A DNA stretch of 64,000 bases from Bacteroidales bacterium (GTDB taxonomy: Bacteria > Bacteroidota > Bacteroidia > Bacteroidales > VadinHA17), in the NCBI GenBank assembly GCA_030692905.1, contig JAUYBT010000085.1:100-64099 (forward strand). Reading direction: 5' to 3'. Both the position numbers and the translations under genes were made by a program. This document shows, one piece after another, positions 1 to 64,000 of this stretch (positions are counted from its first letter, which is position 1; every line of letters starts with the position of its first letter). A model generated the notes under the pieces. That model searched no databases. It saw only the letters and a list, made by a program, of their open reading frames with translations, and was not told where the DNA came from.

Positions 1-188
1 AACTCAACTTCTGAAACACTCTTAACAAAGATTATAATGAAATCGTACGGATAACGAGAATCAATTTTCTTGTCAATTTTAACATCTTTGAGTTCAATAG
101 AAAGTGAAATAATAAAACTCTCTTCAGCATTTATTACTGCTATTCTTTCCTGCCCCTTATAATTAAGCTTTCCCAGTAAGTTCTTCAT
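1..188 (-). CDS. hypothetical protein, 5' part only (gene runs off the window start)
   Basis: Minus-strand ATG at 186-188 opens MKNLLGKLNYKGQERIAVINAEESFIISLSIELKDVKIDKK... with no stop before position 1. No family recognised by eye. Confidence 0.3.
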   Translation of the reverse strand, partial: MKNLLGKLNYKGQERIAVINAEESFIISLSIELKDVKIDKKIDSRYPYDFIIIFVKSVSEVE

Positions 189-248
189 ATTATCTCCCTG
201 ATTTGATCGCTAAATTAACAATAAATTAAAATATCTGCTAAAAGATCT

Positions 249-256
249 TACCTTTG
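249..256 (+). promoter_or_regulatory. Bacteroidota -7 promoter box (TACCTTTG)
   Basis: Exact match to the TAnnTTTG -7 consensus of Bacteroides-type primary sigma promoters. It lies about 10 nt upstream of the riboswitch. Confidence 0.45.
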
Positions 257-264
257 CAGTATCA

Positions 265-345
265 AAAAATGGGGTGCCTTATAACTACGGGCTGAGATCA
301 TACCCTTAAACCTGATCCGGATAATGCCGGCGGAGGGAAGAAAGA
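265..345 (+). promoter_or_regulatory. TPP (THI-box) riboswitch
   Basis: GGGGTGC (271-277), CTGAGA (292-297) and ACCCTTAAACCTGATCCGGATAATGCCGGCGGAGGGAA (302-339) match the conserved TPP aptamer core. The element is followed by thiamine transport and salvage genes. Confidence 0.85.
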
Positions 346-411
346 GTATCACACAAATCAGCTGCACATAACAACCTCATATTCTTGATTTTGACAATGA
401 ACTAATTGATC

Positions 412-2850
412 ATGATTATGAGAAGATTATTTTTTTTCATCGTGTTTATCGGTTTGCAGGGGATTTCACAAGCTATTGTTTTTCAGGTTAATGGTTCAGT
501 GATCAAAGGTAAAGTTACTGATCTCAGCGGGAATACTTTAACCGGGGCTGGTATAACAATCGAAAACACATTCCTGGGTGTGCATACTGACGCAGAAGGA
601 ACTTACTCTTTTTCCGGTCTAAAAGATGGGATTTATACACTCCGGTTTTCATTTATTGGTTATGAGACACAGGTCAAAGAAGTAAAACTTAAAGGAGAAG
701 CAGTTTTAAATATCAGCCTTTCAGCGAAGCCTTTTATGACTGAAGAGGTATTTGTAAATGCCACGAGGGCAGGAGAGCATGCTCCGTTAGCCTATTCAAC
801 GGTCAATAGCGATCTGTTGAAAAAGCAAAACACCGGTCATGACCTGCCATATTTACTGAGCCTTACGCCTTCACTTGTAGAGACTTCTGAAGCAGGTAAC
901 GGAGTCGGATATACGAGCCTTCGGATACGGGGAACTGACGGAAGCAGGATAAATGTCACAATAGACGGGATCCCGCTTAATGACCCTGAATCGCAACAGG
1001 TTTTCTGGGTCGATCTTCCTGACCTTGCTTCTTCAGTTGAAAACATACAGGTTCAGAGAGGGGCAGGCACCTCTTCGAATGGAGCCGGTGCCTTTGGAGC
1101 AACAATCAGTATTCAGACTACGAATCCTGAAAATGAGCCATTTGCTGAAGTAAACTCATCGATGGGCTCCTTTAATACAATAAAGAATATGGTTGCAGCA
1201 GGAACAGGTCTTCTTGCCGGCAAGTTTGCTCTCCAGATGCGTTATTCCGATTTGAAAAGCGATGGTTTCATCGAAAGGACAGGTTCGGATCACCGATCGG
1301 CATATATAAGTGGTATATTCAGAACTGACCGGTCAAGATTAAAAGCTAATATAATTCTCGGAGAAGAACATACAGGAATTGGCTGGTGGGGTGTCCCGAA
1401 AGATATGCTTACAGTGAACAGAAGATACAATCCGGCAGGCGAATATACCGATGAATCAGGAATTAAGCGCTATTACGATAATGAAAGCGACAATTATTTC
1501 CAGAATCATTTCCAGCTCATTTATAGTCTGAAACTCAACAATTATCTCTCTCTTCATACTGCTCTTCATTATACAAAAGGAAAAGGCTATTATGAGGAAT
1601 ACAGGAAAGATCAGCCTCTGACATATTATGGGATATCTTCCGTTAACATAGGCGACACAATAATTTCAGAAACAGATCTGATAAGAAGGAAATGGATGTC
1701 GAATGATTTTTATGGTCTTGTATATTCCCTGAAATACCAGAATGAACGAATTGAAGCAACAGCCGGAGGAGGAATGAACCTCTATATTGGTGATCACTTT
1801 GGAAGGATTATATGGATGAGAAATTCAGGTAACACTGAGAAAGATTACAGGTGGTACCTTAACAGTTCAAAAAAAGGGGAAATAAGTCTTTATGGTAAAG
1901 TAAATTATTCACTGTCAGATAAAACCACCATATTTGGGGATCTTCAATACAGACATATATTATATAATATGACTGGTATAGATGACGATCTGAAAGATAT
2001 CGGACAGGAACACAGGTTTGGATTCTTCAACCCTAAAGCAGGAGTTTTTTTCTCAATAACCCCAAACCAGGATGCTTATTTCTCATTTTCTGTCGCCAAT
2101 CGTGAACCTACCAGAACTGATTTTAAAGAGGCATCAGGTGACCTGAATGCTACACCAAAGCCAGAGACCCTTTACGACTCAGAAATGGGATATAAACTAA
2201 GAACGGGTAAAAGTTCCCTTGCAATTAATTTATATGGAATGATTTACAAGGACCAACTCGTGCCTACCGGTGAATTGAGCGATGTAGGATATTCTATAAT
2301 GACAAATGTTGAGAAAAGTTACCGGTTAGGTTTGGAGATGACCGCAGGGTTCAAACCATCAAAATTCATCGACTGGAATCTGAATCTGACAATCAGCAGA
2401 AATAAGATCACAGATTTTACAGAGCATTATGTTGACTACAATACATCCGATTGGTCATCGGAATATTTAAGTAAAAATCTTGGGGAAGTTGACATCGCAT
2501 ACTCACCTTCAATAATCGGAACTAGCGATCTTACATTTAAAATTCTCCATGGTGTTGCCCTGCACATGATAAGTAAATATGTCGGGAAACAGTACTTCGA
2601 CAATACTATGAATCCCGAAAGGATGATCGACCCTTACTTCGTTAATAATATCAGGTTAGATTATGAACCTCGTATCCGGAATATAAAAGGAGTTGAACTT
2701 CAGTTTCTTATAAATAATATTTTTAATGAAATTTATGAGAGCAATGCTTATGGAGGCAATTGGTACGAAGATGGTGCTGAGAAGAGCTGGTCGTACTACT
2801 TTCCACAGGCTGGCATAAATTACATGTTAAAAATTGGCGTAAAGTTCTGA
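412..2850 (+). CDS. TonB-dependent outer-membrane receptor (thiamine-regulon receptor)
   Basis: Signal peptide, CarboxypepD_reg-like N-domain (VKGKVTDLSGNTLTGAGITIE), plug and beta-barrel ending in ...KIGVKF. First gene after the TPP riboswitch. ATG at 412 or 418 is preferred over the TTG at 406. Confidence 0.85.
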   Translation: MIMRRLFFFIVFIGLQGISQAIVFQVNGSVIKGKVTDLSGNTLTGAGITIENTFLGVHTDAEGTYSFSGLKDGIYTLRFSFIGYETQVKEVKLKGEAVLNISLSAKPFMTEEVFVNATRAGEHAPLAYSTVNSDLLKKQNTGHDLPYLLSLTPSLVETSEAGNGVGYTSLRIRGTDGSRINVTIDGIPLNDPESQQVFWVDLPDLASSVENIQVQRGAGTSSNGAGAFGATISIQTTNPENEPFAEVNSSMGSFNTIKNMVAAGTGLLAGKFALQMRYSDLKSDGFIERTGSDHRSAYISGIFRTDRSRLKANIILGEEHTGIGWWGVPKDMLTVNRRYNPAGEYTDESGIKRYYDNESDNYFQNHFQLIYSLKLNNYLSLHTALHYTKGKGYYEEYRKDQPLTYYGISSVNIGDTIISETDLIRRKWMSNDFYGLVYSLKYQNERIEATAGGGMNLYIGDHFGRIIWMRNSGNTEKDYRWYLNSSKKGEISLYGKVNYSLSDKTTIFGDLQYRHILYNMTGIDDDLKDIGQEHRFGFFNPKAGVFFSITPNQDAYFSFSVANREPTRTDFKEASGDLNATPKPETLYDSEMGYKLRTGKSSLAINLYGMIYKDQLVPTGELSDVGYSIMTNVEKSYRLGLEMTAGFKPSKFIDWNLNLTISRNKITDFTEHYVDYNTSDWSSEYLSKNLGEVDIAYSPSIIGTSDLTFKILHGVALHMISKYVGKQYFDNTMNPERMIDPYFVNNIRLDYEPRIRNIKGVELQFLINNIFNEIYESNAYGGNWYEDGAEKSWSYYFPQAGINYMLKIGVKF

Positions 2851-2866
2851 TAATCAATTTATTACA

Positions 2867-3556
2867 ATGATTGTATCTAACTGGTTATCAGATAATTACA
2901 TTGAAGTCTTCGGTGCAATTACCGGGATTATATATATATTTCTGGAGATCAGGCAAACCATTTGGCTATGGCCCATAGGGATCATCACATCCGCTGTTTA
3001 TATCTGGGTTTTTTTCACTGGCAAACTCTATGCAGATATGAGCCTGCAAGTGTATTATCTTGTAATCAGCTGTCTGGGGTGGTATTGGTGGGCAAAGGGC
3101 ACAGGGCACAGAGCTCAGGGCATGGGGCACAGGGCACAGAGCTCAGAGTTCAGATCACAGGGAATCAGGTACAAGGAAGAAGTAGCAGGAGGGAGAGAAG
3201 GTGAGTTACATGTAACCCGGATTACCTTGAAAACCGGACTTGTACTGGCAGCAGTATTTTCTGTTTTGTTTATAGTGATGTGGTTCATTCTTGACAGGTT
3301 GACTGATTCACCTGTGCCTGGATGGGATTCATTTATAACATCATTGTCAATAGTAGCGACCTGGATGCTTGCCCGTAAAATTTATGAACACTGGCTGTTA
3401 TGGATTGTTGTAAATTCAGTAGCGGTGGTACTATTTTTATCCCGGGGGCTATATCCGACAGTAATTCTTTATGTGGTTTATGGAATAATGTCGTTTATTG
3501 GACTCACAGCATGGAAAAAAACAATCAGAACTGAGTTATCAATAAGTAAAAAATGA
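2867..3556 (+). CDS. PnuC-family transporter, PnuT-like (thiamine/nicotinamide riboside transporter family)
   Basis: Multi-pass membrane protein with a PnuC-like ARKIYEHWLLWIVVN motif and a WW-rich TM3 end. It sits inside the TPP-riboswitch operon. It carries a roughly 35-aa low-complexity loop insertion. Confidence 0.75.
   Translation: MIVSNWLSDNYIEVFGAITGIIYIFLEIRQTIWLWPIGIITSAVYIWVFFTGKLYADMSLQVYYLVISCLGWYWWAKGTGHRAQGMGHRAQSSEFRSQGIRYKEEVAGGREGELHVTRITLKTGLVLAAVFSVLFIVMWFILDRLTDSPVPGWDSFITSLSIVATWMLARKIYEHWLLWIVVNSVAVVLFLSRGLYPTVILYVVYGIMSFIGLTAWKKTIRTELSISKK
3097..3173. repeat. degenerate heptanucleotide tandem repeat (GGGCACA-like, about 11 units) including a perfect 22-nt duplication
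   Basis: Read in 7-mers from 3097: gggcaca gggcaca gagctca gggcatg gggcaca gggcaca gagctca gagttca gatcaca gggaatc aggtaca. The segment 3097-3118 is identical to 3125-3146 (28-nt period). Confidence 0.85.
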
Positions 3557-4200
3557 AAGATAATCCAATTAATTCCATTACCGTAATAGTCGCCGACGGT
3601 TCCTTCCCTGAACATCATATCCCACTCGGTTATCTTAAGGAAGCCGGCAGGATAATCTGTTGCGATGGGAGTGCAGAAAATCTTCTGAAAGCAGGGTTTG
3701 TACCTGAGGCAATAGTTGGTGATATGGATTCACTCAGCAAAGAGACTGCAGACAGATTCAGCGATCGCATATTCCGTGGCGGGAACCAGGATACCAATGA
3801 TCTGACAAAAGCAGTCTGCTGGTGCTCAGAAAGAGGATATACAGAAATAGTGATAGTTGGTGCCACAGGTAAGCGGGAAGACCATACAATTGGTAATATT
3901 TCACTTTTAACAGAATATTCAAAAGATGTGAAAGTGATAATGGTGACTGATACCGGAATTCTATTGCCTTTTTTGAACGGGTCTGAAATATCATCATTTC
4001 CCGGCCAGCAGGTTTCAATCTTCTCAATTGATCCTGAAACAGAAATAACTTCAAAAGGATTACGATATCCTCTGGACAATAAAAAACTAAAAAACTGGTG
4101 GGTAGCAACATTAAATGAGTCGCTGGAAGATAGCTTCACTCTTGAATTCAACCAGGGACGGGTGATCGTCTACTTGAAATTTCCAGGTAAGGAGTTATAA
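3553..4200 (+). CDS. thiN: thiamine pyrophosphokinase
   Basis: IVGDMDS, DQDTNDLTKA and VGATGKREDHTIGN motifs typical of thiamine diphosphokinase. The start overlaps the pnuT stop (ATGA). Confidence 0.85.
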   Translation: MKDNPINSITVIVADGSFPEHHIPLGYLKEAGRIICCDGSAENLLKAGFVPEAIVGDMDSLSKETADRFSDRIFRGGNQDTNDLTKAVCWCSERGYTEIVIVGATGKREDHTIGNISLLTEYSKDVKVIMVTDTGILLPFLNGSEISSFPGQQVSIFSIDPETEITSKGLRYPLDNKKLKNWWVATLNESLEDSFTLEFNQGRVIVYLKFPGKEL

Positions 4201-4293
4201 TATCTTCAGTTCTTTAACCAGATTAATGAGTTGGAAGATTACCAGGGGGTATGGATGGAGAAAAGAAATAAAAAAAATATGCTGGAGAAAATT

Positions 4294-6573
4294 TTACAGT
4301 TTCTTCAACTTAGCGAACCTGAGTAGTAATTTTTTTCTTCCGTCTTTTTCAAACTCCACAGTAGCTGTAGTGTTTGGTTGTTGACCCTCAATTGATATTA
4401 TTATGCCGTTACCAAATCTTTCATGCTGTACTCTATCACCCTCTGAAAATGATGAGGAATCAATGGCGGTGAAGGGAGTGTCAGATGCAGGTTCTGTTTT
4501 CCGGATTTTTTTAAACCGGTCATCCTTTACATAGGTTTGAGGCTCTTCGCGAAAAGATGATAGTTTGCTGCCTGCCTTAATATTATTCTTAAACGGTTTT
4601 CCTCCTGTCTGGAGATAATGCAGAAATTTCTGATCAATCTCACGAAGAAACCGGCTGGGACTGCATCTTTCGAGGTTTCCCCATTTATACCTGTTAAGTG
4701 CGTAGCTCAGAGTTGCCTGCTTTTCGGCACGGGTAACTGCAACGTAGAACAGACGTCTCTCTTCCTCAAGTTCGCGGGCGCTTCCAGATGACATTGGTGA
4801 TGGAAACAAGGTGTCTTCCATTCCGACAATATATACATGCTTGAATTCCAGTCCTTTGGCAGAATGCATGGTCATAAGGGTGACTTTATTACGATCTTCC
4901 TCATTTTCGGTATCCTGATCAGTCAGTAATGCCACATTGGCAATATAAGCCTCCAGTGTTGAAGGCTCGCCGTTGGTCTCAGCTTCCTCGGTAAAAACTT
5001 TTATTGCATTCAACAACTCTTCAAGGTTTTCATAACGGCTGACCTCTTCGGGGAATTTCCCCTCTTTAAGTTCTCTTATAATTCCAGAAGCGAGGGCAAT
5101 TTCCCCCGCTTTTGCAAAAGCATCCGTAGTGCCGGAATTAAGCCGGAGGGTATTAATGAGGTCAACATACATCGATAACTTTTTGACTGTCCCTGAATTA
5201 AAGTACTCCGGATATTTTCCGGCTTCAGGGAGAATACTCCAGGGCGTGACATTAAAAGCTGAAGCCAATTCGAATGTTTTTTGAATTGTAGTATCTCCGA
5301 TACCTCGTTTTGGATAGTTTACCGACCTCTTGAGAGCTTCCTCATCTTCTGGGTTTATTATCATCCTGAAGTACGCCAATATGTCTTTTATCTCTTTACG
5401 TTCGTAGAATGATAATCCTCCATATATTTTATATGGTATGTTTTTTCTGCGGAGAGTCTCTTCAAAGATCCTCGACTGGGCATTTGTCCGGTAAAGAATT
5501 GCAAAATCTAACCAGTTGAGCTGGAGCGAAAATCTCTTATCAAAAATATCCGAAGAAACATTAAACCCCTCTTCAGAATCGGTCATCGCCTGCATAACCT
5601 GTATCTTTTCCCCGGGTTCATTCATTGAAAAAACCTTTTTCTGAATCTGACCCTCATTGTTTGCAATAATGGTGTTTGCTGCATTCACGATTGTCTGGGT
5701 CGACCTGTAATTTTGCTCAAGCTTAAAGAGCTGGTAATCACCGTAGTCGTTTTTGAATTCAAGAATATTTTCAATTCGGGCACCCCTGAATGAGTATATA
5801 CTCTGAGCGTCATCGCCAACCACACAGATATTCTGATGCGAAGCAGCAAGTTTTTTTACTATCAGGTATTGAGAAAAGTTGGTATCCTGATACTCATCAA
5901 CAAGCACATAATTGAACCTTTCCTGGTATGCTGCAAGAACATCCGGGAAATCTCTGAAGAGTATGTTTGTATTTAGTAACAGGTCATCAAAATCCATCGC
6001 ATTAGCCTTGAAACAGCGTGAGGTATAAGTCCTGTAAACATCGGCAAGTAAAGGCATCCGGCTCGATTTGTCATTTTCCTGCATCAAGGAATCAGCAGCA
6101 TACATGCTGGAGGTTACGAGGCTGTTTTTTGCGGTTGATATCCTTGAAGCTATAACACCGGGTTTGTAAATATTATCATTGAGATTAAACTCTTTTATAA
6201 TAGTTCTGATGAGACTTTTAGAATCGGTTGAATCGTAGATAGTATAATTCGATTTGTACCCGAGTCTTTCACCTTCCATCCTCAGTATCTTTGCAAAGAT
6301 GGAGTGAAAGGTACCCATCCAGAGATATCGGGCTATTTCGGGGCTGATAATCCCGGTGATCCTCTCTCTCATCGCTTTTGCAGCCTTGTTCGTAAAGGTC
6401 AATGCAAGAATTTTACCGGCCGGGACGCCCTTCTGAAGAAGATGAACAATGCGATAAGTAAGGACCCTTGTTTTACCGGAACCAGCACCTGCTATTACAA
6501 GAGCAGGTCCTTCAGTATTGATAACTGCTTGTCTCTGAGACTTATTCAGATCGTTCAGATAGTTGGTTGTCAT
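4294..6573 (-). CDS. uvrD: ATP-dependent DNA helicase, UvrD/PcrA/Rep family
   Basis: SF1 motifs AGAGSGKTRVLT, DEYQDTN, GDDAQSIYSFRGA, QNYRST, TMHSAKGLEF and VAVTRA. The start is set at the ATG giving MTTNYLNDLN..., because a -7 box lies inside the longer ORF extension. Confidence 0.9.
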   Translation of the reverse strand: MTTNYLNDLNKSQRQAVINTEGPALVIAGAGSGKTRVLTYRIVHLLQKGVPAGKILALTFTNKAAKAMRERITGIISPEIARYLWMGTFHSIFAKILRMEGERLGYKSNYTIYDSTDSKSLIRTIIKEFNLNDNIYKPGVIASRISTAKNSLVTSSMYAADSLMQENDKSSRMPLLADVYRTYTSRCFKANAMDFDDLLLNTNILFRDFPDVLAAYQERFNYVLVDEYQDTNFSQYLIVKKLAASHQNICVVGDDAQSIYSFRGARIENILEFKNDYGDYQLFKLEQNYRSTQTIVNAANTIIANNEGQIQKKVFSMNEPGEKIQVMQAMTDSEEGFNVSSDIFDKRFSLQLNWLDFAILYRTNAQSRIFEETLRRKNIPYKIYGGLSFYERKEIKDILAYFRMIINPEDEEALKRSVNYPKRGIGDTTIQKTFELASAFNVTPWSILPEAGKYPEYFNSGTVKKLSMYVDLINTLRLNSGTTDAFAKAGEIALASGIIRELKEGKFPEEVSRYENLEELLNAIKVFTEEAETNGEPSTLEAYIANVALLTDQDTENEEDRNKVTLMTMHSAKGLEFKHVYIVGMEDTLFPSPMSSGSARELEEERRLFYVAVTRAEKQATLSYALNRYKWGNLERCSPSRFLREIDQKFLHYLQTGGKPFKNNIKAGSKLSSFREEPQTYVKDDRFKKIRKTEPASDTPFTAIDSSSFSEGDRVQHERFGNGIIISIEGQQPNTTATVEFEKDGRKKLLLRFAKLKKL

Positions 6574-6606
6574 GTGTTTGTTTGAATCACAGCGTACCGG
6601 GTCCGG

Positions 6607-6614
6607 CAAATTTA
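6607..6614 (-). promoter_or_regulatory. Bacteroidota -7 promoter box (TAAATTTG on the minus strand)
   Basis: The plus strand reads CAAATTTA, which is the reverse complement of TAAATTTG. It lies 34 nt upstream of the helicase ATG at 6573. Confidence 0.4.
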
Positions 6615-6686
6615 GCAATAACAAGGTCAATGAAACAGCAAACTGAAAAGTAAAAACAGATTATTTATCAACAGCAGCGAGGCTTT

Positions 6687-6839
6687 CTCAAAAGTATTAT
6701 CAACCACCCCGTCATGAACCTTCGGTCATGACACCCCTCCTTTAAAAAGGAGGGGAAAGTTTGGATATACAATATTATAACTTTCTCCTCCTCTTCAGAG
6801 GAGGAGTACCCCGAAGGGGGGAGGTGGTGTGCTTTTGAG
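6687..6839. repeat. nested-hairpin palindromic intergenic element (REP/MITE-like)
   Basis: Outer inverted repeat CTCAAAAG...CCACC / GGTGG...CTTTTGAG. It encloses hairpins at 6711-6732, 6734-6755 (CCCCTCCTTT/AAAGGAGGGG), 6785-6806 (CTCCTCCTC/GAGGAGGAG) and 6809-6819. Confidence 0.7.
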
Positions 6840-6972
6840 ACAACCTCCAGAAAATTCCGTAGATTTTATTATAATTGTAACAGATATTCTCTGGCAGACT
6901 GTAAGATCTGAAACACCACAAGAGAAGAAAATGTAAGATTCAATGTAATCATAAATTTAAATCAGAAATATT

Positions 6973-7296
6973 ATGAAAAGATTTGGTCAGATAATAGGAG
7001 TAAAACCTGAACACTTTGAACGTTACAAAAAATATCATGCGGCTGTATGGCCTGAGATTCTTGATATGATTAAAAAATGTAACATGCATAACTATTCAAT
7101 TTTCCATAAAGACGGGATGCTGTATGCATATTTTGAATATACCGGAAATGATTTTGCTGCCGATATGGCAAAGATGGCTGCAGATCCAAAGACACAGGAG
7201 TGGTGGGCAATTATGGAGCCAATGCAGGATCCGGTTGCTACCCGCAAAAAAGGTGAATGGTGGGCAAATATGGAAGAGGTATTTCACATGGATTGA
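6973..7296 (+). CDS. rhaM: L-rhamnose mutarotase
   Basis: A 107-aa protein resembling the RhaM/DUF718 family (KPEHFERYKKYHAAVWPE, HNYSIF, EWW repeats). Confidence 0.7.
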   Translation: MKRFGQIIGVKPEHFERYKKYHAAVWPEILDMIKKCNMHNYSIFHKDGMLYAYFEYTGNDFAADMAKMAADPKTQEWWAIMEPMQDPVATRKKGEWWANMEEVFHMD

Positions 7297-7386
7297 TCCT
7301 GAAATCTGCCCTTATTTTATTATACTTGCAGAAGAATATACCAAAGTGATTCTGTTAGCGTTTTTGATTCTAAGATCTGATTACCT

Positions 7387-8619
7387 GTGCGTTACTTTTT
7401 TTTGATCATAGTAGTACTGTTACCCGTTATTTCTGAAGCTCAGCTTTCTGCTCCGGGGATGAGCGCTGTCAGGTATACTTCATATCCCTCTGCTCCGGCA
7501 GTTAAAGATCCCATATTTATATATTGTAATGCTTCGGGAACACAAAAAGGATCACTCTACGCACGTAGCCCTGGAGGAACTGGCCCATTCAATTTTTCGT
7601 GGTACAGATGGAGCGATATCACAAAAAGCTTCAGCATTCTTCTCAAAACCGAAACCGGAGTATTAACATCCTCCTCAAATAATCTTGATGAGGGGGGGTA
7701 CAAGGTTATTATAAGTGGAGGGTTTGAGGCAAGTCTTGTCGGATGGATATTTATCGACAAACCTTTTTCATCAGCAGAACTTCAGAACCGGACATGTGAC
7801 TATGTTGCATTAAAAGGGAAAGCAGCAATTGACACTTTCTTTTATAAAAATATCTCTAACGGGCTTCCGGTTAAATTACCGAACAGGGTCTGGTTCTTAT
7901 GGTCATCGGATCCAACCTCTTCGATACCCTTTCCCGATTTGTATATTAACCCTCAGACCTTTAATCCGCCATTGGTTGATGTCACATATAATCTGCAGGT
8001 GAGCGATAGTTTTGGCTGTGTCAGCTACTCATCATTCCCTTATGAGTCTATTCATGTTAAGGCAGATTTCTCGGTCGATCCCGATAAAGGAGAAGCTCCA
8101 CTCGAGGTGGCTTTCACTGATAAGTCGATTAGAGGAATTAAATATAAATGGGAATTTGGCAATGATACCATCCTGGAACTCAATGACCCTGGCCCACAAA
8201 TCTTAATCTTTTATAAATATTATAAACCAGGAGAGTATTCGGTGAAACTGACAATTAAAAGTGAACGCGGTTGTATCGATTCCATGAGGTTCGATAAAAT
8301 TGTGGTTGATCCTTCGGAGCTTAAAATACCAAATGTTTTTACTCCCGATGGTGACGGACTCAATGACAACTTCATGGTTGAGTCAAAATCGCTAAGGTAT
8401 ATTAGTGTTGAGGTTTTCAGCCGGAGCGGGATGAAGGTTTATAACTTTTATGGTGAGGGAGAAAGACTCAGGGAATGGCAGGGCTGGGATGGAAATGTAA
8501 ATAACTCATCCATTAAAGCCAGTCCGGGAGTATACTTCTATATCATCCGGGCATACGGATGGGATGATGTTGATTATAATAGCAAGGAACAGAAGGGGTT
8601 TGTGTACCTGTACCGGTAA
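7387..8619 (+). CDS. secreted PKD-domain protein with T9SS type B (gliding-motility-associated) C-terminal sorting domain
   Basis: Signal peptide, PKD-like segment (FSVDPDKGEAPLEVAFTDKS...YKWEFGND...PGEYSVKLTI) and a C-terminal IPNVFTPDGDGLNDNF...GVYFY...GFVYLYR domain. GTG start. Confidence 0.75.
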   Translation: MRYFFLIIVVLLPVISEAQLSAPGMSAVRYTSYPSAPAVKDPIFIYCNASGTQKGSLYARSPGGTGPFNFSWYRWSDITKSFSILLKTETGVLTSSSNNLDEGGYKVIISGGFEASLVGWIFIDKPFSSAELQNRTCDYVALKGKAAIDTFFYKNISNGLPVKLPNRVWFLWSSDPTSSIPFPDLYINPQTFNPPLVDVTYNLQVSDSFGCVSYSSFPYESIHVKADFSVDPDKGEAPLEVAFTDKSIRGIKYKWEFGNDTILELNDPGPQILIFYKYYKPGEYSVKLTIKSERGCIDSMRFDKIVVDPSELKIPNVFTPDGDGLNDNFMVESKSLRYISVEVFSRSGMKVYNFYGEGERLREWQGWDGNVNNSSIKASPGVYFYIIRAYGWDDVDYNSKEQKGFVYLYR

Positions 8620-8653
8620 TAAAAGTCTTATTTTCCATTCCTGCAAGTCTGGC

Positions 8654-9781
8654 TTAAATAGTAATCTTTCTTTTTCTTGCTTCAACAGTCCATTGCGCTG
8701 TCACCTTATGGTCATTAACAACAGATACGAAATCATGACGGTCAACTGTCGGACAAATATGCCATGGGATACCATAGATAGGTTCGCCGACTTTGTAATT
8801 ATCAGCCTTAGTTGTTCGGATGACCATATGTTCTTCATTATGACTTATTACAGTATAGTTTTCCAGTCCAAGGATTTTAATTCTTGGTTGAGGCATCTCT
8901 GAAGCAACTGCTTTATGTCCAAGGTCGAGACATAACAATTCTTTTCCGGGCTTGCTTATAATCCGCGTAAGCAGAACAGCAGCATGTAAAAAGTCCATGT
9001 CAATGAAAGAACTGCTGTAGCCATAGTCCCACAAAAGAAGTGTTCCGGGACTGGATTCCACACCTTTTCGCAAAGCATGTATCGGGAAGGTAGGAGTTCC
9101 GCCTGCTACAATTTTAACTGGACCGATACCTTCCCCTTCAAGTTCATCTATTAGACTTATTACCTGGGCAAAAGCGTCATTACAAATTTTTTGACGCAGT
9201 GAAAAAACATGTTCATGAATATGACCATCATATACATGAAGTCCTTCAGCGATCAGCATTGGCGAATCGATGATTCTTTTGAAAAGCTTTGCTGCCTTTT
9301 CCCCGGGGGATATGCCTGTACGGTTCATCCCATTGTTGATATCGAGCCATACATGTGTTTCGATGCCGGTTCTCCTGGCGTTATCTGATAATTGTATTAT
9401 AACTTCTTCATTATCAGCAATACACGATATTTTTGAATTTTTGAATTCTTGTTTTAATTTAAAAAACCTTTCAAGATTAGGACCAACAGGTTGCATTGCC
9501 AGTAAAATATCAGTTACCCCGCACTTTGCAACCATCTCTGTTTCAGAAATAGTAGCAGATTTGAACTTATAAATGCCATGTTTCATTTGCAATCTGATGA
9601 TCTCAGACATTTTATGAGTCTTGACATGTGGTCTTAACAGATCAACACTTCCGGCAATCTCAATCATTTTCTGAATATTGAGTTCGATACGGTCAGGATA
9701 AACCAGCAGAGAGGGTGAGCAAACTTCACTTACATTGTCGACCAGATACCAATCGGTGTTTTGAGAAGCAGTTTTTTCCAT
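8654..9781 (-). CDS. D-threonine aldolase / D-serine dehydratase-like PLP enzyme (alanine racemase N-terminal fold)
   Basis: LRPHVKTHK PLP-lysine motif and overall resemblance to the DSD1/D-TA family. Located next to a RidA gene. Confidence 0.6.
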   Translation of the reverse strand: MEKTASQNTDWYLVDNVSEVCSPSLLVYPDRIELNIQKMIEIAGSVDLLRPHVKTHKMSEIIRLQMKHGIYKFKSATISETEMVAKCGVTDILLAMQPVGPNLERFFKLKQEFKNSKISCIADNEEVIIQLSDNARRTGIETHVWLDINNGMNRTGISPGEKAAKLFKRIIDSPMLIAEGLHVYDGHIHEHVFSLRQKICNDAFAQVISLIDELEGEGIGPVKIVAGGTPTFPIHALRKGVESSPGTLLLWDYGYSSSFIDMDFLHAAVLLTRIISKPGKELLCLDLGHKAVASEMPQPRIKILGLENYTVISHNEEHMVIRTTKADNYKVGEPIYGIPWHICPTVDRHDFVSVVNDHKVTAQWTVEARKRKITI

Positions 9782-9789
9782 TTTTGTTT

Positions 9790-10254
9790 CTAATAGAGTT
9801 CAAACATGGCTTCAACCTCAACAGGTATGTTTGAAGGAAGTATCATACCGACAGCACTTCTTACCCCGATACCGTTCTCTTCCCCAAAAACCTCAGCCAT
9901 AAGCTCACTGAATCCGTTGATAACAGCCGGCTGTTGCTCAAAGCCAGGGGCACAGTTGACCATTCCCAGCACTTTTATTACCCGTTTGATTTTTTTTAAT
10001 TCTCCAAAATGAGTCTTAATCGTTGATAACATTGTAAGTCCAACCTGCCTTGCAGCCAGTTTTCCTTCTTCTTTATCAAGATCTGCACCCAGTCTACCTG
10101 TCATCAGGGTGCCGTCAGATCTGATTGGTCCCTGACCGGAAACATATAGGAATTTATCAACGACCAGTACAGGCTTATATACTCCGGCAGGTTTAGGTGC
10201 CGGTGGTAATATGAGGCCTAACTCAACAATACGTAAATCAGGATCTTGTTTCAT
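9790..10254 (-). CDS. RidA family protein (YjgF/L-PSP reactive intermediate deaminase)
   Basis: A 154-aa protein with the typical RidA C-terminal core (...RSAVGMILPSNIPVEVEAMFEL). Confidence 0.8.
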   Translation of the reverse strand: MKQDPDLRIVELGLILPPAPKPAGVYKPVLVVDKFLYVSGQGPIRSDGTLMTGRLGADLDKEEGKLAARQVGLTMLSTIKTHFGELKKIKRVIKVLGMVNCAPGFEQQPAVINGFSELMAEVFGEENGIGVRSAVGMILPSNIPVEVEAMFELY

Positions 10255-10429
10255 TTTTCATTTTTCATTTATAATATTAATAGTAAAGATAAGTTGAATT
10301 TATATTCTATCAATTTGAATTGTATGTAAAATGGTTAACCTAGCACGAGTTACAACCGAGCGGAAGTTGTTTTCGTCATTCACCGGTAGATTTCCTCCTT
10401 TTACAGAATTTAACCGGAAATTAACTAAT

Positions 10430-10455
10430 AAAACTTTGTAAACTAAAAAAGTTTT
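10430..10455. promoter_or_regulatory. candidate TetR operator (8-bp perfect inverted repeat)
   Basis: AAAACTTT (10430-10437) and AAAGTTTT (10448-10455) are separated by 10 nt, about 35 nt upstream of the TetR gene ATG. Confidence 0.3.
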
Positions 10456-10487
10456 CTCATTTTTACAACGTTTATTTCAAAAATGTA

Positions 10488-11093
10488 ATGGATATCAGAG
10501 ACAGAATAATCGAAGGAGCAGCAGAACTATTCAAGACTTACGGAATAAAATCGGTGACCATGGATTCTCTGGCCAACCATCTCGGTATGTCGAAAAGAAC
10601 TATTTATGAAGTCTTTTCTGATAAGGATGAACTGTTGGTTGGAGTACTGAAGTGGATGGCTGAAAAGCAAAGGGAATTAGTAAAAAGGGTACTGGACGAT
10701 TCAGAAAATGCACTAATAGCAATATTTAAATTGCTGGAAACTAACATGAATCATTTTCAGGAAATGAGTCCTGCTTTTCAGGCTGACATGAAGAAATATC
10801 ATTATGAAGTTTTGATGAAGAAAACGGATAAATGTGAAATGCCCGATTACAGGAATAATATACAATTGATTGAAAGAGGGATTAAGGAAAAGCTGTTCAG
10901 AAAAGATATAAATCCTGATTTGATTAACCGTTGCCTTTATTCACTAGTCAGGTCAATAATGGATCAGGATCTATATCCTTTTGAGCAGTTTACCCGGCGC
11001 GAAGTTGTAAAAAATATTTTCATCAATTACCTGAGAGGTATTTCCACAAAGGGAGGTGTTGAATTGATTAACAGGCTTGAAGCTAAATTTTAA
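10488..11093 (+). CDS. TetR/AcrR family transcriptional regulator
   Basis: N-terminal HTH (GIKSVTMDSLANHLGMSKRTIYEVFSDKDEL). It leads the efflux operon. Confidence 0.85.
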   Translation: MDIRDRIIEGAAELFKTYGIKSVTMDSLANHLGMSKRTIYEVFSDKDELLVGVLKWMAEKQRELVKRVLDDSENALIAIFKLLETNMNHFQEMSPAFQADMKKYHYEVLMKKTDKCEMPDYRNNIQLIERGIKEKLFRKDINPDLINRCLYSLVRSIMDQDLYPFEQFTRREVVKNIFINYLRGISTKGGVELINRLEAKF

Positions 11094-11143
11094 ATAGATA
11101 AATATTAATTCATATTAACACGCTTAGATAATAATTTAGAGAA

Positions 11144-12481
11144 ATGAAAAACAAAGAACTTCTGACAGTCTTACGGTTATTCTTCTTAACAGGCGGAATT
11201 ATTCTGGCACAGGAGAACAGCAGTGAGTTAACCCTTTCCTTAAAAGAGGCACAGGATTATGCCATTCAGCATAATAAGATGGTGATTTCCGCAAAGATGG
11301 ATGTTGAGGCATCAAAAATTGCCCTTTGGGAGACTATTTCAAATGGATTACCCCAGATTAGTGCATCCGGATCATTTACTGATAACCTTAAATTGATGAC
11401 CACTCTCTTACCAGGGGACTTTTTTGGAAGACCAGGCGAAAAGGTACCGGTTACTTTTGGTTCACAGTTTAATTCAGGTGCCAGCATTCAGGCAAGTTTG
11501 CTGCTATTCAATGCCCCGTTTTATATTGGTATTGAGACCACAAAACTTGCTCAGAAGTTAAGTGAAGAGAGCCTTGCAAAATCAGAACTCGATACAAAGG
11601 AATCTGTAAGTACTGCTTACTTCCTGATACTGGTTTCAGAAAAATCTCTTCAGATACTCGATGGGAATATTGCAAATCTGAACGAAACACTTAAGTCCAC
11701 AAAGGCTATGTATTCAGCAGGTATGGCTGAATCAACTGATGTTGATCAGATGGTATCAAATGTTACAATGGTGGAAAATACCCGAAGCTCGATGCAACGT
11801 GCAATAGAACTGAATTACAATCTGTTGAGATTCCAGCTTGGTGTTCCTGCCGAAACCAGGATCACACTTAAGGAGACACTCGAAAATTTGACTTCAGAAA
11901 TAAATATTGAGGCACTTCTGTCTCAACAATTCGATCATCAACAGAACATGAATTTCAGGTTGGTTGAGGGTCAGGAACAGATGTCAGCACTTGCCCTTAA
12001 GTCACAGAAAGCGTCAGTTCTTCCCACGTTAGCAGGTTTTTATAATTATGGCACGAACGGAATGGGCGATAAAATCGAAGATCAGAGATGGTTCCAGAAT
12101 TCTATGACTGGGCTGCAACTCTCAGTCCCAATATTTGCCAGTGGACAAAGATATAGTAAGATAAAAAAAGCAAAGTTAAGCCTCGAAAAAGCAAGAACAA
12201 CAAAAGAGATGGTTACCGACCAGCTCCTTCTCCAGGAAAAGCAACTCAGGTACAACCTGGTTAATGCTAACCTTCAGTATAAAAGTCAGAAAGATAATAT
12301 TGATGTAGCTAAAAGGGTCTATACCAGCATGGAGAATAAATTCAGGCAGGGTATGGCTTCAAGTCTTGAACTGACCCAGGCTAATTCACTTTACCTGCAG
12401 GCCGAAAATAACTATGTGTCTGCATTAATGAACCTGCTCCAGACAAAGCTCGCATTGGATAAACTATTGAATAACATGTAA
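11144..12481 (+). CDS. TolC family outer-membrane efflux protein
   Basis: Signal peptide, two OEP repeats, and position ahead of the MFP and RND genes. Confidence 0.8.
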   Translation: MKNKELLTVLRLFFLTGGIILAQENSSELTLSLKEAQDYAIQHNKMVISAKMDVEASKIALWETISNGLPQISASGSFTDNLKLMTTLLPGDFFGRPGEKVPVTFGSQFNSGASIQASLLLFNAPFYIGIETTKLAQKLSEESLAKSELDTKESVSTAYFLILVSEKSLQILDGNIANLNETLKSTKAMYSAGMAESTDVDQMVSNVTMVENTRSSMQRAIELNYNLLRFQLGVPAETRITLKETLENLTSEINIEALLSQQFDHQQNMNFRLVEGQEQMSALALKSQKASVLPTLAGFYNYGTNGMGDKIEDQRWFQNSMTGLQLSVPIFASGQRYSKIKKAKLSLEKARTTKEMVTDQLLLQEKQLRYNLVNANLQYKSQKDNIDVAKRVYTSMENKFRQGMASSLELTQANSLYLQAENNYVSALMNLLQTKLALDKLLNNM

Positions 12482-12515
12482 TTAAATTAATCAGAAACCA
12501 TCAAAATAATATATA

Positions 12516-13580
12516 ATGAAGTACTTCAAATCAATTTCGGCAATAGTGATAAGCGGACTGATAATTTCAGCCTGTTCATCAAAAGGCAAGAATACAACAA
12601 CTACTTCCTCCGATCCGGCAACTGTAACTGAAAAAGCTGCTATACCGGTAAGAATTACGGCTTTATCAAAAACTAAAATCTCAAGAACAATTGACTATAC
12701 AGCCACTGTCCTCCCTTTCGAGGAAGTAAACATGGCTCCATCAACTCCGGGCAGAATTGATAAAATATTTGTTGAGGTAGGTGACAAGGTAAATAAGGGT
12801 GATGATCTTTTCCTGATGGACCGCACCCAGCTGTACCAGTTAAAACTGCAGTTAAGCAGTCTTGAGAAGGATCTCAACAGGATCGATACTCTCCTTAAAT
12901 CCGGTAGTGCCAAACAACAGCAGTATGACCAGATGAAGACACAGTATGATGTCACAAAAACAAATGTCGACTTCATGGAAGAAAATTCATTGCTCAAAGC
13001 TCCTTTTTATGGTGTTGTTACAGGAAAATATTTTGAAAACGGTGAAATATATTCAGGTGCTCCTACAACACAGTCAGGAAGATCTGCTGTTGTTACTGTT
13101 ATGCAGGTAAACCCTCTTAAAGTTAATGTAAACATCTCAGAGCAATATTATCCTCTTATAAAAAGAGGAATGAAAGGTTTTATTACAGCAGATGTTTACA
13201 AAAGTGAGACTTTCACAGGTACTGTTTATCGCATATCTCCGACCATTAGTTCAGCAACAAGATCGTTTATTACTGAACTTGAACTTCCAAACAGAAATGA
13301 CCTTCTGAAACCCGGTATGTTCGTAAGAGTGTCTATGGACCTCGGCGAGGTTGAAACTTTTGTTGTTCCTGCAAATACTGTTCTTGTACAGGAGGGGACA
13401 AACATAAGATATGTCTTTATTGAAAAAAACAATATTGCTTACAGAATTGAAGTTGAGTTAGGTAAGCGATTTGATGACCAGCTTGAGATCATATCAGAAA
13501 ACCTTAAAGAAGGAGACCGGCTTGTGAATGAGGGACAGTCACGGCTCATTAACGGTGATAAAATTGAGACAGTAAAGTAA
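12516..13580 (+). CDS. efflux RND transporter periplasmic adaptor subunit
   Basis: Lipoprotein-like N-terminus (SACSS), HlyD/MFP biotinyl-lipoyl and beta-barrel segments. Operon context. Confidence 0.85.
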   Translation: MKYFKSISAIVISGLIISACSSKGKNTTTTSSDPATVTEKAAIPVRITALSKTKISRTIDYTATVLPFEEVNMAPSTPGRIDKIFVEVGDKVNKGDDLFLMDRTQLYQLKLQLSSLEKDLNRIDTLLKSGSAKQQQYDQMKTQYDVTKTNVDFMEENSLLKAPFYGVVTGKYFENGEIYSGAPTTQSGRSAVVTVMQVNPLKVNVNISEQYYPLIKRGMKGFITADVYKSETFTGTVYRISPTISSATRSFITELELPNRNDLLKPGMFVRVSMDLGEVETFVVPANTVLVQEGTNIRYVFIEKNNIAYRIEVELGKRFDDQLEIISENLKEGDRLVNEGQSRLINGDKIETVK

Positions 13581-13605
13581 TTGTAAGAATTTCAATAATA
13601 ATAAA

Positions 13606-16600
13606 ATGAGTATATATAGTGCATCAGTAAAAAGACCCGTTACAACCATCCTGGTTTTTGTTGCAGTGATGGTTATCGGTCTCTATTCACTTGTTCAGCT
13701 GCCTGTGGATCTTTATCCTGAAGTGGAGCTCCCTTTCGTAGCAGTCCTTACGACATATTCGGGTGCCAGTGCTTCTGACATTGAATCAAATGTTACCAGG
13801 CCACTTGAAAATACCCTTAACTCAATCAGTAAGCTTAAAGAGATAACATCCACCTCCAGCGATGGAACGTCAGTAATATTCATGAATTTTGAATATGGAA
13901 CGAACCTCGATGAAGCGTCCAACGATATCAGGAATAACCTCGGTTTTATGGAAGCGTTTCTCCCGGAAGATTGTGAGAAACCAACTATAATAAAATTCAA
14001 TTCAAGTATGATGCCTATAATCTTCTATGCTATTACAGCTAAGGAGAGTTACAGGGGTCTCGAAAAGATACTTGATGAAAAAATTGTAAACCCGCTTAAC
14101 AGAATCGAAGGAGTTGGCGCAGTAAGTCTTTCAGGTGTACCGGGTCGAAAAGTTTATATTGATGTTGACCCCCGGAAAATGGAGGCATATAATCTTACCA
14201 TTGAACAGATCGGGAATATACTTCGCGCTGAAAACATAAATATGCCGGCAGGTTACATTGAAATGGGTCAGACCGATTATCCTCTGCGTATCCAGGGCGA
14301 ATTTCCTGAAAGTGATGTTGTTAAGAATATTGTTGTGAGCAGTTTTAACAGCAATAATGTCTACCTGAAAGATGTGGCAGAGGTACGCGATACAATACGT
14401 GAAACAAAACTTGACACCAAGATCAACGGTACTCAGGGTATGAGCATGTATATCCAGAAGCAGTCGGGTGGTAATACTGTGAAAGTGACAAAAGAGGTTG
14501 AGAAAGCTCTGGTTACATTACAGAAAGATCTCCCCTCTGATGTAAAGATCGAGAAATTATTCGACAGCGCCACTTTTATAAATGATTCGATAAGCAACCT
14601 GACAGAGACACTCATGTACGCTGCCATCTTTGTCATTTTGGTTGTTCTCTTTTTCCTGGGGAGATGGAGGGCGACTTTTATTATTATTCTTACGATTCCT
14701 ATCTCTCTTATTGTGGCGTTTATTTACCTGTTTATTACAGGTGAATCAATAAACATTATCTCGCTAACCTCACTTTCAATTTCTATAGGGATGGTAGTGG
14801 ACGATGCAATAGTTGTTCTGGAAAATATCACAAAACATATTGAAAGAGGAAGCCGGCCGAGGGAAGCTGCTATTTATGCGACCAATGAGGTCTGGCTGGC
14901 AGTTATTGTTACAACATTAACAGTAGTAGCTGTATTCTTTCCCCTAACGTTTGTTAAAGGACTTACAGGAGTGTTGTTCAAACAGCTTGGCATGCTGGTA
15001 ACTATTACAATAGTAACATCTGTATTTGCAGCTATTACGCTGACACCTACTTTGAGTGTTCTTCTGCTAAAATGGTATCCTATTAAAAAGGATGCATCAA
15101 TTTGGACTTATGACGGAAGTATCAGAAAAGGACTTGACTGGTTTAACCGTTTTTATGAAAAAACTCTGCGATGGGCACTTCACCATAAGACTTTGGTATC
15201 AATTATTGCAATTGTAGTTTTTGTGGGATCAATGAGTCTGTTTGCTTTGATAGATACAGAATTTTTCCCTCAGGCCGATGAATCAAGAATGTCTGCAACG
15301 ATAGAACTTCAGACAGGAACCAGGGTTGACGAGACCATAAAAACAGCCGATAAAATTGACAAACTTATAAAGGAAAAATACCCTGAAGTCCAGCTGGTTT
15401 CAACATCAACCGGTGCTGACGACCAGGGTGGATTTGCATCAATATTTTCAGCCGGTGGAACCCACTCCATACGTTACAGTCTGAGTCTGGTCCCTATCGA
15501 GGAACGTTCAAAATCAGTCTGGGACATTGTTGAAGAGATGAGAGCTGATTTTGCCGGGATGCCGGAAATCATTGACTTCACCCTGAGTACATCAGATAAT
15601 ATGGGCAGTTTTGGAGGAAACACCGTGGATGTTGAAATTTACGGATACAATATTTCCGAAACCAATACTGTGGCAGATGAACTTAAAGGTAAAATTGAAA
15701 AGATCCAGGGTACAAAGGACGTTACTATCAGCCGTGACAAATCGAAACCTGAACTGCAGATCATATTCGACCAGAATAAGATGATTGCCAACGGACTCAA
15801 CACTGCTATGGCATCAACTGCGATTAAGAACAGGGTTGATGGTATGACTGCAACAAGGCTTCGTCAGTTCGGAGATGAGTATGATGTTGTGGTAAGGTTT
15901 AAGGAAAGTGCCAGGAATACACTTACTGAGATTGAAAATATTGGTATTCCAAACCCGACCGGACAGATCATAAGACTTGGAGAAATTGCACAAGTGAAAG
16001 AGTACTGGTCACCACCGAATATTGAACGTAAACGCAAAGAAAGGATTGTAAGAGTTTCATTTACTCCTTATAAAAGATCTCTTACAGATATCCAGATCGA
16101 TGTGCAAAAAGCAATCGATGAAACCGCACTTCCATCAGGTATAATGGTGCAAATTTCAGGTGCAATAAAAGAACAGATGGATGCATTTATGGATATCGCA
16201 TTTCTTATATTAATAAGTCTGATACTTGTCTACCTGGTCATGGCTTCACAGTTTGAATCACTGAAAATGCCTTTCATTATAATGTTTTCAATTCCCTTTG
16301 CCTTTTCAGGAGTAGCAATAGCTCTGTTCCTTACCAATACCTCATTGAGTGTCATTTCAGGTATAGGGGCGGTTATGCTGATTGGAATTGTTGTCAAGAA
16401 CGCCATTGTTCTGGTTGACTTTATCAACCTCATGCGTGAACGCGGGAATGAGCTTTACGAAGCAATAGCCATATCCGGGAGATCGCGGCTCAGACCGGTC
16501 ATAATGACTTCTGCTACAACCATACTTGGTATGTTGCCTCTTGCAATAAGTAAAGGGTCAGGTTCAGAATTATGGAGCCCGATGGGTGTAGCTGTTATCG

Positions 16601-16743
16601 GTGGACTTGTATTCTCAACTGTTGTGACACTTGTAATAGTACCTGTTGTTTATGCAATATTTTCAAAACATGGTGAAAGAAACAAGAACATTGCAGTCTA
16701 TTCAGAATTTGATTTTATGAATGGTAACAGTAATGGTAAATAA
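13606..16743 (+). CDS. efflux RND transporter permease (AcrB/HAE1-like)
   Basis: A 1045-aa, 12-TM protein with AcrB-family motifs (VVDDAIVVLENI, VKNAIVLVDF). Confidence 0.9.
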   Translation: MSIYSASVKRPVTTILVFVAVMVIGLYSLVQLPVDLYPEVELPFVAVLTTYSGASASDIESNVTRPLENTLNSISKLKEITSTSSDGTSVIFMNFEYGTNLDEASNDIRNNLGFMEAFLPEDCEKPTIIKFNSSMMPIIFYAITAKESYRGLEKILDEKIVNPLNRIEGVGAVSLSGVPGRKVYIDVDPRKMEAYNLTIEQIGNILRAENINMPAGYIEMGQTDYPLRIQGEFPESDVVKNIVVSSFNSNNVYLKDVAEVRDTIRETKLDTKINGTQGMSMYIQKQSGGNTVKVTKEVEKALVTLQKDLPSDVKIEKLFDSATFINDSISNLTETLMYAAIFVILVVLFFLGRWRATFIIILTIPISLIVAFIYLFITGESINIISLTSLSISIGMVVDDAIVVLENITKHIERGSRPREAAIYATNEVWLAVIVTTLTVVAVFFPLTFVKGLTGVLFKQLGMLVTITIVTSVFAAITLTPTLSVLLLKWYPIKKDASIWTYDGSIRKGLDWFNRFYEKTLRWALHHKTLVSIIAIVVFVGSMSLFALIDTEFFPQADESRMSATIELQTGTRVDETIKTADKIDKLIKEKYPEVQLVSTSTGADDQGGFASIFSAGGTHSIRYSLSLVPIEERSKSVWDIVEEMRADFAGMPEIIDFTLSTSDNMGSFGGNTVDVEIYGYNISETNTVADELKGKIEKIQGTKDVTISRDKSKPELQIIFDQNKMIANGLNTAMASTAIKNRVDGMTATRLRQFGDEYDVVVRFKESARNTLTEIENIGIPNPTGQIIRLGEIAQVKEYWSPPNIERKRKERIVRVSFTPYKRSLTDIQIDVQKAIDETALPSGIMVQISGAIKEQMDAFMDIAFLILISLILVYLVMASQFESLKMPFIIMFSIPFAFSGVAIALFLTNTSLSVISGIGAVMLIGIVVKNAIVLVDFINLMRERGNELYEAIAISGRSRLRPVIMTSATTILGMLPLAISKGSGSELWSPMGVAVIGGLVFSTVVTLVIVPVVYAIFSKHGERNKNIAVYSEFDFMNGNSNGK

Positions 16744-16771
16744 TATTTTGTAACCTGATAAATATATAATT

Positions 16772-17065
16772 ATGAAAGCAATAATGATAATATACAACCA
16801 GGCTCATACCGAAAAGGTAGAGTACTTGCTCGATAAGCTTGGAATAAAAGGATATTCACTCTGGGAAAATGTACAGGGCAGGGGCAGCAACACCGGTGTT
16901 CCTCACCTGGGAACTCATGCCTGGCCTGAGATTAATAAAAGTGTCCTTACTGTCATTGATGATGAACTGGTTGATACAGTCCTTGACAAGGTAAAGAGGA
17001 TTGATGTCATCAATGAAGAGGTAGGAATCAGAGCTTTCGTATGGGATATAATGAAGATGGTTTAA
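16772..17065 (+). CDS. small P-II-like transporter-associated protein (PG0541-like family)
   Basis: A 97-aa alpha/beta protein (MIIYNQAH...GYSLWENVQGRGS...) immediately after the RND pump. It resembles the Bacteroidota transporter-associated P-II-like family. Confidence 0.45.
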   Translation: MKAIMIIYNQAHTEKVEYLLDKLGIKGYSLWENVQGRGSNTGVPHLGTHAWPEINKSVLTVIDDELVDTVLDKVKRIDVINEEVGIRAFVWDIMKMV

Positions 17066-17131
17066 TCGTCATCACGAAAATAAAAAGGATTCCATTACGA
17101 ACCCTGTTTTATTTTCATGAAAATCAATTCT

Positions 17132-19288
17132 CTATTCCTCTTCTTCTTCCTCCGAATATGCTTTGATTACAGCTTCCTGGACATCGCCGGGTACCTGGGC
17201 ATATTCTGCAAACTTCATGGAATACATTGCACGGCCACCTGTTATTGAACTCAGTGCAGTAGAATATTTATTCATCTCAGCGAGAGGAACTTTTGCTTTG
17301 ATAACCTCAAAACGTTTTTCACTTGCCATACCGAGAACCATACCACGTCTGCCCTGCAGGTCGCTAATAACATCACCCATACGGTCGGACGGGACCATTA
17401 TTTCAACATCATACACCGGTTCCATAATTTTCGGTCCGGCATTTTTAAATGCCTGGCTGAAAGCATTTCTTCCGGCAAGGCGGAAAGAAATTTCATTTGA
17501 GTCAACCGGGTGCATCTTGCCATCATATACATAAACCCTTATATCGCGGGCATATGATCCTGTGAGTGGTCCAATCTCCATCTTCTCCATTATCCCTTTC
17601 AGGATTGCAGGCAAAAAGCGTGCATCAATTGCCCCTCCCACAATACTGTTTACATAAACAAGTTTTCCACCCCAGGGAAGTTCAATCTCCTCTTTGTCGC
17701 GGACTGATATCTTTATCTCTTTACCACCAATCTTTTGCATGGCTGCTTCTTTGGAGCCCTCTTCATAAGGTTCGATAATCATATGAACCTCACCAAACTG
17801 GCCTGCGCCTCCTGATTGCTTCCTATGCCGGTAGTCAGCCTGCGCTGACTTTGTAATTGTCTCACGATAAGGTATTTTCGGAGGATTGAAGTTAGTGTGG
17901 ATCTTATAAATATTATCAAGATGCCACTTCATAATATTAAGATGGTATTCTCCCTGACCATGAACTATGATCTGTTTTAATTCTTTTGAGTATTCGATTA
18001 TGATGGTTGGGTCCTCAAGATGAATTTTATTCAGAGCTTCACCAAGTTTCTCATCATCACTTTCGCTCTGAGCTTTGATTGCTGTACGGTATTTAGGTTC
18101 GGGGAATTTAACACCTTCATATTTCCAGTCATTACCCGGAACATTAAGGGTATGACCGGTTTTGGTGTTTTTAAGTTTTACAAACGCACCGATATCACCT
18201 GTGTGGAGTTCAGGGACCCGTGTTCTGTTTTTTCCTGCACTTATATAAAGTTGTGCCAGCCGCTCTTTTGTACTGTTATTACTATTGACAACATCGAGAT
18301 TTTCCGTAACCTTTCCTGAATATACTCTAAAGTAATGTATCTCTCCGATATGTTCTTCGATTGATGATTTAAATACATAAACGGATGCAGGTCCGGCGGG
18401 ATTTGGTTTAACTTCGTTTCCCTTGCTGTTGACAGGAGCAGGCATATCTGAAATTGAAGGTGTTTTATTAACTATGAATTCCAGAAGACGGTCAACACCG
18501 ATATTGTTTTTTGATGACAGGCATAATACCGGGAACATTCCTCTTGTAACAATTCCTTTGGCAATTCCTTTTTTTATTTCATCTTCAGTCAGGGTATCAT
18601 TAGAGAAGAACAGTTCCATGAGTGATTCATCACTTTCAGCTGCTTTTTCAACGAGTGCACTATGCAATTCAGCAGTTTTGGCTGCATGCTCAACCGGAAT
18701 ATCAACTAATTCTGCCTTTCCACCGTCTTTCGAATAGCGGAGCATTTTCATTTTAAGAACGTCAATAATAGAATTGAATCCAACTCCTTCATTAACAGGA
18801 TACTGAATAAGAATGATATTGTTACTTAATCTTTCCTTCAGCATCTCAATTGACTTCTCAAAGTTGGCTTTTTCGTGATCGAGGCCATTTATTACAAGGA
18901 TAAGCGGCTTATGATTTTTTTCGGCGTGTCTGAAATGTATCTCGGTTCCAACCTCAACACCATTCTGGACGTTGATCGTCATAACGGCAGCATCGGAAGC
19001 AAATAATGAAGAAATAACACCACCGCTGAAATCATCGAGACCGGGAGTATCGAAAATGTTTATTTTATGATTCTGAAATTCGGTATAAAGTACTGTTGAA
19101 AAGATTGAGTTTCCGTTTTCATGCTCAATTGGACGATAGTCGGAGACTGTATTATTTCCTTCGATAGTACCTCTTCTTTCGATGATGCCGCCATTAAAAA
19201 GCATTGCCTCTGCAAGGGTAGTTTTTCCTGACCCCGAGTTACCCAGAAGGGCAATGTTTTTAATCTGGTCCGCCTGGAATGTTTTCAT
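17132..19288 (-). CDS. elongation factor G paralog with degenerate GTPase motifs
   Basis: Full five-domain EF-G architecture (718 aa). G1 is GNSGSGKTT, G3 is DTPGLDDF (no His) and G4 is NGLD (no Lys). The canonical fusA lies 1.3 kb away. Confidence 0.85.
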   Translation of the reverse strand: MKTFQADQIKNIALLGNSGSGKTTLAEAMLFNGGIIERRGTIEGNNTVSDYRPIEHENGNSIFSTVLYTEFQNHKINIFDTPGLDDFSGGVISSLFASDAAVMTINVQNGVEVGTEIHFRHAEKNHKPLILVINGLDHEKANFEKSIEMLKERLSNNIILIQYPVNEGVGFNSIIDVLKMKMLRYSKDGGKAELVDIPVEHAAKTAELHSALVEKAAESDESLMELFFSNDTLTEDEIKKGIAKGIVTRGMFPVLCLSSKNNIGVDRLLEFIVNKTPSISDMPAPVNSKGNEVKPNPAGPASVYVFKSSIEEHIGEIHYFRVYSGKVTENLDVVNSNNSTKERLAQLYISAGKNRTRVPELHTGDIGAFVKLKNTKTGHTLNVPGNDWKYEGVKFPEPKYRTAIKAQSESDDEKLGEALNKIHLEDPTIIIEYSKELKQIIVHGQGEYHLNIMKWHLDNIYKIHTNFNPPKIPYRETITKSAQADYRHRKQSGGAGQFGEVHMIIEPYEEGSKEAAMQKIGGKEIKISVRDKEEIELPWGGKLVYVNSIVGGAIDARFLPAILKGIMEKMEIGPLTGSYARDIRVYVYDGKMHPVDSNEISFRLAGRNAFSQAFKNAGPKIMEPVYDVEIMVPSDRMGDVISDLQGRRGMVLGMASEKRFEVIKAKVPLAEMNKYSTALSSITGGRAMYSMKFAEYAQVPGDVQEAVIKAYSEEEEEE

Positions 19289-19345
19289 ATTTTTCTGGAT
19301 ATTATATGTTATACTTATTTCCTATATACTCTGATGAGAAGGGAA

Positions 19346-19353
19346 CAAAAATA
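19346..19353 (-). promoter_or_regulatory. Bacteroidota -7 promoter box (TATTTTTG on the minus strand)
   Basis: The plus strand reads CAAAAATA. It lies 58 nt upstream of the EF-G paralog ATG. Confidence 0.35.
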
Positions 19354-19652
19354 ATAATTTTTTAAAAACAGCAGAAGAAAGAGATGAGAATTACAAATTT
19401 TTTATTTCCTTTGCAGCAGTTTTTTGAAATACAGGAGTACCGGTTTTTCTTTCACAGTAAGTTTACAAAACGTTTTTCGCTAGGGAAAGATCGGGAAGGA
19501 ACCTGTTGATAACTTACATTTTTAAGTAAGATATATTGTTTTAAACGTGCTTTAAGGCCTGATTATTGGGAATAATCAGGTATCTGAATCATGTCTGTTA
19601 TTTTGTTTTTAAAAAAATGACATACTGTTTGTGAATTAAGAAATAAAAACAA

Positions 19653-19660
19653 TACCTTTG
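19653..19660 (+). promoter_or_regulatory. Bacteroidota -7 promoter box (TACCTTTG) of the str operon
   Basis: Exact TAnnTTTG match 47 nt upstream of the rpsL ATG. Confidence 0.5.
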
Positions 19661-19706
19661 CAAACCATTTTTTTGAGTAAAATTTAATGCTAAAATAATT
19701 GGAAAT

Positions 19707-20081
19707 ATGCCGACAATTCAGCAATTAGTAAGAAAAGGCAGGAAGAAACTGGTAGATAAAAGTAAAGCACCCGCTCTGGATTCATGTCCTCAGAGAAGGG
19801 GTGTTTGTGTTCGTGTTTACACCACAACGCCAAAGAAACCTAATTCAGCTATGAGGAAGGTGGCCAGGGTAAGGCTTACCAACCAGAAAGAAGTAAACGC
19901 TTATATTCCGGGAGAAGGTCATAATCTGCAGGAACACTCTATCGTACTGATCAGAGGTGGCAGGGTTAAAGATCTTCCGGGTGTGCGTTATCACCTTGTT
20001 CGTGGTGCTCTCGACACCTCCGGGGTTGATGGTCGTACTCAGAGAAGATCAAAATATGGTGCTAAAAGGCCTAAGAAGTAA
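19707..20081 (+). CDS. rpsL: 30S ribosomal protein S12
   Basis: [12 protein letters not shown]...[14 protein letters not shown]... is unmistakable uS12. Confidence 0.97.
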
Positions 20082-20100
20082 CAGTTAAAGGAATAAGATA

Positions 20101-20577
20101 ATGAGAAAGTCAAAACCAAAGAAGAGGATTCTGTTACCGGATCCCAAATATAAAGATTCGTATGTAACGAGGTTTGTGAATAATCTTATGTTCAATGGTA
20201 AAAAGAACCTGGCTTTTAAAATTTTCTACGACTCACTTGAAATAGTCGGAGATAAATTTAAAGGCGAAGGCAAGTCACCGCTCGAAATATTCAAGCAGGC
20301 TCTTGACAATGTTACCCCTCAGGTTGAAGTAAAAGCCCGCAGGGTTGGTGGTGCAACTTTCCAGGTGCCTATGGAGATCAGGACTGACAGAAAGGTAAGC
20401 ATCAGCATGAAGAACATGATCTCTTTTGCAAGGAAAAGAACCGGTCATTCAATGGCTGAAAGACTTGCAGCAGAGCTTATGGCGGCTTATAAACTTGAAG
20501 GTGGAGCATATAAGAAGAAAGAAGATACTCACAGGATGGCCGAAGCAAACAAAGCTTTCGCTCATTTCCGGTTTTAG
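20101..20577 (+). CDS. rpsG: 30S ribosomal protein S7
   Basis: Translation matches uS7 and the gene follows rpsL. Confidence 0.97.
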
Positions 20578-20610
20578 TTGATTATAAGAGGCAGTAGGAT
20601 ATAAGTATAG

Positions 20611-22713
20611 ATGGATAAAAACCTGAAATATACCAGAAACATTGGAATCATGGCTCACATCGATGCCGGGAAGACCACTACAACAGAGCGTATTCTGTTT
20701 TATACAGGTCGTACCCATCGCATGGGCGAGGTACATGATGGCAATGCCCAGATGGACTGGATGGTTCAGGAACAGGAGAGAGGAATTACAATAACCTCTG
20801 CCGCTACAACTACTTACTGGAAATACAGGGGAGAAGATTATAAGATTAATATTATTGATACTCCCGGCCACGTCGATTTTACAGTTGAAGTTGAAAGATC
20901 ACTAAGGGTTCTTGATGGTGCTGTTGCTGTCTTCTGTGCAGTAGGAGGTGTTGAACCTCAGTCAGAAACTGTTTGGAGACAGGCAAATAAATATGTTGTA
21001 CCAAGAATTGCCTTTATTAATAAGATGGACCGTGCGGGAGCCGATTTTTACAGCGTTGTTCAGCAGATCCAGGAAAAACTCGGAGCTAATCCCGTCCCAG
21101 TTCAGATACCAATTGGTGCAGAGGAGAATTTCAAAGGTTTTGTTGACCTGGTGAATATGAAAGCAGTCGTTTATTATAACGACGAAGCAACTGGTATCCG
21201 TTTTGAGACCGAGAAGATTCCTCAGGATATGAAAGAGGAAGCTGATGAGTGGAGAGGAAAACTGATTGAAGCTGTTGCTGGGGTTGATGATACTCTTCTT
21301 GCCAGATATCTTGAAGATCATGAGTCAATTACCGGAGAAGAAATTCTCGTTGCTCTCAGAAAAACAGCTATTGATGGACTTGCAATCCCGGTAATCTGCG
21401 GAGCTGCTTTCAAAAATAAAGGAGTACAGAGTCTTCTCGATGCTGTAATCGCTTTCCTGCCTTCCCCTGTTGATAAAGGAGCTGTAACCGGAATTGACCC
21501 AAGAAATGATGAAGAAATTACACGTGAGCCGGACGATGAAGCACCATTGGCCGCTCTCGCATTTAAAATAGCAACTGATCCGTTTGTGGGTCGTCTGGCT
21601 TTCTTACGCGTTTATTCAGGTGTTCTCCATGCTGGAGATACAGTTTTGAATATCCGCACAGGGAAAAGGGAACGTATTAACCGTCTGTTCCAGATGCATG
21701 CCAACAAACAGAATCCTAAAGAAAGTATTTCGGCCGGCGATATATGTGCGGGTATTGGATTTAAAGATCTCAAGACCGGTGATACATTATGCGCAATTAA
21801 TAAACCGATATTGCTTGAATCAATGGATTTTCCGGAGCCGGTTATTGGTGTGGCAATCGAGCCTAAAACTCAGGCCGATATTGATAAATTATCAATGGCA
21901 CTCAATAAACTTGCCGAAGAAGATCCGACATTCCAGGTCAGAACGGATCCCGATAGCGGGCAGACAATTATCCATGGTATGGGTGAACTGCATCTGGAAA
22001 TTCTCATTGACCGTCTGAAGAGGGAGTTTAAAATTGAATGTAATCAGGGTGCACCCCAGGTTGCATACAAGGAGGCCATTACAACAACTGCTGAATTCCG
22101 TGAAGTATTTAAGAAGCAGACCGGAGGCAGGGGTAAATTTGCTGATATGACTTTTGATTTAATGCCGGCAGATGAAAATGTAAGAGGTCTTCAATTTGTA
22201 AATGAGGTTAAAGGCGGACATATTCCGAAGGAGTATATTCCATCAATTGAAAAAGGATTCCGCGAAGCAATGGTAAACGGACCACTCGCAGGTTTCCCTC
22301 TCGATAGCCTTAAAGTAGTACTCAAAGACGGTTCGTACCATCCGGTTGACTCTGATGCTCTGGCATTTGAAATTGCTGCCAAACAGGCTTTCAGGAAATT
22401 TGCGGGGAAATGCAATCCCGTAATTCTGGAACCAATTATGTCTACAGAAGTTGTAACTCCTGAAGAATATGTTGGCGATGTTATAGGCGATTTTAACAGA
22501 AGAAGAGGCAGGGTGGAAGGTATGGAATCGAAAGCAGGCTCAAGAGTCGTTAAAGCAAAAGTACCTCTGGCCGAAAAATTCGGTTATGTTACAGTACTTC
22601 GGACCCTTACCTCGGGAAGAGCAACTTCAACAATGGAGTTCTCTCATTATGAAAAGGTACCTGCGGAAATATCAAACAGAATTGTAGAAATTACAAAAGG
22701 AAAAATTCTTTAA
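20611..22713 (+). CDS. fusA: elongation factor G
   Basis: [17 protein letters not shown] and NKMD motifs in a 700-aa protein within the str operon. Confidence 0.97.
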
Positions 22714-22717
22714 AGAG

Positions 22718-23023
22718 ATGAGTCAGAAAATTCGTATTAAACTGAAATCTTACGATCATAATCTGGTGGATAAATCTGCCGAGAAGATCGTAAAAACAGT
22801 AAAATCTACTGGTGCAGTGGTTAGCGGTCCTATTCCGCTTCCAACCCACAAAAAGATTTATACAGTGCTTCGTTCCCCGTTTGTAAACAAAAAAGCAAGA
22901 GAGCAGTTTCAGCTCTGTTCTTACAAAAGATTGCTCGACATTTACAGCTCAACACCAAAGACAATCGATGCTCTGATGAAACTTGAGCTTCCAAGCGGAG
23001 TTGAAGTAGAAATTAAAGTGTGA
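22718..23023 (+). CDS. rpsJ: 30S ribosomal protein S10
   Basis: Translation matches uS10 ([10 protein letters not shown]...). Confidence 0.97.
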
Positions 23024-23044
23024 AACCAGTAAAGTTATAAAGAG

Positions 23045-23665
23045 ATGCAGGGATTAATTGGTAAAAAGGTAGGAATGACCTCCATTTTTGATGAAAATGG
23101 AAAGAATGTTCCATGTACGGTTCTGCAAGCCGGTCCATGTGTTGTTACCCAGATTAAAACAGTGGATAAGGACGGTTACTTTGCTGTACAGCTTGGATTC
23201 GACGATAAAAAGGAAAAGCACACTACTAAAGCCGAAATGGGCCATTTCAAAAAAATCAATACAACTCCAAAGAGGAAACTCATCGAGTTTACAGGCTTTG
23301 ATGAAGGTCAGGTTAAAGAAGGTGAAGTGCTTACATCTGAACTTTTCAGACCCGATAACTGGGTTGATGTCAGAGGCTGGTCAAAAGGTAAAGGATTCCA
23401 GGGTGTTGTTAAACGTCATGGATTCGCTGGCGTTGGCGGACAAACCCACGGACAGCATAACAGGGGCAGAGCACCCGGTTCATTAGGTGCTTCATCATTC
23501 CCTTCAAGAGTATTCCCCGGCATGAGAATGGCAGGTCGTACAGGAGGAAATAAAGTGATGTCACAAAGTTTGAAAGTTGTAAAACTTATGGCCGAGAGTG
23601 ATATAATAATTGTTAGAGGATCTGTTCCGGGTCCAAAAGGTGGTTACGTAATAATTACAAAATAA
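23045..23665 (+). CDS. rplC: 50S ribosomal protein L3
   Basis: Translation matches uL3 ([10 protein letters not shown]...). Confidence 0.97.
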
Positions 23666-24294
23666 TGGAATTAGCGATTCTTAATATTAGTGGTAAAGAA
23701 ACCGGAAGGAAAGTTAATCTTGACGATTCAATTTTCGGTATTGAACCTAACGACCATGCTATTTATCTGGATACAAAACAGTACCTGGCCAATCAAAGGC
23801 AGGGTACCCATAGCTCCAAAGATCGTGGCGAGATAGCTGGTAGTACCAGGAAGATTAAAAGGCAGAAAGGAACCGGAACTGCACGCGCAGGAAGCATTAA
23901 GAACCCTCTGTTCCGCGGTGGTGGTCGTATGTTCGGACCAAAACCAAGGTTCTATGGCTTCAAGCTTAATAAGAAGGTCAAACAATTAGCCAGAAAATCA
24001 GCACTTTCATATAAGGCATCAACAAATAATATTATTGTACTGGAAGATTTCTCATTTGAGGCTCCTAAAACAAAGGAAATCATCAAAATGGGAAATAACC
24101 TGAATATTGCGAATAAAAAATCAGTATTTGTTTTACCAGAACAAAATAATAATATATATTTGTCAACCCGAAATGTACATGGGGTTGATGTCGTAATTGC
24201 CAGTGAACTAAGCACTTACAAAATAATGAAGGCTTCAACTTTGATACTTGTGGAGAGCGCAGTTGACGTTTTACAGGCAACATTTGAATACTAG
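23665..24294 (+). CDS. rplD: 50S ribosomal protein L4
   Basis: Translation matches uL4 and fits the S10 operon order. Confidence 0.95.
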
Positions 24295-24307
24295 AAAACT
24301 TTGAGTG

Positions 24308-24598
24308 ATGAATATTTTGCTTAAACCGATTGTAACGGAAAAGATGACAAGCCAGGGCGATAAATTTAACCGCTATGGTTTTCTCGTTGCCAGAAACGCA
24401 AATAAGTTACAGATAAAGAAAGCCGTTGAGGAACTGTACAGTGTTACAGTAGATTCGGTAAATACGATGCGCTATGGCGGGAAAATAAAATCCCGTAATA
24501 CCAAATCGGGACTTCTTACAGGAAAAACATCAGCTACAAAGAAAGCTGTTGTTACGCTAGCAGAAGGAAACAAAATTGATTTCTATAGCAATATTTAA
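24308..24598 (+). CDS. rplW: 50S ribosomal protein L23
   Basis: Translation matches uL23. ATG at 24308 is preferred over the adjacent GTG at 24305. Confidence 0.95.
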
Positions 24599-24606
24599 TT
24601 ACCTAT

Positions 24607-25431
24607 ATGGCAGTCAGAAAGATCAAACCTGTAACACCAGGTCAGCGACACAAGATAGCAGGCACTTTTGAAACACTCACAAGTGCTACGCCGGAGAAAT
24701 CCTTACTTCGTCCGCTTAGAAAATCAGGAGGAAGGAATGTTAACGGCAAACAGACTATGAGATACATCGGAGGCGGTCATAAAAAGATGTACAGAATTAT
24801 TGATTTCCTCAGGGAAAAAGATGGAATACCTGCAACAGTCAAAACAATCGAATACGATCCGAATCGTTCTTCGAGAATTGCACTTGTTGTTTATAAAGAT
24901 GGTGAGAAAAGATATATAGTAGCACCTGTCGGGCTTCAGGTCGGTCAGACATTAATGTCTGGAAAAGAGGCTGCCCCGGAAATCGGAAATACTATGTTTC
25001 TTAGTGATATCCCAATGGGTACTATCATTCATAATATTGAACTTAAACCGGGTAAAGGCGGAGCAATCGCACGAAGTGCCGGAACTTATGCCCAGCTGTC
25101 AGCCCGTGATGGGAAATATGCTACGATCAAACTTCCTTCGGGAGAAACAAGATTGATCCTTTCAACATGCCGTGCAACTATCGGTACAGTCTCTAATCCC
25201 GACCATAACCTCGAAAGATCAGGCAAGGCAGGCCGCTCACGCTGGCAGGGACGACGTCCGAGAGTAAGAGGCGTGGTTATGAACCCTGTCGATCACCCGA
25301 TGGGTGGTGGTGAAGGTAGAGCTTCCGGCGGACACCCAAGGTCGCGCAAAGGAATTCCTGCAAAAGGTTTCAAGACCAGAGACAAGAAGAAATACTCTGC
25401 AAAATTTATTATTGAAAGAAGAAAAAAATAA
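24607..25431 (+). CDS. rplB: 50S ribosomal protein L2
   Basis: Translation matches uL2 (...[15 protein letters not shown]...). Confidence 0.97.
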
Positions 25432-25441
25432 CTGATATATT

Positions 25442-25705
25442 ATGAGTAGATCAATTAAAAAAGGCCCTTTCATTGATTTCAAACTCGGGAAGAGAATTCT
25501 TGAAATGAATGACGGACAAAAGAAATCAGTGCTCAAGACATGGTCAAGAAGATCAGTGATCTCACCTGATTTTGTCGGACATACTATAGCAGTTCATAAC
25601 GGGAACAAGTTTATCCCCGTTTACATTACCGAGAATATGGTAGGCCATAAGTTAGGAGAATTTTCACCTACACGTACTTTCAGGGGTCACTCTGGTAATA
25701 AATAA
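25442..25705 (+). CDS. rpsS: 30S ribosomal protein S19
   Basis: Translation matches uS19 ([10 protein letters not shown]...). Confidence 0.97.
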
Positions 25706-25734
25706 GTAATGTAAACATCGAAAAACATTTAGAA

Positions 25735-26154
25735 ATGGGTGCAAGAAAAAGAAATACAGCTGACCAGAAAAAAGAAGCCGCCAAGAACAGATATCAGGCG
25801 ATTCTCAAAAACTGTCCTACGTCTCCGCGAAAGATGAGATTGGTTACCGATCTGATAAGCGGAATGGAAGTAAACAAAGCACTTAATGTTCTCAAGTTCA
25901 GTTCGCAGGAGGCATCACGCAGATTGGAGAAACTACTCCTCTCCGCAATTGCCAACTGGCAGTCGAAAAATGAAGGTGTAAGAGTGGAAGAAAGCAATCT
26001 CTTTGTAAAACTGATTCATGTCGACGGAGGCCGTTCATTGAAAAGACTGCAGACAGCACCACAGGGAAGAGCCTACAGGGTAAGAAAAAGATCAAACCAT
26101 GTAACTCTCGTGCTTGACACTATGATTAAGGAAGTTGAAAAAGCATCAAATTAG
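25735..26154 (+). CDS. rplV: 50S ribosomal protein L22
   Basis: Translation matches uL22 and fits the operon order. Confidence 0.95.
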
Positions 26155-26159
26155 AATAG

Positions 26160-26858
26160 ATGGGACAAAAAGTAAATCCGATAGGTAACAGATTAGGTAT
26201 AATTAAAGGATGGGATTCAAACTGGTACGGTGGAAAAGATTTTTCCGGTAAACTGGTTGAAGATACTAAAATCAGGGAATACCTGAATGCCAGGCTCGCA
26301 AAAGCCAGTATCTCCAAGATTATTATTGAAAGAACACTGAAGCTTATTACTGTAACAGTTAATACCGCACGTCCGGGTATCATTATCGGTAAGGGCGGAC
26401 AGGAAGTTGACAAGCTGAAGGAAGAACTCAAGAAAATTACGAAGAAAGAGGTTCAGATAAACATCTTTGAAGTTAAACGTCCTGAATTGGATGCTAACAT
26501 AGTCGGAAATAATATTGCCCGCCAGCTGGAAGGTAAAATTTCGTACCGTCGTGCAATCAAAATGTCAATTGCCTCCACTATGCGTATGGGAGCAGAAGGA
26601 ATAAAAGTTATGATCTCTGGTCGTCTTGGTGGTGCTGAAATGGCCAGAAGCGAATCTTACAAGGAGGGACGTATTCCACTTCATACTTTACGTGCTGACA
26701 TTGATTATGCTTTGGCTGAAGCACATACAAAAGTTGGACTTCTTGGTGTTAAAGTATGGATTTGCAACGGAGAAGTTTATGGTAAGAGAGATCTCAGTCC
26801 GAATATCGGTGCAAGAAATGCTAAGAGCAAGAGCCTGAAAAGGAAAGCAAAAAAGTAA
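26160..26858 (+). CDS. rpsC: 30S ribosomal protein S3
   Basis: Translation matches uS3 ([13 protein letters not shown]...). Confidence 0.97.
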
Positions 26859-26898
26859 GACATTTAGTAGTATATAATTTTATAACAATATTTGAGCA

Positions 26899-27321
26899 AT
26901 GTTACAACCGAAAAGGACCAAATTCAGGAGAGCTCAGAAGGGAAGAATGAAAGGAAATGCACAAAGAGGCAACCAGCTGGCATTCGGGTCATTTGGTATC
27001 AAAGCACTTCAGGAGAGCTGGATCACCGGAAGGCAGATCGAAGCAGCTCGCCAGGCCGTAACACGTCATATGAAACGTGAAGGTCAATTATGGATACGGA
27101 TTTTCCCCGATAAACCTATTACAAAGAAACCTGCAGAGGTACGTATGGGTAAAGGAAAAGGAGCACCCGAAGGTTTTGTTGTACCCGTAACTCCGGGTAG
27201 GATTCTGCTTGAAGCTGAAGGAGTACCTTATGAAGTTGCAAAAGAAGCTCTCCGTCTGGGAGCTCAGAAACTTCCAATAACAACAAAATTTATTGTAAGA
27301 CGCGATTACATACAGGAATAA
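26899..27321 (+). CDS. rplP: 50S ribosomal protein L16
   Basis: Translation matches uL16 ([10 protein letters not shown]...). Confidence 0.97.
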
Positions 27322-27334
27322 AACTTTGACAGAG

Positions 27335-27541
27335 ATGAAAACTTCAGAAATAAAGGAATTAAGCAGCTCAGATCTTCTCGAGAGAATCGACACGGAGAGG
27401 ACAATGCTCGTTCGTATGAAGCTTAACCATGCAATCACTCCTCTTGATAACCCGCAAAAGGTTAAAGAAGTGAAACTTACGATTGCACGTCTGCTAACCG
27501 AAATGCGTACAAGAGAGTTGAATAAGAAATCTAATAGCTAG
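27335..27541 (+). CDS. rpmC: 50S ribosomal protein L29
   Basis: Translation matches uL29. ATG at 27335 (MKTSEIKEL...) is preferred over the TTG at 27326 in the ORF track. Confidence 0.9.
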
Positions 27542-27548
27542 ATCAGCA

Positions 27549-27803
27549 ATGGGAAGGAATCTTAGAAAAGAACGTATAGGTGTAGTTGTCAGTACTAAAA
27601 TGGACAAATCCATCGTCGTTGTCATTAAAAGGAAAGTAAAACATCCTATTTATGGCAAGTTTATTAACAGAACAAAAAAACTGATGGCGCACGATGAAGC
27701 AAATTCATGCAATATTGGCGATACTGTACGTATCTCGGAGACCAGGCCTCTGAGCAAGAATAAAACCTGGAGATTAATTGAAATAATCGAAAGAGCTAAG
27801 TAA
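27549..27803 (+). CDS. rpsQ: 30S ribosomal protein S17
   Basis: Translation matches uS17. Confidence 0.95.
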
Positions 27804-27805
27804 TC

Positions 27806-28171
27806 ATGATACAACAGGAAAGCAGATTAACCGTAGCCGACAACTCAGGAGCCAAAGAAGTTTTATGCATCAGGGTACTCGGTGGTAGCAAAAAAAGATA
27901 TGCTACCGTAGGTGATAAAATTGTTGTGAGTGTGAAATCCGCACTTCCTTCAGGTGAAGCAAAAAAAGGTACAGTAAGCAAGGCAGTTGTCGTCAGAACA
28001 AAAAAAGAGATCCGTCGTGCCGATGGTTCCTATATCAGATTCGACGATAACGCAGTTGTTCTTCTTAACAATGTGAACGAAGTACGTGGTACACGTATCT
28101 TCGGCCCGGTTGCCAGGGAACTGCGTGACAAGTACATGAAGATTGTTTCATTAGCACCTGAAGTGTTGTAA
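27806..28171 (+). CDS. rplN: 50S ribosomal protein L14
   Basis: [17 protein letters not shown]... is uL14. Confidence 0.97.
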
Positions 28172-28190
28172 CATATTTAAATACACAACG

Positions 28191-28514
28191 ATGCAGAAGA
28201 AATTACATATTAAAAAGGGAGACACGGTTATGGTAATAACCGGTGAATCAAAAGGTCAGAAAGGCCGTGTTCTGGAAGTAGACAGGGATAAAAACAGAGC
28301 TCTTGTTGAAGGTGTAAATCTGGTATCGAAACATACCAAACCCAATGCCAAAGCTCCACAGGGAGGTATAATAAAGAAAGAAGCACCGGTCCATATTTCA
28401 AATCTGATGCTTATTGATCCTGCTTCCGGTAAACCTACCCGTATTGGTAAAAAACTTAATGAAAAAGATAAATTAGTGCGTTATTCAAAAAAATCAGGAG
28501 AGGAGATCAAGTAA
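28191..28514 (+). CDS. rplX: 50S ribosomal protein L24
   Basis: Translation matches uL24 ([17 protein letters not shown]). Confidence 0.95.
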
Positions 28515-29065
28515 TGTACATACCTGCGCTAAAAACCAAGTATAAAGACGAGATCGTCACTGCATTAATGAAGGAATTCGGATACAAAACTGTAATGCAG
28601 GTCCCAAGGTTGGAAAAGATAGTTATCAACCAGGGGGTAGGACAGGCTATTGCCGATAAGAAATTGCTTGAATTCGGTGTTAAAGAGATGTCGGATATTG
28701 CAGGACAGAAAGCTGTTCAGACTAACTCAACAAAAGATATCTCAAACTTTAAACTGAGAAAAAACATGCCTATCGGCATAATGGTAACATTACGCAAAGA
28801 GAGGATGTATGAATTTCTCGAGAGACTGATATCTGTTGCACTTCCGCGTATCCGCGACTTTAAAGGAATCAGTTCCAAACTCGACGGACGTGGTAATTAC
28901 ACCCTGGGAATTACCGAGCAGATCATTTTCCCTGAAATCGACCTTGATAAGATTGCTAAAATCATGGGGCTTCAGGTGACATTCGTAACCTCGGCAGATA
29001 CCGATGAGGAAGCATTAGCTCTGCTTAAGCACTTTGGTTTACCATTTAAAAATATTAAAAACTAG
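28514..29065 (+). CDS. rplE: 50S ribosomal protein L5
   Basis: Translation matches uL5. Confidence 0.97.
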
Positions 29066-29069
29066 TAAT

Positions 29070-29339
29070 ATGGCTAAGGAATCGATGATAGCCCGCGAAG
29101 TTAAACGCGCAAGACTGACTCAGAAATACGCTGCAAAAAGAGCCCAGCTGAAAGCCGATGGCGATTATATCGGATTAAGCCGCCTGCCCAGAAATTCAAA
29201 CCCTAACAGAATGCATAACCGTTGTAAAATAACGGGCCGTCCAAGAGGTTATATGAGACAATTTGGGATAAGCAGGATTACTTTCAGGGAAATGGCATCA
29301 TTCGGTCTTATTCCGGGTATAAAAAAAGCCAGTTGGTAA
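29070..29339 (+). CDS. rpsN: 30S ribosomal protein S14
   Basis: [16 protein letters not shown]...ASW is uS14. The ORF-track start at 29034 overlaps rplE and is rejected. Confidence 0.93.
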
Positions 29340-29376
29340 ATTGATAATAAATTTAAAATATATTAAAAAATAGAAG

Positions 29377-29775
29377 ATGACTGATCCAATTGCAGATTTA
29401 ATGACCAGAATAAGGAACGCCATAATGGCCGATCATAAGGTTGTGGAGGCACCAGCATCCAATCTTAAGAAAGAGGTTGCCAGAATTCTGTTTGAAAAAG
29501 GTTATATCCTCAGCTATAAGGTTATTGATGGTGAAGGACCGCAGGGAGTATTAAAAATTGCTCTTAAATATAATTCCAAGAGCAAAAAACCTGCAATAAA
29601 AGAAATACAGAGAGTCAGCCGCCCGGGCCTCCGTCAATACATTGGAGTTGACGAAATGCCAAGGGTGCTTAACGGACTGGGTATTGCAATTATTTCAACC
29701 TCTAAAGGCTTAATGACCGACAAAGAGGCAAAAAAAGAGAAAATTGGTGGTGAAGTATTATGTTATGTTTACTAA
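29377..29775 (+). CDS. rpsH: 30S ribosomal protein S8
   Basis: MTDPIADLMTRIRNA... is uS8. Confidence 0.97.
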   Translation: MTDPIADLMTRIRNAIMADHKVVEAPASNLKKEVARILFEKGYILSYKVIDGEGPQGVLKIALKYNSKSKKPAIKEIQRVSRPGLRQYIGVDEMPRVLNGLGIAIISTSKGLMTDKEAKKEKIGGEVLCYVY

Positions 29776-29791
29776 TTAGGAGGATAGCTTA

Positions 29792-30346
29792 ATGTCACGA
29801 ATAGGAAAATTACCTGTAAACCTGCCTAAAGGCGTTACTGTAAATGTCAGTGACACTAATGTGGTTAGTGTGAAAGGCCCCTTGGGTGAGTTGACCCAGG
29901 TGGTCGACAAAGACCTGAAGGTGGAAGTGGTGGGGAACGAAATCATATTATCGAGACCATCAGAATCAAAAAATCATAAGTCGTTGCATGGTCTTTACCG
30001 GGCACTACTCCACAATATGGTTGTTGGTGTTTCTGAAGGATACAGGAAGTATCTTGAACTTGTCGGAGTTGGTTACCGGGCAGAAGCAAAAGGACAAATC
30101 CTTGAGATGAGCCTTGGCTTTTCACACGAAATAAATATTATGCTTCCGAATGAGGTTAAGGTAGAAACCAAAACTGAAAGAAGGAGTAATCCTATTATTA
30201 CTCTGTCATCCATCGACAAGCAACTTATCGGGCATGTTGCTGCAAAGATCAGATCTCTCCGCCCACCCGAACCTTACAAAGGAAAAGGGATCAAGTTTGT
30301 TGGAGAACAGCTTAGAAGGAAGGCTGGGAAATCTGCTAGTGTTTAG
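29792..30346 (+). CDS. rplF: 50S ribosomal protein L6
   Basis: MSRIGKLPVNLPKGV... is uL6. Confidence 0.97.
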   Translation: MSRIGKLPVNLPKGVTVNVSDTNVVSVKGPLGELTQVVDKDLKVEVVGNEIILSRPSESKNHKSLHGLYRALLHNMVVGVSEGYRKYLELVGVGYRAEAKGQILEMSLGFSHEINIMLPNEVKVETKTERRSNPIITLSSIDKQLIGHVAAKIRSLRPPEPYKGKGIKFVGEQLRRKAGKSASV

Positions 30347-30430
30347 GGTGTGTAATAAAACATGGATAGATAGTTGAAAAATAAAAAAAATATTAAGGGA
30401 TAAATAATAGGTAAGACTATTACACACCCT
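30345..30430. repeat. 13-bp perfect inverted repeat spanning the rplF stop and the rplF-rplR spacer
   Basis: AGGGTGTGTAATA (30345-30357) and TATTACACACCCT (30418-30430) flank a 60-nt A-rich loop. Confidence 0.8.
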
Positions 30431-30453
30431 TAATCTGGTAAAAGTAAAAAATC

Positions 30454-30813
30454 ATGGCCTTAACCAAGTTGGAAAGAAGAACAAGGATCAAAATGAGGAT
30501 CCGGAAAAAAATAAATGGTACTGCAGAAGCTCCAAGGCTTGCAGTTTACCGTAGCAATAAACAGATTTATGTTCAGGTTGTTGACGACCTGAATGGTGTT
30601 ACTCTTCTGTCGGCCTGCTCTAAAGAAAAAGAGATTGCAGCCAAAACAGGGATAAAGAAAATTGAACAGGCTAAACTTGTAGGAAAGCTTCTTGCTACCA
30701 AATGCAAAGAAAAGGGTATTGAGAAAGTCGTTTTCGACAGAAGCGGATATAAATATCATGGCAGAGTAAAATCATTGGCTGATGCAGCCCGCGAAGGCGG
30801 ATTAAAATTCTAA
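30454..30813 (+). CDS. rplR: 50S ribosomal protein L18
   Basis: Translation matches uL18. Confidence 0.95.
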
Positions 30814-30819
30814 TGAATT

Positions 30820-31335
30820 ATGGGAAACGGTATAAGAAAAGTTAAAACCAGCGATCTCGAACTTAAGGATAGACTTGTTAGCATCCAGAGAGTAACCAAA
30901 GTTACCAAAGGGGGACGTACATTCAGTTTTTCAGCTATTGTTGTAGTTGGAAATGAGGACGGTATAGTCGGACATGGTCTCGGTAAAGCAAGTGAGGTAA
31001 CCACAGCTATTGCAAAAGGTATTGAAGATGCCAAAAAAAATCTGATAAAAGTACCTGTTATCAATGGAACAATACCTCACGAACAGGTTGCTAAATTCGG
31101 CGGTGCAAAAGTATTCATCAAACCTGCATCTGAAGGTACTGGTGTTAAGGCAGGGGGAGCTATGCGTGCTGTTCTTGAGAGCGTCGGTGTGAAAAATGTA
31201 CTCGCAAAGTCAAAAGGTTCATCAAACCCTCACAACCTTGTGAAAGCAACTTTTGCAGCTCTTCTCGAAATGAGAGACGCCTTCTCAGTTGCTGAACACA
31301 GGGGTGTTACAATGGAAAAAGTTTTTAACGGTTAG
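30820..31335 (+). CDS. rpsE: 30S ribosomal protein S5
   Basis: Translation matches uS5 (...[14 protein letters not shown]...). Confidence 0.97.
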
Positions 31336-31349
31336 AAGAGAACATTAAA

Positions 31350-31529
31350 ATGGCAAAAATTCGTATCACCCAGGTGAAAAGTAAAAACGGAAAACCCGAA
31401 AGGCAGAAAAGAACTATTGAAGCTCTCGGTATTCGTAAATTAAACCATAGTGTTGAACATGAAGCTACTCCCCAGATATTAGGAATGGTGGTAAAAGTAA
31501 GACACCTGGTTAAAGTTGAAAACATTTAA
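31350..31529 (+). CDS. rpmD: 50S ribosomal protein L30
   Basis: My own translation gives MAKIRITQVKSKNGKPERQKRTIEALGIRKLNHSVEHEATPQILGMVVKVRHLVKVENI (59 aa, TAA at 31527-31529). It is below the ORF-track length cutoff and sits in the expected slot between rpsE and rplO. Confidence 0.92.
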   Translation: MAKIRITQVKSKNGKPERQKRTIEALGIRKLNHSVEHEATPQILGMVVKVRHLVKVENI

Positions 31530-31558
31530 GGTATTAAACATATTTATAATTCAAAGTT

Positions 31559-32005
31559 ATGGATTTGAGTAACTTAAGACCTGCTAAAGGATCAATTAAA
31601 AAAAGTAAGCGTCTTGGCCGCGGACAAGGCTCCGGAAAAGGAGGCACATCGACAAGGGGGCATAAAGGCGCTAAATCCAGATCAGGTTATAGCAAGAAAA
31701 TCGGATTTGAAGGCGGCCAGATGCCTCTTCAGAGACGTGTTCCAAAATTTGGTTTTAAAAATATCAACCGCAAAGAGTTTAAAGGTATCAATATCAGTAC
31801 CCTTCAAAGCCTTGCGGAACAGAATAATTTGGAAATAATCGATTTTGAAGTACTTGTAATGGCCGGACTGGTTTCTAAAAATGCTTCGGTTAAAATCCTG
31901 GGTAAGGGAACTCTTGAAAGAAAACTTGAAGTTCATGCTCATGCCTTTAGTAAATCTGCTGTAGAAGCAATTGAAGCCAAGATGGGAACCGCTGTAAAAC
32001 TGTAA
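31559..32005 (+). CDS. rplO: 50S ribosomal protein L15
   Basis: Translation matches uL15. Confidence 0.95.
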   Translation: MDLSNLRPAKGSIKKSKRLGRGQGSGKGGTSTRGHKGAKSRSGYSKKIGFEGGQMPLQRRVPKFGFKNINRKEFKGINISTLQSLAEQNNLEIIDFEVLVMAGLVSKNASVKILGKGTLERKLEVHAHAFSKSAVEAIEAKMGTAVKL

Positions 32006-32009
32006 TTTA

Positions 32010-33338
32010 ATGAGACTGATTCAGACTATAAAAAATATCTTTAAGATAGAAGATCTTCGCGCAAGGCTAATCTATACTTTTGGAATTATTTTATTATACA
32101 GATTGGGTAAATATGTTACCCTCCCGGGTATTGATCCATCAATGCTTTCGGGACTTAAAAACCAGACCTCTTCAGGTATAATGGGTCTGCTCGATATGTT
32201 CTCTGGAGGAGCTTTTTCACAGGCTTCAATTTTTGCACTCGGGATCATGCCTTACATCTCTGCTTCCATTGTAGTACAGTTACTAGGTATTGTTTTCCCT
32301 TATTTCCAGAAATTGCAGAAAGAGGGCGAGAGCGGAAGACGCAAAATGAATCAGTACACAAGGTATCTCACAGTTTTAATTCTTATTCTTCAGGCACCAA
32401 CCTACCTTCTCAACCTTAATAATATCCTTGTTCCCGAAGCATTCGTTTCAACAGGGTTTTTCTTCAAGTTTTCATCTGTTGTAATTCTGACAGCCGGAAC
32501 AATGTTTGTTATGTGGCTGGGAGAAAAGATAACTGATAAGGGTATCGGGAACGGAATTTCCCTTATAATAATGATAGGTATCGTTGCCCGTATGCCTGCA
32601 AACTTCATTTTTGAAGCAGGAACAAGGATGAACGGCGCAGGCGGTGCCATTGCCCTTATAGTTGAGATATTATTTTTGTTTATTGTTGTTCTTGGTACAA
32701 TCCTTCTTGTTCAGGGGACGCGGCGGGTTCCTGTTCAGTATGCCAGAAGGATCATTGGAAATAAACAATATGGCGGGGTGCGTCAGTATATACCACTTAA
32801 GGTAAATGCTGCCGGAGTAATGCCGATCATTTTTGCCCAGGCAATTATGATGCTTCCTATTATTATCGCCGGCTACGCTAGTTCTGGTTCAGGCTTTGTT
32901 GTTGCCTTCTCGAATATGTACGGATTCTGGTATAACCTGGTAACTGCAATATTAATTATTGTCTTTACCTATTTCTACACTGCAATTACCATTAATCCTG
33001 TGCAAATGGCAGAAGATATGAAGAAAAACGGAGGGTTTATTCCTGGAATTAAACCCGGAAGGAAAACAGTGGAATTTCTCGATACAATCATGTCGAGGAT
33101 CACATTACCCGGTTCAATTTTCCTGGCAATTGTTGCCATCTTGCCCTCTGTAGCAGTGAAAGCACAAGTAACGCCACAATTTGCACAATTTTATGGAGGC
33201 ACATCACTTCTCATTCTTGTAGGGGTTGTTCTTGACACGCTTCAACAGATTGAAAGTCACTTGCTTATGCGTCATTACGATGGGTTGATGAAGTCAGGTC
33301 GTATTAAAGGAAGATCAGGCTCTGTTACATCGATATAA
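32010..33338 (+). CDS. secY: preprotein translocase subunit SecY
   Basis: A 442-aa, 10-TM protein at the conserved position after rplO. Confidence 0.97.
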   Translation: MRLIQTIKNIFKIEDLRARLIYTFGIILLYRLGKYVTLPGIDPSMLSGLKNQTSSGIMGLLDMFSGGAFSQASIFALGIMPYISASIVVQLLGIVFPYFQKLQKEGESGRRKMNQYTRYLTVLILILQAPTYLLNLNNILVPEAFVSTGFFFKFSSVVILTAGTMFVMWLGEKITDKGIGNGISLIIMIGIVARMPANFIFEAGTRMNGAGGAIALIVEILFLFIVVLGTILLVQGTRRVPVQYARRIIGNKQYGGVRQYIPLKVNAAGVMPIIFAQAIMMLPIIIAGYASSGSGFVVAFSNMYGFWYNLVTAILIIVFTYFYTAITINPVQMAEDMKKNGGFIPGIKPGRKTVEFLDTIMSRITLPGSIFLAIVAILPSVAVKAQVTPQFAQFYGGTSLLILVGVVLDTLQQIESHLLMRHYDGLMKSGRIKGRSGSVTSI

Positions 33339-33356
33339 TTAGTTTAGCGTTCTTTG

Positions 33357-34133
33357 ATGTTGTATTTAAAGACTGATGAAGAGGTCGGGTTGTTAAAAGA
33401 GAGCAATATGCTGGTGTCGCGAACACTTGCGGAGATTGCTTCAATAATCAGACCCGGGATCACTACTCTTTATCTCGATAAATTAGCCGAATCGTTTATC
33501 CGCGATAATGGTGCGACTCCGGCTTTCAAGGGATATGGTGGTTTTCCGAATGCACTCTGCACATCTGTAAACGATGAAGTGGTTCACGGTATCCCATCGG
33601 ACTATATCCTTAAAGAGGGCGATATAATATCAATCGATTGCGGAGTGATATTAAACGGGTGGTATGGTGACAGTGCATATACTTTCCCCGTCGGTGAGAT
33701 AAAGGAAGAGGTAAGGCGCCTGCTCGATTATACCAGGGCCGCACTTGAGGAAGGGGTTAAAGAAGCTGTTGCCGGAAACAGGGTTGGAGATATCTCTTTC
33801 GCAGTACAAACCAAAGCAGAAAACGGAGGTTATTCTGTTGTCAGAGAACTCGTAGGACATGGAATTGGCAGGAAATTGCATGAACAACCTGAAGTACCTA
33901 ATTACGGTAAGCAGGGAACCGGACCAAAGATGGAAAAAGGACTTGTTATTTGCATCGAACCTATGATTAATGCCGGGAAAAAAGAGACATTGCAAATGAA
34001 AGACGGGTGGACCATTAAGACAGTTGACGGTAAGCCTTCGGCACATTTTGAATATGCTGTTGTTGTTGATAAGGGGAATGCAGATGTATTAACAACTTTT
34101 GAATTTATAGAAAAAGTTTTAAATAAAATGTAA
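33357..34133 (+). CDS. map: type I methionine aminopeptidase
   Basis: Metal-ligand motifs (DCG, GDSA, VGHGIG, IEP) are present. ATG at 33357 is preferred over the TTG at 33354. Confidence 0.93.
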
Positions 34134-34137
34134 TCGT

Positions 34138-34356
34138 ATGGCTAAACAACCATCAATTGAGCAGGACGGTACTATCATCGAAGCCCTTTCTAATGCAATG
34201 TTCAGGGTGGAACTCGAAAATGGTCACGTTATTACTGCACATATCTCGGGGAAGATGAGAATGCATTATATAAAGATCTTGCCGGGCGATAAAGTAAAGG
34301 TGGAAATGTCACCATATGATTTAACAAAAGGAAGAATAACATTCAGGTATAAATAA
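34138..34356 (+). CDS. infA: translation initiation factor IF-1
   Basis: Translation matches IF-1 (...[19 protein letters not shown]...). Confidence 0.97.
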
Positions 34357-34370
34357 GAAATATTAAGGTA

Positions 34371-34487
34371 ATGAAAGTAAGAGCATCTGTAAAAAAGCGC
34401 AGTTCTGATTGTAAGATAGTCAAACGAAAAGGTCGCATTTACGTTATTAATAAGAAAAATCCCAAGTTCAAACAGAGACAGGGATAA
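34371..34487 (+). CDS. rpmJ: 50S ribosomal protein L36
   Basis: My own translation gives [38 protein letters not shown] (38 aa, TAA at 34485-34487). It is absent from the ORF track because of its length. Confidence 0.92.
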
Positions 34488-34526
34488 TTTTAACTAATTT
34501 TGCACATCATTTAAGAAAAGTTTTAT

Positions 34527-34904
34527 ATGGCACGTATTGTTGGTGTAGATTTACCAAGAAATAAAAGAGGCGAAGTTGGACTGACTTACATCTACGGAGT
34601 AGGCAGAAGCATTGCTCAAAAAGTACTCGATGAGGCTGGCGTTGACAGGAATGCTAAGGTCGAAGAGTGGAATGATGAACAGATCAATTCCATCCGGAGG
34701 ATTCTGAACGATAATTATAAGCTTGAAGGTGAACTCCGCTCTGAGACACAAATGAACATAAAGAGGCTTATGGATATTGGCTGCTACCGGGGTGTTCGTC
34801 ACAGAATAGGTCTTCCTGTAAGAGGACAGAGCACTAAGAATAACGCCAGAACCCGGAAAGGGAGAAAGAAAACTGTTGCAAACAAGAAAAAAGCTACTAA
34901 ATAA
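34527..34904 (+). CDS. rpsM: 30S ribosomal protein S13
   Basis: [14 protein letters not shown]... is uS13. Confidence 0.97.
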
Positions 34905-34911
34905 ATAGATT

Positions 34912-35301
34912 ATGGCAAAGAAGACTGGAGCATTAAAGAAGAGGGTCGTTAAGGTTGAACCTTCAGGTCATGCACATGTTCATTCATCATTTAATAATAT
35001 TATTGTTACTCTGACAAATAATTCAGGTCAGGTAATTTCATGGGCATCAGCAGGGAAGATGGGATTCAAAGGTTCCAAGAAAAATACACCTTATGCTGCT
35101 CAAATGGCATCTGAGGAATGTGGCAAAGTGGCTTATGATCTTGGATTAAGAAAAGTGAAGGTGTTTGTTAAAGGTCCGGGTGCCGGTCGTGAATCAGCAA
35201 TCAGGTCAATAAGCAATACCGGAATCGAAGTTACTGAAATCGTTGACGTAACACCAATGCCTCATAACGGTTGCCGTGCTCCCGGAAGAAGAAGAGTATA
35301 A
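34912..35301 (+). CDS. rpsK: 30S ribosomal protein S11
   Basis: Translation matches uS11. Confidence 0.97.
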
Positions 35302-35346
35302 GAAATTATAGAATTGATTATTTGTAAGTTATAAATTTATAGCACA

Positions 35347-35955
35347 ATGGCAAGATATACTGGCCCAAAAACAAGAATAGCAAGAAAATTCGGCGAACCT
35401 ATTTTCGGTCCCGATAAACACCTGGAAAGGAAAAATTTCCCTCCGGGGCAGCATGGAATGAACAAAAAGAGGAAAAAGACTTCAGAATATGGTGTTCAAC
35501 TCAGGGAAAAGCAGAAAGCAAAATATACATATGGTATGCTCGAGCGTCAGTTTCGCAATACTTTTGAGAAAGCCTCAAGAAGTAAAGGCGTTACAGGCGA
35601 AGTGCTGTTGCAACTGCTTGAAGCTCGACTCGATAACGTAGTTTACCGTCTGGGTGTTGCTCCGACAAGAGCAAGCGCACGTCAGCTCGTTTCACACAGG
35701 CACATAACCGTTAACGGAACCGTAGTAAACATTCCTTCATGCCAGCTAAAACCAGGTGATATTATCGGCGTTCGCGAGAAATCAAAATCTCTTGAGTCAA
35801 TCGCTGATTCACTTACAACAAGGAAGTATACAAAACTTTCATGGCTAGAGTGGGATGACACACAAATGGCAGGTAAATTTATGAACGTGCCTGAACGTAC
35901 TGATATTCCTGAAAACATTAAGGAACAACTGATAGTTGAATTGTATTCTAAATAA
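35347..35955 (+). CDS. rpsD: 30S ribosomal protein S4
   Basis: [17 protein letters not shown]... is uS4. Confidence 0.97.
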
Positions 35956-35973
35956 TAATCTAAGATAAATTCT

Positions 35974-36966
35974 ATGGCCATTTTATCATTCCAGAAGCCT
36001 GATAAAGTAATAATGCTGGAAGCGGACAACAATCACGGAAAATTCGAATTCCGTCCGCTTGAACCTGGCTATGGTATTACTGTCGGCAATGCACTGAGAA
36101 GAATCCTTCTCTCTTCGCTTGAGGGTTTTGCCATCACAACGGTTAAGATTGAGGGCATAGACCATGAGTTCTCTACCATAACCGGTGTAATAGAGGACGT
36201 AACCGAGATTATACTGAACCTGAAACAGGTGCGCTTTAAGAGGACAGTTGACGATGTTGATCATGAAAAAATCACAATTAAAGTCAGTGGTCAGGAGATT
36301 TTTAAAGCTGGTAACCTTAATAATGCTCTGAGCAGCTTTGAGGTGTTAAATACCGAACTGGTTATCTTCAGAATGGAACCGGATGTTAAAATGCAAATAG
36401 AACTTACTGTTAATAAAGGCAGAGGTTATGTCCCGGCAGAAGAAAACCAACCGGTTGACAGTGAGTTTGGACTTATCGCTATTGATGCTATTTTTACTCC
36501 TATCAGGAACGTAAAATATACGGTTGAAAATTATCGTGTTGAGCAAAAAACTGACTATGAGAAACTTCTTTTTGAGATCGAAACCGACGGATCAATTCAC
36601 CCGAAAGATGCTCTTAAAGAAGCGGCAAAAATTCTTATTTATCACTTTATGCTCTTCTCCGATGAGAAGATTACCCTCGATTCGGATGATAAAATGGCAA
36701 ATGAGGAGTTTGATGAGGAAATATTGCATATGAGACAGTTGCTGAAGACAAAACTGATCGACCTTGACCTTTCTGTAAGAGCACTTAACTGTCTTAAAGC
36801 TGCAGAAGTTGAAACACTTGGTGACCTGGTGAAGTTTAATAAGAATGACCTTCTTAAATTCAGAAACTTTGGCAAGAAATCACTTACTGAGCTTGATGAG
36901 TTGCTAGAATCCATGAGCCTTTCTTTTGGAATGGATGTAAGCAAGTATAAGTTAGAGAAAGATTAA
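35974..36966 (+). CDS. rpoA: DNA-directed RNA polymerase subunit alpha
   Basis: A 330-aa protein with N-terminal dimerisation domains and a C-terminal alpha-CTD ([20 protein letters not shown]). Confidence 0.97.
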
Positions 36967-36994
36967 TTTGAAAACTGGTTAAGGAAATAGAGAA

Positions 36995-37537
36995 ATGCGA
37001 CATTCAAGAGTTATTAACCATTTAGGAAGAACAAGTTCACACAGGAAAGCGATGCTTGCGAACATGGCTACATCACTTATCCTTCATAAAAGGATTACTA
37101 CCACAACAGCCAAAGCGAAAGCACTTCGTACCTTTGTTGAACCTCTTATTACTAAATCGAAAGAAGATTCAACACACTCAAGGAGAGTGGTATTCAGTTA
37201 TTTGAAAGATAAGACTGCAGTTACTGAATTGTTCAGAGAGGTATCCCCAAAAATAGCTGAGCGCCCGGGTGGATATACACGTATATTGAAAATCGGCAAC
37301 AGAATAGGTGATAATGCAGATATGTGCATTCTCGAACTTGTTGATTACAACGAAGCTATGCTCGGTGGAGAAGTTGCAAAAACTAAAACAACAAGAAGAA
37401 GAAGAACACCTAAGAAAAAAGATGAGGCAGTAGTTGAGACAAAAGCTCCTAAAAATGTTAAAGGGAAAGCTGTAAAGACTGAAGAACCCATAGCAAAGGT
37501 TGAAAAAACCATCGGGGAATCAGTTCCAGAAAAATAA
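36995..37537 (+). CDS. rplQ: 50S ribosomal protein L17
   Basis: [24 protein letters not shown]... is bL17, here with a Lys/Glu-rich C-terminal extension. Confidence 0.95.
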
Positions 37538-37565
37538 AAAAATGTTTAAATAAATATTTAAAAGG

Positions 37566-37602
37566 AAAGGGATAGGTCAGTAAAGACTTAATCCCTTTTT
37601 TT
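37566..37602 (+). terminator. intrinsic terminator after rplQ
   Basis: An 8-bp stem AAAGGGAT/ATCCCTTT (37566-37573 / 37591-37598) runs into a T-tract. Confidence 0.6.
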
Positions 37603-37634
37603 GTATATTGCATAATTGTTTAATATTAAAATAA

Positions 37635-38918
<1,284 letters not shown>

Positions 38919-38951
38919 TCTTAAATTACCCATCTAATCTCGCTTTCCGAC

Positions 38952-38981
38952 GTTATTAACAAATGTTGATAACTTTTGTTT
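38952..38981 (+). terminator. intrinsic terminator after eno
   Basis: A 9-bp stem GTTATTAAC/GTTGATAAC (one G-U pair) with an AAAT loop, followed by TTTTGTTT. Confidence 0.6.
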
Positions 38982-39035
38982 AAATCGGGTTTATAACAAC
39001 GGAGATAATTTTATTGTTTTTCAATATTCTTAGTA

Positions 39036-39043
39036 TAAATTTG
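39036..39043 (+). promoter_or_regulatory. Bacteroidota -7 promoter box (TAAATTTG) of the ORF-less unit
   Basis: Exact TAnnTTTG match downstream of the eno terminator. No CDS follows it for about 590 nt. Confidence 0.45.
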
Positions 39044-39049
39044 ATTCAT

Positions 39050-39545
39050 CAGGTGAGCGATAAAAGACTGCTCAAAAGATGTGGAAACGGAAAAGGTTAC
39101 TTAAATGAAGCAAGATCCGTTTCGGTCAGACCCTCGGGTCTGCGCATCAAGAGAGCCGAAACCCGGACTAAAAGGACTTCGCGTCCCGGATGTTCAGTAA
39201 GTCAACGAAAACCGGAAACGTTCTTTCAGCGATTGAGTCACAGGGCTTCAGAATATGAAGGGCTTCGGCCCCGGGTTAACTGAAACTGATGTCATATCCT
39301 TCGGGAAATGCGCAACAGAGCCTGAAAGACACTTCGTCCCGGAAGTCCGCCTTAAAACGGACAAAAGGACAGCCGGAAGGTTCTGCTGTAACAGGCAAAA
39401 CCCGAAAGCCATGGGTTGCATAAACAGATCTTGTATCCGATTAAGCAGCCGGTCAGAATAACAGTAATCTGACATCGTTAGCAGCCTCGGCTGAAAACGG
39501 TGAGTGGGAACTAATCCTAGCGAATAGTTCCCATTATTGTTTTTA
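39050..39545 (+). ncRNA. candidate large structured non-coding RNA (unclassified)
   Basis: It has its own -7 box and its own terminator. It is GC-enriched relative to its flanks and has no credible ORF. It holds many short hairpins with cUUCGg (39260-39271, 39293-39310), CUCG (39127-39142, 39482-39493) and GGAA (39373-39380) loops, joined by recurring A-rich linker motifs. Confidence 0.6.
39506..39545 (+). terminator. intrinsic terminator of the candidate ncRNA
   Basis: A 7-bp GC-rich stem GGGAACT/AGTTCCC (39506-39512 / 39526-39532) is followed by ATTATTGTTTTT. Confidence 0.65.
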
Positions 39546-39603
39546 TATTATCCCATCTTTCCTGTTTTTAACCAATTTCTACAACTCATATTGGCTTATT
39601 GAA

Positions 39604-39611
39604 TATCTTTG
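39604..39611 (+). promoter_or_regulatory. Bacteroidota -7 promoter box (TATCTTTG) for the UbiD-family gene
   Basis: Exact TAnnTTTG match 22 nt upstream of the ATG at 39633. Confidence 0.4.
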
Positions 39612-39632
39612 ACTTTCACTTTAATATTTACA

Positions 39633-41528
39633 ATGGCTTATTCAGGACTAACCGGTTTTATTAGCGCGCTGGAGAAAAAAGATGAGCTCCTGCGGATAAA
39701 AACATTTACAGATCCAATTCTTGAGATCACAGAAATAACAGACCGCGTAACCAAATCCGGAGGGAAAGCATTACTGTTTGAAAATACAGGAACTGAATTC
39801 CCCGTTTTGATAAATGCTTTCGGATCCGATGAACGGATGGCAATGGCAATCGGAAGAGAGGATCTCGATGAGGTCGGTGTGGAAATTGAAAGTATCTTTA
39901 AAAATATTTCAGATAATAAGGTAACTATTTTCAAAAAGCTATCTGCCCTGCCGGCACTTTTTAAATTGGCAGGTTATCTTCCTTCCCGGATGATGGGGAA
40001 AGGCACGTGCCAACAGGTGATACACAGGATACCAGATCTGGGGATACTTCCGGTTCTTAAATGCTGGCCATATGACGGAGGCCGTTTTATAACACTTCCT
40101 ATGGTGCATACCAAACATCCGGAATCCGGAAAAACAAATGTAGGAATGTACAGGATGCAGGTGCTCGATAAAAGCACAACTGCCATGCATTGGCAGCGTC
40201 ATAAAACTGGTGCGAACCATTTTGAAGCCTGGAAAAAAACCAATAAAAAAATGCCGGTCTCTGTAGCTTTGGGAGGAGATCCGGTTTATACATATTCTGC
40301 AACAGCTCCATTGCCTGAAAATATCAATGAATACATTCTGGCAGGCTTCCTTAGAAAGAAAAAGGTCAGAATGGTAAAGTGTCTCACCAACGAACTTTAT
40401 GTGCCATGTGATGCCGACATTATTTTGGAAGGCTATGTCGATCCTGCAGAGGAGCCTGTATGGGAGGGCCCGTTTGGTGATCATACCGGATTCTATTCTC
40501 TTGCTGACTGGTATCCTAAATTTCATGTTACCTGTATAACTCACTCAAAAAAAGCAGTTTACCCTGCAACGATAGTTGGCATTCCTCCCCAGGAAGATGC
40601 ATGGCTTGCAAAGGCTACAGAAAAAATATTTCTTACTCCGGTTAAAATGACAATACAACCTGAAATTGAAGATTTTCATATGCCTGATGCCGGTATCGCC
40701 CATAACCTTTTAATAGTGAAGATCAAAAAGACCTATCCGGGGCAGGGGATGAAAGTTATCAGTTCCTTGTTCGGAGCAGGTCAGATGATGTTTACAAAAT
40801 ACCTGATTGTAGTCAGTGGCGATATTAATATCAGGAATTATAAGAAACTGCTGGTGCATGTTTTTGCAAATGTTGATTTCGGTAAGGATCTGTTGTTCAG
40901 CCGGGGGCCACTCGATGTTCTTGACCACTCCTCTGACTCCTTTTCATTCGGAGGGAAAGCAGGAGTTGACGCAACTGTAAAGCATATTGAAGAAGATACA
41001 GGCAGAAACAATTTCAGACAATACAATAAATCTGCCGTTTTTAATAGTATAAACAACATTTTTGACAGGGATATCATAAAAAATTTTAATCTGAATCTTT
41101 TTAAAGATGATATTCCGATATTGATAGTAACAGTTAACCGCTCTGAGGATCAGGATATGATTGACAAGGTTAAAAGCATGTTCAAAACAAACGATCCGGC
41201 AGGGATTTTCAGTCTGATCGTTGCAGTCGATCATACAGTTGATCCTGGTGACTTGCATATGGTGGCCTGGCAGGTACTTGGAAACTCTGATCCTCAACGC
41301 GATAATGAATATATTTCCCCCGCATCCGTTTTTATCGATGGAACAATAAAAGCTTACAGGAAAGGAGGATTCCCCCGGAAATGGCCGAATATAGTTTGTT
41401 CCAATATTGAAACGATTTCAGCAATCGATCAAAAATGGGAATCGCTCGGAATAGGACCGTTCATCAATTCTCCCTCTATAAAAAACCTGGGATTATGCCG
41501 CAATGGAACAGATGAAATCGTCTGGTAA
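39633..41528 (+). CDS. UbiD family decarboxylase (menaquinone biosynthesis decarboxylase-like)
   Basis: An N-terminal two-thirds with UbiD-like blocks (GGKALLFEN, YDGGRFITLPMVHTKHPESG..NVGMYRMQ, GDPV) plus a C-terminal extension. ATG at 39633 is preferred over the TTG at 39609. Confidence 0.75.
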   Translation: MAYSGLTGFISALEKKDELLRIKTFTDPILEITEITDRVTKSGGKALLFENTGTEFPVLINAFGSDERMAMAIGREDLDEVGVEIESIFKNISDNKVTIFKKLSALPALFKLAGYLPSRMMGKGTCQQVIHRIPDLGILPVLKCWPYDGGRFITLPMVHTKHPESGKTNVGMYRMQVLDKSTTAMHWQRHKTGANHFEAWKKTNKKMPVSVALGGDPVYTYSATAPLPENINEYILAGFLRKKKVRMVKCLTNELYVPCDADIILEGYVDPAEEPVWEGPFGDHTGFYSLADWYPKFHVTCITHSKKAVYPATIVGIPPQEDAWLAKATEKIFLTPVKMTIQPEIEDFHMPDAGIAHNLLIVKIKKTYPGQGMKVISSLFGAGQMMFTKYLIVVSGDINIRNYKKLLVHVFANVDFGKDLLFSRGPLDVLDHSSDSFSFGGKAGVDATVKHIEEDTGRNNFRQYNKSAVFNSINNIFDRDIIKNFNLNLFKDDIPILIVTVNRSEDQDMIDKVKSMFKTNDPAGIFSLIVAVDHTVDPGDLHMVAWQVLGNSDPQRDNEYISPASVFIDGTIKAYRKGGFPRKWPNIVCSNIETISAIDQKWESLGIGPFINSPSIKNLGLCRNGTDEIVW

Positions 41529-41534
41529 CAGAAT

Positions 41535-42884
41535 CTAAATATTTTTTTTAATCTTATCGATGAGTGCTGCCGGCTGGAAAGGTTTACTGATATAATCATC
41601 GATACCCGCTGACAGGCATTCCTCCTTATCTCCAATCATGGCGTTTGCTGTAATTGCGATTATCGGAACATGCGAATTGGTAGTGGATTCAAGAGCCCTG
41701 ATCTTTTCAGAAGCTACCAGTCCGTTCATCACAGGCATCTGGATATCCATCAGGATAAGATCGTAGTTGGTAGTCCCATACTTATCAAGAGCCTCTTTCC
41801 CGTTCGAAGCAGTATCAATACTATTAACCAGGGGACCGAGTGTAAGAAGTGTGATCTTTTGGTTTATGAGATTATCTTCAACAAGAAGTATTTTGATGTC
41901 TTTCAGCTCCTTATGAGTTTTATCTTTCTGTATAAGCTCCTCGATCTTAAGAGAAGCAGTTTTCGGCTTTGGCCCGGAAACAGGATTGGCAAATGGAAGA
42001 AGGATGTTCAATATTGTATAATTATTTCCAACCTCCTGGCTAAAGGTCCCCTTACCTGATGAAATCAGCCTGGCTGCCAGACTGCGTTCAATACCTGTTT
42101 TATCAATAAGAACAATACTTCTATCGGTTTGTATCCTCAATCCAATGAAGCTTTCATTTCCTGATTCTTTCTCTTTTTTGAGATTTATTGTGACCTTGGT
42201 AACTCTATCAGAAATCTGATTTTCAATTGTAGTAAACAGGTCAAGAAAGATCTGCATTAGAATTATCGGGTCGCCAAAACATTCAAAATCACTGAATTCT
42301 TTCTTGTTTAAGATAAAATCTATGTTGGCTTTTTCCTTAAGACTGTAAAGTTCAATAATGTTTTGAATAGTAAATAACAAGTTAAACCTGATAGCCTTCC
42401 GGTGTTCATAACTCAAATTACCGGCCGACTTCATTGTTAATTCATTAACAGTAGTAACCATATTATTCGTTGAAGCGATGAAAGTCTCAAGTAACTCTTT
42501 TTGCTTTTTCTCGAGACCTGATTCCATAAGCATATCAACGATAGTAACAAGGTTGTTCAGGGGTTCTCTTATCTTATGGAAGAAATCGGTAATGAAATCA
42601 TCTTTTCTTTCGTTCAGAGAAGAAAAAACATTAAGGGATTCCTTTATTTTATTATTTAGAACAGTAGCTTTTCTGACAACAATTATGCCGATACACGCAC
42701 CTGCAATTATCAGGCATCCTGCAAGAAGTTTCTGGTCAAAGGTGAGAAGAAGGACGGCTGCTATCAAACAAAACAGACCAATAATCGGATAAGTTTCAAC
42801 GATCTTTCTTCTTTTATCGAATAATTCCTCTGAAGACTTATTTAAACCATTATTGTTGTTTGACTTTCCGGTTTCACTAACCAT
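41535..42884 (-). CDS. hybrid sensor histidine kinase-like protein with C-terminal receiver domain and degenerate ATP-binding domain
   Basis: Two TM helices, H-box FFHKIREPLN, an HATPase-like region lacking the N-box Asn and the DxGxG glycines, and a canonical REC domain (LVEDN...LILMDIQMP...ITANA...DDYISKP). Confidence 0.7.
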   Translation of the reverse strand: MVSETGKSNNNNGLNKSSEELFDKRRKIVETYPIIGLFCLIAAVLLLTFDQKLLAGCLIIAGACIGIIVVRKATVLNNKIKESLNVFSSLNERKDDFITDFFHKIREPLNNLVTIVDMLMESGLEKKQKELLETFIASTNNMVTTVNELTMKSAGNLSYEHRKAIRFNLLFTIQNIIELYSLKEKANIDFILNKKEFSDFECFGDPIILMQIFLDLFTTIENQISDRVTKVTINLKKEKESGNESFIGLRIQTDRSIVLIDKTGIERSLAARLISSGKGTFSQEVGNNYTILNILLPFANPVSGPKPKTASLKIEELIQKDKTHKELKDIKILLVEDNLINQKITLLTLGPLVNSIDTASNGKEALDKYGTTNYDLILMDIQMPVMNGLVASEKIRALESTTNSHVPIIAITANAMIGDKEECLSAGIDDYISKPFQPAALIDKIKKNI

Positions 42885-42972
42885 AAATCACTATTTTGCA
42901 GTTTTGTAAATTTAAACAAAATATGTAATAAATAATCATTAACTGAAATTAATATCCTTTGAAGGAAATCGC

Positions 42973-42980
42973 TAAATTTG
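42973..42980 (+). promoter_or_regulatory. Bacteroidota -7 promoter box (TAAATTTG)
   Basis: Exact TAnnTTTG match 49 nt upstream of the ATG at 43029. Confidence 0.4.
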
Positions 42981-43028
42981 TCCTTCCGGTACGATATTTG
43001 AACTTAAAGTGGTAAAACTTTAATTATT

Positions 43029-43775
43029 ATGGAGAGAGTATTAAAAATATTTTTTTTAATAAGTTTAATTGCATCAGGAACTCCTCGTTTTCCTTTGTGC
43101 GGACAGGAGAAAGAAGGAATGGTAAAATATACTCCCGATTTCAGGTTCAATGATGGTATTTATCTGAATTTTGAACAGGTAAAACTGAATAGCCCTATAC
43201 CTAAGGCGAAGTTACTCACTTCTATTGATTATAACGATAGAGAGTTCTTTAAAAAAATCCTGGCAATGGATAAAATCTATTTCTATGACAATATGGGAGT
43301 GAGGCAGGAAATTGCGAAAAATACCATCTGGGGTTATTCACGTAACGGTGTGTTGAGCATTCAGATTCAGGAAAATTTCAACAGGATAACCTTCGTTGGC
43401 AGCATCTGTCATTTTGTTGCGGATATTACAACTTATGATAACCGATATTATAACTCTCCGTACGGGAACTATAATCCCTATTATTCACCTTACGGATATA
43501 GTAATTATTATAACCCTTATAACCCTTATAACTCATATTATTCACCTTACAGGCAATCAAATATGACCCGTAACGAATTAAAACAGTATTTAATTGATTT
43601 TGAGAGCGGTAAGATCCTGGAATATGATATTGAGAATACTAAATTACTTCTGATGAAGGATAATGAACTTTATGAAGAGTATGTTCAGCTTTCCAGAAAA
43701 AAGAAGAAAGAACAAATGTTTGTTTATATACGGAAATTCAACGATAAAAATCCCTTGTACATACCTGTACAATAA
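43029..43775 (+). CDS. secreted hypothetical protein with Tyr/Asn/Pro-rich low-complexity segment
   Basis: N-terminal signal peptide. Residues 136-175 read YDNRYYNSPYGNYNPYYSPYGYSNYYNPYNPYNSYYSPY. No family recognised. Confidence 0.55.
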   Translation: MERVLKIFFLISLIASGTPRFPLCGQEKEGMVKYTPDFRFNDGIYLNFEQVKLNSPIPKAKLLTSIDYNDREFFKKILAMDKIYFYDNMGVRQEIAKNTIWGYSRNGVLSIQIQENFNRITFVGSICHFVADITTYDNRYYNSPYGNYNPYYSPYGYSNYYNPYNPYNSYYSPYRQSNMTRNELKQYLIDFESGKILEYDIENTKLLLMKDNELYEEYVQLSRKKKKEQMFVYIRKFNDKNPLYIPVQ

Positions 43776-43921
43776 TATTAGAGGCATGAAAGCAACTTTT
43801 ATAGCCATTGGACTGCTTTTTTCTGCGGGTTTATTACCTGCCGATCTGAAAAGACTTGCAAAATAATAAGGATGCAGCATTGGGGAAATAAATGCGTCTT
43901 TTAAATAAATACTGAAACGTC

Positions 43922-44278
43922 ATGGAAGAGAACAAAGTATTATCAGAAACAGAAAGAAACTGGGCAATGTTATGTCACCTGTCAGCTTTTGCCGGTTTCT
44001 TTTTCCCTTTTGGAGGTATTATAGGCCCGCTTATATGCTGGCTGTCGAGAAAAGATGAATCGGTCTGGGTGAACGTGAACGGAAAAAATTCACTTAACTT
44101 CCAGTTATCTATGTTACTATATATTGTTCTTGTTATCCCTTTATGTTTAATAATTATAGGAATACCAATAATTTTTTTGCTGGTAACTCTTAAGGTAATA
44201 TGTATAATTATTGCAAGCGTTAAAGCAGCGAAGGGCGAACTCTTCAGATACCCTCTGCTGATACCCTTCATTCAGTAA
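43922..44278 (+). CDS. DUF4870-like small membrane protein
   Basis: ERNWAMLCHLSAFAGFFFPFGGIIGPLICWL...KNSLNFQLS is typical of the DUF4870 family. Confidence 0.6.
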   Translation: MEENKVLSETERNWAMLCHLSAFAGFFFPFGGIIGPLICWLSRKDESVWVNVNGKNSLNFQLSMLLYIVLVIPLCLIIIGIPIIFLLVTLKVICIIIASVKAAKGELFRYPLLIPFIQ

Positions 44279-44445
44279 TATTTCTGGTCGAGAGATTCAA
44301 TAGCGAAGCGCAAGAGCTGCCTTCACTAACGTTCTGGCAGGCAAAGCAGGTCGAAGTCCAAGACCTTAAGACAGCCGAAGGGAGCAAGACAGCCAGAAGG
44401 GCGTTAAGACAACAAGACAACTTCTTTTTACATTCTCCTTATCTT

Positions 44446-44473
44446 TTATACTTTTGTCTTTATACTTTTGTCT
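44446..44473 (+). promoter_or_regulatory. tandem 14-bp duplication carrying two -7 boxes (TACTTTTG twice) upstream of hisS
   Basis: TTATACTTTTGTCT occurs at 44446-44459 and again at 44460-44473. Each copy contains a TAnnTTTG box (44449-44456 and 44463-44470). Confidence 0.5.
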
Positions 44474-44494
44474 GTTATCTTTTATTAGCAGACT

Positions 44495-45877
44495 ATGTCC
44501 TCAAAACCATCCATCCCAAAAGGAACAAGGGATTTCTCCACTGAAGAGATGCTGAAACGCGAATATATTTTTGAGACCATTAAAAAGGTATTCAGGTTAT
44601 ATGGTTATCAGCCGATTGAGACTCCTGCTATGGAAAACCTCACAACTCTACTCGGAAAGTACGGTGAAGAGGGCGACAAACTTCTGTTCAGGATAATTAA
44701 TTCCGGTGATTTTTTGTCGTCAGTCAACGATGAAGAGCTTCTTAAGCGGGAACCAGTCAAACTCTCTTCAAAGATTTGCGAAAAAGGGTTGCGATATGAT
44801 CTTACTGTACCATTCGCACGGTATGTTGTTCAACATCGTAATGAAATTGTCTTTCCATTTAAAAGATACCAGATACAACCGGTATGGAGAGCAGACAAAC
44901 CTCAGAAAGGAAGGTATCGTGAGTTCTTTCAATGCGATGTTGATGTAATCGGAAGCGACTCATTATTAAATGAGTATGAGTTGATTAAGATCATTGATGA
45001 TATCTTCAAAAGACTAAAGATTGCAACTGTCATTAAAATCAACAACCGGAAGGTTCTTTCAGGAATTGCAGGTTATATTGGTGAAGCGGATAGAATTACT
45101 GATATCACTGTTGCAATTGATAAGCTCGATAAGATTGGTATCGAGGCTGTTAATGCGGAGCTAAGTAGTAAAGGCTTATCCGCTGCAGCTATTACTAATC
45201 TGCAACCTGTGTTGCAGCCCAGCGGTAATACCGATGCTAAACTGGATAAACTTGGTAAGTTGCTGTCACAGTCTGAAACAGGCATGAAAGGAATATCTGA
45301 ATTGCGGACACTCTTTGCATATATTAAGAATAGTTCTTTAACCTGTGATGTTGAGCTGGATCTTACTCTTGCACGCGGACTAAACTATTATACCGGTGCA
45401 ATTATTGAAGTTAAGTCAAAAGATGTGAGTATCGGAAGTATTTGTGGCGGTGGCCGTTACGATAATCTTGCAGGAGTTTTTGGAATGGAAGGGGTATCGG
45501 GTGTCGGCATATCTTTTGGAGCCGACAGGATATATGATGTTCTTAACCAGTTAAATCTTTTTAATGATATCAAAGTATCTTCAACAGAAGTGCTGTTAGT
45601 AAACTTTGGCGAGAACGAAACACAGTACGCTCTTAAAATTCTCGATCTTTTACGCAGCCTTGGTGTAAGTACTGAATTATTTCCCGATGCTGTAAAACTC
45701 AAGAAACAGATGTCGTATGCCGATTCAAAAAAGATACCTTATATCATTATTGCTGGTGAAGATGAGATAAAAAATAATAGTATCACCATTAAGAACATGT
45801 CCTCTGGAGAGCAAAGGAAAATGCCTTTGAAAGACCTTGATTTATTCGTTAAAGGAGAGATTAAGAAGACAAAATGA
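44495..45877 (+). CDS. hisS: histidine--tRNA ligase
   Basis: Class II aaRS motifs and HisRS blocks ([37 protein letters not shown]) with a C-terminal anticodon-binding domain. Confidence 0.95.
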
Positions 45878-45915
45878 ACCGGATGATATTCACAGACTTT
45901 TAAAAAGATTAACTA

Positions 45916-47406
45916 ATGAATTTTAAAATATCCCCCGAAAATCTTAAACTTGAAAAGGTCGGGGAAATTCTGAATAAAAATATAAAGCTCTCTCTGTCAA
46001 AGGAATCTATCGATCTTATTACACATTGCAGGAGCTATCTCGATCGTAAACTTGAGAATAATACATCTCCCATATATGGGATCACCACCGGTTTTGGTTC
46101 ACTTCATAATAAAACCATAAGTCCCGATCAACTCAATAAGCTCCAGGAAAACCTTGTTATGTCGCATGCCTGTGGTACCGGGCCTGTTGTAAGAGAATAT
46201 ATTGTCAGGCTGATGCTGCTTTTAAAAATTCATGCCCTGAGCCTTGGAAAATCAGGCGTTCAGGTGGAGACCGTGCAGCGGCTTATCGATTTCTTTAATG
46301 AAAGTATTAGTCCGGTTGTTTACGAGCAGGGATCACTTGGAGCTTCAGGTGATCTGGCACCACTGGCTCACCTCGTTCTTCCATTGCTGGGGATGGGAGA
46401 GGTGATGTATAAGGGAAAGAGATATAAAGCCGGCATTATTCTGAAAAAATTTGGATGGTCTCCTGTTGAATTGAAGTCAAAGGAAGGACTTGCCCTTCTC
46501 AACGGTACTCAATTCATGAGTGCTTATGGTGTATATATTATTGCAATGGCTGAACGGCTTTCGGCATTTGCAGATATTACTTCAGCTATCTCTCTCGAGG
46601 CTTATGACGGACGACTTGATCCCTTTTTCGAGAGCATTCATTTGATCAGACCACATAAGGGCCAGATTAGTACTGCAAAAACATTCAGAAAAATATTAAA
46701 GGGGAGCCAGTTGATTTCACGCACAAAAGCTCATGTGCAGGACCCTTACTCTTTCCGGTGCATTCCCCAGGTTCATGGAGCAAGCAAAGATGCAATAAGC
46801 TATGCAAAATCAGTAATTCTGACAGAGATCAACTCCGTAACTGATAACCCGACAATATTTCCCGACGAAGATCTGATCGTTTCAGGAGGGAATTTCCATG
46901 GACAGCCTCTTGCACTTATTTTCGACTACCTGGCTATTGCTCTTGCCGAGTTGGGAAGTATTTCAGAAAGAAGGATCTACAGGTTAATAGCCGGACAACG
47001 GGATCTTCCTGAATTTCTTGTTGCAAATCACGGACTGAATAGCGGATTTATGATACCGCAATATACTGCAGCCTCCATTGTCAGTCAGAATAAGCAACTT
47101 TGCACACCTTCATCGGTAGATTCCATCCCATCATCGAATGAGCAGGAAGATCATGTAAGCATGGGAGCCAACGGAGCTACAAAGTTGTTGCGCGTAGCCG
47201 AGAACCTTGAAAGGATTATTGCAATCGAATTATTCACTGCTATTCAGGCACTGGAATTCAGAAGGCCTCTCAAATCTTCTCAATTTATTGAAGAGGTGGT
47301 AATATCATACCGGAAAACTATTCCTTTTACTAAGGATGATAAGGTAATGTACGGTGAAATTGCAAAATCAATAGATTTTGTCAGGAACTTTGAGATTAAG
47401 TTATAA
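45916..47406 (+). CDS. hutH: histidine ammonia-lyase
   Basis: MIO-forming GASGDLAPLAHL motif. The LVMSHACG selectivity residues (Ser-His) indicate HAL rather than TAL or PAL. Confidence 0.88.
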   Translation: MNFKISPENLKLEKVGEILNKNIKLSLSKESIDLITHCRSYLDRKLENNTSPIYGITTGFGSLHNKTISPDQLNKLQENLVMSHACGTGPVVREYIVRLMLLLKIHALSLGKSGVQVETVQRLIDFFNESISPVVYEQGSLGASGDLAPLAHLVLPLLGMGEVMYKGKRYKAGIILKKFGWSPVELKSKEGLALLNGTQFMSAYGVYIIAMAERLSAFADITSAISLEAYDGRLDPFFESIHLIRPHKGQISTAKTFRKILKGSQLISRTKAHVQDPYSFRCIPQVHGASKDAISYAKSVILTEINSVTDNPTIFPDEDLIVSGGNFHGQPLALIFDYLAIALAELGSISERRIYRLIAGQRDLPEFLVANHGLNSGFMIPQYTAASIVSQNKQLCTPSSVDSIPSSNEQEDHVSMGANGATKLLRVAENLERIIAIELFTAIQALEFRRPLKSSQFIEEVVISYRKTIPFTKDDKVMYGEIAKSIDFVRNFEIKL

Positions 47407-47868
47407 ATTGTGTCTTGGAATTACCCTCTGTTGTTGCTTAACACCCTGCAACTCATTAAGAAGTTGAACTTTATACTGATTTTCAGCCTGATAAAACCTT
47501 ATCACTTTTGCCGGAGGCAGCACCTCTTTAAGTTTCTTATGAAATGTAACTGCGAGGGATGACTCCTGAACAATGCAAGCAATAAGCTTATCGCCTGTTT
47601 CAGTTAGCTGATTATCACTTAAGGCATTTTCATTCTGATTAAAGTTTCTTATAAGTGTAACCTTTTCCTGCTGTATTAAATTTTTCTGTTTCTGATATTC
47701 GTTGTAGACCGGCCAGAATTTTTCTGCCTCCTGCGAAGTAAGATTCAGTCTCTTCGTAAAGAATCCGATCTTATAGGCATTCAGTTTATCGAGATTGGGG
47801 TTCTGGGCTGTTAACCTTATTACAGGAAACATTACCATTATCAGTAAAACAATTGTTCCTCTTTTCAT
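47401..47868 (-). CDS. periplasmic Spy/CpxP-like (LTxxQ-motif) protein
   Basis: Signal peptide MKRGTIVLLIMVMFPVIRLTAQ and an LTSQEAEKFWPVYNEY motif. It is the last gene of the ECF sigma operon. The start is set at the ATG at 47868 so it does not overlap the upstream gene. Confidence 0.45.
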   Translation of the reverse strand: MKRGTIVLLIMVMFPVIRLTAQNPNLDKLNAYKIGFFTKRLNLTSQEAEKFWPVYNEYQKQKNLIQQEKVTLIRNFNQNENALSDNQLTETGDKLIACIVQESSLAVTFHKKLKEVLPPAKVIRFYQAENQYKVQLLNELQGVKQQQRVIPRHNL

Positions 47869-47878
47869 GGCTTCGAAC

Positions 47879-48304
47879 TTATAGTTGTTCATAAATATCA
47901 CTAATTTCAATATTTTCAAGTAAAAGATAATCAATTATATCTGTTTTATTTACATCAGGTACTTCTTCAGACAGAAACAGGGATGCTGCATTTTCTTCAA
48001 GCATAATAATTTCAATATCATTTATATACGGCTCAGGATACTCTTCAAACATTACTTCAGATTCCTGTGAGTTTATTCTGCCGGGATTTAACATCTTTAC
48101 AGTTGCATAACCAAGAAGAATAAAACCTGTAACAGAAGCTGCTATCAGAAAATAAGGTCTGAATCGGTTGTATAATCCAATCTTTCTGACCTCCTGGTTA
48201 TAACCGGATATGGTAGAAATTATTTTACTGTTTACCTCCTCAAAGTAGTTTTCCGGTACTTTGAACGGATTTTTTCCCGGTATTTCATTTAGTTTTTTTA
48301 TCAT
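47879..48304 (-). CDS. putative anti-sigma factor / single-pass membrane protein
   Basis: It follows the ECF sigma gene and has one central TM helix (YFLIAASVTGFILLGYATV). The start at 48304 (MIKKLNE...) is preferred because the longer ORF runs through a palindromic element. Confidence 0.4.
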   Translation of the reverse strand: MIKKLNEIPGKNPFKVPENYFEEVNSKIISTISGYNQEVRKIGLYNRFRPYFLIAASVTGFILLGYATVKMLNPGRINSQESEVMFEEYPEPYINDIEIIMLEENAASLFLSEEVPDVNKTDIIDYLLLENIEISDIYEQL

Positions 48305-48331
48305 ACTAAAATTGATTTTAAAGGTATGATG

Positions 48332-48362
48332 GAACTCGTCCCGACATGTCGGGACTCGGTTC
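48332..48362. repeat. GC-rich palindrome GTCCCGACATGTCGGGAC with flanking GAAC/GTTC
   Basis: An 18-bp perfect palindrome at 48338-48355 between the sigma and anti-sigma genes. Confidence 0.8.
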
Positions 48363-48396
48363 ATCTTTCATTTAGATAGTTAAGAATCAGAAAGGT

Positions 48397-48948
48397 TTAA
48401 TCTCCTCCTAATATTTTTTCAATTTTTTTTACTGCATGATGATAAGATGCTTTTAGAGCCCCTTCTGAAGTCTTCAGTACCTTACTCATCTCTTCGTAGG
48501 TCATCTCGTCGAAATATTTAAGGTTAAAAACAATGCGCTGTTTTTCCGGAAGTTGCAAAAGCGCATTTTGTAATTTTACCTGGGCTTCATCACCATCGAA
48601 CCATGTACTGCCTTCCTGCGAATTTGCAAAACAGCTTCCAAGATCGTCGAGAGATACAGCGGCATTTCTTTTTCTTTTATTTATTAATGTCAGCGCTTCG
48701 TTTGTTGCAATGGTATAAAGCCATGTATAAAGAGAGCTTTCACTTCTGAAATCCCCAATGCTCCTCCATGCATTGATAAATGTGTTCTGAAGGGCATCAT
48801 CAGCATCTTCGTGAAGTATTACAAGCCGGCGTATATGCCAGTACAACCTTGAACTATATTTTTCAACAACAAGCCGGAATCCTTTATTCAGATCGGTCTT
48901 AAGTAATTCAGAAATGTTATCGTCTGGCTTAATACTACGCAATTGCAA
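48397..48948 (-). CDS. RNA polymerase sigma-70 factor, ECF subfamily
   Basis: Region 2 (DADDALQNTFINAWR) and region 4 (FDEMTYEEMSKVLKTSEGALKASYHHAVKKI) are present. Confidence 0.9.
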   Translation of the reverse strand: MQLRSIKPDDNISELLKTDLNKGFRLVVEKYSSRLYWHIRRLVILHEDADDALQNTFINAWRSIGDFRSESSLYTWLYTIATNEALTLINKRKRNAAVSLDDLGSCFANSQEGSTWFDGDEAQVKLQNALLQLPEKQRIVFNLKYFDEMTYEEMSKVLKTSEGALKASYHHAVKKIEKILGGD

Positions 48949-49012
48949 TTCAGATTTTCTTCTTTGATAGAAAAAACATTCAAAGGTTTAAAGATAGAAA
49001 ATGAATTTTATA

Positions 49013-49040
49013 GTAGGGACATGCCATGGCATGTCCCTAC
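49013..49040. repeat. 28-bp perfect GC-rich palindrome GTAGGGACATGCCATGGCATGTCCCTAC
   Basis: Perfect dyad centred at 49026/49027, in the divergent sigma / ychF intergenic region. Confidence 0.85.
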
Positions 49041-49118
49041 GTTGGGGTTGGTAAAATCATATTGAATAATCCCCGGAATTATAATAAATTTACAACCAAA
49101 CGAATTAATCTATATCTG

Positions 49119-50216
49119 ATGGCTCTTCAATGCGGAATTATAGGGATAACTAATGTTGGCAAAACGACTATTTTTAATTGTATCTCCAATACAAAAGGGG
49201 AAACCAATGCTTTTGCCTTCAGTGCAACAAAATCAAACATGGGGGTTGTGCAGGTTCCCGACCCGAGACTATATGAGCTTGAAAAACATCAGGTTACCGA
49301 CAGGATCGTTCATACTACTGTAGAAATTGTTGATATCCCGGGATTGGCAAAAGGTTCAAATAAGGGGGAGGGAGTAGGGAACAAATTCCTTGGGGATATC
49401 AGAAATACCGATGCGCTTATTCATGTACTCAGATGCTTCGATAATGATGCATTACCTCATATCGACGGTTCGGTCGACCCTGTGCGTGACCTTGAAACTA
49501 TCGACCTTGAACTGCAGGTGAAAGATTTGGAATCAGTCGAAAAAAAGATAGAGCGACTTGAAAGAGCTTCAAGGGCCGGAGACAAAGATGCAAAACGTGG
49601 CCTGGAAGTTCTTAATAACTACAGGGAGCATTTTGAAGGTTTCAACAATGCAAGAACCCTTGAAGTGAAGGAAGATTACAGAAAATATGTTGATGATCTC
49701 TTTCTTCTTACCATGAAGCCTGTAATGTATGTTTGTAACGTAGATGAAAAGTCAGCTGTTACAGGAAATAAGTATGTTGAAAGGGTTAAAGAATTTCTCA
49801 AGGACAAAAACGTTGAGATCCTGGTAATTGCAGGTGCTATTGAAGCGGAAATAGCTGAACTCGAAAATAATGAAGACCGTCTGGCGTTTCTTAAAGATGC
49901 AGGTCTGAATGAGCCCGGTGTTGATAAACTTGTGAGAGCAGCCTACAAAATGTTGAATCTGCAGACTTTCTTCACTGCTGGACCAAAGGAGATCAGGGCC
50001 TGGACCATTAAAAAAGGTATGACGGCTCCCCAGGCATCAGGAGTCATTCACAGTGACCTTGAAAGAGGGTTTATCAGAGCGGAAGTGATGAAATATCACG
50101 ATTTTATTTCTCTTGGGTCAGAGCATGCCTGTAAAGAAGCTGGTAAGTTCAATATTGAAGGAAAAAATTATATAGTTGAGGATGGCGACATTCTGCATAT
50201 AAGGTTTAACGTATAA
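49119..50216 (+). CDS. ychF: redox-regulated ATPase YchF
   Basis: MALQCGIIGITNVGKTTIFN P-loop, TGS-like C-terminus, 365 aa from the ATG at 49119. The ORF-track extension covers the palindrome and is rejected. Confidence 0.93.
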   Translation: MALQCGIIGITNVGKTTIFNCISNTKGETNAFAFSATKSNMGVVQVPDPRLYELEKHQVTDRIVHTTVEIVDIPGLAKGSNKGEGVGNKFLGDIRNTDALIHVLRCFDNDALPHIDGSVDPVRDLETIDLELQVKDLESVEKKIERLERASRAGDKDAKRGLEVLNNYREHFEGFNNARTLEVKEDYRKYVDDLFLLTMKPVMYVCNVDEKSAVTGNKYVERVKEFLKDKNVEILVIAGAIEAEIAELENNEDRLAFLKDAGLNEPGVDKLVRAAYKMLNLQTFFTAGPKEIRAWTIKKGMTAPQASGVIHSDLERGFIRAEVMKYHDFISLGSEHACKEAGKFNIEGKNYIVEDGDILHIRFNV

Positions 50217-50223
50217 AGTCTTT

Positions 50224-51927
50224 ATGACCAGGCGTTTCCTGATATTATTGGTTGTACCAACTTTTTTTGCACTTAGGTGCTATCCACAAAATATAAGTAA
50301 TGATGACAGGTTGCGTGATATAGTCAGACAGTATGGACAGGTTGAAGTAACGATTCCCTTCACTGACAATAAGTCTATTGATATTCTTACCCGTAACGTT
50401 TCAATTTTAACTGTCAGAAATAAATTTGTTCATATTAGTCTGTCGCCACTGACAGTCGAATGGTTTATCCTGCAAAAATACGATTATTCAATATCAGAAA
50501 AGGCCGACAGTAAGGGTGTAATCTCTGCTCTTAATATAAATCAGGCTATGGAATGGGATAAATATCCGACATATTCCCAGTACGATTCCATAATGCAAAG
50601 TTTCAAAACTCTTTACCCGGCTTTGTGCCACCTCGATACAATTGGTACGAGCATAAATGGCAAGTTGGTTCTTGCTCTTAAAATTTCAGACTATGCAGCC
50701 AATGATGAAGACGAACCTGAAGTTTTTTACTCATCAACAATGCATGGTGATGAAACCGGAGGCTTTATTCTGATGCTCCGGCTGGCAGATTATCTCCTTA
50801 AAAACTATAATCTTAATCCTAGGGTGAAGGACCTGGTCGATAATTTAGAGATTTGGATAAATCCTTTGGCAAATCCGGATGGAACATATAAGGGAGGCAA
50901 TACAATATCCTTATCATCAACACGATATAATGCCAACGGAGTTGACCTTAACCGCAATTTCCCCGATCCGCTCGACCCTTCTATAGTACCGGAAAAGGAG
51001 ACTGTTGACATGATAAAATTTATGCGGAAGCACAGGTTTGTTATTTCAGCCAATTTTCATTCAGGAGCCGAAGTTGTTAATTACCCATGGGACAGGTGGT
51101 TATCAAAGATACATGCTGATGATTCATGGTTTAACAGTATTAGCAGATCCTATGCCGATACGGTGCATATCTATTCCGGACCGGCATATATGAATGACCT
51201 TGACAACGGGGTTACCCGTGGCGCTGTATGGTACCGTATTGAAGGCGGAAGACAGGATTTCGTTACCTACGAATTACAGGGGCGCGAAGTAACCATTGAG
51301 CTTGATGATCAATATATTACTCCGGCAGCACAACTAACTTTGTTATGGCTGTATAATTGGCGCTCATTAATCGGGTATCTCGAAAATGGATTATATGGTA
51401 TTCATGGGCTGGTACGCAATGCCAGCACATCTGCTCCGGTACCTGCAAAAGTCTTTATATCAGGTCATGATAAAGACAGTTCCCAAGTCTATTCCGATAT
51501 TCTTACAGGCAGTTTTGTAAGACTTCTTGCCCCCGGCTCCTGGAATCTGACCTTCACAGCTAATGGTTACCTCGATACCACAATTAGTAATATAGTCGTA
51601 TTTTCAGGACAAAAAACTGATATAATTGTAAACATGGTTCCAATTATCAATAGTATTGATACTACAAATCCGGAAGCTCCGATTCTTTACCCCAATCCGG
51701 CAACAACTGAATTAAGTGCAGTTCTTCCGGAAAGGATAATGGGTAATATCAGCATCAGGATTTTTAACCAGGCGGGCACTATATTCTCGGATTATATTAC
51801 GGAAGCTATTAAGGGAATTCCTGTTAAAATTGATGTAAATAGATTATCGGCCGGCGTATATTCAGTCGTCTTTAAAAATACTGATACGAAAATCTCCTAC
51901 CGTGCCAGGTTCATAGTTATTAAATAA
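50224..51927 (+). CDS. M14 family zinc carboxypeptidase with T9SS type A C-terminal sorting domain
   Basis: Zinc-binding HGDE in STMHGDETGG, plus NPDG and NRNFP motifs. The C-terminal LYPNPATTEL...YSVVFKN...ARFIVIK matches Por_Secre_tail. Confidence 0.8.
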   Translation: MTRRFLILLVVPTFFALRCYPQNISNDDRLRDIVRQYGQVEVTIPFTDNKSIDILTRNVSILTVRNKFVHISLSPLTVEWFILQKYDYSISEKADSKGVISALNINQAMEWDKYPTYSQYDSIMQSFKTLYPALCHLDTIGTSINGKLVLALKISDYAANDEDEPEVFYSSTMHGDETGGFILMLRLADYLLKNYNLNPRVKDLVDNLEIWINPLANPDGTYKGGNTISLSSTRYNANGVDLNRNFPDPLDPSIVPEKETVDMIKFMRKHRFVISANFHSGAEVVNYPWDRWLSKIHADDSWFNSISRSYADTVHIYSGPAYMNDLDNGVTRGAVWYRIEGGRQDFVTYELQGREVTIELDDQYITPAAQLTLLWLYNWRSLIGYLENGLYGIHGLVRNASTSAPVPAKVFISGHDKDSSQVYSDILTGSFVRLLAPGSWNLTFTANGYLDTTISNIVVFSGQKTDIIVNMVPIINSIDTTNPEAPILYPNPATTELSAVLPERIMGNISIRIFNQAGTIFSDYITEAIKGIPVKIDVNRLSAGVYSVVFKNTDTKISYRARFIVIK

Positions 51928-52034
51928 TCTTCTTCATTTGCTTCTGTGATTAAAACAAGTATTTTTACACGTTACTTTTAATTTTAAGAGGAATTTGTTT
52001 TATTCATGCTTAAGGAAATCCGTGTTTGATAAAT

Positions 52035-53705
52035 ATGAAGAATTGGAAGGTAGTAAAGAAAAGATCCTCAGCAATCATTTTACTGATATCTGTTTTTGTT
52101 AAATTATCCGGTCAGGGAGCTTATCTCCCTCCCGACAAACCACGTCTTGTAATCGGGATTGTGGTCGAACAGATGAAATACGATCAGCTTGAGAAGTTCA
52201 GGGACAGGTTGGGGGAGAATGGGATAAAAAGACTTATAAATGAAGGGACATATTTTAAGAATGCTTCATTTGAATATATGCTTACACAGTCTGCTCCTGG
52301 TCATGCAACAATCTCAACAGGCACAGAACCTTCATTTCATGGCATAACATCGGATAACTGGTATCTGCCGCTCAGGAACGAACTTATTTACTGTACAAAG
52401 GATATTGAAGTAAATCCTGTCGGAGGTAGTTTTGAAGCTGGTCTGCATTCGCCTGTAAACCTTCAGGCATCTACATTTTCCGACGAACTTGAGATGGCGA
52501 CAAACAAGAATGCAAAAGTTTTTGGAGTTGGAATGAAAGAGAATTCTGCTATCTTCTCTGCCGGCCATGCAGCTGATGGGGCTTATTGGTTTGATAATAT
52601 CACCGGGACCTGGATGACGAGCACATATTATATCGATGCTCTTCCGGTGTGGGTTAACGATTATAATGCAATGAAGTTTTCAGAATCATTTCTTAACAGC
52701 ACCTGGAGTTTGTTAAGACCTTCAGAGGATTATGCTGACTGTCTCCCCGATTCAAACAATTTCGAAGCTGGTTTTAATGGGGTAAATTATTTTCCATATG
52801 ATCTTAAGAAGATGAGATCAAAGGGTATTTTTAATTCCAGGAATGATTTCTCCTTACTGAGGGAGACACCCTTTGGCAATTCTTTTACAACCAGTTTCGC
52901 CATCAGACTTATTGAAAACGAGAAATTAGGAAAAGATGATGTAACAGATTATCTTTCAATATGTTATTCATCTACTGACAATATCGGTCACAGATTTGGT
53001 CCATCATCGGTGGAGATGGGAGACGCAATTTTACGACTCGACGATGAGATAAAGAATCTTCTGACATATTTAAATGACAGTATCGGCAAGAAGAATATCC
53101 TGATATATTTTACTGCGGCTCATGGTATATCGGAAATTCCGGCTGTTCTGGAAAGCAACAGGATACCTGCAGGATATTTTAAGCAGAACCAGGCTTTGCA
53201 GTTGCTAAGGAGCTATCTTAATGCAGTTTACGGAGAGGGTGACTGGGTGAAAGGTTATTCTGAAAGACAGGTTTTTCTTAACAGAACACTAATCGAGGAT
53301 GCAAGGCTTCCGCTTGAGGAGGTACAAAAGAAAGTAGCGCGTTTTCTTGTTCAGTTTACCGGTGTTGCGGCTGCATATCCATATTCAGCTTTTGAGGCAA
53401 ACGATTTCGGAAATGGGAACCTTAAACGGATCATTAATAACTTTAATCCACAGAGATCGGGAGATGTTATTGTTACCCTTAATCCCGGCTGGGTTGAAAA
53501 AGAGGGGGATTATGTCGCAAATCATAACTCACCTTATGAATATGATTCCCATGTTCCATTGATATGGTATGGGTGGACAGTGAACAGATCGACTGTAACC
53601 CGTCAGGTGAATATGACTGATATTGCTGCTACACTCTCATCTTTATGTAAAGTGCCATACCCTAATGCCTGCACAGGGGAGCCTCTGTCTGAGTTAATCA
53701 GATAG
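52035..53705 (+). CDS. alkaline phosphatase family protein (nucleotide pyrophosphatase/phosphodiesterase-like)
   Basis: Signal peptide and AlkP-superfamily blocks (TQSAPGHATISTG, SSTDNIGHRFGP, FTAAHG). ATG at 52035 is preferred over the TTG at 52026. Confidence 0.65.
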   Translation: MKNWKVVKKRSSAIILLISVFVKLSGQGAYLPPDKPRLVIGIVVEQMKYDQLEKFRDRLGENGIKRLINEGTYFKNASFEYMLTQSAPGHATISTGTEPSFHGITSDNWYLPLRNELIYCTKDIEVNPVGGSFEAGLHSPVNLQASTFSDELEMATNKNAKVFGVGMKENSAIFSAGHAADGAYWFDNITGTWMTSTYYIDALPVWVNDYNAMKFSESFLNSTWSLLRPSEDYADCLPDSNNFEAGFNGVNYFPYDLKKMRSKGIFNSRNDFSLLRETPFGNSFTTSFAIRLIENEKLGKDDVTDYLSICYSSTDNIGHRFGPSSVEMGDAILRLDDEIKNLLTYLNDSIGKKNILIYFTAAHGISEIPAVLESNRIPAGYFKQNQALQLLRSYLNAVYGEGDWVKGYSERQVFLNRTLIEDARLPLEEVQKKVARFLVQFTGVAAAYPYSAFEANDFGNGNLKRIINNFNPQRSGDVIVTLNPGWVEKEGDYVANHNSPYEYDSHVPLIWYGWTVNRSTVTRQVNMTDIAATLSSLCKVPYPNACTGEPLSELIR

Positions 53706-53722
53706 TCGAATATTTTTATAAA

Positions 53723-54373
53723 TTATTCTATTTTTTCATAATTCTTTTTTGTCCACACTATTGCATAATTATCGTATTTTGAATAGTACAGATCAAAAGA
53801 TTCATTTATTCTATCTGTGTGAACCTTTCCCTTGATTTCTCCGGATTCCTTCACCATAAAAGGTTCAATTGTAATGTTTTTTTGAATACTTATACCCTCC
53901 TTATCACAGATTTTATAAAGGGCCTCTTTCGCACACCAGTGAATATACAGGTGATATTTATGGTCATCATATTCCTTTGTAACTTTTTCCTTTCTGTTAA
54001 GGAACTTGAATGCGATAGCTGCTATATTCGTTCTCATGTATTCAAGGTCTATCCCAACCTTCTCATTTGTGCTTAAAAGGATTGCAGTAAGTTTATGTGA
54101 ATGGGATATACTGATAAACCTTGAACCATCTTTAAGGAATGGCTTGTTATTCTTATTATAAACGATCTTTGTATCTTTTCCGATAAGTTCCGAAAGCAAT
54201 GCTCTTACACTTAAAAATTCAAGCTTTCTTGAGTTGCTGCTGAATCCTTTATATTTCTTTTTCTCATCATTATCCAGCACAACGAGGTTCATCAGAGTAT
54301 CCAGATCCTCCTCTATCTTCCACACCCCAAGGATGGAGAACTCATTTAGATAATGTTTTGTAATACAACCCAT
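53723..54373 (-). CDS. 4'-phosphopantetheinyl transferase superfamily protein
   Basis: Sfp-type motifs VGIDLE and WCAKEALYK. Confidence 0.75.
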   Translation of the reverse strand: MGCITKHYLNEFSILGVWKIEEDLDTLMNLVVLDNDEKKKYKGFSSNSRKLEFLSVRALLSELIGKDTKIVYNKNNKPFLKDGSRFISISHSHKLTAILLSTNEKVGIDLEYMRTNIAAIAFKFLNRKEKVTKEYDDHKYHLYIHWCAKEALYKICDKEGISIQKNITIEPFMVKESGEIKGKVHTDRINESFDLYYSKYDNYAIVWTKKNYEKIE

Positions 54374-54389
54374 TGATAGGTGCTAAGTG

Positions 54390-54998
54390 TTAATTTTTCC
54401 ACTTCAGAGTTTCAATCAGATGGATAATATCTTCTCTGAAAAATTCAATTACAGGTGCCAGCGAATCTGCATTTGGCTCAGCGGAAAAATACAGAGAACC
54501 TCTAAGATAATGATTAACGCTGTCTGTAACATAAAACTGGACAGCGGAAGCCGTATTTCCTTTCAGGTCATATAAAATTCCATAGACTTTGTTTTCCAGA
54601 TTATTAAACGCCTGTTCATTAATTGCATCGGCCTTCGTAATATGGTTCTTAACATTCATCTTATAGGTCTGTTCCATAAGGCTTTCAAAATCATTTTTAA
54701 CAACCTTATATGTGAGATATATTTTGGCTCTGTAAGCCGGGAATTCAATATTAAACCACCCCGGTTCAGTCCTTTTTTCAACCTGAAATGACAGATGTCC
54801 GTATGCCGGATATTCGAATGAAAATGGCATTTCACCGCTCTTTGCCGGCTGATCATTAAAAAGTAAATATTGCCTTTGAGGAAGATCGATCCTGAAATGG
54901 CCTTTAGGTTTTGGAACAGCAACTTCCCTGCAACTGTATGAAGCACTTATGAATACCAGGAGTGTTAATAGACTAGTCTTTCTTAATATCACCATCAT
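54390..54998 (-). CDS. gldD: gliding motility lipoprotein GldD
   Basis: Lipoprotein signal (ASYSC), a PKPKGHFRIDLP motif, and position directly after gldE as in Flavobacterium johnsoniae. Confidence 0.6.
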   Translation of the reverse strand: MMVILRKTSLLTLLVFISASYSCREVAVPKPKGHFRIDLPQRQYLLFNDQPAKSGEMPFSFEYPAYGHLSFQVEKRTEPGWFNIEFPAYRAKIYLTYKVVKNDFESLMEQTYKMNVKNHITKADAINEQAFNNLENKVYGILYDLKGNTASAVQFYVTDSVNHYLRGSLYFSAEPNADSLAPVIEFFREDIIHLIETLKWKN

Positions 54999-56316
54999 CT
55001 CTGTTTATTTCAACACGGATCTCCTTTATCTTTCTCCTGTCGGCAGATTCTATCCTGAAAACAAAATTTCCGTGTTTTATTATCTGATTTTTTTGCGGTA
55101 TTTCGCCGGTCAGTTCAAGAATCAGACCTGCAAGTGTTTCAGATTCTCCTCTGACCTCTTCAAAAAGATCTTCTTCAATCTCAATGATCTTACAAAAGTC
55201 ATTCAGTAAGATCTTACCTTCAAAAATATATGTTTTTTCATCCAGCTTACGGAATAGAAACTGATCCTCATCGCTTTCATCGGTTATTTCACCTACAATT
55301 TCTTCAAGTATATCTTCAAGCGTAACAATCCCTGAGGTTCCTCCATATTCATCTATCACCACCGCCATATGTATCTTCCTGGATTGAAACTCCTTAAGAA
55401 GATCATTTATCTTTTTTGTTTCAGGAACGAAATAGGGTGGACGGAGCAGAGCCTGCCATTTAAAACTACCGGGGTTATTTGTATATGGAAGAACATCTTT
55501 AGCATATAATATACCCTTTACAGTATCGAACGAACCGGAATAAACAGGAATTCTTGAAAACCCGGAGCTGATTATCACAGGAACTATTTTGTCGAATCCC
55601 GATTTGATGTCAATTGCTGTCACATCAATCCTTGGACACATTATTGCGCTGACATTGGTATTCCCGAAATGGACTATTCCTTTAAGTATTTTTTCATCCT
55701 CATTAAAATCATCCGATGTCAGTTCAAGTGCATCGGAAAGATCATCCATGCTGATGTTCGACCGCCGGGTTCCTGTTCTTTTTTTCACGAATGATGAAGA
55801 GAAGATCAGCAAATATGTTACAGGTTGAAAAATCTTTTCAAGCACAGTAAGCGGATAGGCCATAAACAGAGCTACTGCAACATGATTCCTTGAAGCATAA
55901 ACCTTTGGCATGACCTCTCCGAAAAAAAGAAGCAGGAAAGTTATAACAACTACATTAATAATAAAACCAATGAGAGGTTCAGAGCTGAAGTCAAACATTC
56001 TTGAACTGAGATAGGCAGCCAGTAATACAATGGCAATATTAATTGTGTTGTTGGCAACGAGTACTGTACTCAACAGTTTTTCGGGGTTATTGTACAGTTT
56101 CAGGGCAATCTGCGACTGTTTGCCTTTATTTGTTTTAAACTTTTCAATGTCTTCAGGGCGGAATGAAAAATACGCAACTTCGGAACCCGACGTAAGAGCT
56201 GATCCAATAAGCAGGATAATGAGAATTAAAAGCCCTATAATTATTTTAAAATCAGGAGCATTGAAAGCAATGCCTGAAAGAAGTGATATATAGGAAAGTG
56301 GATATTCCGGTTCCAA
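54973..56316 (-). CDS. gldE: gliding motility-associated protein GldE (CNNM/DUF21 + CBS pair + CorC_HlyC)
   Basis: N-terminal DUF21 TM domain, tandem CBS domains and a CorC/HlyC C-terminal domain. ssb-gldE-gldD synteny is present. Confidence 0.7.
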   Translation of the reverse strand: MEPEYPLSYISLLSGIAFNAPDFKIIIGLLILIILLIGSALTSGSEVAYFSFRPEDIEKFKTNKGKQSQIALKLYNNPEKLLSTVLVANNTINIAIVLLAAYLSSRMFDFSSEPLIGFIINVVVITFLLLFFGEVMPKVYASRNHVAVALFMAYPLTVLEKIFQPVTYLLIFSSSFVKKRTGTRRSNISMDDLSDALELTSDDFNEDEKILKGIVHFGNTNVSAIMCPRIDVTAIDIKSGFDKIVPVIISSGFSRIPVYSGSFDTVKGILYAKDVLPYTNNPGSFKWQALLRPPYFVPETKKINDLLKEFQSRKIHMAVVIDEYGGTSGIVTLEDILEEIVGEITDESDEDQFLFRKLDEKTYIFEGKILLNDFCKIIEIEEDLFEEVRGESETLAGLILELTGEIPQKNQIIKHGNFVFRIESADRRKIKEIRVEINRDDGDIKKD

Positions 56317-56340
56317 TTGAGTTTCTTTTAATACAACTAG

Positions 56341-56901
56341 CTAAAAAGGCAGATCATCTTCATTCTGACTGGCGCCTGGTCCGTTTTTTTGCAAGCTTTC
56401 CATACCAGAATCATCGCTGCCTGCAATGCCCTTATCAGTCCAGCTTTTGATATTGTTCTCATTCGAGGCCTGATATTCAGGAGATGGCTCATTTACTACC
56501 GGGCCTGAGGATCCTTTGTCATGGACATCATTTCTCACCGTCTCTGTTTGTGCAGCCGTATTGACCGGTCTCTGCTTTTTCTCAAGTAGAAGCAAAGTAT
56601 CTGCCAGAATTTCAGTTATATACTTATTAATTCCATCCTTGTCAACATACGACCGTGTTTTAATTTTCCCGACTATATATACCTGTGAACCCTTTTTAAC
56701 AGTCTTTTCAGCAACTTCGGCCAGTGCGCGCCATAAAACAATATTATGCCACTCTGTTGAAGTTATTGTTTCTCCCTGCTGATTGGTATAGGTTTCGCTT
56801 GTGGCAAGAGGAAATGTCACTTTAACAACACCCTTATCAAAATACCGGATTACCGGATCTTTTCCGACATTACCGACAAGTATAACTTTATTGATTGACA
56901 T
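56341..56901 (-). CDS. ssb: single-stranded DNA-binding protein
   Basis: OB-fold N-terminus (MSINKVILVGNVGKDP...TEWHNIVLW) and an acidic tip DDLPF. Confidence 0.93.
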   Translation of the reverse strand: MSINKVILVGNVGKDPVIRYFDKGVVKVTFPLATSETYTNQQGETITSTEWHNIVLWRALAEVAEKTVKKGSQVYIVGKIKTRSYVDKDGINKYITEILADTLLLLEKKQRPVNTAAQTETVRNDVHDKGSSGPVVNEPSPEYQASNENNIKSWTDKGIAGSDDSGMESLQKNGPGASQNEDDLPF

Positions 56902-57149
56902 ATAGTTATGTATTTATTAATAATTCAAATACCGGATTGTAAAGTTAAGAAAAAAACCACTTTGTACAACCATAATCATCATTAATTGACTAAAATCCAT
57001 TCTTTCAATATTTTATGATTTATCTTTTTATCCTGAATTATTTTCTCCTTTTACTTACCATTTATCTATTTCATTGTAATTAAGGCATTAATAATATCTT
57101 AAAAAAAAATTTATTCTGTAAGTGTTTCAATTTAAACAAATAATATATT

Positions 57150-57157
57150 TATATTTG
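57150..57157 (+). promoter_or_regulatory. Bacteroidota -7 promoter box (TATATTTG)
   Basis: Exact TAnnTTTG match 58 nt upstream of the HU gene ATG. Confidence 0.45.
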
Positions 57158-57214
57158 CACAGTTGAAAAAATGCATACTCAAAATAATTTGTTGAATTTT
57201 AAACTTCACGAAAA

Positions 57215-57502
57215 ATGACTAAAGCAGACATCGTTAATGAAATTGCCAAGAACACTGGTATTGAAAAGGTAACAGTACAGAAAACTGTTGAAGCCTTAAT
57301 GGAAACTGTTAAAGATTCCATGGTAAAAGGTAGTAACGTTTATCTAAGGGGTTTTGGAAGCTTCATCGTTAAGAAAAGAGCCAAGAAAACAGCAAGGAAT
57401 ATTTCCAAGAATACAACCATTATCATTCCTGCTCATAATATCCCAGCATTCAAGCCGGCAAAATCTTTCATAACCAAAGTTAAATCTCACGTTAAGAAGT
57501 AA
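57215..57502 (+). CDS. HU family DNA-binding protein
   Basis: MTKADIVNEIAKNTG...LRGFGSF...RNISKNTTIIIPAH..P.FKP matches the HU/IHF fold. Confidence 0.9.
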   Translation: MTKADIVNEIAKNTGIEKVTVQKTVEALMETVKDSMVKGSNVYLRGFGSFIVKKRAKKTARNISKNTTIIIPAHNIPAFKPAKSFITKVKSHVKK

Positions 57503-57508
57503 TCCTCT

Positions 57509-57598
57509 ATGCCCAGCGGTAAAAAAAGAAAAAGACATAAGATGGCCACTCACAAACGCAAAAAGCGTTTGAGGAAGAACAGACATAAGAAGAAGTAG
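57509..57598 (+). CDS. 29-aa ultra-basic peptide, bS22-like small ribosomal protein candidate
   Basis: My own translation gives MPSGKKRKRHKMATHKRKKRLRKNRHKKK (TAG at 57596-57598). It starts 6 nt after the HU stop, lies upstream of a strong terminator, and resembles the KKRRKRMxKKKHRKLLRRTR pattern of bS22/AURKAIP1-COX24-type proteins. Confidence 0.45.
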   Translation: MPSGKKRKRHKMATHKRKKRLRKNRHKKK

Positions 57599-57631
57599 CA
57601 GATCAGCAAGTGGTCGTTAAACGAATATATT

Positions 57632-57666
57632 AAACCTAAAGATCTGACGGTCTTTAGGTTTATTGT
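57632..57666 (+). terminator. intrinsic terminator after HU and the small ORF
   Basis: An 11-bp stem AAACCTAAAGA/TCTTTAGGTTT with an 8-nt loop, followed by a T-containing tail. Confidence 0.6.
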
Positions 57667-57719
57667 ATAAGTATGTCGGATGTTGCTGATAACATATTAC
57701 CTCAGATTAATATAGTGAA

Positions 57720-59279
57720 GTGGTAAACAAGGATTTAATCATTGATGTTGGTGATTCCGAGGTTTCTTTAGCGTTGTTGGAAGACAAGCAGTTAATTGAG
57801 TTAAACAAGGAAAAGCGAAATATTAAGTTTTCAGTCGGGGATATTTACCTGGGTAAGGTAAAGAAAATCATACCCGGACTGAATGCTGCATTTATTAATG
57901 TGGGGTATGAACGCGATGCGTTCCTTCATTATCTTGATCTGGGTGCCCAGTTCAGAACACAGCATAAATACTATATCACAGCTATTCAGAAACAGGGTAA
58001 GGTACCTCCTGTCCATAAAAACAAGCCTGAACCCGATATTGATAAAGATGGCAAGATAACAGATGTCTTGACTATCGGGCAGACTGTCATTGTTCAGATA
58101 ACAAAGGAACCTATTTCTACAAAAGGTCCACGACTTGCCTCCGAAATATCACTTGCCGGAAGGAACCTTGTGCTGATGCCATACTCTGATAAGGTTTCCA
58201 TCTCTTCAAAAATTGAGAGCGTTGAGGAAAAAAATCGTCTCAAAACTCTTGTCCAGAGCATAAAGCCCCGTAACTATGGTGTTATTGTGAGGACTGTAGC
58301 TGAAGGTAAAAAAGTTGCAACACTCGATGCGGAACTCAGGGAACTTGTCCAAAAATGGGAAGCAGCTTTTACTATAATTAAGAAGGAGGTAAAAGCACCA
58401 AGATTGTTCATCGGGGAGATGAACAGGACTTCTACAATCCTCAGGGATATGCTTAATGTTACTTTTAACAGTATACATATCAACGATCCCGCGCTAGCTG
58501 ACGATATACGATTGTATATCAGAGAAATCGCACCTGAGAAGGAAAAAATAGTCAAATTTTACAAAAGCACACTTCCCATATTTGACCATTTCGGTATCAA
58601 TAAGCAGATAAAAGCCCTCTTCGGAAAGACTGTATCTTTCAAGCATAGCGCATATCTTATTATTGAACATACTGAAGCGCTTCATGTTATTGATGTCAAC
58701 AGCGGAAACAGATCAAGGTCGGGTAATGACCAGGAATCAAATGCTCTTGAGGTTAACATGGAAGCTGCTACTGAAATAGCCAGACAATTGAGGCTCAGAG
58801 ATATGGGTGGGATTATTGTTGTCGACTTTATCGATATGCAATCTGCAGAAAACAAACAACAACTTTACGATAAAATGAAGGATATGATGGCAAACGACAG
58901 GACCAAGCATAATATCCTTCCTCTTACAAAATTTGGTCTGATGCAGATCACCCGGCAAAGAGTCAGACCTGAAATGAACATAGTAACCGACGAAAAATGC
59001 CCGTCATGCCAGGGAACCGGCGAAACAAAACCAACGATACTATTTACTGATGAGCTCGAAAGTGGACTCTCTTTTATTGTAGATAAGATTAAAACGCGGA
59101 AACTTATTCTTAATGTTCATCCATTTGTGGCATCTTATCTTAAAAAAGGTTTCTTCCCTGTTTTCCGCAAATGGAACTTTAAATATAAAATCAACCTTAA
59201 GATTCAGGCAGTCACGGCATATCATATGCTCGAATATCATTTTTACGACCGCTATGATAATGAAATAGACTTGGAGTAA
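57720..59279 (+). CDS. ribonuclease E/G family protein
   Basis: S1 domain (GDIYLGKVKKIIPGLNAAFINVG), RNase E/G catalytic blocks (HVIDVNSG, GGIIVVDFIDM) and a zinc-link-like CPSCQGTG. GTG start. Confidence 0.85.
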   Translation: MVNKDLIIDVGDSEVSLALLEDKQLIELNKEKRNIKFSVGDIYLGKVKKIIPGLNAAFINVGYERDAFLHYLDLGAQFRTQHKYYITAIQKQGKVPPVHKNKPEPDIDKDGKITDVLTIGQTVIVQITKEPISTKGPRLASEISLAGRNLVLMPYSDKVSISSKIESVEEKNRLKTLVQSIKPRNYGVIVRTVAEGKKVATLDAELRELVQKWEAAFTIIKKEVKAPRLFIGEMNRTSTILRDMLNVTFNSIHINDPALADDIRLYIREIAPEKEKIVKFYKSTLPIFDHFGINKQIKALFGKTVSFKHSAYLIIEHTEALHVIDVNSGNRSRSGNDQESNALEVNMEAATEIARQLRLRDMGGIIVVDFIDMQSAENKQQLYDKMKDMMANDRTKHNILPLTKFGLMQITRQRVRPEMNIVTDEKCPSCQGTGETKPTILFTDELESGLSFIVDKIKTRKLILNVHPFVASYLKKGFFPVFRKWNFKYKINLKIQAVTAYHMLEYHFYDRYDNEIDLE

Positions 59280-59340
59280 GTCCTTTTCTCGACATAGTAC
59301 TATCCGTCACAAGTATCAATCATATTTTCAAGTGATTTAT

Positions 59341-59348
59341 TACTTTTG
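59341..59348 (+). promoter_or_regulatory. Bacteroidota -7 promoter box (TACTTTTG)
   Basis: Exact TAnnTTTG match 23 nt upstream of the ATG at 59371. Confidence 0.4.
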
Positions 59349-59370
59349 CACTAAATATTAAACCAGCATC

Positions 59371-61335
59371 ATGTTAAGAAAACTTACTCTTTTTGTATCT
59401 CTGTTTCTTGTTGCAGTTAACGCATCATCTCAGATTTATGACCCTGTTTCATGGGATTTTAGTTTTGAGAAGAAAGGAGAAAAGCAGTATGAGCTGATAT
59501 TTACTGCATCTATTGATGAGAATTCCCATATCTATTCTATGGATATCCCTGACGGAGGGCCGATCCCTACATCTTTCAGATTCGATACAGTGTCCGTTTT
59601 TAAACTAATTGGAAAAGCATATGAAGTTACAAAACCGGTTGAATTACTTGATGAGGCTTTTGGTTTTAGGATCAAGACATTTAGTACTAAAGCTGAGTTT
59701 CGTCAGAAAATAACTGCTGTTGGAGCATCCTTTACAGTAACTGGTGCTGTAAATTTTATGGCATGTAACAATGCAACATGTTCTCCTCCAAAAGATGTTG
59801 AATTTGCTATTAAGATTGCAGATCAGCTTGCCGGCCAGGTAATTACAGCTGACAATAACCCCGGATCTGAATCCGATCCATCCAGATCAAACAGAGGGTT
59901 GCTGAAATTCTTTCTTATTTCTTTGCTTGCCGGATTTGCCGGGGTTCTTACTCCCTGTGTCTTCCCGATGATCCCAATGACTGTCGCTTTTTTCTCGCAG
60001 GGATCAGTAAACAGGGGCAAAGCTGTTTTTAAAGCGTTGATTTTTGGAATTTCCATCGTTCTTATCTATTCATCACTGGGGATTATAGTCTCACTGACTA
60101 GTGCAGGGGCAGGATTTGCAAACGCTTTGAGTACTCACTGGATACCCAATACATTATTCTTTGCATTATTTATAATATTTGCCACATCATTTTTTGGAGC
60201 ATTTGAGATTATACTTCCGAATAAATGGGTTACAGGAGCCGACTCAAAGGTTGATAAAGGAGGTATGCTGGCTGCATTTTTCATGGGATTAACAACAGTG
60301 ATTGTCTCATTTTCATGTACAGGCCCTATTATTGGCGCTCTTCTGGTAGAAGCTGCAAGCGGCGATGTATTGAGACCTACAATCGGTATGGTTGGTTTTG
60401 GAGTTGCTTTTGCACTCCCATTTACAGTTTTTGCGCTCTTCCCGTCCATTATGAGCCGGATACCAAAATCGGGCGGTTGGCTAAACTCGATAAAAGTGGT
60501 TCTTGGGTTTATTCTGCTTGCCTTCAGTATGAAATTCCTGATGACTATTGACAGCGTTTATTCACTTGGAATATTATCAAGGGATCTATTTATTGCTGTA
60601 TGGATTGTTCTTTTTTCCCTCCTGGGCTTTTATCTTATGGGAAAGATCAAATTTTCTCACGATAGTGATCTTCCGTATATTGGCACTTTCAGATTATTCC
60701 TGATAATCACTGTATTTTCTTTTGTTGTTTACCTGATCCCGGGTCTTTTCGGAGCTCCATTAAAAGGATTGGCATCTTTTTTACCGTCTCCCACGACTTC
60801 CGAGCTTAATCTTCCAAATCCCTCAATTCAACCGGTTAACACAAGTGTACTTTGTTCAGAGCCCAGGAACAGCGATATTTTTGATATGCCCTTAGGCCTT
60901 AAAGGCTATTTTGATTATAAACAGGGTCTTGCCTGCGCAAAAGAACAGGGGAAACCTATATTGATAGACTTTAAGGGACATGCGTGTGCCAACTGTAAAC
61001 TTATGGAAGCTAAGGTATGGTCCGATCCGGAGGTACTCAAAAGACTCAGGGATAACTTTGTAATAATAGCACTGTATGTTGACGATAGGACTCAATTGCC
61101 TGAAAATGAGTGGATAGTCTCTACCATTGATGGAAAGCAGAAGAAGACGATCGGAAAAATAAATGAAGATCTGGAGATATCGAAATTTAAAACCAATGCA
61201 TTACCACTTTATGTTATAACTGATTATGAGGGTAATCCATTGAATAAACCGATGCCCACCAACCTGAATGTTGCAGAGTATAAAAAGTGGCTCGACGAAG
61301 GGGTGGAGCAATTTAACTCAGCCAAATCCCACTAA
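59371..61335 (+). CDS. protein-disulfide reductase DsbD family (DsbD-alpha-like N-domain, CcdA-like membrane core, thioredoxin-like C-domain)
   Basis: Signal peptide, membrane core with LTPCVFPMIP and SCTGP motifs, and a C-terminal thioredoxin-like CANC motif. Confidence 0.8.
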   Translation: MLRKLTLFVSLFLVAVNASSQIYDPVSWDFSFEKKGEKQYELIFTASIDENSHIYSMDIPDGGPIPTSFRFDTVSVFKLIGKAYEVTKPVELLDEAFGFRIKTFSTKAEFRQKITAVGASFTVTGAVNFMACNNATCSPPKDVEFAIKIADQLAGQVITADNNPGSESDPSRSNRGLLKFFLISLLAGFAGVLTPCVFPMIPMTVAFFSQGSVNRGKAVFKALIFGISIVLIYSSLGIIVSLTSAGAGFANALSTHWIPNTLFFALFIIFATSFFGAFEIILPNKWVTGADSKVDKGGMLAAFFMGLTTVIVSFSCTGPIIGALLVEAASGDVLRPTIGMVGFGVAFALPFTVFALFPSIMSRIPKSGGWLNSIKVVLGFILLAFSMKFLMTIDSVYSLGILSRDLFIAVWIVLFSLLGFYLMGKIKFSHDSDLPYIGTFRLFLIITVFSFVVYLIPGLFGAPLKGLASFLPSPTTSELNLPNPSIQPVNTSVLCSEPRNSDIFDMPLGLKGYFDYKQGLACAKEQGKPILIDFKGHACANCKLMEAKVWSDPEVLKRLRDNFVIIALYVDDRTQLPENEWIVSTIDGKQKKTIGKINEDLEISKFKTNALPLYVITDYEGNPLNKPMPTNLNVAEYKKWLDEGVEQFNSAKSH

Positions 61336-61366
61336 TAACCCAATATCCCTCTCTCTGAATCCACAC

Positions 61367-61480
61367 GAACTCACCCCCCATCCCCCTCTCTGCTCTGCAA
61401 AGAGGGGGAGTAAGGCACTCTAATATAGCCAGTTCCCCCTCTTTACGAAGTAGAGAGGGGGAAAAAAAGGGGGTGAGTTC
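61367..61480. repeat. nested-hairpin palindromic intergenic element (second copy of the architecture)
   Basis: The outer 12-bp perfect IR GAACTCACCCCC / GGGGGTGAGTTC encloses two hairpins. Both use the stem CCCCCTCT/AGAGGGGG (61382-61408 and 61435-61461). Confidence 0.8.
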
Positions 61481-61491
61481 ATGAAGTACAA

Positions 61492-62133
61492 TCAGAATTT
61501 TCCGAATTTAAATGTTGCAGTATAGCTCATGCCTCTGATAGACTGAGAGTTGGCTGTCGGAGTGCCTGACAAACCTACATCAAATGCTGTTGGAAAACGG
61601 TAAGAAGCCCCTATAGCAAAACGGAAGAACCGGGTCAGGTTCAGTTCAAGTTCTGCAGCAGGCTCAATAATAAGGAATGCTTCAGAATCTTCAATAAAGT
61701 TATTGTTCATGTTCCCCTCTTTCGAGACATAGGATATCCCACCTGCCCCGAAAAGTACAGGAAAGGAAAGGTGAACAGGAAACCTGGGAAGTAATACAGG
61801 TTCAATGTAAAGGCCTCCGTATCCTCCTGCGAGAAACACCTCCCTGTCAAGTAAGGTTTCATAATGGAATTCGTTCATGAATCCTGTTGCTCCGAATCCA
61901 ACACCGATGAAATGGCTGGCCAGCCATCCGAATCTTCCCCCGAATAAAACAGTATGTTTATTATCTATAACCGAATAACCTGCTGTAAACGCACCATACA
62001 CGCCACCTGCTCTGTCACGACCCAGTAATGTTTTGATCTCCTTATTTTTATAATATTGAAACTCAGGATCCTGTGAGAATGCTGCTGAACAGATCAGGAT
62101 AAATAATGCTGATAAAATGACTTGTTTTTGCAT
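61492..62133 (-). CDS. putative small outer-membrane beta-barrel protein
   Basis: Signal peptide MQKQVILSALFILICSAAFSQ, Gly/aromatic-rich alternating strands and a C-terminal ...FKFGKF. An alternative start lies at 62154. Confidence 0.4.
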   Translation of the reverse strand: MQKQVILSALFILICSAAFSQDPEFQYYKNKEIKTLLGRDRAGGVYGAFTAGYSVIDNKHTVLFGGRFGWLASHFIGVGFGATGFMNEFHYETLLDREVFLAGGYGGLYIEPVLLPRFPVHLSFPVLFGAGGISYVSKEGNMNNNFIEDSEAFLIIEPAAELELNLTRFFRFAIGASYRFPTAFDVGLSGTPTANSQSIRGMSYTATFKFGKF

Positions 62134-62157
62134 CTTGGTATTTTTTAAAATCAATAA

Positions 62158-62673
62158 TTAGAAAACATACGAAACTGAGATACCAATATCTGCCGGCATA
62201 ACCTTAACAAATGATGGTATTGTTAATTCGACATATGGTTTAATATTAAGGCTAATATTCAGCGGAATATCACGGAACCTGTATTCAGCAGCTAACCATC
62301 CGTCTGCACCGAATACCGGGCAGAAACGTTCTCCCAGAAAACTGTATCTTTCTCCAAGGAATCCAAGGTGATCAGCATATATGAAGCCAACATGACCTCC
62401 ATACCCCCAGGCAAAGAAAAGATCAGGTGATATTTCACTTAATGATGTTTCATAGATGATCCTCAGGCCGGTAAGTTGTATCCCGTTATTATTAAAACTG
62501 AGCATCGCATTATATCCAATCTCTGCATTACCTGACTCATTCGTGATCTGATAGAAAATACCACCCCTGAAGCCAGTCCGGAGTCCGGCCTGTTTCGTTG
62601 CGATCTGTCCCGAAAGAAATGCAGGGGAAATAACGAGAGCTCCGATAAACAGTATGATATACTTACTTTTCAT
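62158..62673 (-). CDS. putative small outer-membrane beta-barrel protein
   Basis: Signal peptide MKSKYIILFIGALVISPAFLSGQ, alternating beta-strand pattern and a C-terminal ...SVSYVF. An alternative start lies at 62715. Confidence 0.4.
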   Translation of the reverse strand: MKSKYIILFIGALVISPAFLSGQIATKQAGLRTGFRGGIFYQITNESGNAEIGYNAMLSFNNNGIQLTGLRIIYETSLSEISPDLFFAWGYGGHVGFIYADHLGFLGERYSFLGERFCPVFGADGWLAAEYRFRDIPLNISLNIKPYVELTIPSFVKVMPADIGISVSYVF

Positions 62674-62748
62674 CTTAAATTGAATATTAGTTGATATTTT
62701 TTTTGATAAAGACATGAGAATAATATCAAAGTTGCATCGGGATGAAAA

Positions 62749-63834
62749 TTACTTAAGATAAATATTGCCACGTGTGGCATCTATTTTTACTTTAGTTGTT
62801 CCCGGATTTCTGCCAACGGTTCCATAAGTCATAAACTCCTTTTTTTCTTCATTCAGGGCTTTCTGTTCAGTATTAATATTCTTATCAGGCAAAACCAGAA
62901 AGGCATTTATATGTCTGATATCCAAATTGTATGATGAACCCGGATCAAAGCCAAGCGAAATATCAGAATAGCCTGAATTTATATTTATTGCTTCAAATCC
63001 CTTTTCAATAAGGTCGGCATTCACACTTCCGTATCTGGTTGTTAGGTTAAGCTCTTTTTTAAGATTGTTCACTTTATAATCGGTGAAATATGAATTGCCC
63101 TGCAACGTTTCAATATTATCGATGAAAAATTTATCCCTGCGTGATTCAGAGCGGATAATTCCGGCTTTTTTTATTTCATACCTTGATGAGATTGAGTTTA
63201 TTGATATATCTCCCGTCTCACCGATCGAAATTTCGGAAAAAGAGGCATCAATGTTCCCGGAAGTCATTGAATTGATTGTTGCATCGCAGAATGCCATGGT
63301 TAAAGATGATCCTTTACCAAGGGAGTTAGCTTTAAAAGACCCGTTGGATACTGAAATTGAAAAAGTCCCGGTATTGTCTTCCATATACACATCCCCGTAT
63401 TTATTTTCAATCTTAAGATCCAGATATTCAGGTATACTAATGTAATAATTGATCTCCACACGCGAATCGTAAGATATCAGTTTGCTCGTTATCCCTTTAA
63501 AGCTTTCGAATAATATATTAATATTCTGGGTGAAGTCGGTTTTAGCTCTTACCAGGTATGGTGTCTCTGTGATGTTAACTGAAATTCCATCAAACATCTT
63601 CTTAAGCTTTGCCTGGTCCGGAGCAAATGCTTTCACCTCGGCCCTTATATAAGCTGAATCTTTGTTCCAGGGAGTTATCTGGATGGTTCCGTATTTATTG
63701 AAAACCTCAAGAGAAGTTTCTTTTCCTACAGGGACTGTCTTTATATAACTCCGCATTTCTGAAACACTCTGTGCCAACAATGAGTTGAATATGAGTAATA
63801 TCAAATTAATAGTTATGATAATTTTATAGTTCAT
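62749..63834 (-). CDS. DUF4097-like beta-strand repeat protein (putative adhesin/envelope-stress associated)
   Basis: Signal peptide and repeated (G/S)x(I/V)xxxxxxG(D/N)(I/V) beta-helix-like units (YGDVYMED, SVSNGSFKA, ATRGNIYLK). An alternative start lies at 63864. Confidence 0.5.
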   Translation of the reverse strand: MNYKIIITINLILLIFNSLLAQSVSEMRSYIKTVPVGKETSLEVFNKYGTIQITPWNKDSAYIRAEVKAFAPDQAKLKKMFDGISVNITETPYLVRAKTDFTQNINILFESFKGITSKLISYDSRVEINYYISIPEYLDLKIENKYGDVYMEDNTGTFSISVSNGSFKANSLGKGSSLTMAFCDATINSMTSGNIDASFSEISIGETGDISINSISSRYEIKKAGIIRSESRRDKFFIDNIETLQGNSYFTDYKVNNLKKELNLTTRYGSVNADLIEKGFEAININSGYSDISLGFDPGSSYNLDIRHINAFLVLPDKNINTEQKALNEEKKEFMTYGTVGRNPGTTKVKIDATRGNIYLK

Positions 63835-64000
63835 AGCTTTTGTTTTTTTCAGGATTATTTTCATTTTCCTTCAATATAATCAGCATATCCTCAAGAAGAC
63901 GGATCTTTATCCTGTAATTCTGGATCAATGCTTCGACAACCTCCTGGTTAGCAACATTATCTTTCAGATCCTTTTTAATTTCTGAACAGATACTATCGAG
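63824..64000 (-). CDS. hypothetical protein, 3' part only (gene begins beyond the window end)
   Basis: The minus-strand frame is open from 64000 to the TAA at 63824-63826: ...EIKKDLKDNVANQEVVEALIQNYRIKIRLLEDMLIILKENENNPEKNKSYEL. It overlaps the next gene start by about 11 nt. Confidence 0.3.
   Translation of the reverse strand, partial: LDSICSEIKKDLKDNVANQEVVEALIQNYRIKIRLLEDMLIILKENENNPEKNKSYEL

Follow-up and report, generated by a model that had tools for sequence, protein, structure and literature searches.

The closest described relative of the protein considered here is EF-G2 of Bacteroides thetaiotaomicron (fusA2, BT2167), a starvation-time factor for which ribosome movement along the mRNA in the absence of GTP hydrolysis has been reported (Han et al. 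2023, PMC9841332, EMBO J 42:e112372). Papers citing that work report that the factor supports translocation and translation. The nearest relatives outside this family are the EFG II proteins (Margus et al. 2011), such as EF-G2 of T. thermophilus (1WDT) and of M. smegmatis, at ~37-43% identity. Also related are canonical EF-G (EF-G1) and the tetracycline ribosomal-protection proteins of the Tet(Q)/Tet(M) type, which share an EF-G-derived translational GTPase fold and are frequent in Bacteroidales.

We describe here a fusA2 gene and its surroundings in a 64,000-nucleotide stretch of DNA (the window) from an uncultured environmental Bacteroidales bacterium, whereas BT2167 belongs to a gut Bacteroides. 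The encoded protein fits a known family in the ordinary way; greater novelty lies in a structured RNA in the spacer between fusA2 and rpsL. This RNA and the conservation of the head-to-head gene order are new here. The features of the locus are collected in Table 1.

Table 1. Features of the fusA2/rpsL locus (positions are those of the window)
Feature	Position	Strand	Remarks
Terminator-like hairpin followed by T-run	17086..17105	-	27 nt past the fusA2 stop
fusA2 (EF-G2)	17132..19288	-	ATG start; 718 aa plus stop TAG (17132-17134); ORF list
Acidic C-terminal tail EEEEEE, residues 713-718	17135..17152	-	ORF list, codon-level check
Domain IV insertion, residues 511-542, GSKEAAMQKIGGKEIKISVRDKEEIELPWGGK	17663..17758	-	Alignment with EF-G1; PDB matches
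G4 INGLD, residues 133-137	18878..18892	-	Codon-level check and alignment
G3/switch II DTPGLDDF, residues 80-87	19028..19051	-	Codon-level check and alignment
G1/P-loop GNSGSGKTT, residues 16-24	19217..19243	-	Codon-level check and alignment
fusA2 promoter-like -7 box TATTTTTG	19346..19353	-	Conserved in 51 aligned spacers; conserved A/T-rich stretch before the box
Promoter-like box TTCCTTTG	19406..19413	+	rpsL strand, shortly before the structured RNA begins
Conserved structured RNA element, ~110 nt	19432..19530	+	Covariation support, rpsL strand
P1 of the RNA	CAGG 19432-35 with CCUG 19502-05	+	Spacer RNA
Internal loop	AGUA 19436-39 / GAAGGAA 19495-501	+	AGUA and GAAG invariant
P2 of the RNA	19440-51 with 19483-94	+	Spacer RNA
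Possible pseudoknot	GUAAGUU 19457-63 with AACUUAC 19511-17	+	Spacer RNA
Alternative pairing	AACUUAC 19511-17 with GUAAG 19526-30	+	Spacer RNA
Proximal rpsL promoter-like -7 box TACCTTTG	19653..19660	+	Conserved in aligned spacers
rpsL	19707-20081	+	
rpsG	20101-20577	+	
Canonical fusA (EF-G1)	20611-22713	+	rpsJ 4 nt beyond

Assignment to the Bacteroidota EF-G2 family

The preliminary description of this locus reported a full-length EF-G family protein of 718 aa, divergent from rpsL-rpsG-fusA, and left it undecided whether it was orthologous to B. thetaiotaomicron EF-G2 or had degenerated independently. The list of ORFs and a codon-by-codon check of the motifs confirm the gene as intact, and the profile and structure matches identify it as fusA2. 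The protein scores 1192 bits against the NCBIfam model NF058620 (EFG2_Bacteroid, ‘elongation factor G2’; cut-off 1000), covering model positions 1-717 of 717, and aligns with B. thetaiotaomicron EF-G2 (PDB 7UVP/8DMF) from residues 1-718 to 1-718 without a gap (E = 2e-290); 426 of the 718 residues are identical (59.3%). Both proteins carry a domain IV insertion with an invariant LxWGG. The product of the canonical fusA, which reaches 1046.8 bits on the EF-G model TIGR00484 (cut-off 659.4) and has INKMD as its G4 motif, obtains only 487 bits on NF058620. The window EF-G2 remains at 512 bits on TIGR00484, below the same cut-off of 659.4, with AHIDAGKT, DTPGH and NKxD all replaced.

The protein in 7UVP/8DMF is evidently BT2167, judging from its length, its Bacteroides-type motifs and the EF-G2 literature. 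It was deposited under the name ‘Tetracycline resistance protein TetQ’, which looks like an inherited database label.

Public data contain one protein that is 100% identical and hundreds of relatives with at least 90% identity, nearly all of 718 aa, which rules out a chance ORF. Identity to the window EF-G2 is 91% or higher in more than 120 cluster representatives, again nearly all 718 aa long, and the gene is under strong purifying selection. The top match in a 50%-clustered set of 1.84 billion proteins is a single full-length representative of 718 aa (931 bits, 57% identity), and the second full-length match falls to 645 bits and 43% identity; this drop marks the family as tight and distinct.

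The likeness to B. thetaiotaomicron EF-G2 extends over the whole protein. The two are collinear, with five EF-G domains, a P-loop of the form G[NS]SGSGKTT, no His after DxPG, no G4 Lys, Ser for the switch I Thr, an insertion containing LxWGGK and an acidic C-terminus, and in both organisms a canonical str-operon fusA is present as well. We therefore consider it about 85% probable that the gene is the Bacteroidales ortholog (fusA2) of BT2167 and, by homology, encodes an alternative translocase that works without GTP hydrolysis.

Some differences are seen at diagnostic residues: B. thetaiotaomicron EF-G2 has Ser after DxPG and Gln in G4, the window protein Leu and Gly, and the tails read KQTEE and EEEEEE, respectively. 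The substitutions after DxPG and in G4, and an identity of only 59% to the characterised ortholog, speak against the best explanation.

Catalytic motifs and the domain IV insertion

The motifs given in the preliminary description (GNSGSGKTT, DTPGLDDF, NGLD and the poly-Glu tail) were each verified codon by codon. Alignment with the window EF-G1 excludes a mere shift of the missing His or Lys, since both are replaced in register. The P-loop retains the Walker A pattern GxxxxGKT and has N17 and G19 where the canonical AHIDAGKT has His and Asp; switch II retains DxPG with Leu in place of the catalytic His, and G4 retains the N and D of NKxD with Gly in place of Lys.

The same pattern holds across the family. 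Among 79 members, G16, G21, K22 and T23 never change and 99% have N17; D80, P82 and G83 of DxPG are likewise invariant, as are N134 and D137. Nucleotide binding is thus probably kept. Five residues occur at position 84 (L, A, S, M and F); G, Q, H, S and E occur at position 135, with Lys in just one of 78 orthologs. The residues that are catalytic or contact the sarcin-ricin loop (SRL) are replaced family-wide, namely the P-loop His and Asp, the switch I Arg-Gly-Ile-Thr, the switch II His and the G4 Lys. An acidic tail is found in nearly all orthologs.

Canonical EF-G shares the five-domain architecture, and Pfam detects all five EF-G domains in both EF-G2 and EF-G1 of the window, but identity is 31-33%, every catalytic motif differs and the window EF-G2 has 28 additional residues in domain IV. 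EF-G1 and every solved canonical EF-G lack residues 511-542, and the solved chains match in two separate blocks (6-512 and ~542-714); within the insertion, L537, W539, G540 and G541 are invariant. We take this insertion to be the 26-residue EF-G2-specific region to which the abstract of the B. thetaiotaomicron study reportedly ascribes the lack of GTPase activity. An AlphaFold2 model built on a 20-sequence alignment, which held only sequences of at least 91% identity, had a pLDDT of 34.5 and a pTM of 0.22, too low for the model to be of use.

EFG II proteins resemble the window EF-G2 in a P-loop that starts with G, Ser at switch I, a catalytic His that is commonly replaced and C-termini that are often acidic. 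They differ in having mostly Tyr or Phe at the His position, in keeping the P-loop His (GHxGxGKT) and often the G4 Lys, and in lacking the domain IV insertion.

Proposed function

The preliminary description predicted little or no GTPase activity from the loss of the catalytic His. The loss itself is general (His follows DxPG in none of 78 orthologs), but the inference is unsafe when drawn from it alone: T. thermophilus EF-G2, whose switch II is DAPGYGDF with Tyr at the His position (1wdt), has been reported in a preprint to have ribosome-dependent GTPase activity, so that missing motifs are not proof of inactivity. By homology, EF-G2 would bind the ribosome as EF-G does and drive slow tRNA-mRNA translocation without hydrolysing GTP, so that translation could continue at low cost under a shortage of energy or carbon, with the EF-G1 of the adjacent str operon serving fast growth. 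The presumed lack of GTPase activity, the translocation activity and the starvation role are all transferred from B. thetaiotaomicron at 59% identity. The physiological trigger may differ from that in Bacteroides, since the organism comes from environmental samples and not from the gut.

The window EF-G2 widens the range of an experimentally characterised factor, known for ‘translocation without GTP hydrolysis’, to organisms other than gut Bacteroides. Its orthologs occur in abundant uncultured Bacteroidales MAGs, whose isolate and record names suggest fens, sediments and sludge digesters as sources. The catalytic-site residue varies freely among them (L, A, S, M, F), in contrast to the fixed nucleotide-binding residues and insertion, so these orthologs form a natural mutagenesis series that could help to show for what purpose EF-G2 still requires GTP. 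Neither the EF-G2 nor the spacer findings overturn current understanding.

Alternative explanations for the protein

Ribosomal-protection proteins are EF-G-derived, have the EF-G fold in common with the window protein and are common in Bacteroidales, and the depositors' name for the closest solved structure would suggest that the window protein is one of them. Their GTPase motifs are retained, however, and they are ~640 aa long as against 718 aa. The window EF-G2 lies far below every cut-off of the corresponding models (262 against 775 bits for tet_protect, NF012153; 122 against 1425 for Tet(Q); 145 against 1420 for Tet(M)). In the PDB, its E-value is 1.6e-40 for a TetM chain, compared with ~1e-130 for EF-G and 2e-290 for 7uvp. 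The protein thus falls outside this clade, whose exclusion rests on curated HMM cut-offs and PDB E-values; scores, E-values and length refute a tetracycline-protection identity at the sequence level, and we regard it as extremely improbable. No more credible is a functionless fusA copy that is degenerating independently or has become a pseudogene. The lost catalytic motifs would fit such a copy, but the frame is intact, the length of 718 aa is fixed family-wide, identity is 90% or higher in hundreds of relatives and numerous columns never vary, those of the nucleotide-binding residues and the insertion among them; moreover, the same substitutions occur in B. thetaiotaomicron EF-G2, and synteny is conserved.

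Two further possibilities accept the protein as functional. It may be a member of the EF-G2 family and yet hydrolyse GTP, slowly or through another catalytic residue, as in the T. thermophilus report; the invariance of the P-loop, DxPG and N..D would agree with this. We consider it very unlikely, since the P-loop His and the G4 Lys, present in 1wdt (GHAGSGKTT, TKLD), are missing from the family as well, since the title of Han et al. 2023 describes the characterised member as lacking GTPase activity, and since the window protein conserves the insertion that is said to be linked to that absence. Very unlikely too, in our view, is a ribosome binder that does not translocate and acts solely in hibernation, protection or recycling, for which mycobacterial EF-G2 and the spirochaete and mitochondrial EF-G2 proteins could serve as comparisons. 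Among other EF-G paralogs, divergence has led to roles confined to recycling or otherwise non-canonical (preprint), and the acidic tail and insertion have no demonstrated role in the window clade. Against this stand the reported support of translocation and translation by the B. thetaiotaomicron ortholog, the well-conserved domain IV core and domains III and V (Pfam), and the canonical GTPase motifs that the recycling-type EF-G2mt retains and the window EF-G2 does not.

Gene order and promoter-like elements

The start codons of fusA2 and fusA are 1.3 kb apart, with rpsL and rpsG between them, whereas in B. thetaiotaomicron BT2167 lies far from BT2729. The head-to-head order of fusA2 and rpsL is kept in 64 of 70 related genomes. 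The terminator-like hairpin and T-run past its stop codon suggest that fusA2 is monocistronic, and the gene also has its own promoter-like box, TATTTTTG, which matches TAnnTTTG, a pattern that we take to be the Bacteroides -7 consensus. On the rpsL strand, CTTTGC is invariant in the TTCCTTTG box, and 64 of 69 copies read TTnnTTTGC. A scan with a sigma-70 promoter model, which is unsuited to Bacteroidota, gave results at chance level, and only the terminator after fusA2 was taken from it.

Bacteroides fusA2 is driven by an operator of Cur (BT4338), which is a feature of the regulon of that genus and not of the EF-G2 protein family. No match to the operator (wwwTATGTTnTAnAACATAwww) with up to three mismatches is present in the spacer at 19289-19706 upstream of the window fusA2, and the whole window holds seven such matches against 6.9 expected by chance. 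Given the missing Cur box, fusA2 is probably regulated here by something other than the Bacteroides Cur circuit as described. Together with the head-to-head order and the spacer RNA, this provides a handle on how the EF-G1/EF-G2 switch may be wired outside the model genus.

Co-regulation of fusA2 with the str operon, raised in the preliminary description, finds partial support in the conserved synteny. On the other side, the conserved spacer element lies on the rpsL strand and stays with rpsL where fusA2 has been relocated.

A conserved structured RNA upstream of rpsL

At least 134 copies of the spacer RNA are known. Across the aligned copies, 94-95% of cells are paired on the plus strand, six pairs are changed on both sides, and 433 cells are G.U as against seven that are A.C. 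A reading on the fusA2 strand was rejected, as 167 cells that are G.U on the rpsL strand would become A.C mismatches; RNAalifold on a MAFFT alignment of the fusA2 strand returned invariant pairs only. Folded as a single sequence, the element shows no significant energy (z = -0.8 on the plus and -1.1 on the minus strand). Rfam 15 gave no match at the gathering score in the whole window, and only chance-level matches at E <= 10 in the spacer (19289-19706).

Two candidates in the same region were discarded. A 41-aa ORF (19384-19509, plus strand) overlaps the element and is judged non-coding, because its orthologs carry indels of 1-4 nt in the P2 loop and its ATG lies upstream of the promoter-like box. 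A seven-nucleotide identity (GGAGUAC) with helix 27 of 16S rRNA is within chance expectation.

The element may be a regulator of the str/S10 ribosomal-protein operon new to the literature, either a leader or attenuator acting in cis or a small RNA, with a product-bound loop and a switch between pseudoknot and terminator; we offer this tentatively and think it unlikely to hold as a whole. The invariant AGUA/GAA internal loop may resemble the sarcin-ricin/loop-E motif and could be the binding site of S7, S12, L4 or an EF-G, all of them encoded at the locus, and a pseudoknot competing with a terminator-like hairpin could set read-through into rpsL-rpsG-fusA. Since the element stands back-to-back with the fusA2 promoter, it could make the expression of EF-G1 and EF-G2 reciprocal in lineages without a Cur box. 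It might just as well be an independent small RNA, because a second promoter-like box, TACCTTTG, lies downstream; this box is also conserved at distant loci without the RNA element. Unlike the predicted rpsL leaders of Pseudomonas and Rickettsia (Rfam) and the autoregulatory leaders of ribosomal-protein genes, the element is limited to one Bacteroidales clade and matches no Rfam model. What it has in common with them is its position as a structured sense-strand RNA ahead of rpsL, together with a possible terminator/anti-terminator alternative.

Identity of the EF-G2 protein

The product of fusA2 is an uncharacterised member of a known, recently characterised family, and as such will not surprise a specialist. 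To this we add its orthology and an account of which residues are lost and which are kept throughout the family, a correction of the shortcut 'no His, therefore no GTPase', a head-to-head order with the str operon that is conserved across a large environmental Bacteroidales clade without a box for the Bacteroides regulator Cur (BT4338), and a conserved RNA structure in the fusA2-rpsL spacer that had not been described before.

The reading frame, motifs, acidic tail and divergent canonical fusA of the preliminary description are all present in the ORF listing and the codon-by-codon check (see the table). By Pfam, EF-G2 comprises GTP_EFTU, EF-G_D2, EFG_III, EFG_IV and EFG_C. It scores 1192 bits against the NCBIfam model NF058620 ('EFG2_Bacteroid, elongation factor G2'; curated cut-off 1000), covering model positions 1-717 of 717. 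It does not reach the canonical EF-G equivalog TIGR00484 (512 bits, cut-off 659), against which the window's own fusA product, with INKMD in G4, scores 1047 bits. Placement in the ribosomal-protection clade is not supported, as every curated tetracycline ribosomal-protection model stays far below its cut-off (tet_protect 262 bits, cut-off 775; Tet(Q) 122, cut-off 1425; Tet(M) 145, cut-off 1420).

The top PDB match is the 718-aa chain of 7UVP/8DMF, aligned 1-718 on 1-718 without gaps (E = 2e-290; 426/718 identical, 59.3%). Identification as B. thetaiotaomicron BT2167 is suggested by the length of this chain, by motifs of the Bacteroides type (GSSGSGKTT, DCPGSDDF, VNQLD) and by what is published on EF-G2. 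Canonical EF-Gs come next (~1e-130, in two separate matching stretches), and TetM reaches 1.6e-40. The depositors named 7uvp_A/8dmf 'Tetracycline resistance protein TetQ'; the sequence puts the chain in the EF-G2 family, and the name could misguide automated annotation. Among 1.84 billion representatives of 50%-identity clusters, the best match is a single full-length 718-aa protein (931 bits, 57% identity) and the second full-length match drops to 645 bits (43%), a gap that marks the family as compact and clearly set apart. A protein with 100% identity has been deposited from a Bacteroidales MAG (assembly GCA_030655115.1).

Residue pattern across orthologs

Translation of 80 genome loci gave 78 orthologs. 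The position after DxPG is mostly Leu, otherwise Ala, Ser, Met or Phe, and never His; the G4 Lys position holds Gly, Gln, His, Ser or Glu, with Lys in one ortholog only. Alignment with the window's EF-G1 shows that neither residue is merely shifted: both are substituted in register. The orthologs' P-loop reads G-N/S-S/A-G-S-G-K-T, lacking the His and Asp of AHIDAGKT, and 99% of the family have Ser in place of the switch I Thr. Invariant, on the other side, are the nucleotide-binding residues (Walker A G16/G21/K22/T23, D80/P82/G83 and N134/D137). Domain IV has 28 residues more than EF-G1 (511-542), with L537, W539, G540 and G541 invariant, and the insertion is common to the window's protein and B. 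thetaiotaomicron EF-G2. In 2023, Han et al. are said to have found a 26-residue region unique to EF-G2 that is needed for protein synthesis and ribosome release and that accounts for the absent GTPase activity; the insertion would be the obvious candidate for it. The acidic C-terminal tail is general across EF-G2 orthologs. Acidic ends also occur in many of the 150 nearest EF-G family representatives.

Variable catalytic and SRL-contact (sarcin-ricin loop) residues, together with fixed nucleotide-binding residues and a fixed insertion, indicate a functional, selected protein and not a decaying fusA copy. The preliminary description had left open whether the gene is an ortholog of B. thetaiotaomicron EF-G2 or an independently degenerated variant. 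The same losses run throughout the family and are thus ancestral to it, and the NF058620 cut-off is passed, so the gene is an ortholog and the main interpretation of fusA2 is supported.

Function and the GTPase question

The function of the window's EF-G2 is provisionally assigned by homology to that of B. thetaiotaomicron, where fusA2 is the most induced gene on carbon limitation (238-fold), directly, by BT4338/Cur acting on a 22-bp operator; fusA drops 10-fold as fusA2 rises, and gut colonisation requires fusA2 (Townsend et al. 2020, PMC6989115). Later papers that summarise Han et al. 2023 state that the EF-G paralog catalyses translocation without GTP hydrolysis (PMC12775393) and 'enables GTP-independent translation' (PMC10294740).

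It had been predicted from the missing catalytic His that the protein has little or no GTPase activity. The absence of the His stands; the deduction from it is not safe by itself. In the 150 closest representatives of 50%-identity clusters (P0122-P0270, mostly EFG-II type), this position is Tyr in 71 and Phe in 31 (together ~70%) and His in ~3%; judged by these sequences, replacement is the rule among EFG-II-type paralogs and no Bacteroidota peculiarity. T. thermophilus EF-G2 (1WDT; GHAGSGKTT, DAPGYGDF, TKLD) is credited in a preprint (10.64898/2026.05.25.727771) with translocation and a GTPase activity that depends on the ribosome, with Tyr for His, so His loss alone is no proof of inactivity. 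Unlike that protein, the Bacteroidota family has lost the His of the P-loop and the Lys of G4 as well, and it carries the insertion. The stronger argument for probable inactivity is membership in a family whose characterised member is reported to have no GTPase activity.

Genomic neighbourhood

Of the 70 related loci that extend 800 nt or more upstream, 64 have fusA2 head-to-head with rpsL-rpsG-fusA, down to ~65% EF-G2 identity; rpsL is not nearby in L032, L073, L074, L075 and L080, and locus L055 is rearranged. In B. thetaiotaomicron, by contrast, fusA2 (BT2167) lies far from the str-operon gene BT2729 (PMC6989115). A search of the 418-bp spacer found no Cur operator. The idea of co-regulation, raised as a question over the head-to-head order, finds partial support: the order is conserved, but the spacer RNA belongs with rpsL.

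A terminator-like hairpin with a T-run lies 3' of the fusA2 stop, and fusA2, the P-II-family gene and the RND pump are syntenic in most closer loci. It is uncommon for a P-II-like protein to be attached to an operon for RND efflux. On the other side, rpsJ starts 4 nt past the fusA stop (22713-22718), so the str and S10 operons look fused (rpsL-rpsG-fusA-rpsJ-rplC-rplD...), which would provide more candidate autoregulators for any rpsL leader. Searched against Rfam, the whole 64-kb window gave 0 families at gathering score (no tRNA, rRNA, riboswitch or known ribosomal-protein leader), a blank despite its long run of ribosomal-protein genes.

A candidate structured RNA upstream of rpsL

In an alignment of 51 orthologous spacers, a block between the two promoter-like -7 boxes is >90% conserved wherever EF-G2 shares at least ~71% identity with that of the window (lowest, L057); loci further away do not have it.

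Features of the fusA2 region and its spacer
Feature	Position	Strand	Basis or remark
AcrB-type RND transporter (1045 aa), then P-II-family protein (97 aa)	13606-17065	+	downstream of and convergent with fusA2
fusA2, intact 718-aa EF-G family ORF	17132-19288	-	ORF listing
P-loop GNSGSGKTT	residues 16-24	-	checked codon by codon
DTPGLDDF	residues 80-87	-	checked codon by codon
INGLD	residues 133-137	-	checked codon by codon
EEEEEE	C-terminus	-	checked codon by codon
Promoter-like -7 box, fusA2, TATTTTTG	19346-19353	-	conserved in spacer alignment
Promoter-like box TTCCTTTG, CTTTGC invariant	19406-19413	+	upstream of RNA element; comparison of copies
Candidate conserved structured RNA, ~110 nt	19406-19545	+	upstream of rpsL; covariation, G.U asymmetry
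P1, CAGG with CCUG	19432-35 with 19502-05	+
Internal loop AGUA / GAAGGAA	between P1 and P2	+	AGUA and GAAG invariant
P2, 12-bp helix	19440-51 with 19483-94	+
P2 loop GUAAGUUUACAAAA		+	invariant
AACUUAC	19511-17	+	can pair with P2 loop (pseudoknot) or GUAAG 19526-30 (hairpin)
Perfect 10-bp hairpin CCTGATTATT-GGG-AATAATCAGG	19557-19580	+/-	between RNA element and proximal rpsL box
Promoter-like -7 box, rpsL, TACCTTTG	19653-19660	+	spacer alignment
rpsL	19707-20081	+	divergent from fusA2
rpsG	20101-20577	+	divergent from fusA2
Canonical fusA	20611-22713	+	divergent from fusA2

Over 52 sequences, 94.2% of cells pair, against 40-63% with the partners slid; six pairs have changed on both sides, and the covariation score of 0.230 exceeds that of shuffles (0.167 +/- 0.009; 0 of 500 as high). 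Read on the fusA2 strand, the proposed helix contains 167 A.C cells that become G.U on the rpsL strand, which settles the strand as that of rpsL. A metagenome pattern scan found at least 120 further copies, for >170 in all; in every scanned copy with enough flank, a same-strand rpsL follows after 141-414 nt, and a divergent fusA2 ortholog lies upstream. In 134 non-redundant copies among the matches listed, P2 is 95.3% canonical (UA, UG, CG, GC and AU pairs), with 433 G.U against 7 A.C cells. At L055 (positions 6001-9650 of this locus, from the complete MAG chromosome OY764960.1), fusA2 is relocated and inverted, lying upstream of rpsL on the same strand with a 229-aa ORF between the two; the element has kept its place 113 nt ahead of rpsL and thus goes with rpsL, uncoupled from fusA2.

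The spacer RNA matches no family in Rfam 15. Folded as a single sequence it has no remarkable energy, so the case is a comparative one, on which we put the probability of a real plus-strand structured RNA at roughly three in four. It may serve the str/S10 operon as leader or attenuator, or may be a small RNA, any specific mechanism being much less probable. The internal loop may be loop-E-like and protein-binding, and the element could switch between pseudoknot and hairpin. Window-type copies have a U-rich tract 3' of the alternative hairpin. At the 19557-19580 site, other subclades carry a different G+C-rich hairpin, keeping the structure and not the sequence.

Follow-up and report, generated by a model that had tools for sequence, protein, structure and literature searches.

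Large structured RNAs of bacteria and the present locus

Large, highly conserved RNAs are rare in bacteria, and those that have been solved tended to show catalysis, ribonucleoprotein machines, or RNA-only cages. The OLE RNA (Rfam: RF01071) is encoded among isoprenoid and cofactor genes; raiA, an RNA of ~200 nt, is found in Firmicutes and Actinobacteria; HEARO/omega RNAs have an adjoining IscB or TnpB gene; and ROOL and GOLLD are encoded in tRNA or prophage contexts. OLE constitutes a membrane-associated ribonucleoprotein (PMC9723947, PMC12265935), ROOL and GOLLD are large ornate RNAs with multi-stem junctions that emerged from comparative genomics of metagenomes (PMC5737381, PMC12286853), and the raiA motif is a stand-alone, highly conserved structured non-coding RNA with its own promoter and terminator in many species of a phylum (PMC10861870). 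Large bacterial RNAs often prove catalytic or form homo-oligomeric complexes (PMC12286853, PMC5737381).

The window analyzed here (the whole stretch of DNA, 64,000 nucleotides of a Bacteroidales contig) contains, between eno and a UbiD-family gene, a region (39048-39545, + strand) whose sequence features very likely mark an independent, trans-acting gene for a large folded non-coding RNA, of a family in the class Bacteroidia without a match in Rfam 15. The initial annotation had described a self-contained, ORF-less unit for a large, unrecognized structured RNA, and the Rfam searches together with the covariation, coding, and neighbor tests support that reading. No published description of the RNA was found in the literature searched, whose coverage was incomplete, so that an earlier description is possible.

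Like OLE (~600 nt), this RNA spans several hundred nucleotides, combines many conserved helices with invariant nucleotides scattered among them, is specified by a chromosomal single-copy gene in anaerobe-rich lineages, and adjoins an isoprenoid-quinone biosynthesis gene; an OLE-type ribonucleoprotein mechanism is also the kind that we would favor for it. However, it shows no sequence or structure match to OLE, occurs in Bacteroidia as opposed to Firmicutes, lacks both an adjoining oapA-like gene and a neighborhood conserved across the family, and has its own predicted promoter and candidate operator, whereas OLE is embedded in an operon. With ROOL and GOLLD it shares the large size, the ornate multi-stem organization, and the comparative discovery in metagenomes, but those RNAs accompany tRNA clusters and prophages and assemble into multimeric cages of RNA alone, whereas the present RNA lies in housekeeping neighborhoods, is absent from viral and phage sets, is more sequence-conserved, has a minimal form of ~325 nt, and matches neither model. 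It resembles raiA in being stand-alone and highly conserved with a predicted promoter and terminator of its own, but does not match that model either. The pairing of the 5' and 3' regions, a conserved irregular helix beside the resulting stem, and a variable periphery recall the 6S, SRP, bacterial Y, and RNase P RNAs, as do the core-gene-level conservation and single-copy gene of the present RNA; in contrast, the defining motifs and models of these RNAs find no match in it, and it was sampled in part of one class, not across a phylum or domain. Bacteroidia are expected to carry canonical 6S/SRP/RNase P-type RNAs as well.

The RNA gene and its predicted transcription signals

The RNA gene and the elements that delimit it are the following:

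38952-38973, strand not assigned: near-perfect 22-bp palindrome GTTATTAACAAATGTTGATAAC, ~90 bp upstream of the predicted start
38974-39000, strand not assigned: further upstream boxes TTTTGTTTAAATC and GGTTTATAACAAC, resembling half-sites of the palindrome, conservation 0.77-0.82
39013-39043, + strand: predicted Bacteroidetes-type promoter of the RNA gene, with -33 ATTG (39013-16) and -7 box TAAATTTG (39036-43)
39048-39545, + strand: RNA gene, ~497 nt, its 5' end placed from the promoter and its 3' end from the U-tract
39503-39545, + strand: predicted terminator hairpin of the RNA gene, lower stem AUGGGAAC/GUUCCCAU, then UUAUUGUUUUU
39604-39611, + strand: -7 box TATCTTTG of the UbiD-family gene (ATG at 39633), separate from the RNA and marking its boundary

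Judging from these signals, which also define its ends, the RNA gene is an independent unit with its own predicted promoter and terminator. The -7 box at 39036-39043, the terminator stem GGGAACT/AGTTCCC (39506-12/39526-32) followed by TTATTGTTTTT, and the promoter (39604) and ATG (39633) of the UbiD gene had all been pointed out in the initial annotation and are indeed present, as is the GC enrichment that it had remarked upon (0.50 G+C within the RNA region vs 0.29-0.42 in the flanks). In the conservation profile the conserved block covers 39044-39545 and drops off on either side. Across the family, 147 of 157 unique members have TAnnTTTG at a fixed distance, 15-16 nt 5' of the GAGCGATAAA motif; the Bacteroides promoter consensus is reportedly TTTG at -33 and TAnnTTTG at -7. 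A sigma-70 promoter scan did not pick up this promoter, as expected for one of the Bacteroidetes type, and its sole site was a chance one on the minus strand; a simple terminator scan flagged neither the upstream palindrome nor the 3' hairpin. The terminator stem is invariant in 68 sequences, with a tip that varies and covaries between subgroups, and its lower part is nearly invariant family-wide, with small changes only in Sunxiuqinia. The combination TGGGAAC...GTTCCCA is unique to this terminator within the window.

Consensus fold and covariation

Rather than a rod, the consensus fold is a multi-branched structure of ~25 helices, most of which are backed by compensatory changes. Its parts, from 5' to 3', are as follows:

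39049-39054, + strand: 5' strand of P1 (helix 1), UCAGGU, pairing with 39467-39472
39055-39065, + strand: 5' strand of the core internal loop, GAGCGAUAAAA, near-invariant and present in all subgroups
39066-39069, + strand: 5' strand of P2, GACU, pairing with 39451-39454 (GGUC)
39070-39156, + strand: 5' domain, helices 3-7, 89-100% paired
39070-73/39153-56 and 39078-83/39143-48, + strand: helices of the 5' domain
39084-91/39116-23, + strand: helix of the 5' domain, with apical hairpin 39096-100/39107-111 and loop CUUAAAUG
39127-32/39137-42, + strand: hairpin of the 5' domain, CUCG loop
39158-39335, + strand: central domain, closed by 39158-61/39332-35, helices 8-18
39163-68/39192-97, + strand: hairpin of the central domain, variable tip 39173-86
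~39198-39330, + strand: optional subdomain of the central domain, cleanly absent in loci L005/L006 and L037
39336-39450, + strand: 3' domain, helices 19-24
39336-39/39367-70, + strand: helix of the 3' domain, variable tip 39346-49/39358-61
39372-73/39408-09, 39379-87/39394-402, and 39414-20/39444-50, + strand: further helices of the 3' domain
39455-39466, + strand: 3' strand of the core internal loop, AGAAUAACAGUA, near-invariant, with AAUAACAGUA invariant or nearly so
39467-39472, + strand: 3' strand of P1, AUCUGA, pairing with 39049-39054
39473-39502, + strand: 3' hairpin CAUCGUUAGCAGC/GCUGAAAACGGUG, CUCG tip

The 144 consensus pairs are 94.3% paired in 68 sequences, and 81 of them show changes on both sides, as against 41 ± 3 in shuffled alignments, none of 500 of which reached 81, and 26-41 in slid controls. 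Phylogenetic structure could inflate part of this signal, but for the reported helices the slid controls speak against it. G-U pairs alternate with A-U and G-C at many positions of the fold, which assigns the RNA to the + strand; the fold of this strand is also more stable than those of shuffled sequences (z = -3.75).

The architecture is organized around a long-range clamp: in P1 the 5' end is base-paired to a stretch lying ~75 nt before the 3' end, and the invariant, purine-rich internal loop and then P2 come next. This clamp encloses a variable interior of ~200-480 nt and is succeeded by two 3' hairpins. Among 135 unique cores from all subgroups, P1 is 97-99% paired and varies in pair type (A-U/G-C, G-C/G-U/A-U), and P2 is 93-99% paired; the P2 pair 39067/39453 occurs as A-U 40 times, G-C 21 times, and G-U six times. 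Most pairs of helices 5-7 in the 5' domain change on both sides, the pair 39347/39360 of the 3' domain takes the forms C-G, U-A, and A-U, and the 3' hairpin (helix 25) has 11 pairs, seven of them with both-sided changes, and is 92% paired. Length variation is seen in the central domain, where the tip hairpin is ~10 nt longer in several species and the natural deletion in L005 and L037 comprises a 130-nt subdomain. The AGUA (39463-66) facing GAG (39055-57) within the core loop may adopt a bulged-G (sarcin-ricin/loop E)-like geometry, as judged from invariant positions, which cannot covary.

Most of the local hairpins named in the initial annotation are backed by compensatory changes in 68 homologs. 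The UUCG hairpins GGGCTTCGGCCC (39260-71) and CATATCCTTCGGGAAATG (39293-310), the CUCG-capped stems CAGACCCTCGGGTCTG (39127-42) and CAGCCTCGGCTG (39482-93), and the 8-bp stem GAAACGGA/TCCGTTTC (39084-91/39116-23) occur where it had placed them. An exception is the 6-bp stem at 39452-57/39468-73, which is only 76% paired with no covariation and gives way to P2 (39066-69/39451-54) and P1 (39049-54/39467-72), the long-range helices to which its arms belong. A local 5' hairpin, GAGCG/UGCUC (39055-59/39069-73), is a possible alternative that is 99.7% paired with zero both-sided changes. The CC-GGAA-GG segment (39373-80) is nearly invariant in sequence, and the consensus fold predicts no hairpin there. 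When pseudoknots were sought through pairwise correlations between the columns of 138 sequences, many spurious phylogenetic correlations emerged and nothing reliable.

Sequence conservation and coding potential

The RNA is about as conserved as the coding DNA of rpoA and eno, with a median nucleotide identity of 78.7%, compared to 82.5% for rpoA, 79.4% for eno, and 71.6% for ubiD. The three overlapping ORFs of 68-89 codons, previously noted as having nonsense-like translations, do exist (89, 75, and 68 aa), but they are not conserved: the homologs share no frame, the frames are broken in most of them, and 3-nt codon periodicity is absent, on which grounds a coding function of the region was rejected. 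That the region does not specify an RNA, being instead a DNA-level element (a protein-binding array, repeat, or mobile-element remnant) or a set of small-protein genes, is hardly credible. Such a notion could draw on the palindromic sequences that flank the unit (38952-73 and 39505-33), on the three ORFs, and on a called ORF of 59 aa in the Sunxiuqinia copy, but it is at odds with the strand-specific G-U compensations, the 81 pairs changed on both sides, and the coding tests; moreover, each locus has a single copy of the element, and phage, plasmid, and viral collections contain none. No match came from BLAST against phages, plasmids, and E. coli genomes (rRNA included) or from scanning viral contigs with a pattern, and ideas of a mobile element, a plasmid, or a simple rRNA mimic were therefore dropped.

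Phyletic range and gene neighborhoods

Homologs lie upstream of the UbiD gene in 67 of 80 species genomes, and at least 120 metagenome contigs with homologs were found by a pattern search anchored on AAUAACAGUA; the same pattern matched 70 of 88 loci, every match being on the + strand. The family is represented in more than 170 related bacterial sequences and ranges from ~325 to ~605 nt. The carriers belong to uncultured Bacteroidales clades and to Marinilabiliales/Prolixibacteraceae, such as Sunxiuqinia (class Bacteroidia), and come from sediment, peat, digester, sludge, and marine lineages, cultured Sunxiuqinia among them. All members have in common the 5'/3' clamp (P1, internal loop, and P2), the terminator stem, and the upstream palindrome, and the minimal form (~325 nt) retains of the folded RNA only the clamp and the 3' hairpins.

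The arrangement between eno and UbiD, whose retention among homologs had been proposed as a check, holds in one clade, where the RNA precedes UbiD in the same orientation in all 67 species, and elsewhere gives way to positions beside clpS, gltA, argS, or lpxA. Across contexts the neighbors include rpoA, rplQ, eno, UbiD, a response regulator, clpS, gltA, argS, and lpxA, and from these unrelated neighborhoods it follows that the RNA would act in trans, not as a UbiD leader.

A cis-regulatory role, with the RNA as a giant riboswitch or attenuator whose terminator hairpin would control the downstream gene for the UbiD-family menaquinone decarboxylase, is accordingly very improbable. Its appeal lies in the constant upstream placement in the 67 species and in the terminator-like hairpin at the end of the RNA, which in a few species is only 38-56 nt from the UbiD start. 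However, UbiD has its own -7 box (of the TAnnTTTG type, in some loci only ...CTTT) ~25 nt before the ATG in nearly all loci listed; the spacer from the RNA 3' end to UbiD varies from 38 to 446 nt and harbors repeat insertions; in other lineages the members come after clpS, gltA, a fucosidase gene, or a DUF4139-like gene, where UbiD is not in the vicinity and the downstream genes are convergent; and eno abuts UbiD in relatives that do not have the RNA. A riboswitch or leader is marked by consistent placement in the 5' UTR of genes related in function and by coupling of its expression platform to the ORF, whereas here UbiD has a promoter of its own, the spacer is variable, and the downstream genes elsewhere are unrelated or convergent. 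UbiD's own promoter, the variable spacer, and the UbiD-free contexts led us to reject the leader reading.

Comparison with known RNA families

We searched the 4227 covariance models of Rfam 15 at gathering thresholds and at a permissive E≤10. At gathering thresholds there were no matches in the entire 64-kb window or in 16 loci with divergent relatives, and at E≤10 with permissive filters three very different members gave only noise far below gathering scores (snoR10, rli42, mcrA, GlsR26, Transposase-2, IRES_Bip, and CRISPR-DR49). Bacterial type A/B RNase P RNA is marked by a P4 helix with CR-I to CR-V (GGAAAGUCCGGGC ... ACAGAACCCGGCUUA), and neither these motifs by eye nor RF00010/RF00011 at E≤10 were recovered. 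In a tmRNA, which also has a tag-peptide frame, the 5' and 3' ends build a tRNA-like domain; ARAGORN found neither a tmRNA nor a tRNA in the window, no Rfam tmRNA model matched, and there is no conserved ORF. SRP RNA has a domain IV hairpin with conserved loops and 6S RNA is a ~185-nt rod with a central bubble, and the SRP and 6S/6S-Flavo models gave no match. The same is true of the intron models of Rfam and, in the window and the loci of divergent relatives, of the OLE, ROOL, GOLLD, raiA, and HEARO models. The Rfam check that had been suggested proved negative at either threshold, divergent relatives included. Likewise, in keeping with the remark that no RT, IscB/TnpB, or recombinase gene adjoins the unit, no gene for these or another nuclease lies within ~4 kb on either side in any of the contexts examined.

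These results leave very little room for a highly divergent member of a known family (RNase P, tmRNA, SRP, 6S, OLE, ROOL, GOLLD, raiA, HEARO/omega, or a group I/II intron). The housekeeping-like conservation would suit such a relative, and so would the pairing of the 5' and 3' ends, a trait of RNase P, SRP, 6S, and tmRNA; but even the three very disparate members probed found no model at E≤10, ARAGORN detected no tmRNA, inspection revealed no P4/CR-I..V, tRNA-like end, tag ORF, or domain V, and RT or IscB/TnpB genes are not found nearby. Two short resemblances, between AAUAACAGUAACC and the 16S 3' segment UAACAAGGUAACC and between CCGGAAGG and the SRP tetraloop, had no model or BLAST support and were dismissed as chance. 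What the locus displays are the general attributes of a structured non-coding RNA, viz., compensatory pairs, strand-specific G-U pairs, no coding signal, and predicted transcription signals.

A palindrome upstream of the RNA gene

The segment at 38952-38981 had been taken for the eno terminator. Instead, it corresponds to the palindrome, which accompanies the RNA gene in all genomic contexts, including lineages with clpS or gltA as the upstream gene, and in L003 and L005 a separate strong eno terminator sits upstream of it. In 116 of 155 unique upstream regions the palindrome keeps a fixed distance of 100-104 nt to the GAGCGATAAA motif that follows it, and its identity is 0.82-0.89, whereas the surrounding sequence is not conserved; the further upstream boxes also stand out in the consensus obtained by lining up 152 upstream regions at the -7 box. 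At the mirrored variable position of the palindrome both T/G and C/A combinations occur, and the constraint therefore acts on DNA, not on an RNA hairpin. A scan for additional copies in the window, with the spacing set one base too long, gave none and hence no indication of a regulon. Hence, the palindrome is probably a promoter-upstream DNA operator, i.e., a candidate transcription-factor site of the RNA gene, and a dedicated DNA-binding protein acting near -90 would probably control expression of the RNA. This conserved candidate operator points to a specific regulator.

Functional implications

Taken as a whole, we consider it reasonably likely that the locus is the founding member of an undescribed RNA class of ~325-605 nt with its own operator, acting in trans as the core of a ribonucleoprotein or as a ribozyme. 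As to mechanism, we tentatively propose, as something possible rather than probable, that the RNA serves as a protein-binding scaffold, in which the protein partner would recognize the invariant, irregular P1-loop-P2 rod, perhaps with a bulged-G motif, as well as the likewise invariant terminator stem, and the interior domains would provide lineage-specific architecture. No partner gene consistently adjoins the RNA gene.

It is rather unlikely that the RNA works without a protein partner, whether as a ribozyme with the invariant loop as its active site or as a self-assembling particle like ROOL, GOLLD, or OLE. The size, the ornate multi-junction fold, the many UUCG/GNRA-type tips, and the high conservation do resemble large bacterial RNAs, and no partner protein gene is linked; but no ribozyme or ornate-RNA model in Rfam matches, the association with tRNA islands or prophages seen for ROOL and GOLLD is absent, and the ~325-nt form with the clamp and 3' hairpins looks more like a recognition module than a cage-former, although none of these points is decisive. 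More doubtful still is a trans-acting regulator whose conserved single-stranded loops would base-pair with target mRNAs: the stand-alone gene, whose promoter looks regulated and which has a terminator, would suit it, along with several sequence-conserved loops (e.g., CUUAAAUG and GAAACGUUCUUUC), whereas at 330-600 nt with ~25 conserved helices the RNA exceeds known base-pairing sRNAs by far in size and is under more constraint, and the loops conserved in the eno-UbiD clade are not retained in the minimal subgroup, with only the clamp and terminator being universal.

The naturally occurring minimal (~325 nt) and expanded (~605 nt) versions already delimit a functional core. If the proposed class is borne out, the RNA would be a new entry beside rRNA, RNase P, tmRNA, group I/II introns, OLE, GOLLD, ROOL, HEARO, and raiA, and the cultured Sunxiuqinia carriers make Northern blots, knock-outs, pull-downs, and cryo-EM feasible. 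An alignment-based model could also annotate seemingly "empty" intergenic regions of Bacteroidia, where gene callers put spurious small ORFs on the RNA; the 59-aa ORF inside the Sunxiuqinia copy was placed by one such caller.

Conservation at the eno-UbiD locus

The gap between eno (37641-38918) and the gene for a UbiD-family menaquinone-biosynthesis decarboxylase (ATG at 39633) spans 715 bp, the former gene being identified by Pfam Enolase_N/C on the syntenic gene and the latter by Pfam UbiD_N/UbiD/UbiD_C on its closest homologs and by their names in Bacteroidales MAGs. The features listed in this gap by the initial annotation, which had proposed a large structured RNA, can be read in the sequence where it placed them, as can its three overlapping ORFs. 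The G+C fraction of the RNA region is 0.50 versus 0.29-0.42 in the flanks. The + strand folds more stably than its shuffles (z = -3.75); however, strand assignment cannot rest on folding energy alone, as good folding is also seen for the minus strand (z = -5.46).

One genome per species was scanned, yielding 80 UbiD loci. With the window sequence as query, nhmmer places the element upstream of UbiD and in the same orientation at about 67 of these loci, whose UbiD identity extends from 97% down to 56%. The order rpoA-rplQ-eno-long ORF-free gap-UbiD is also seen in the contexts of UbiD homologs, and these gaps are alignable across ~600 bp, whereas the sequence to either side is not. In the conservation profile, 39044-39545 stands out as a sharp block; the promoter region is weaker, and 38950-38999 forms another block. 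The median nucleotide identity of the RNA to the window, gaps counted, is 78.7%, compared with 79.4%, 82.5%, and 71.6% for the coding DNA of eno, rpoA, and ubiD. The element is absent in relatives with UbiD identity of 52-55%, in which eno and UbiD are direct neighbors ~140 bp apart; distant Bacteroidales and Marinilabiliales loci without the RNA (L079, L081-L083, L085, L088) likewise retain the rplQ-eno-UbiD adjacency with a ~140 bp spacer. As RNA-less relatives keep this adjacency, the site is where the RNA gene was cleanly acquired or lost. In one species (locus L013) the RNA and UbiD are kept and eno is lost.

Nearly every syntenic locus has a hybrid HisKA/response-regulator gene (41535-42884, - strand, in the window) convergent with UbiD, and in some species a SpoIIE-type phosphatase gene lies between the two; no link of either gene with the RNA is evident in the window or the syntenic loci.

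Architecture and covariation

The homologs define an independent, trans-acting, strongly selected, and modular structured RNA, whose 5' region is clamped to a segment near the 3' end by two long-range helices, P1 and P2 (A2, the alignment of 68 RNA sequences):

Features of the RNA gene (window coordinates)
38952-39000: 22-bp palindrome GTTATTAACAA-n-TTGTTNATAAC with one or two half-site-like boxes, TGTTTATATC and GGTTTACAAC
39049-54 with 39467-72, +: P1, consensus pairing in A2
39066-69 with 39451-54, +: P2, consensus pairing in A2
Between P1 and P2: invariant internal loop, GAGCGAUAAAA opposite AGAAUAACAGUA
39070-39156, +: 5' domain, inside the clamp
39158-39335, +: central domain, inside the clamp
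39336-39450, +: 3' domain, inside the clamp
39473-39502, +: covarying hairpin 3' of P1
39503-39535, +: terminator hairpin, with U-tract

The RNAalifold consensus based on A2 shows compensatory double changes in 52 of 100 pairs. A fuller consensus of 144 pairs is 94.3% paired, with both sides changed in 81 pairs (438 cells); a shuffle control gave 41 ± 3 pairs and 129 ± 10 cells, with the observed values reached in 0 of 500 cases, and control registers slid by 1-3 columns gave 26-41 pairs and 62-141 cells. G-U alternates with A-U and G-C at many pairs (e.g., A2 columns 15/487, 503/510, and 176/212), which places the RNA on the + strand because these alternations would be A-C mismatches on the other. 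No ORF conservation was found in the RNA region, the frames being interrupted in most homologs, nor any 3-nt periodicity of variation across them.

A local stem previously proposed at 39452-57/39468-73 is only 76% paired and lacks covariation; for P1 and P2, which do covary, pairing reaches 99%. Beside P1, AGUA (39463-66) opposite GAG (39055-57) would be laid out like a bulged-G motif. The terminator's lower stem (AUGGGAAC/GUUCCCAU) shows no variation at all, and two species cleanly lack a subdomain of the central domain (~39198-39330).

Promoter, upstream palindrome, and UbiD spacer

Of 157 unique members, 147 have a TAnnTTTG box 15-16 nt upstream of the GAGCGATAAA motif, accompanied by a correctly spaced -33 TTG. 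UbiD has its own -7-type box ~25 nt upstream of the ATG in nearly all loci listed, and the spacer from the RNA 3' end to this ATG ranges from 38 to 446 nt, with repeat insertions. Together with the occurrence of the RNA in unrelated contexts, these features rule out a UbiD leader or riboswitch.

Upstream of the RNA, the block at 38952-38973, earlier taken for the eno terminator, proved to be the 22-bp palindrome. Of 155 unique upstream regions, 116 carry it at a constant distance (about -90), regardless of which gene lies upstream; in some species a separate GC-rich eno terminator lies upstream of it. The palindrome and boxes occupy ~-90 to -40 relative to the start of the RNA, at a fixed distance in all lineages, including the related loci L121, L124, L136, L147, L205, L190, and L209-L212. 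At its mirrored variable position the palindrome carries T/G in some cases and C/A in others, indicating constraint on DNA rather than on an RNA hairpin. We read the palindrome as a candidate operator for a dedicated regulator, and with its boxes it looks like an operator array; no known binding motif matching this array was found. In the window, the palindrome may also help terminate eno.

Eight loci (L050, L049, L061, L065, L070, L076, L013, L036) carry a hairpin-like element CGTCATTGCGAGGAG...GACGAAGCAATC in the RNA-UbiD spacer, sometimes twice; these genomes probably harbor it as a REP/MITE-like repeat. Short tandem repeats (TTTTATCTTT / GGTCTTTGGTC, 3-6 copies), resembling the -7 promoter box, directly precede the UbiD ATG in L038, L040, L057, L070, L077, and L078.

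A wider family in other gene contexts

A family pattern built from the invariant 3' features matches 70 of 88 loci and at least 120 metagenome contigs. Most matches are of the eno-RNA-UbiD type; the others are divergent and lie at other sites:

Divergent forms of the RNA
Full-length relatives, ~470-550 nt: between a GH29 fucosidase gene and convergent argS
Minimal form, ~325-336 nt: after clpS
~605-nt form: between a DUF4139-like gene and convergent lpxA

One copy of marine origin (TARA) lies after a citrate synthase that matches the "uncultured Sunxiuqinia sp." enzyme exactly and clusters with the S. dokdonensis and S. elliptica enzymes; in loci with the exact citrate synthases of these two species, the RNA is present after acn-icd-icd-gltA. 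Sunxiuqinia is a member of the Prolixibacteraceae (order Marinilabiliales). Among 135 unique cores that represent all subgroups, pairing is 93-99% for P1 (6 bp) and P2 (5 bp), involves several pair types, and occurs at constant offsets from both strands of the invariant loop. Within the Sunxiuqinia-type copy in L209, a 59-aa gene without a Pfam match has been called (4881-5060), probably a spurious ORF annotation due to the unrecognized RNA gene.

Novelty and possible function

Rfam 15 at gathering thresholds gave no match anywhere in the 64-kb window, only obvious noise at E<=10 on 38900-39650, and likewise no match on the divergent relatives. ARAGORN found neither tRNA nor tmRNA in the window, BLAST of the RNA against phages, plasmids, and E. 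coli genomes returned no match, and viral contigs gave none to the 3'-feature pattern. No prior description was found in the literature searched, whose coverage was incomplete; we rate the RNA as a new class, with a small chance that it is already described elsewhere. OLE, ROOL, GOLLD, and raiA are its closest analogs in kind, but it belongs to none of the four. The window also spans the S10-spc-alpha ribosomal protein cluster, yet 1-64000 holds no Rfam family and no tRNA; thus, ribosomal-protein leader RNAs of the catalogued kinds are not detectable in this lineage.

Two features never change, an irregular purine-rich rod and a stem of invariant sequence, and the helices around them covary freely. 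Invariant parts amid freely covarying helices are the usual mark of sequence-specific protein recognition. This pattern leads us to favor, tentatively, a ribonucleoprotein scaffold, in which the rod and the stem would be recognized by protein. We consider it rather unlikely that the RNA acts protein-free, as a ribozyme or self-assembling RNA, and less likely still that it is a base-pairing regulator.

Neighboring genes give no functional clue, the upstream eno, gltA, and clpS being alike only in being housekeeping genes. The only recurring non-housekeeping neighbor seen, possibly by coincidence, is a gene for a small HD-domain protein immediately upstream of the RNA copy in two divergent contexts (L163 and L190); one HD-domain cluster bears the name (p)ppGpp synthase/HD superfamily hydrolase.
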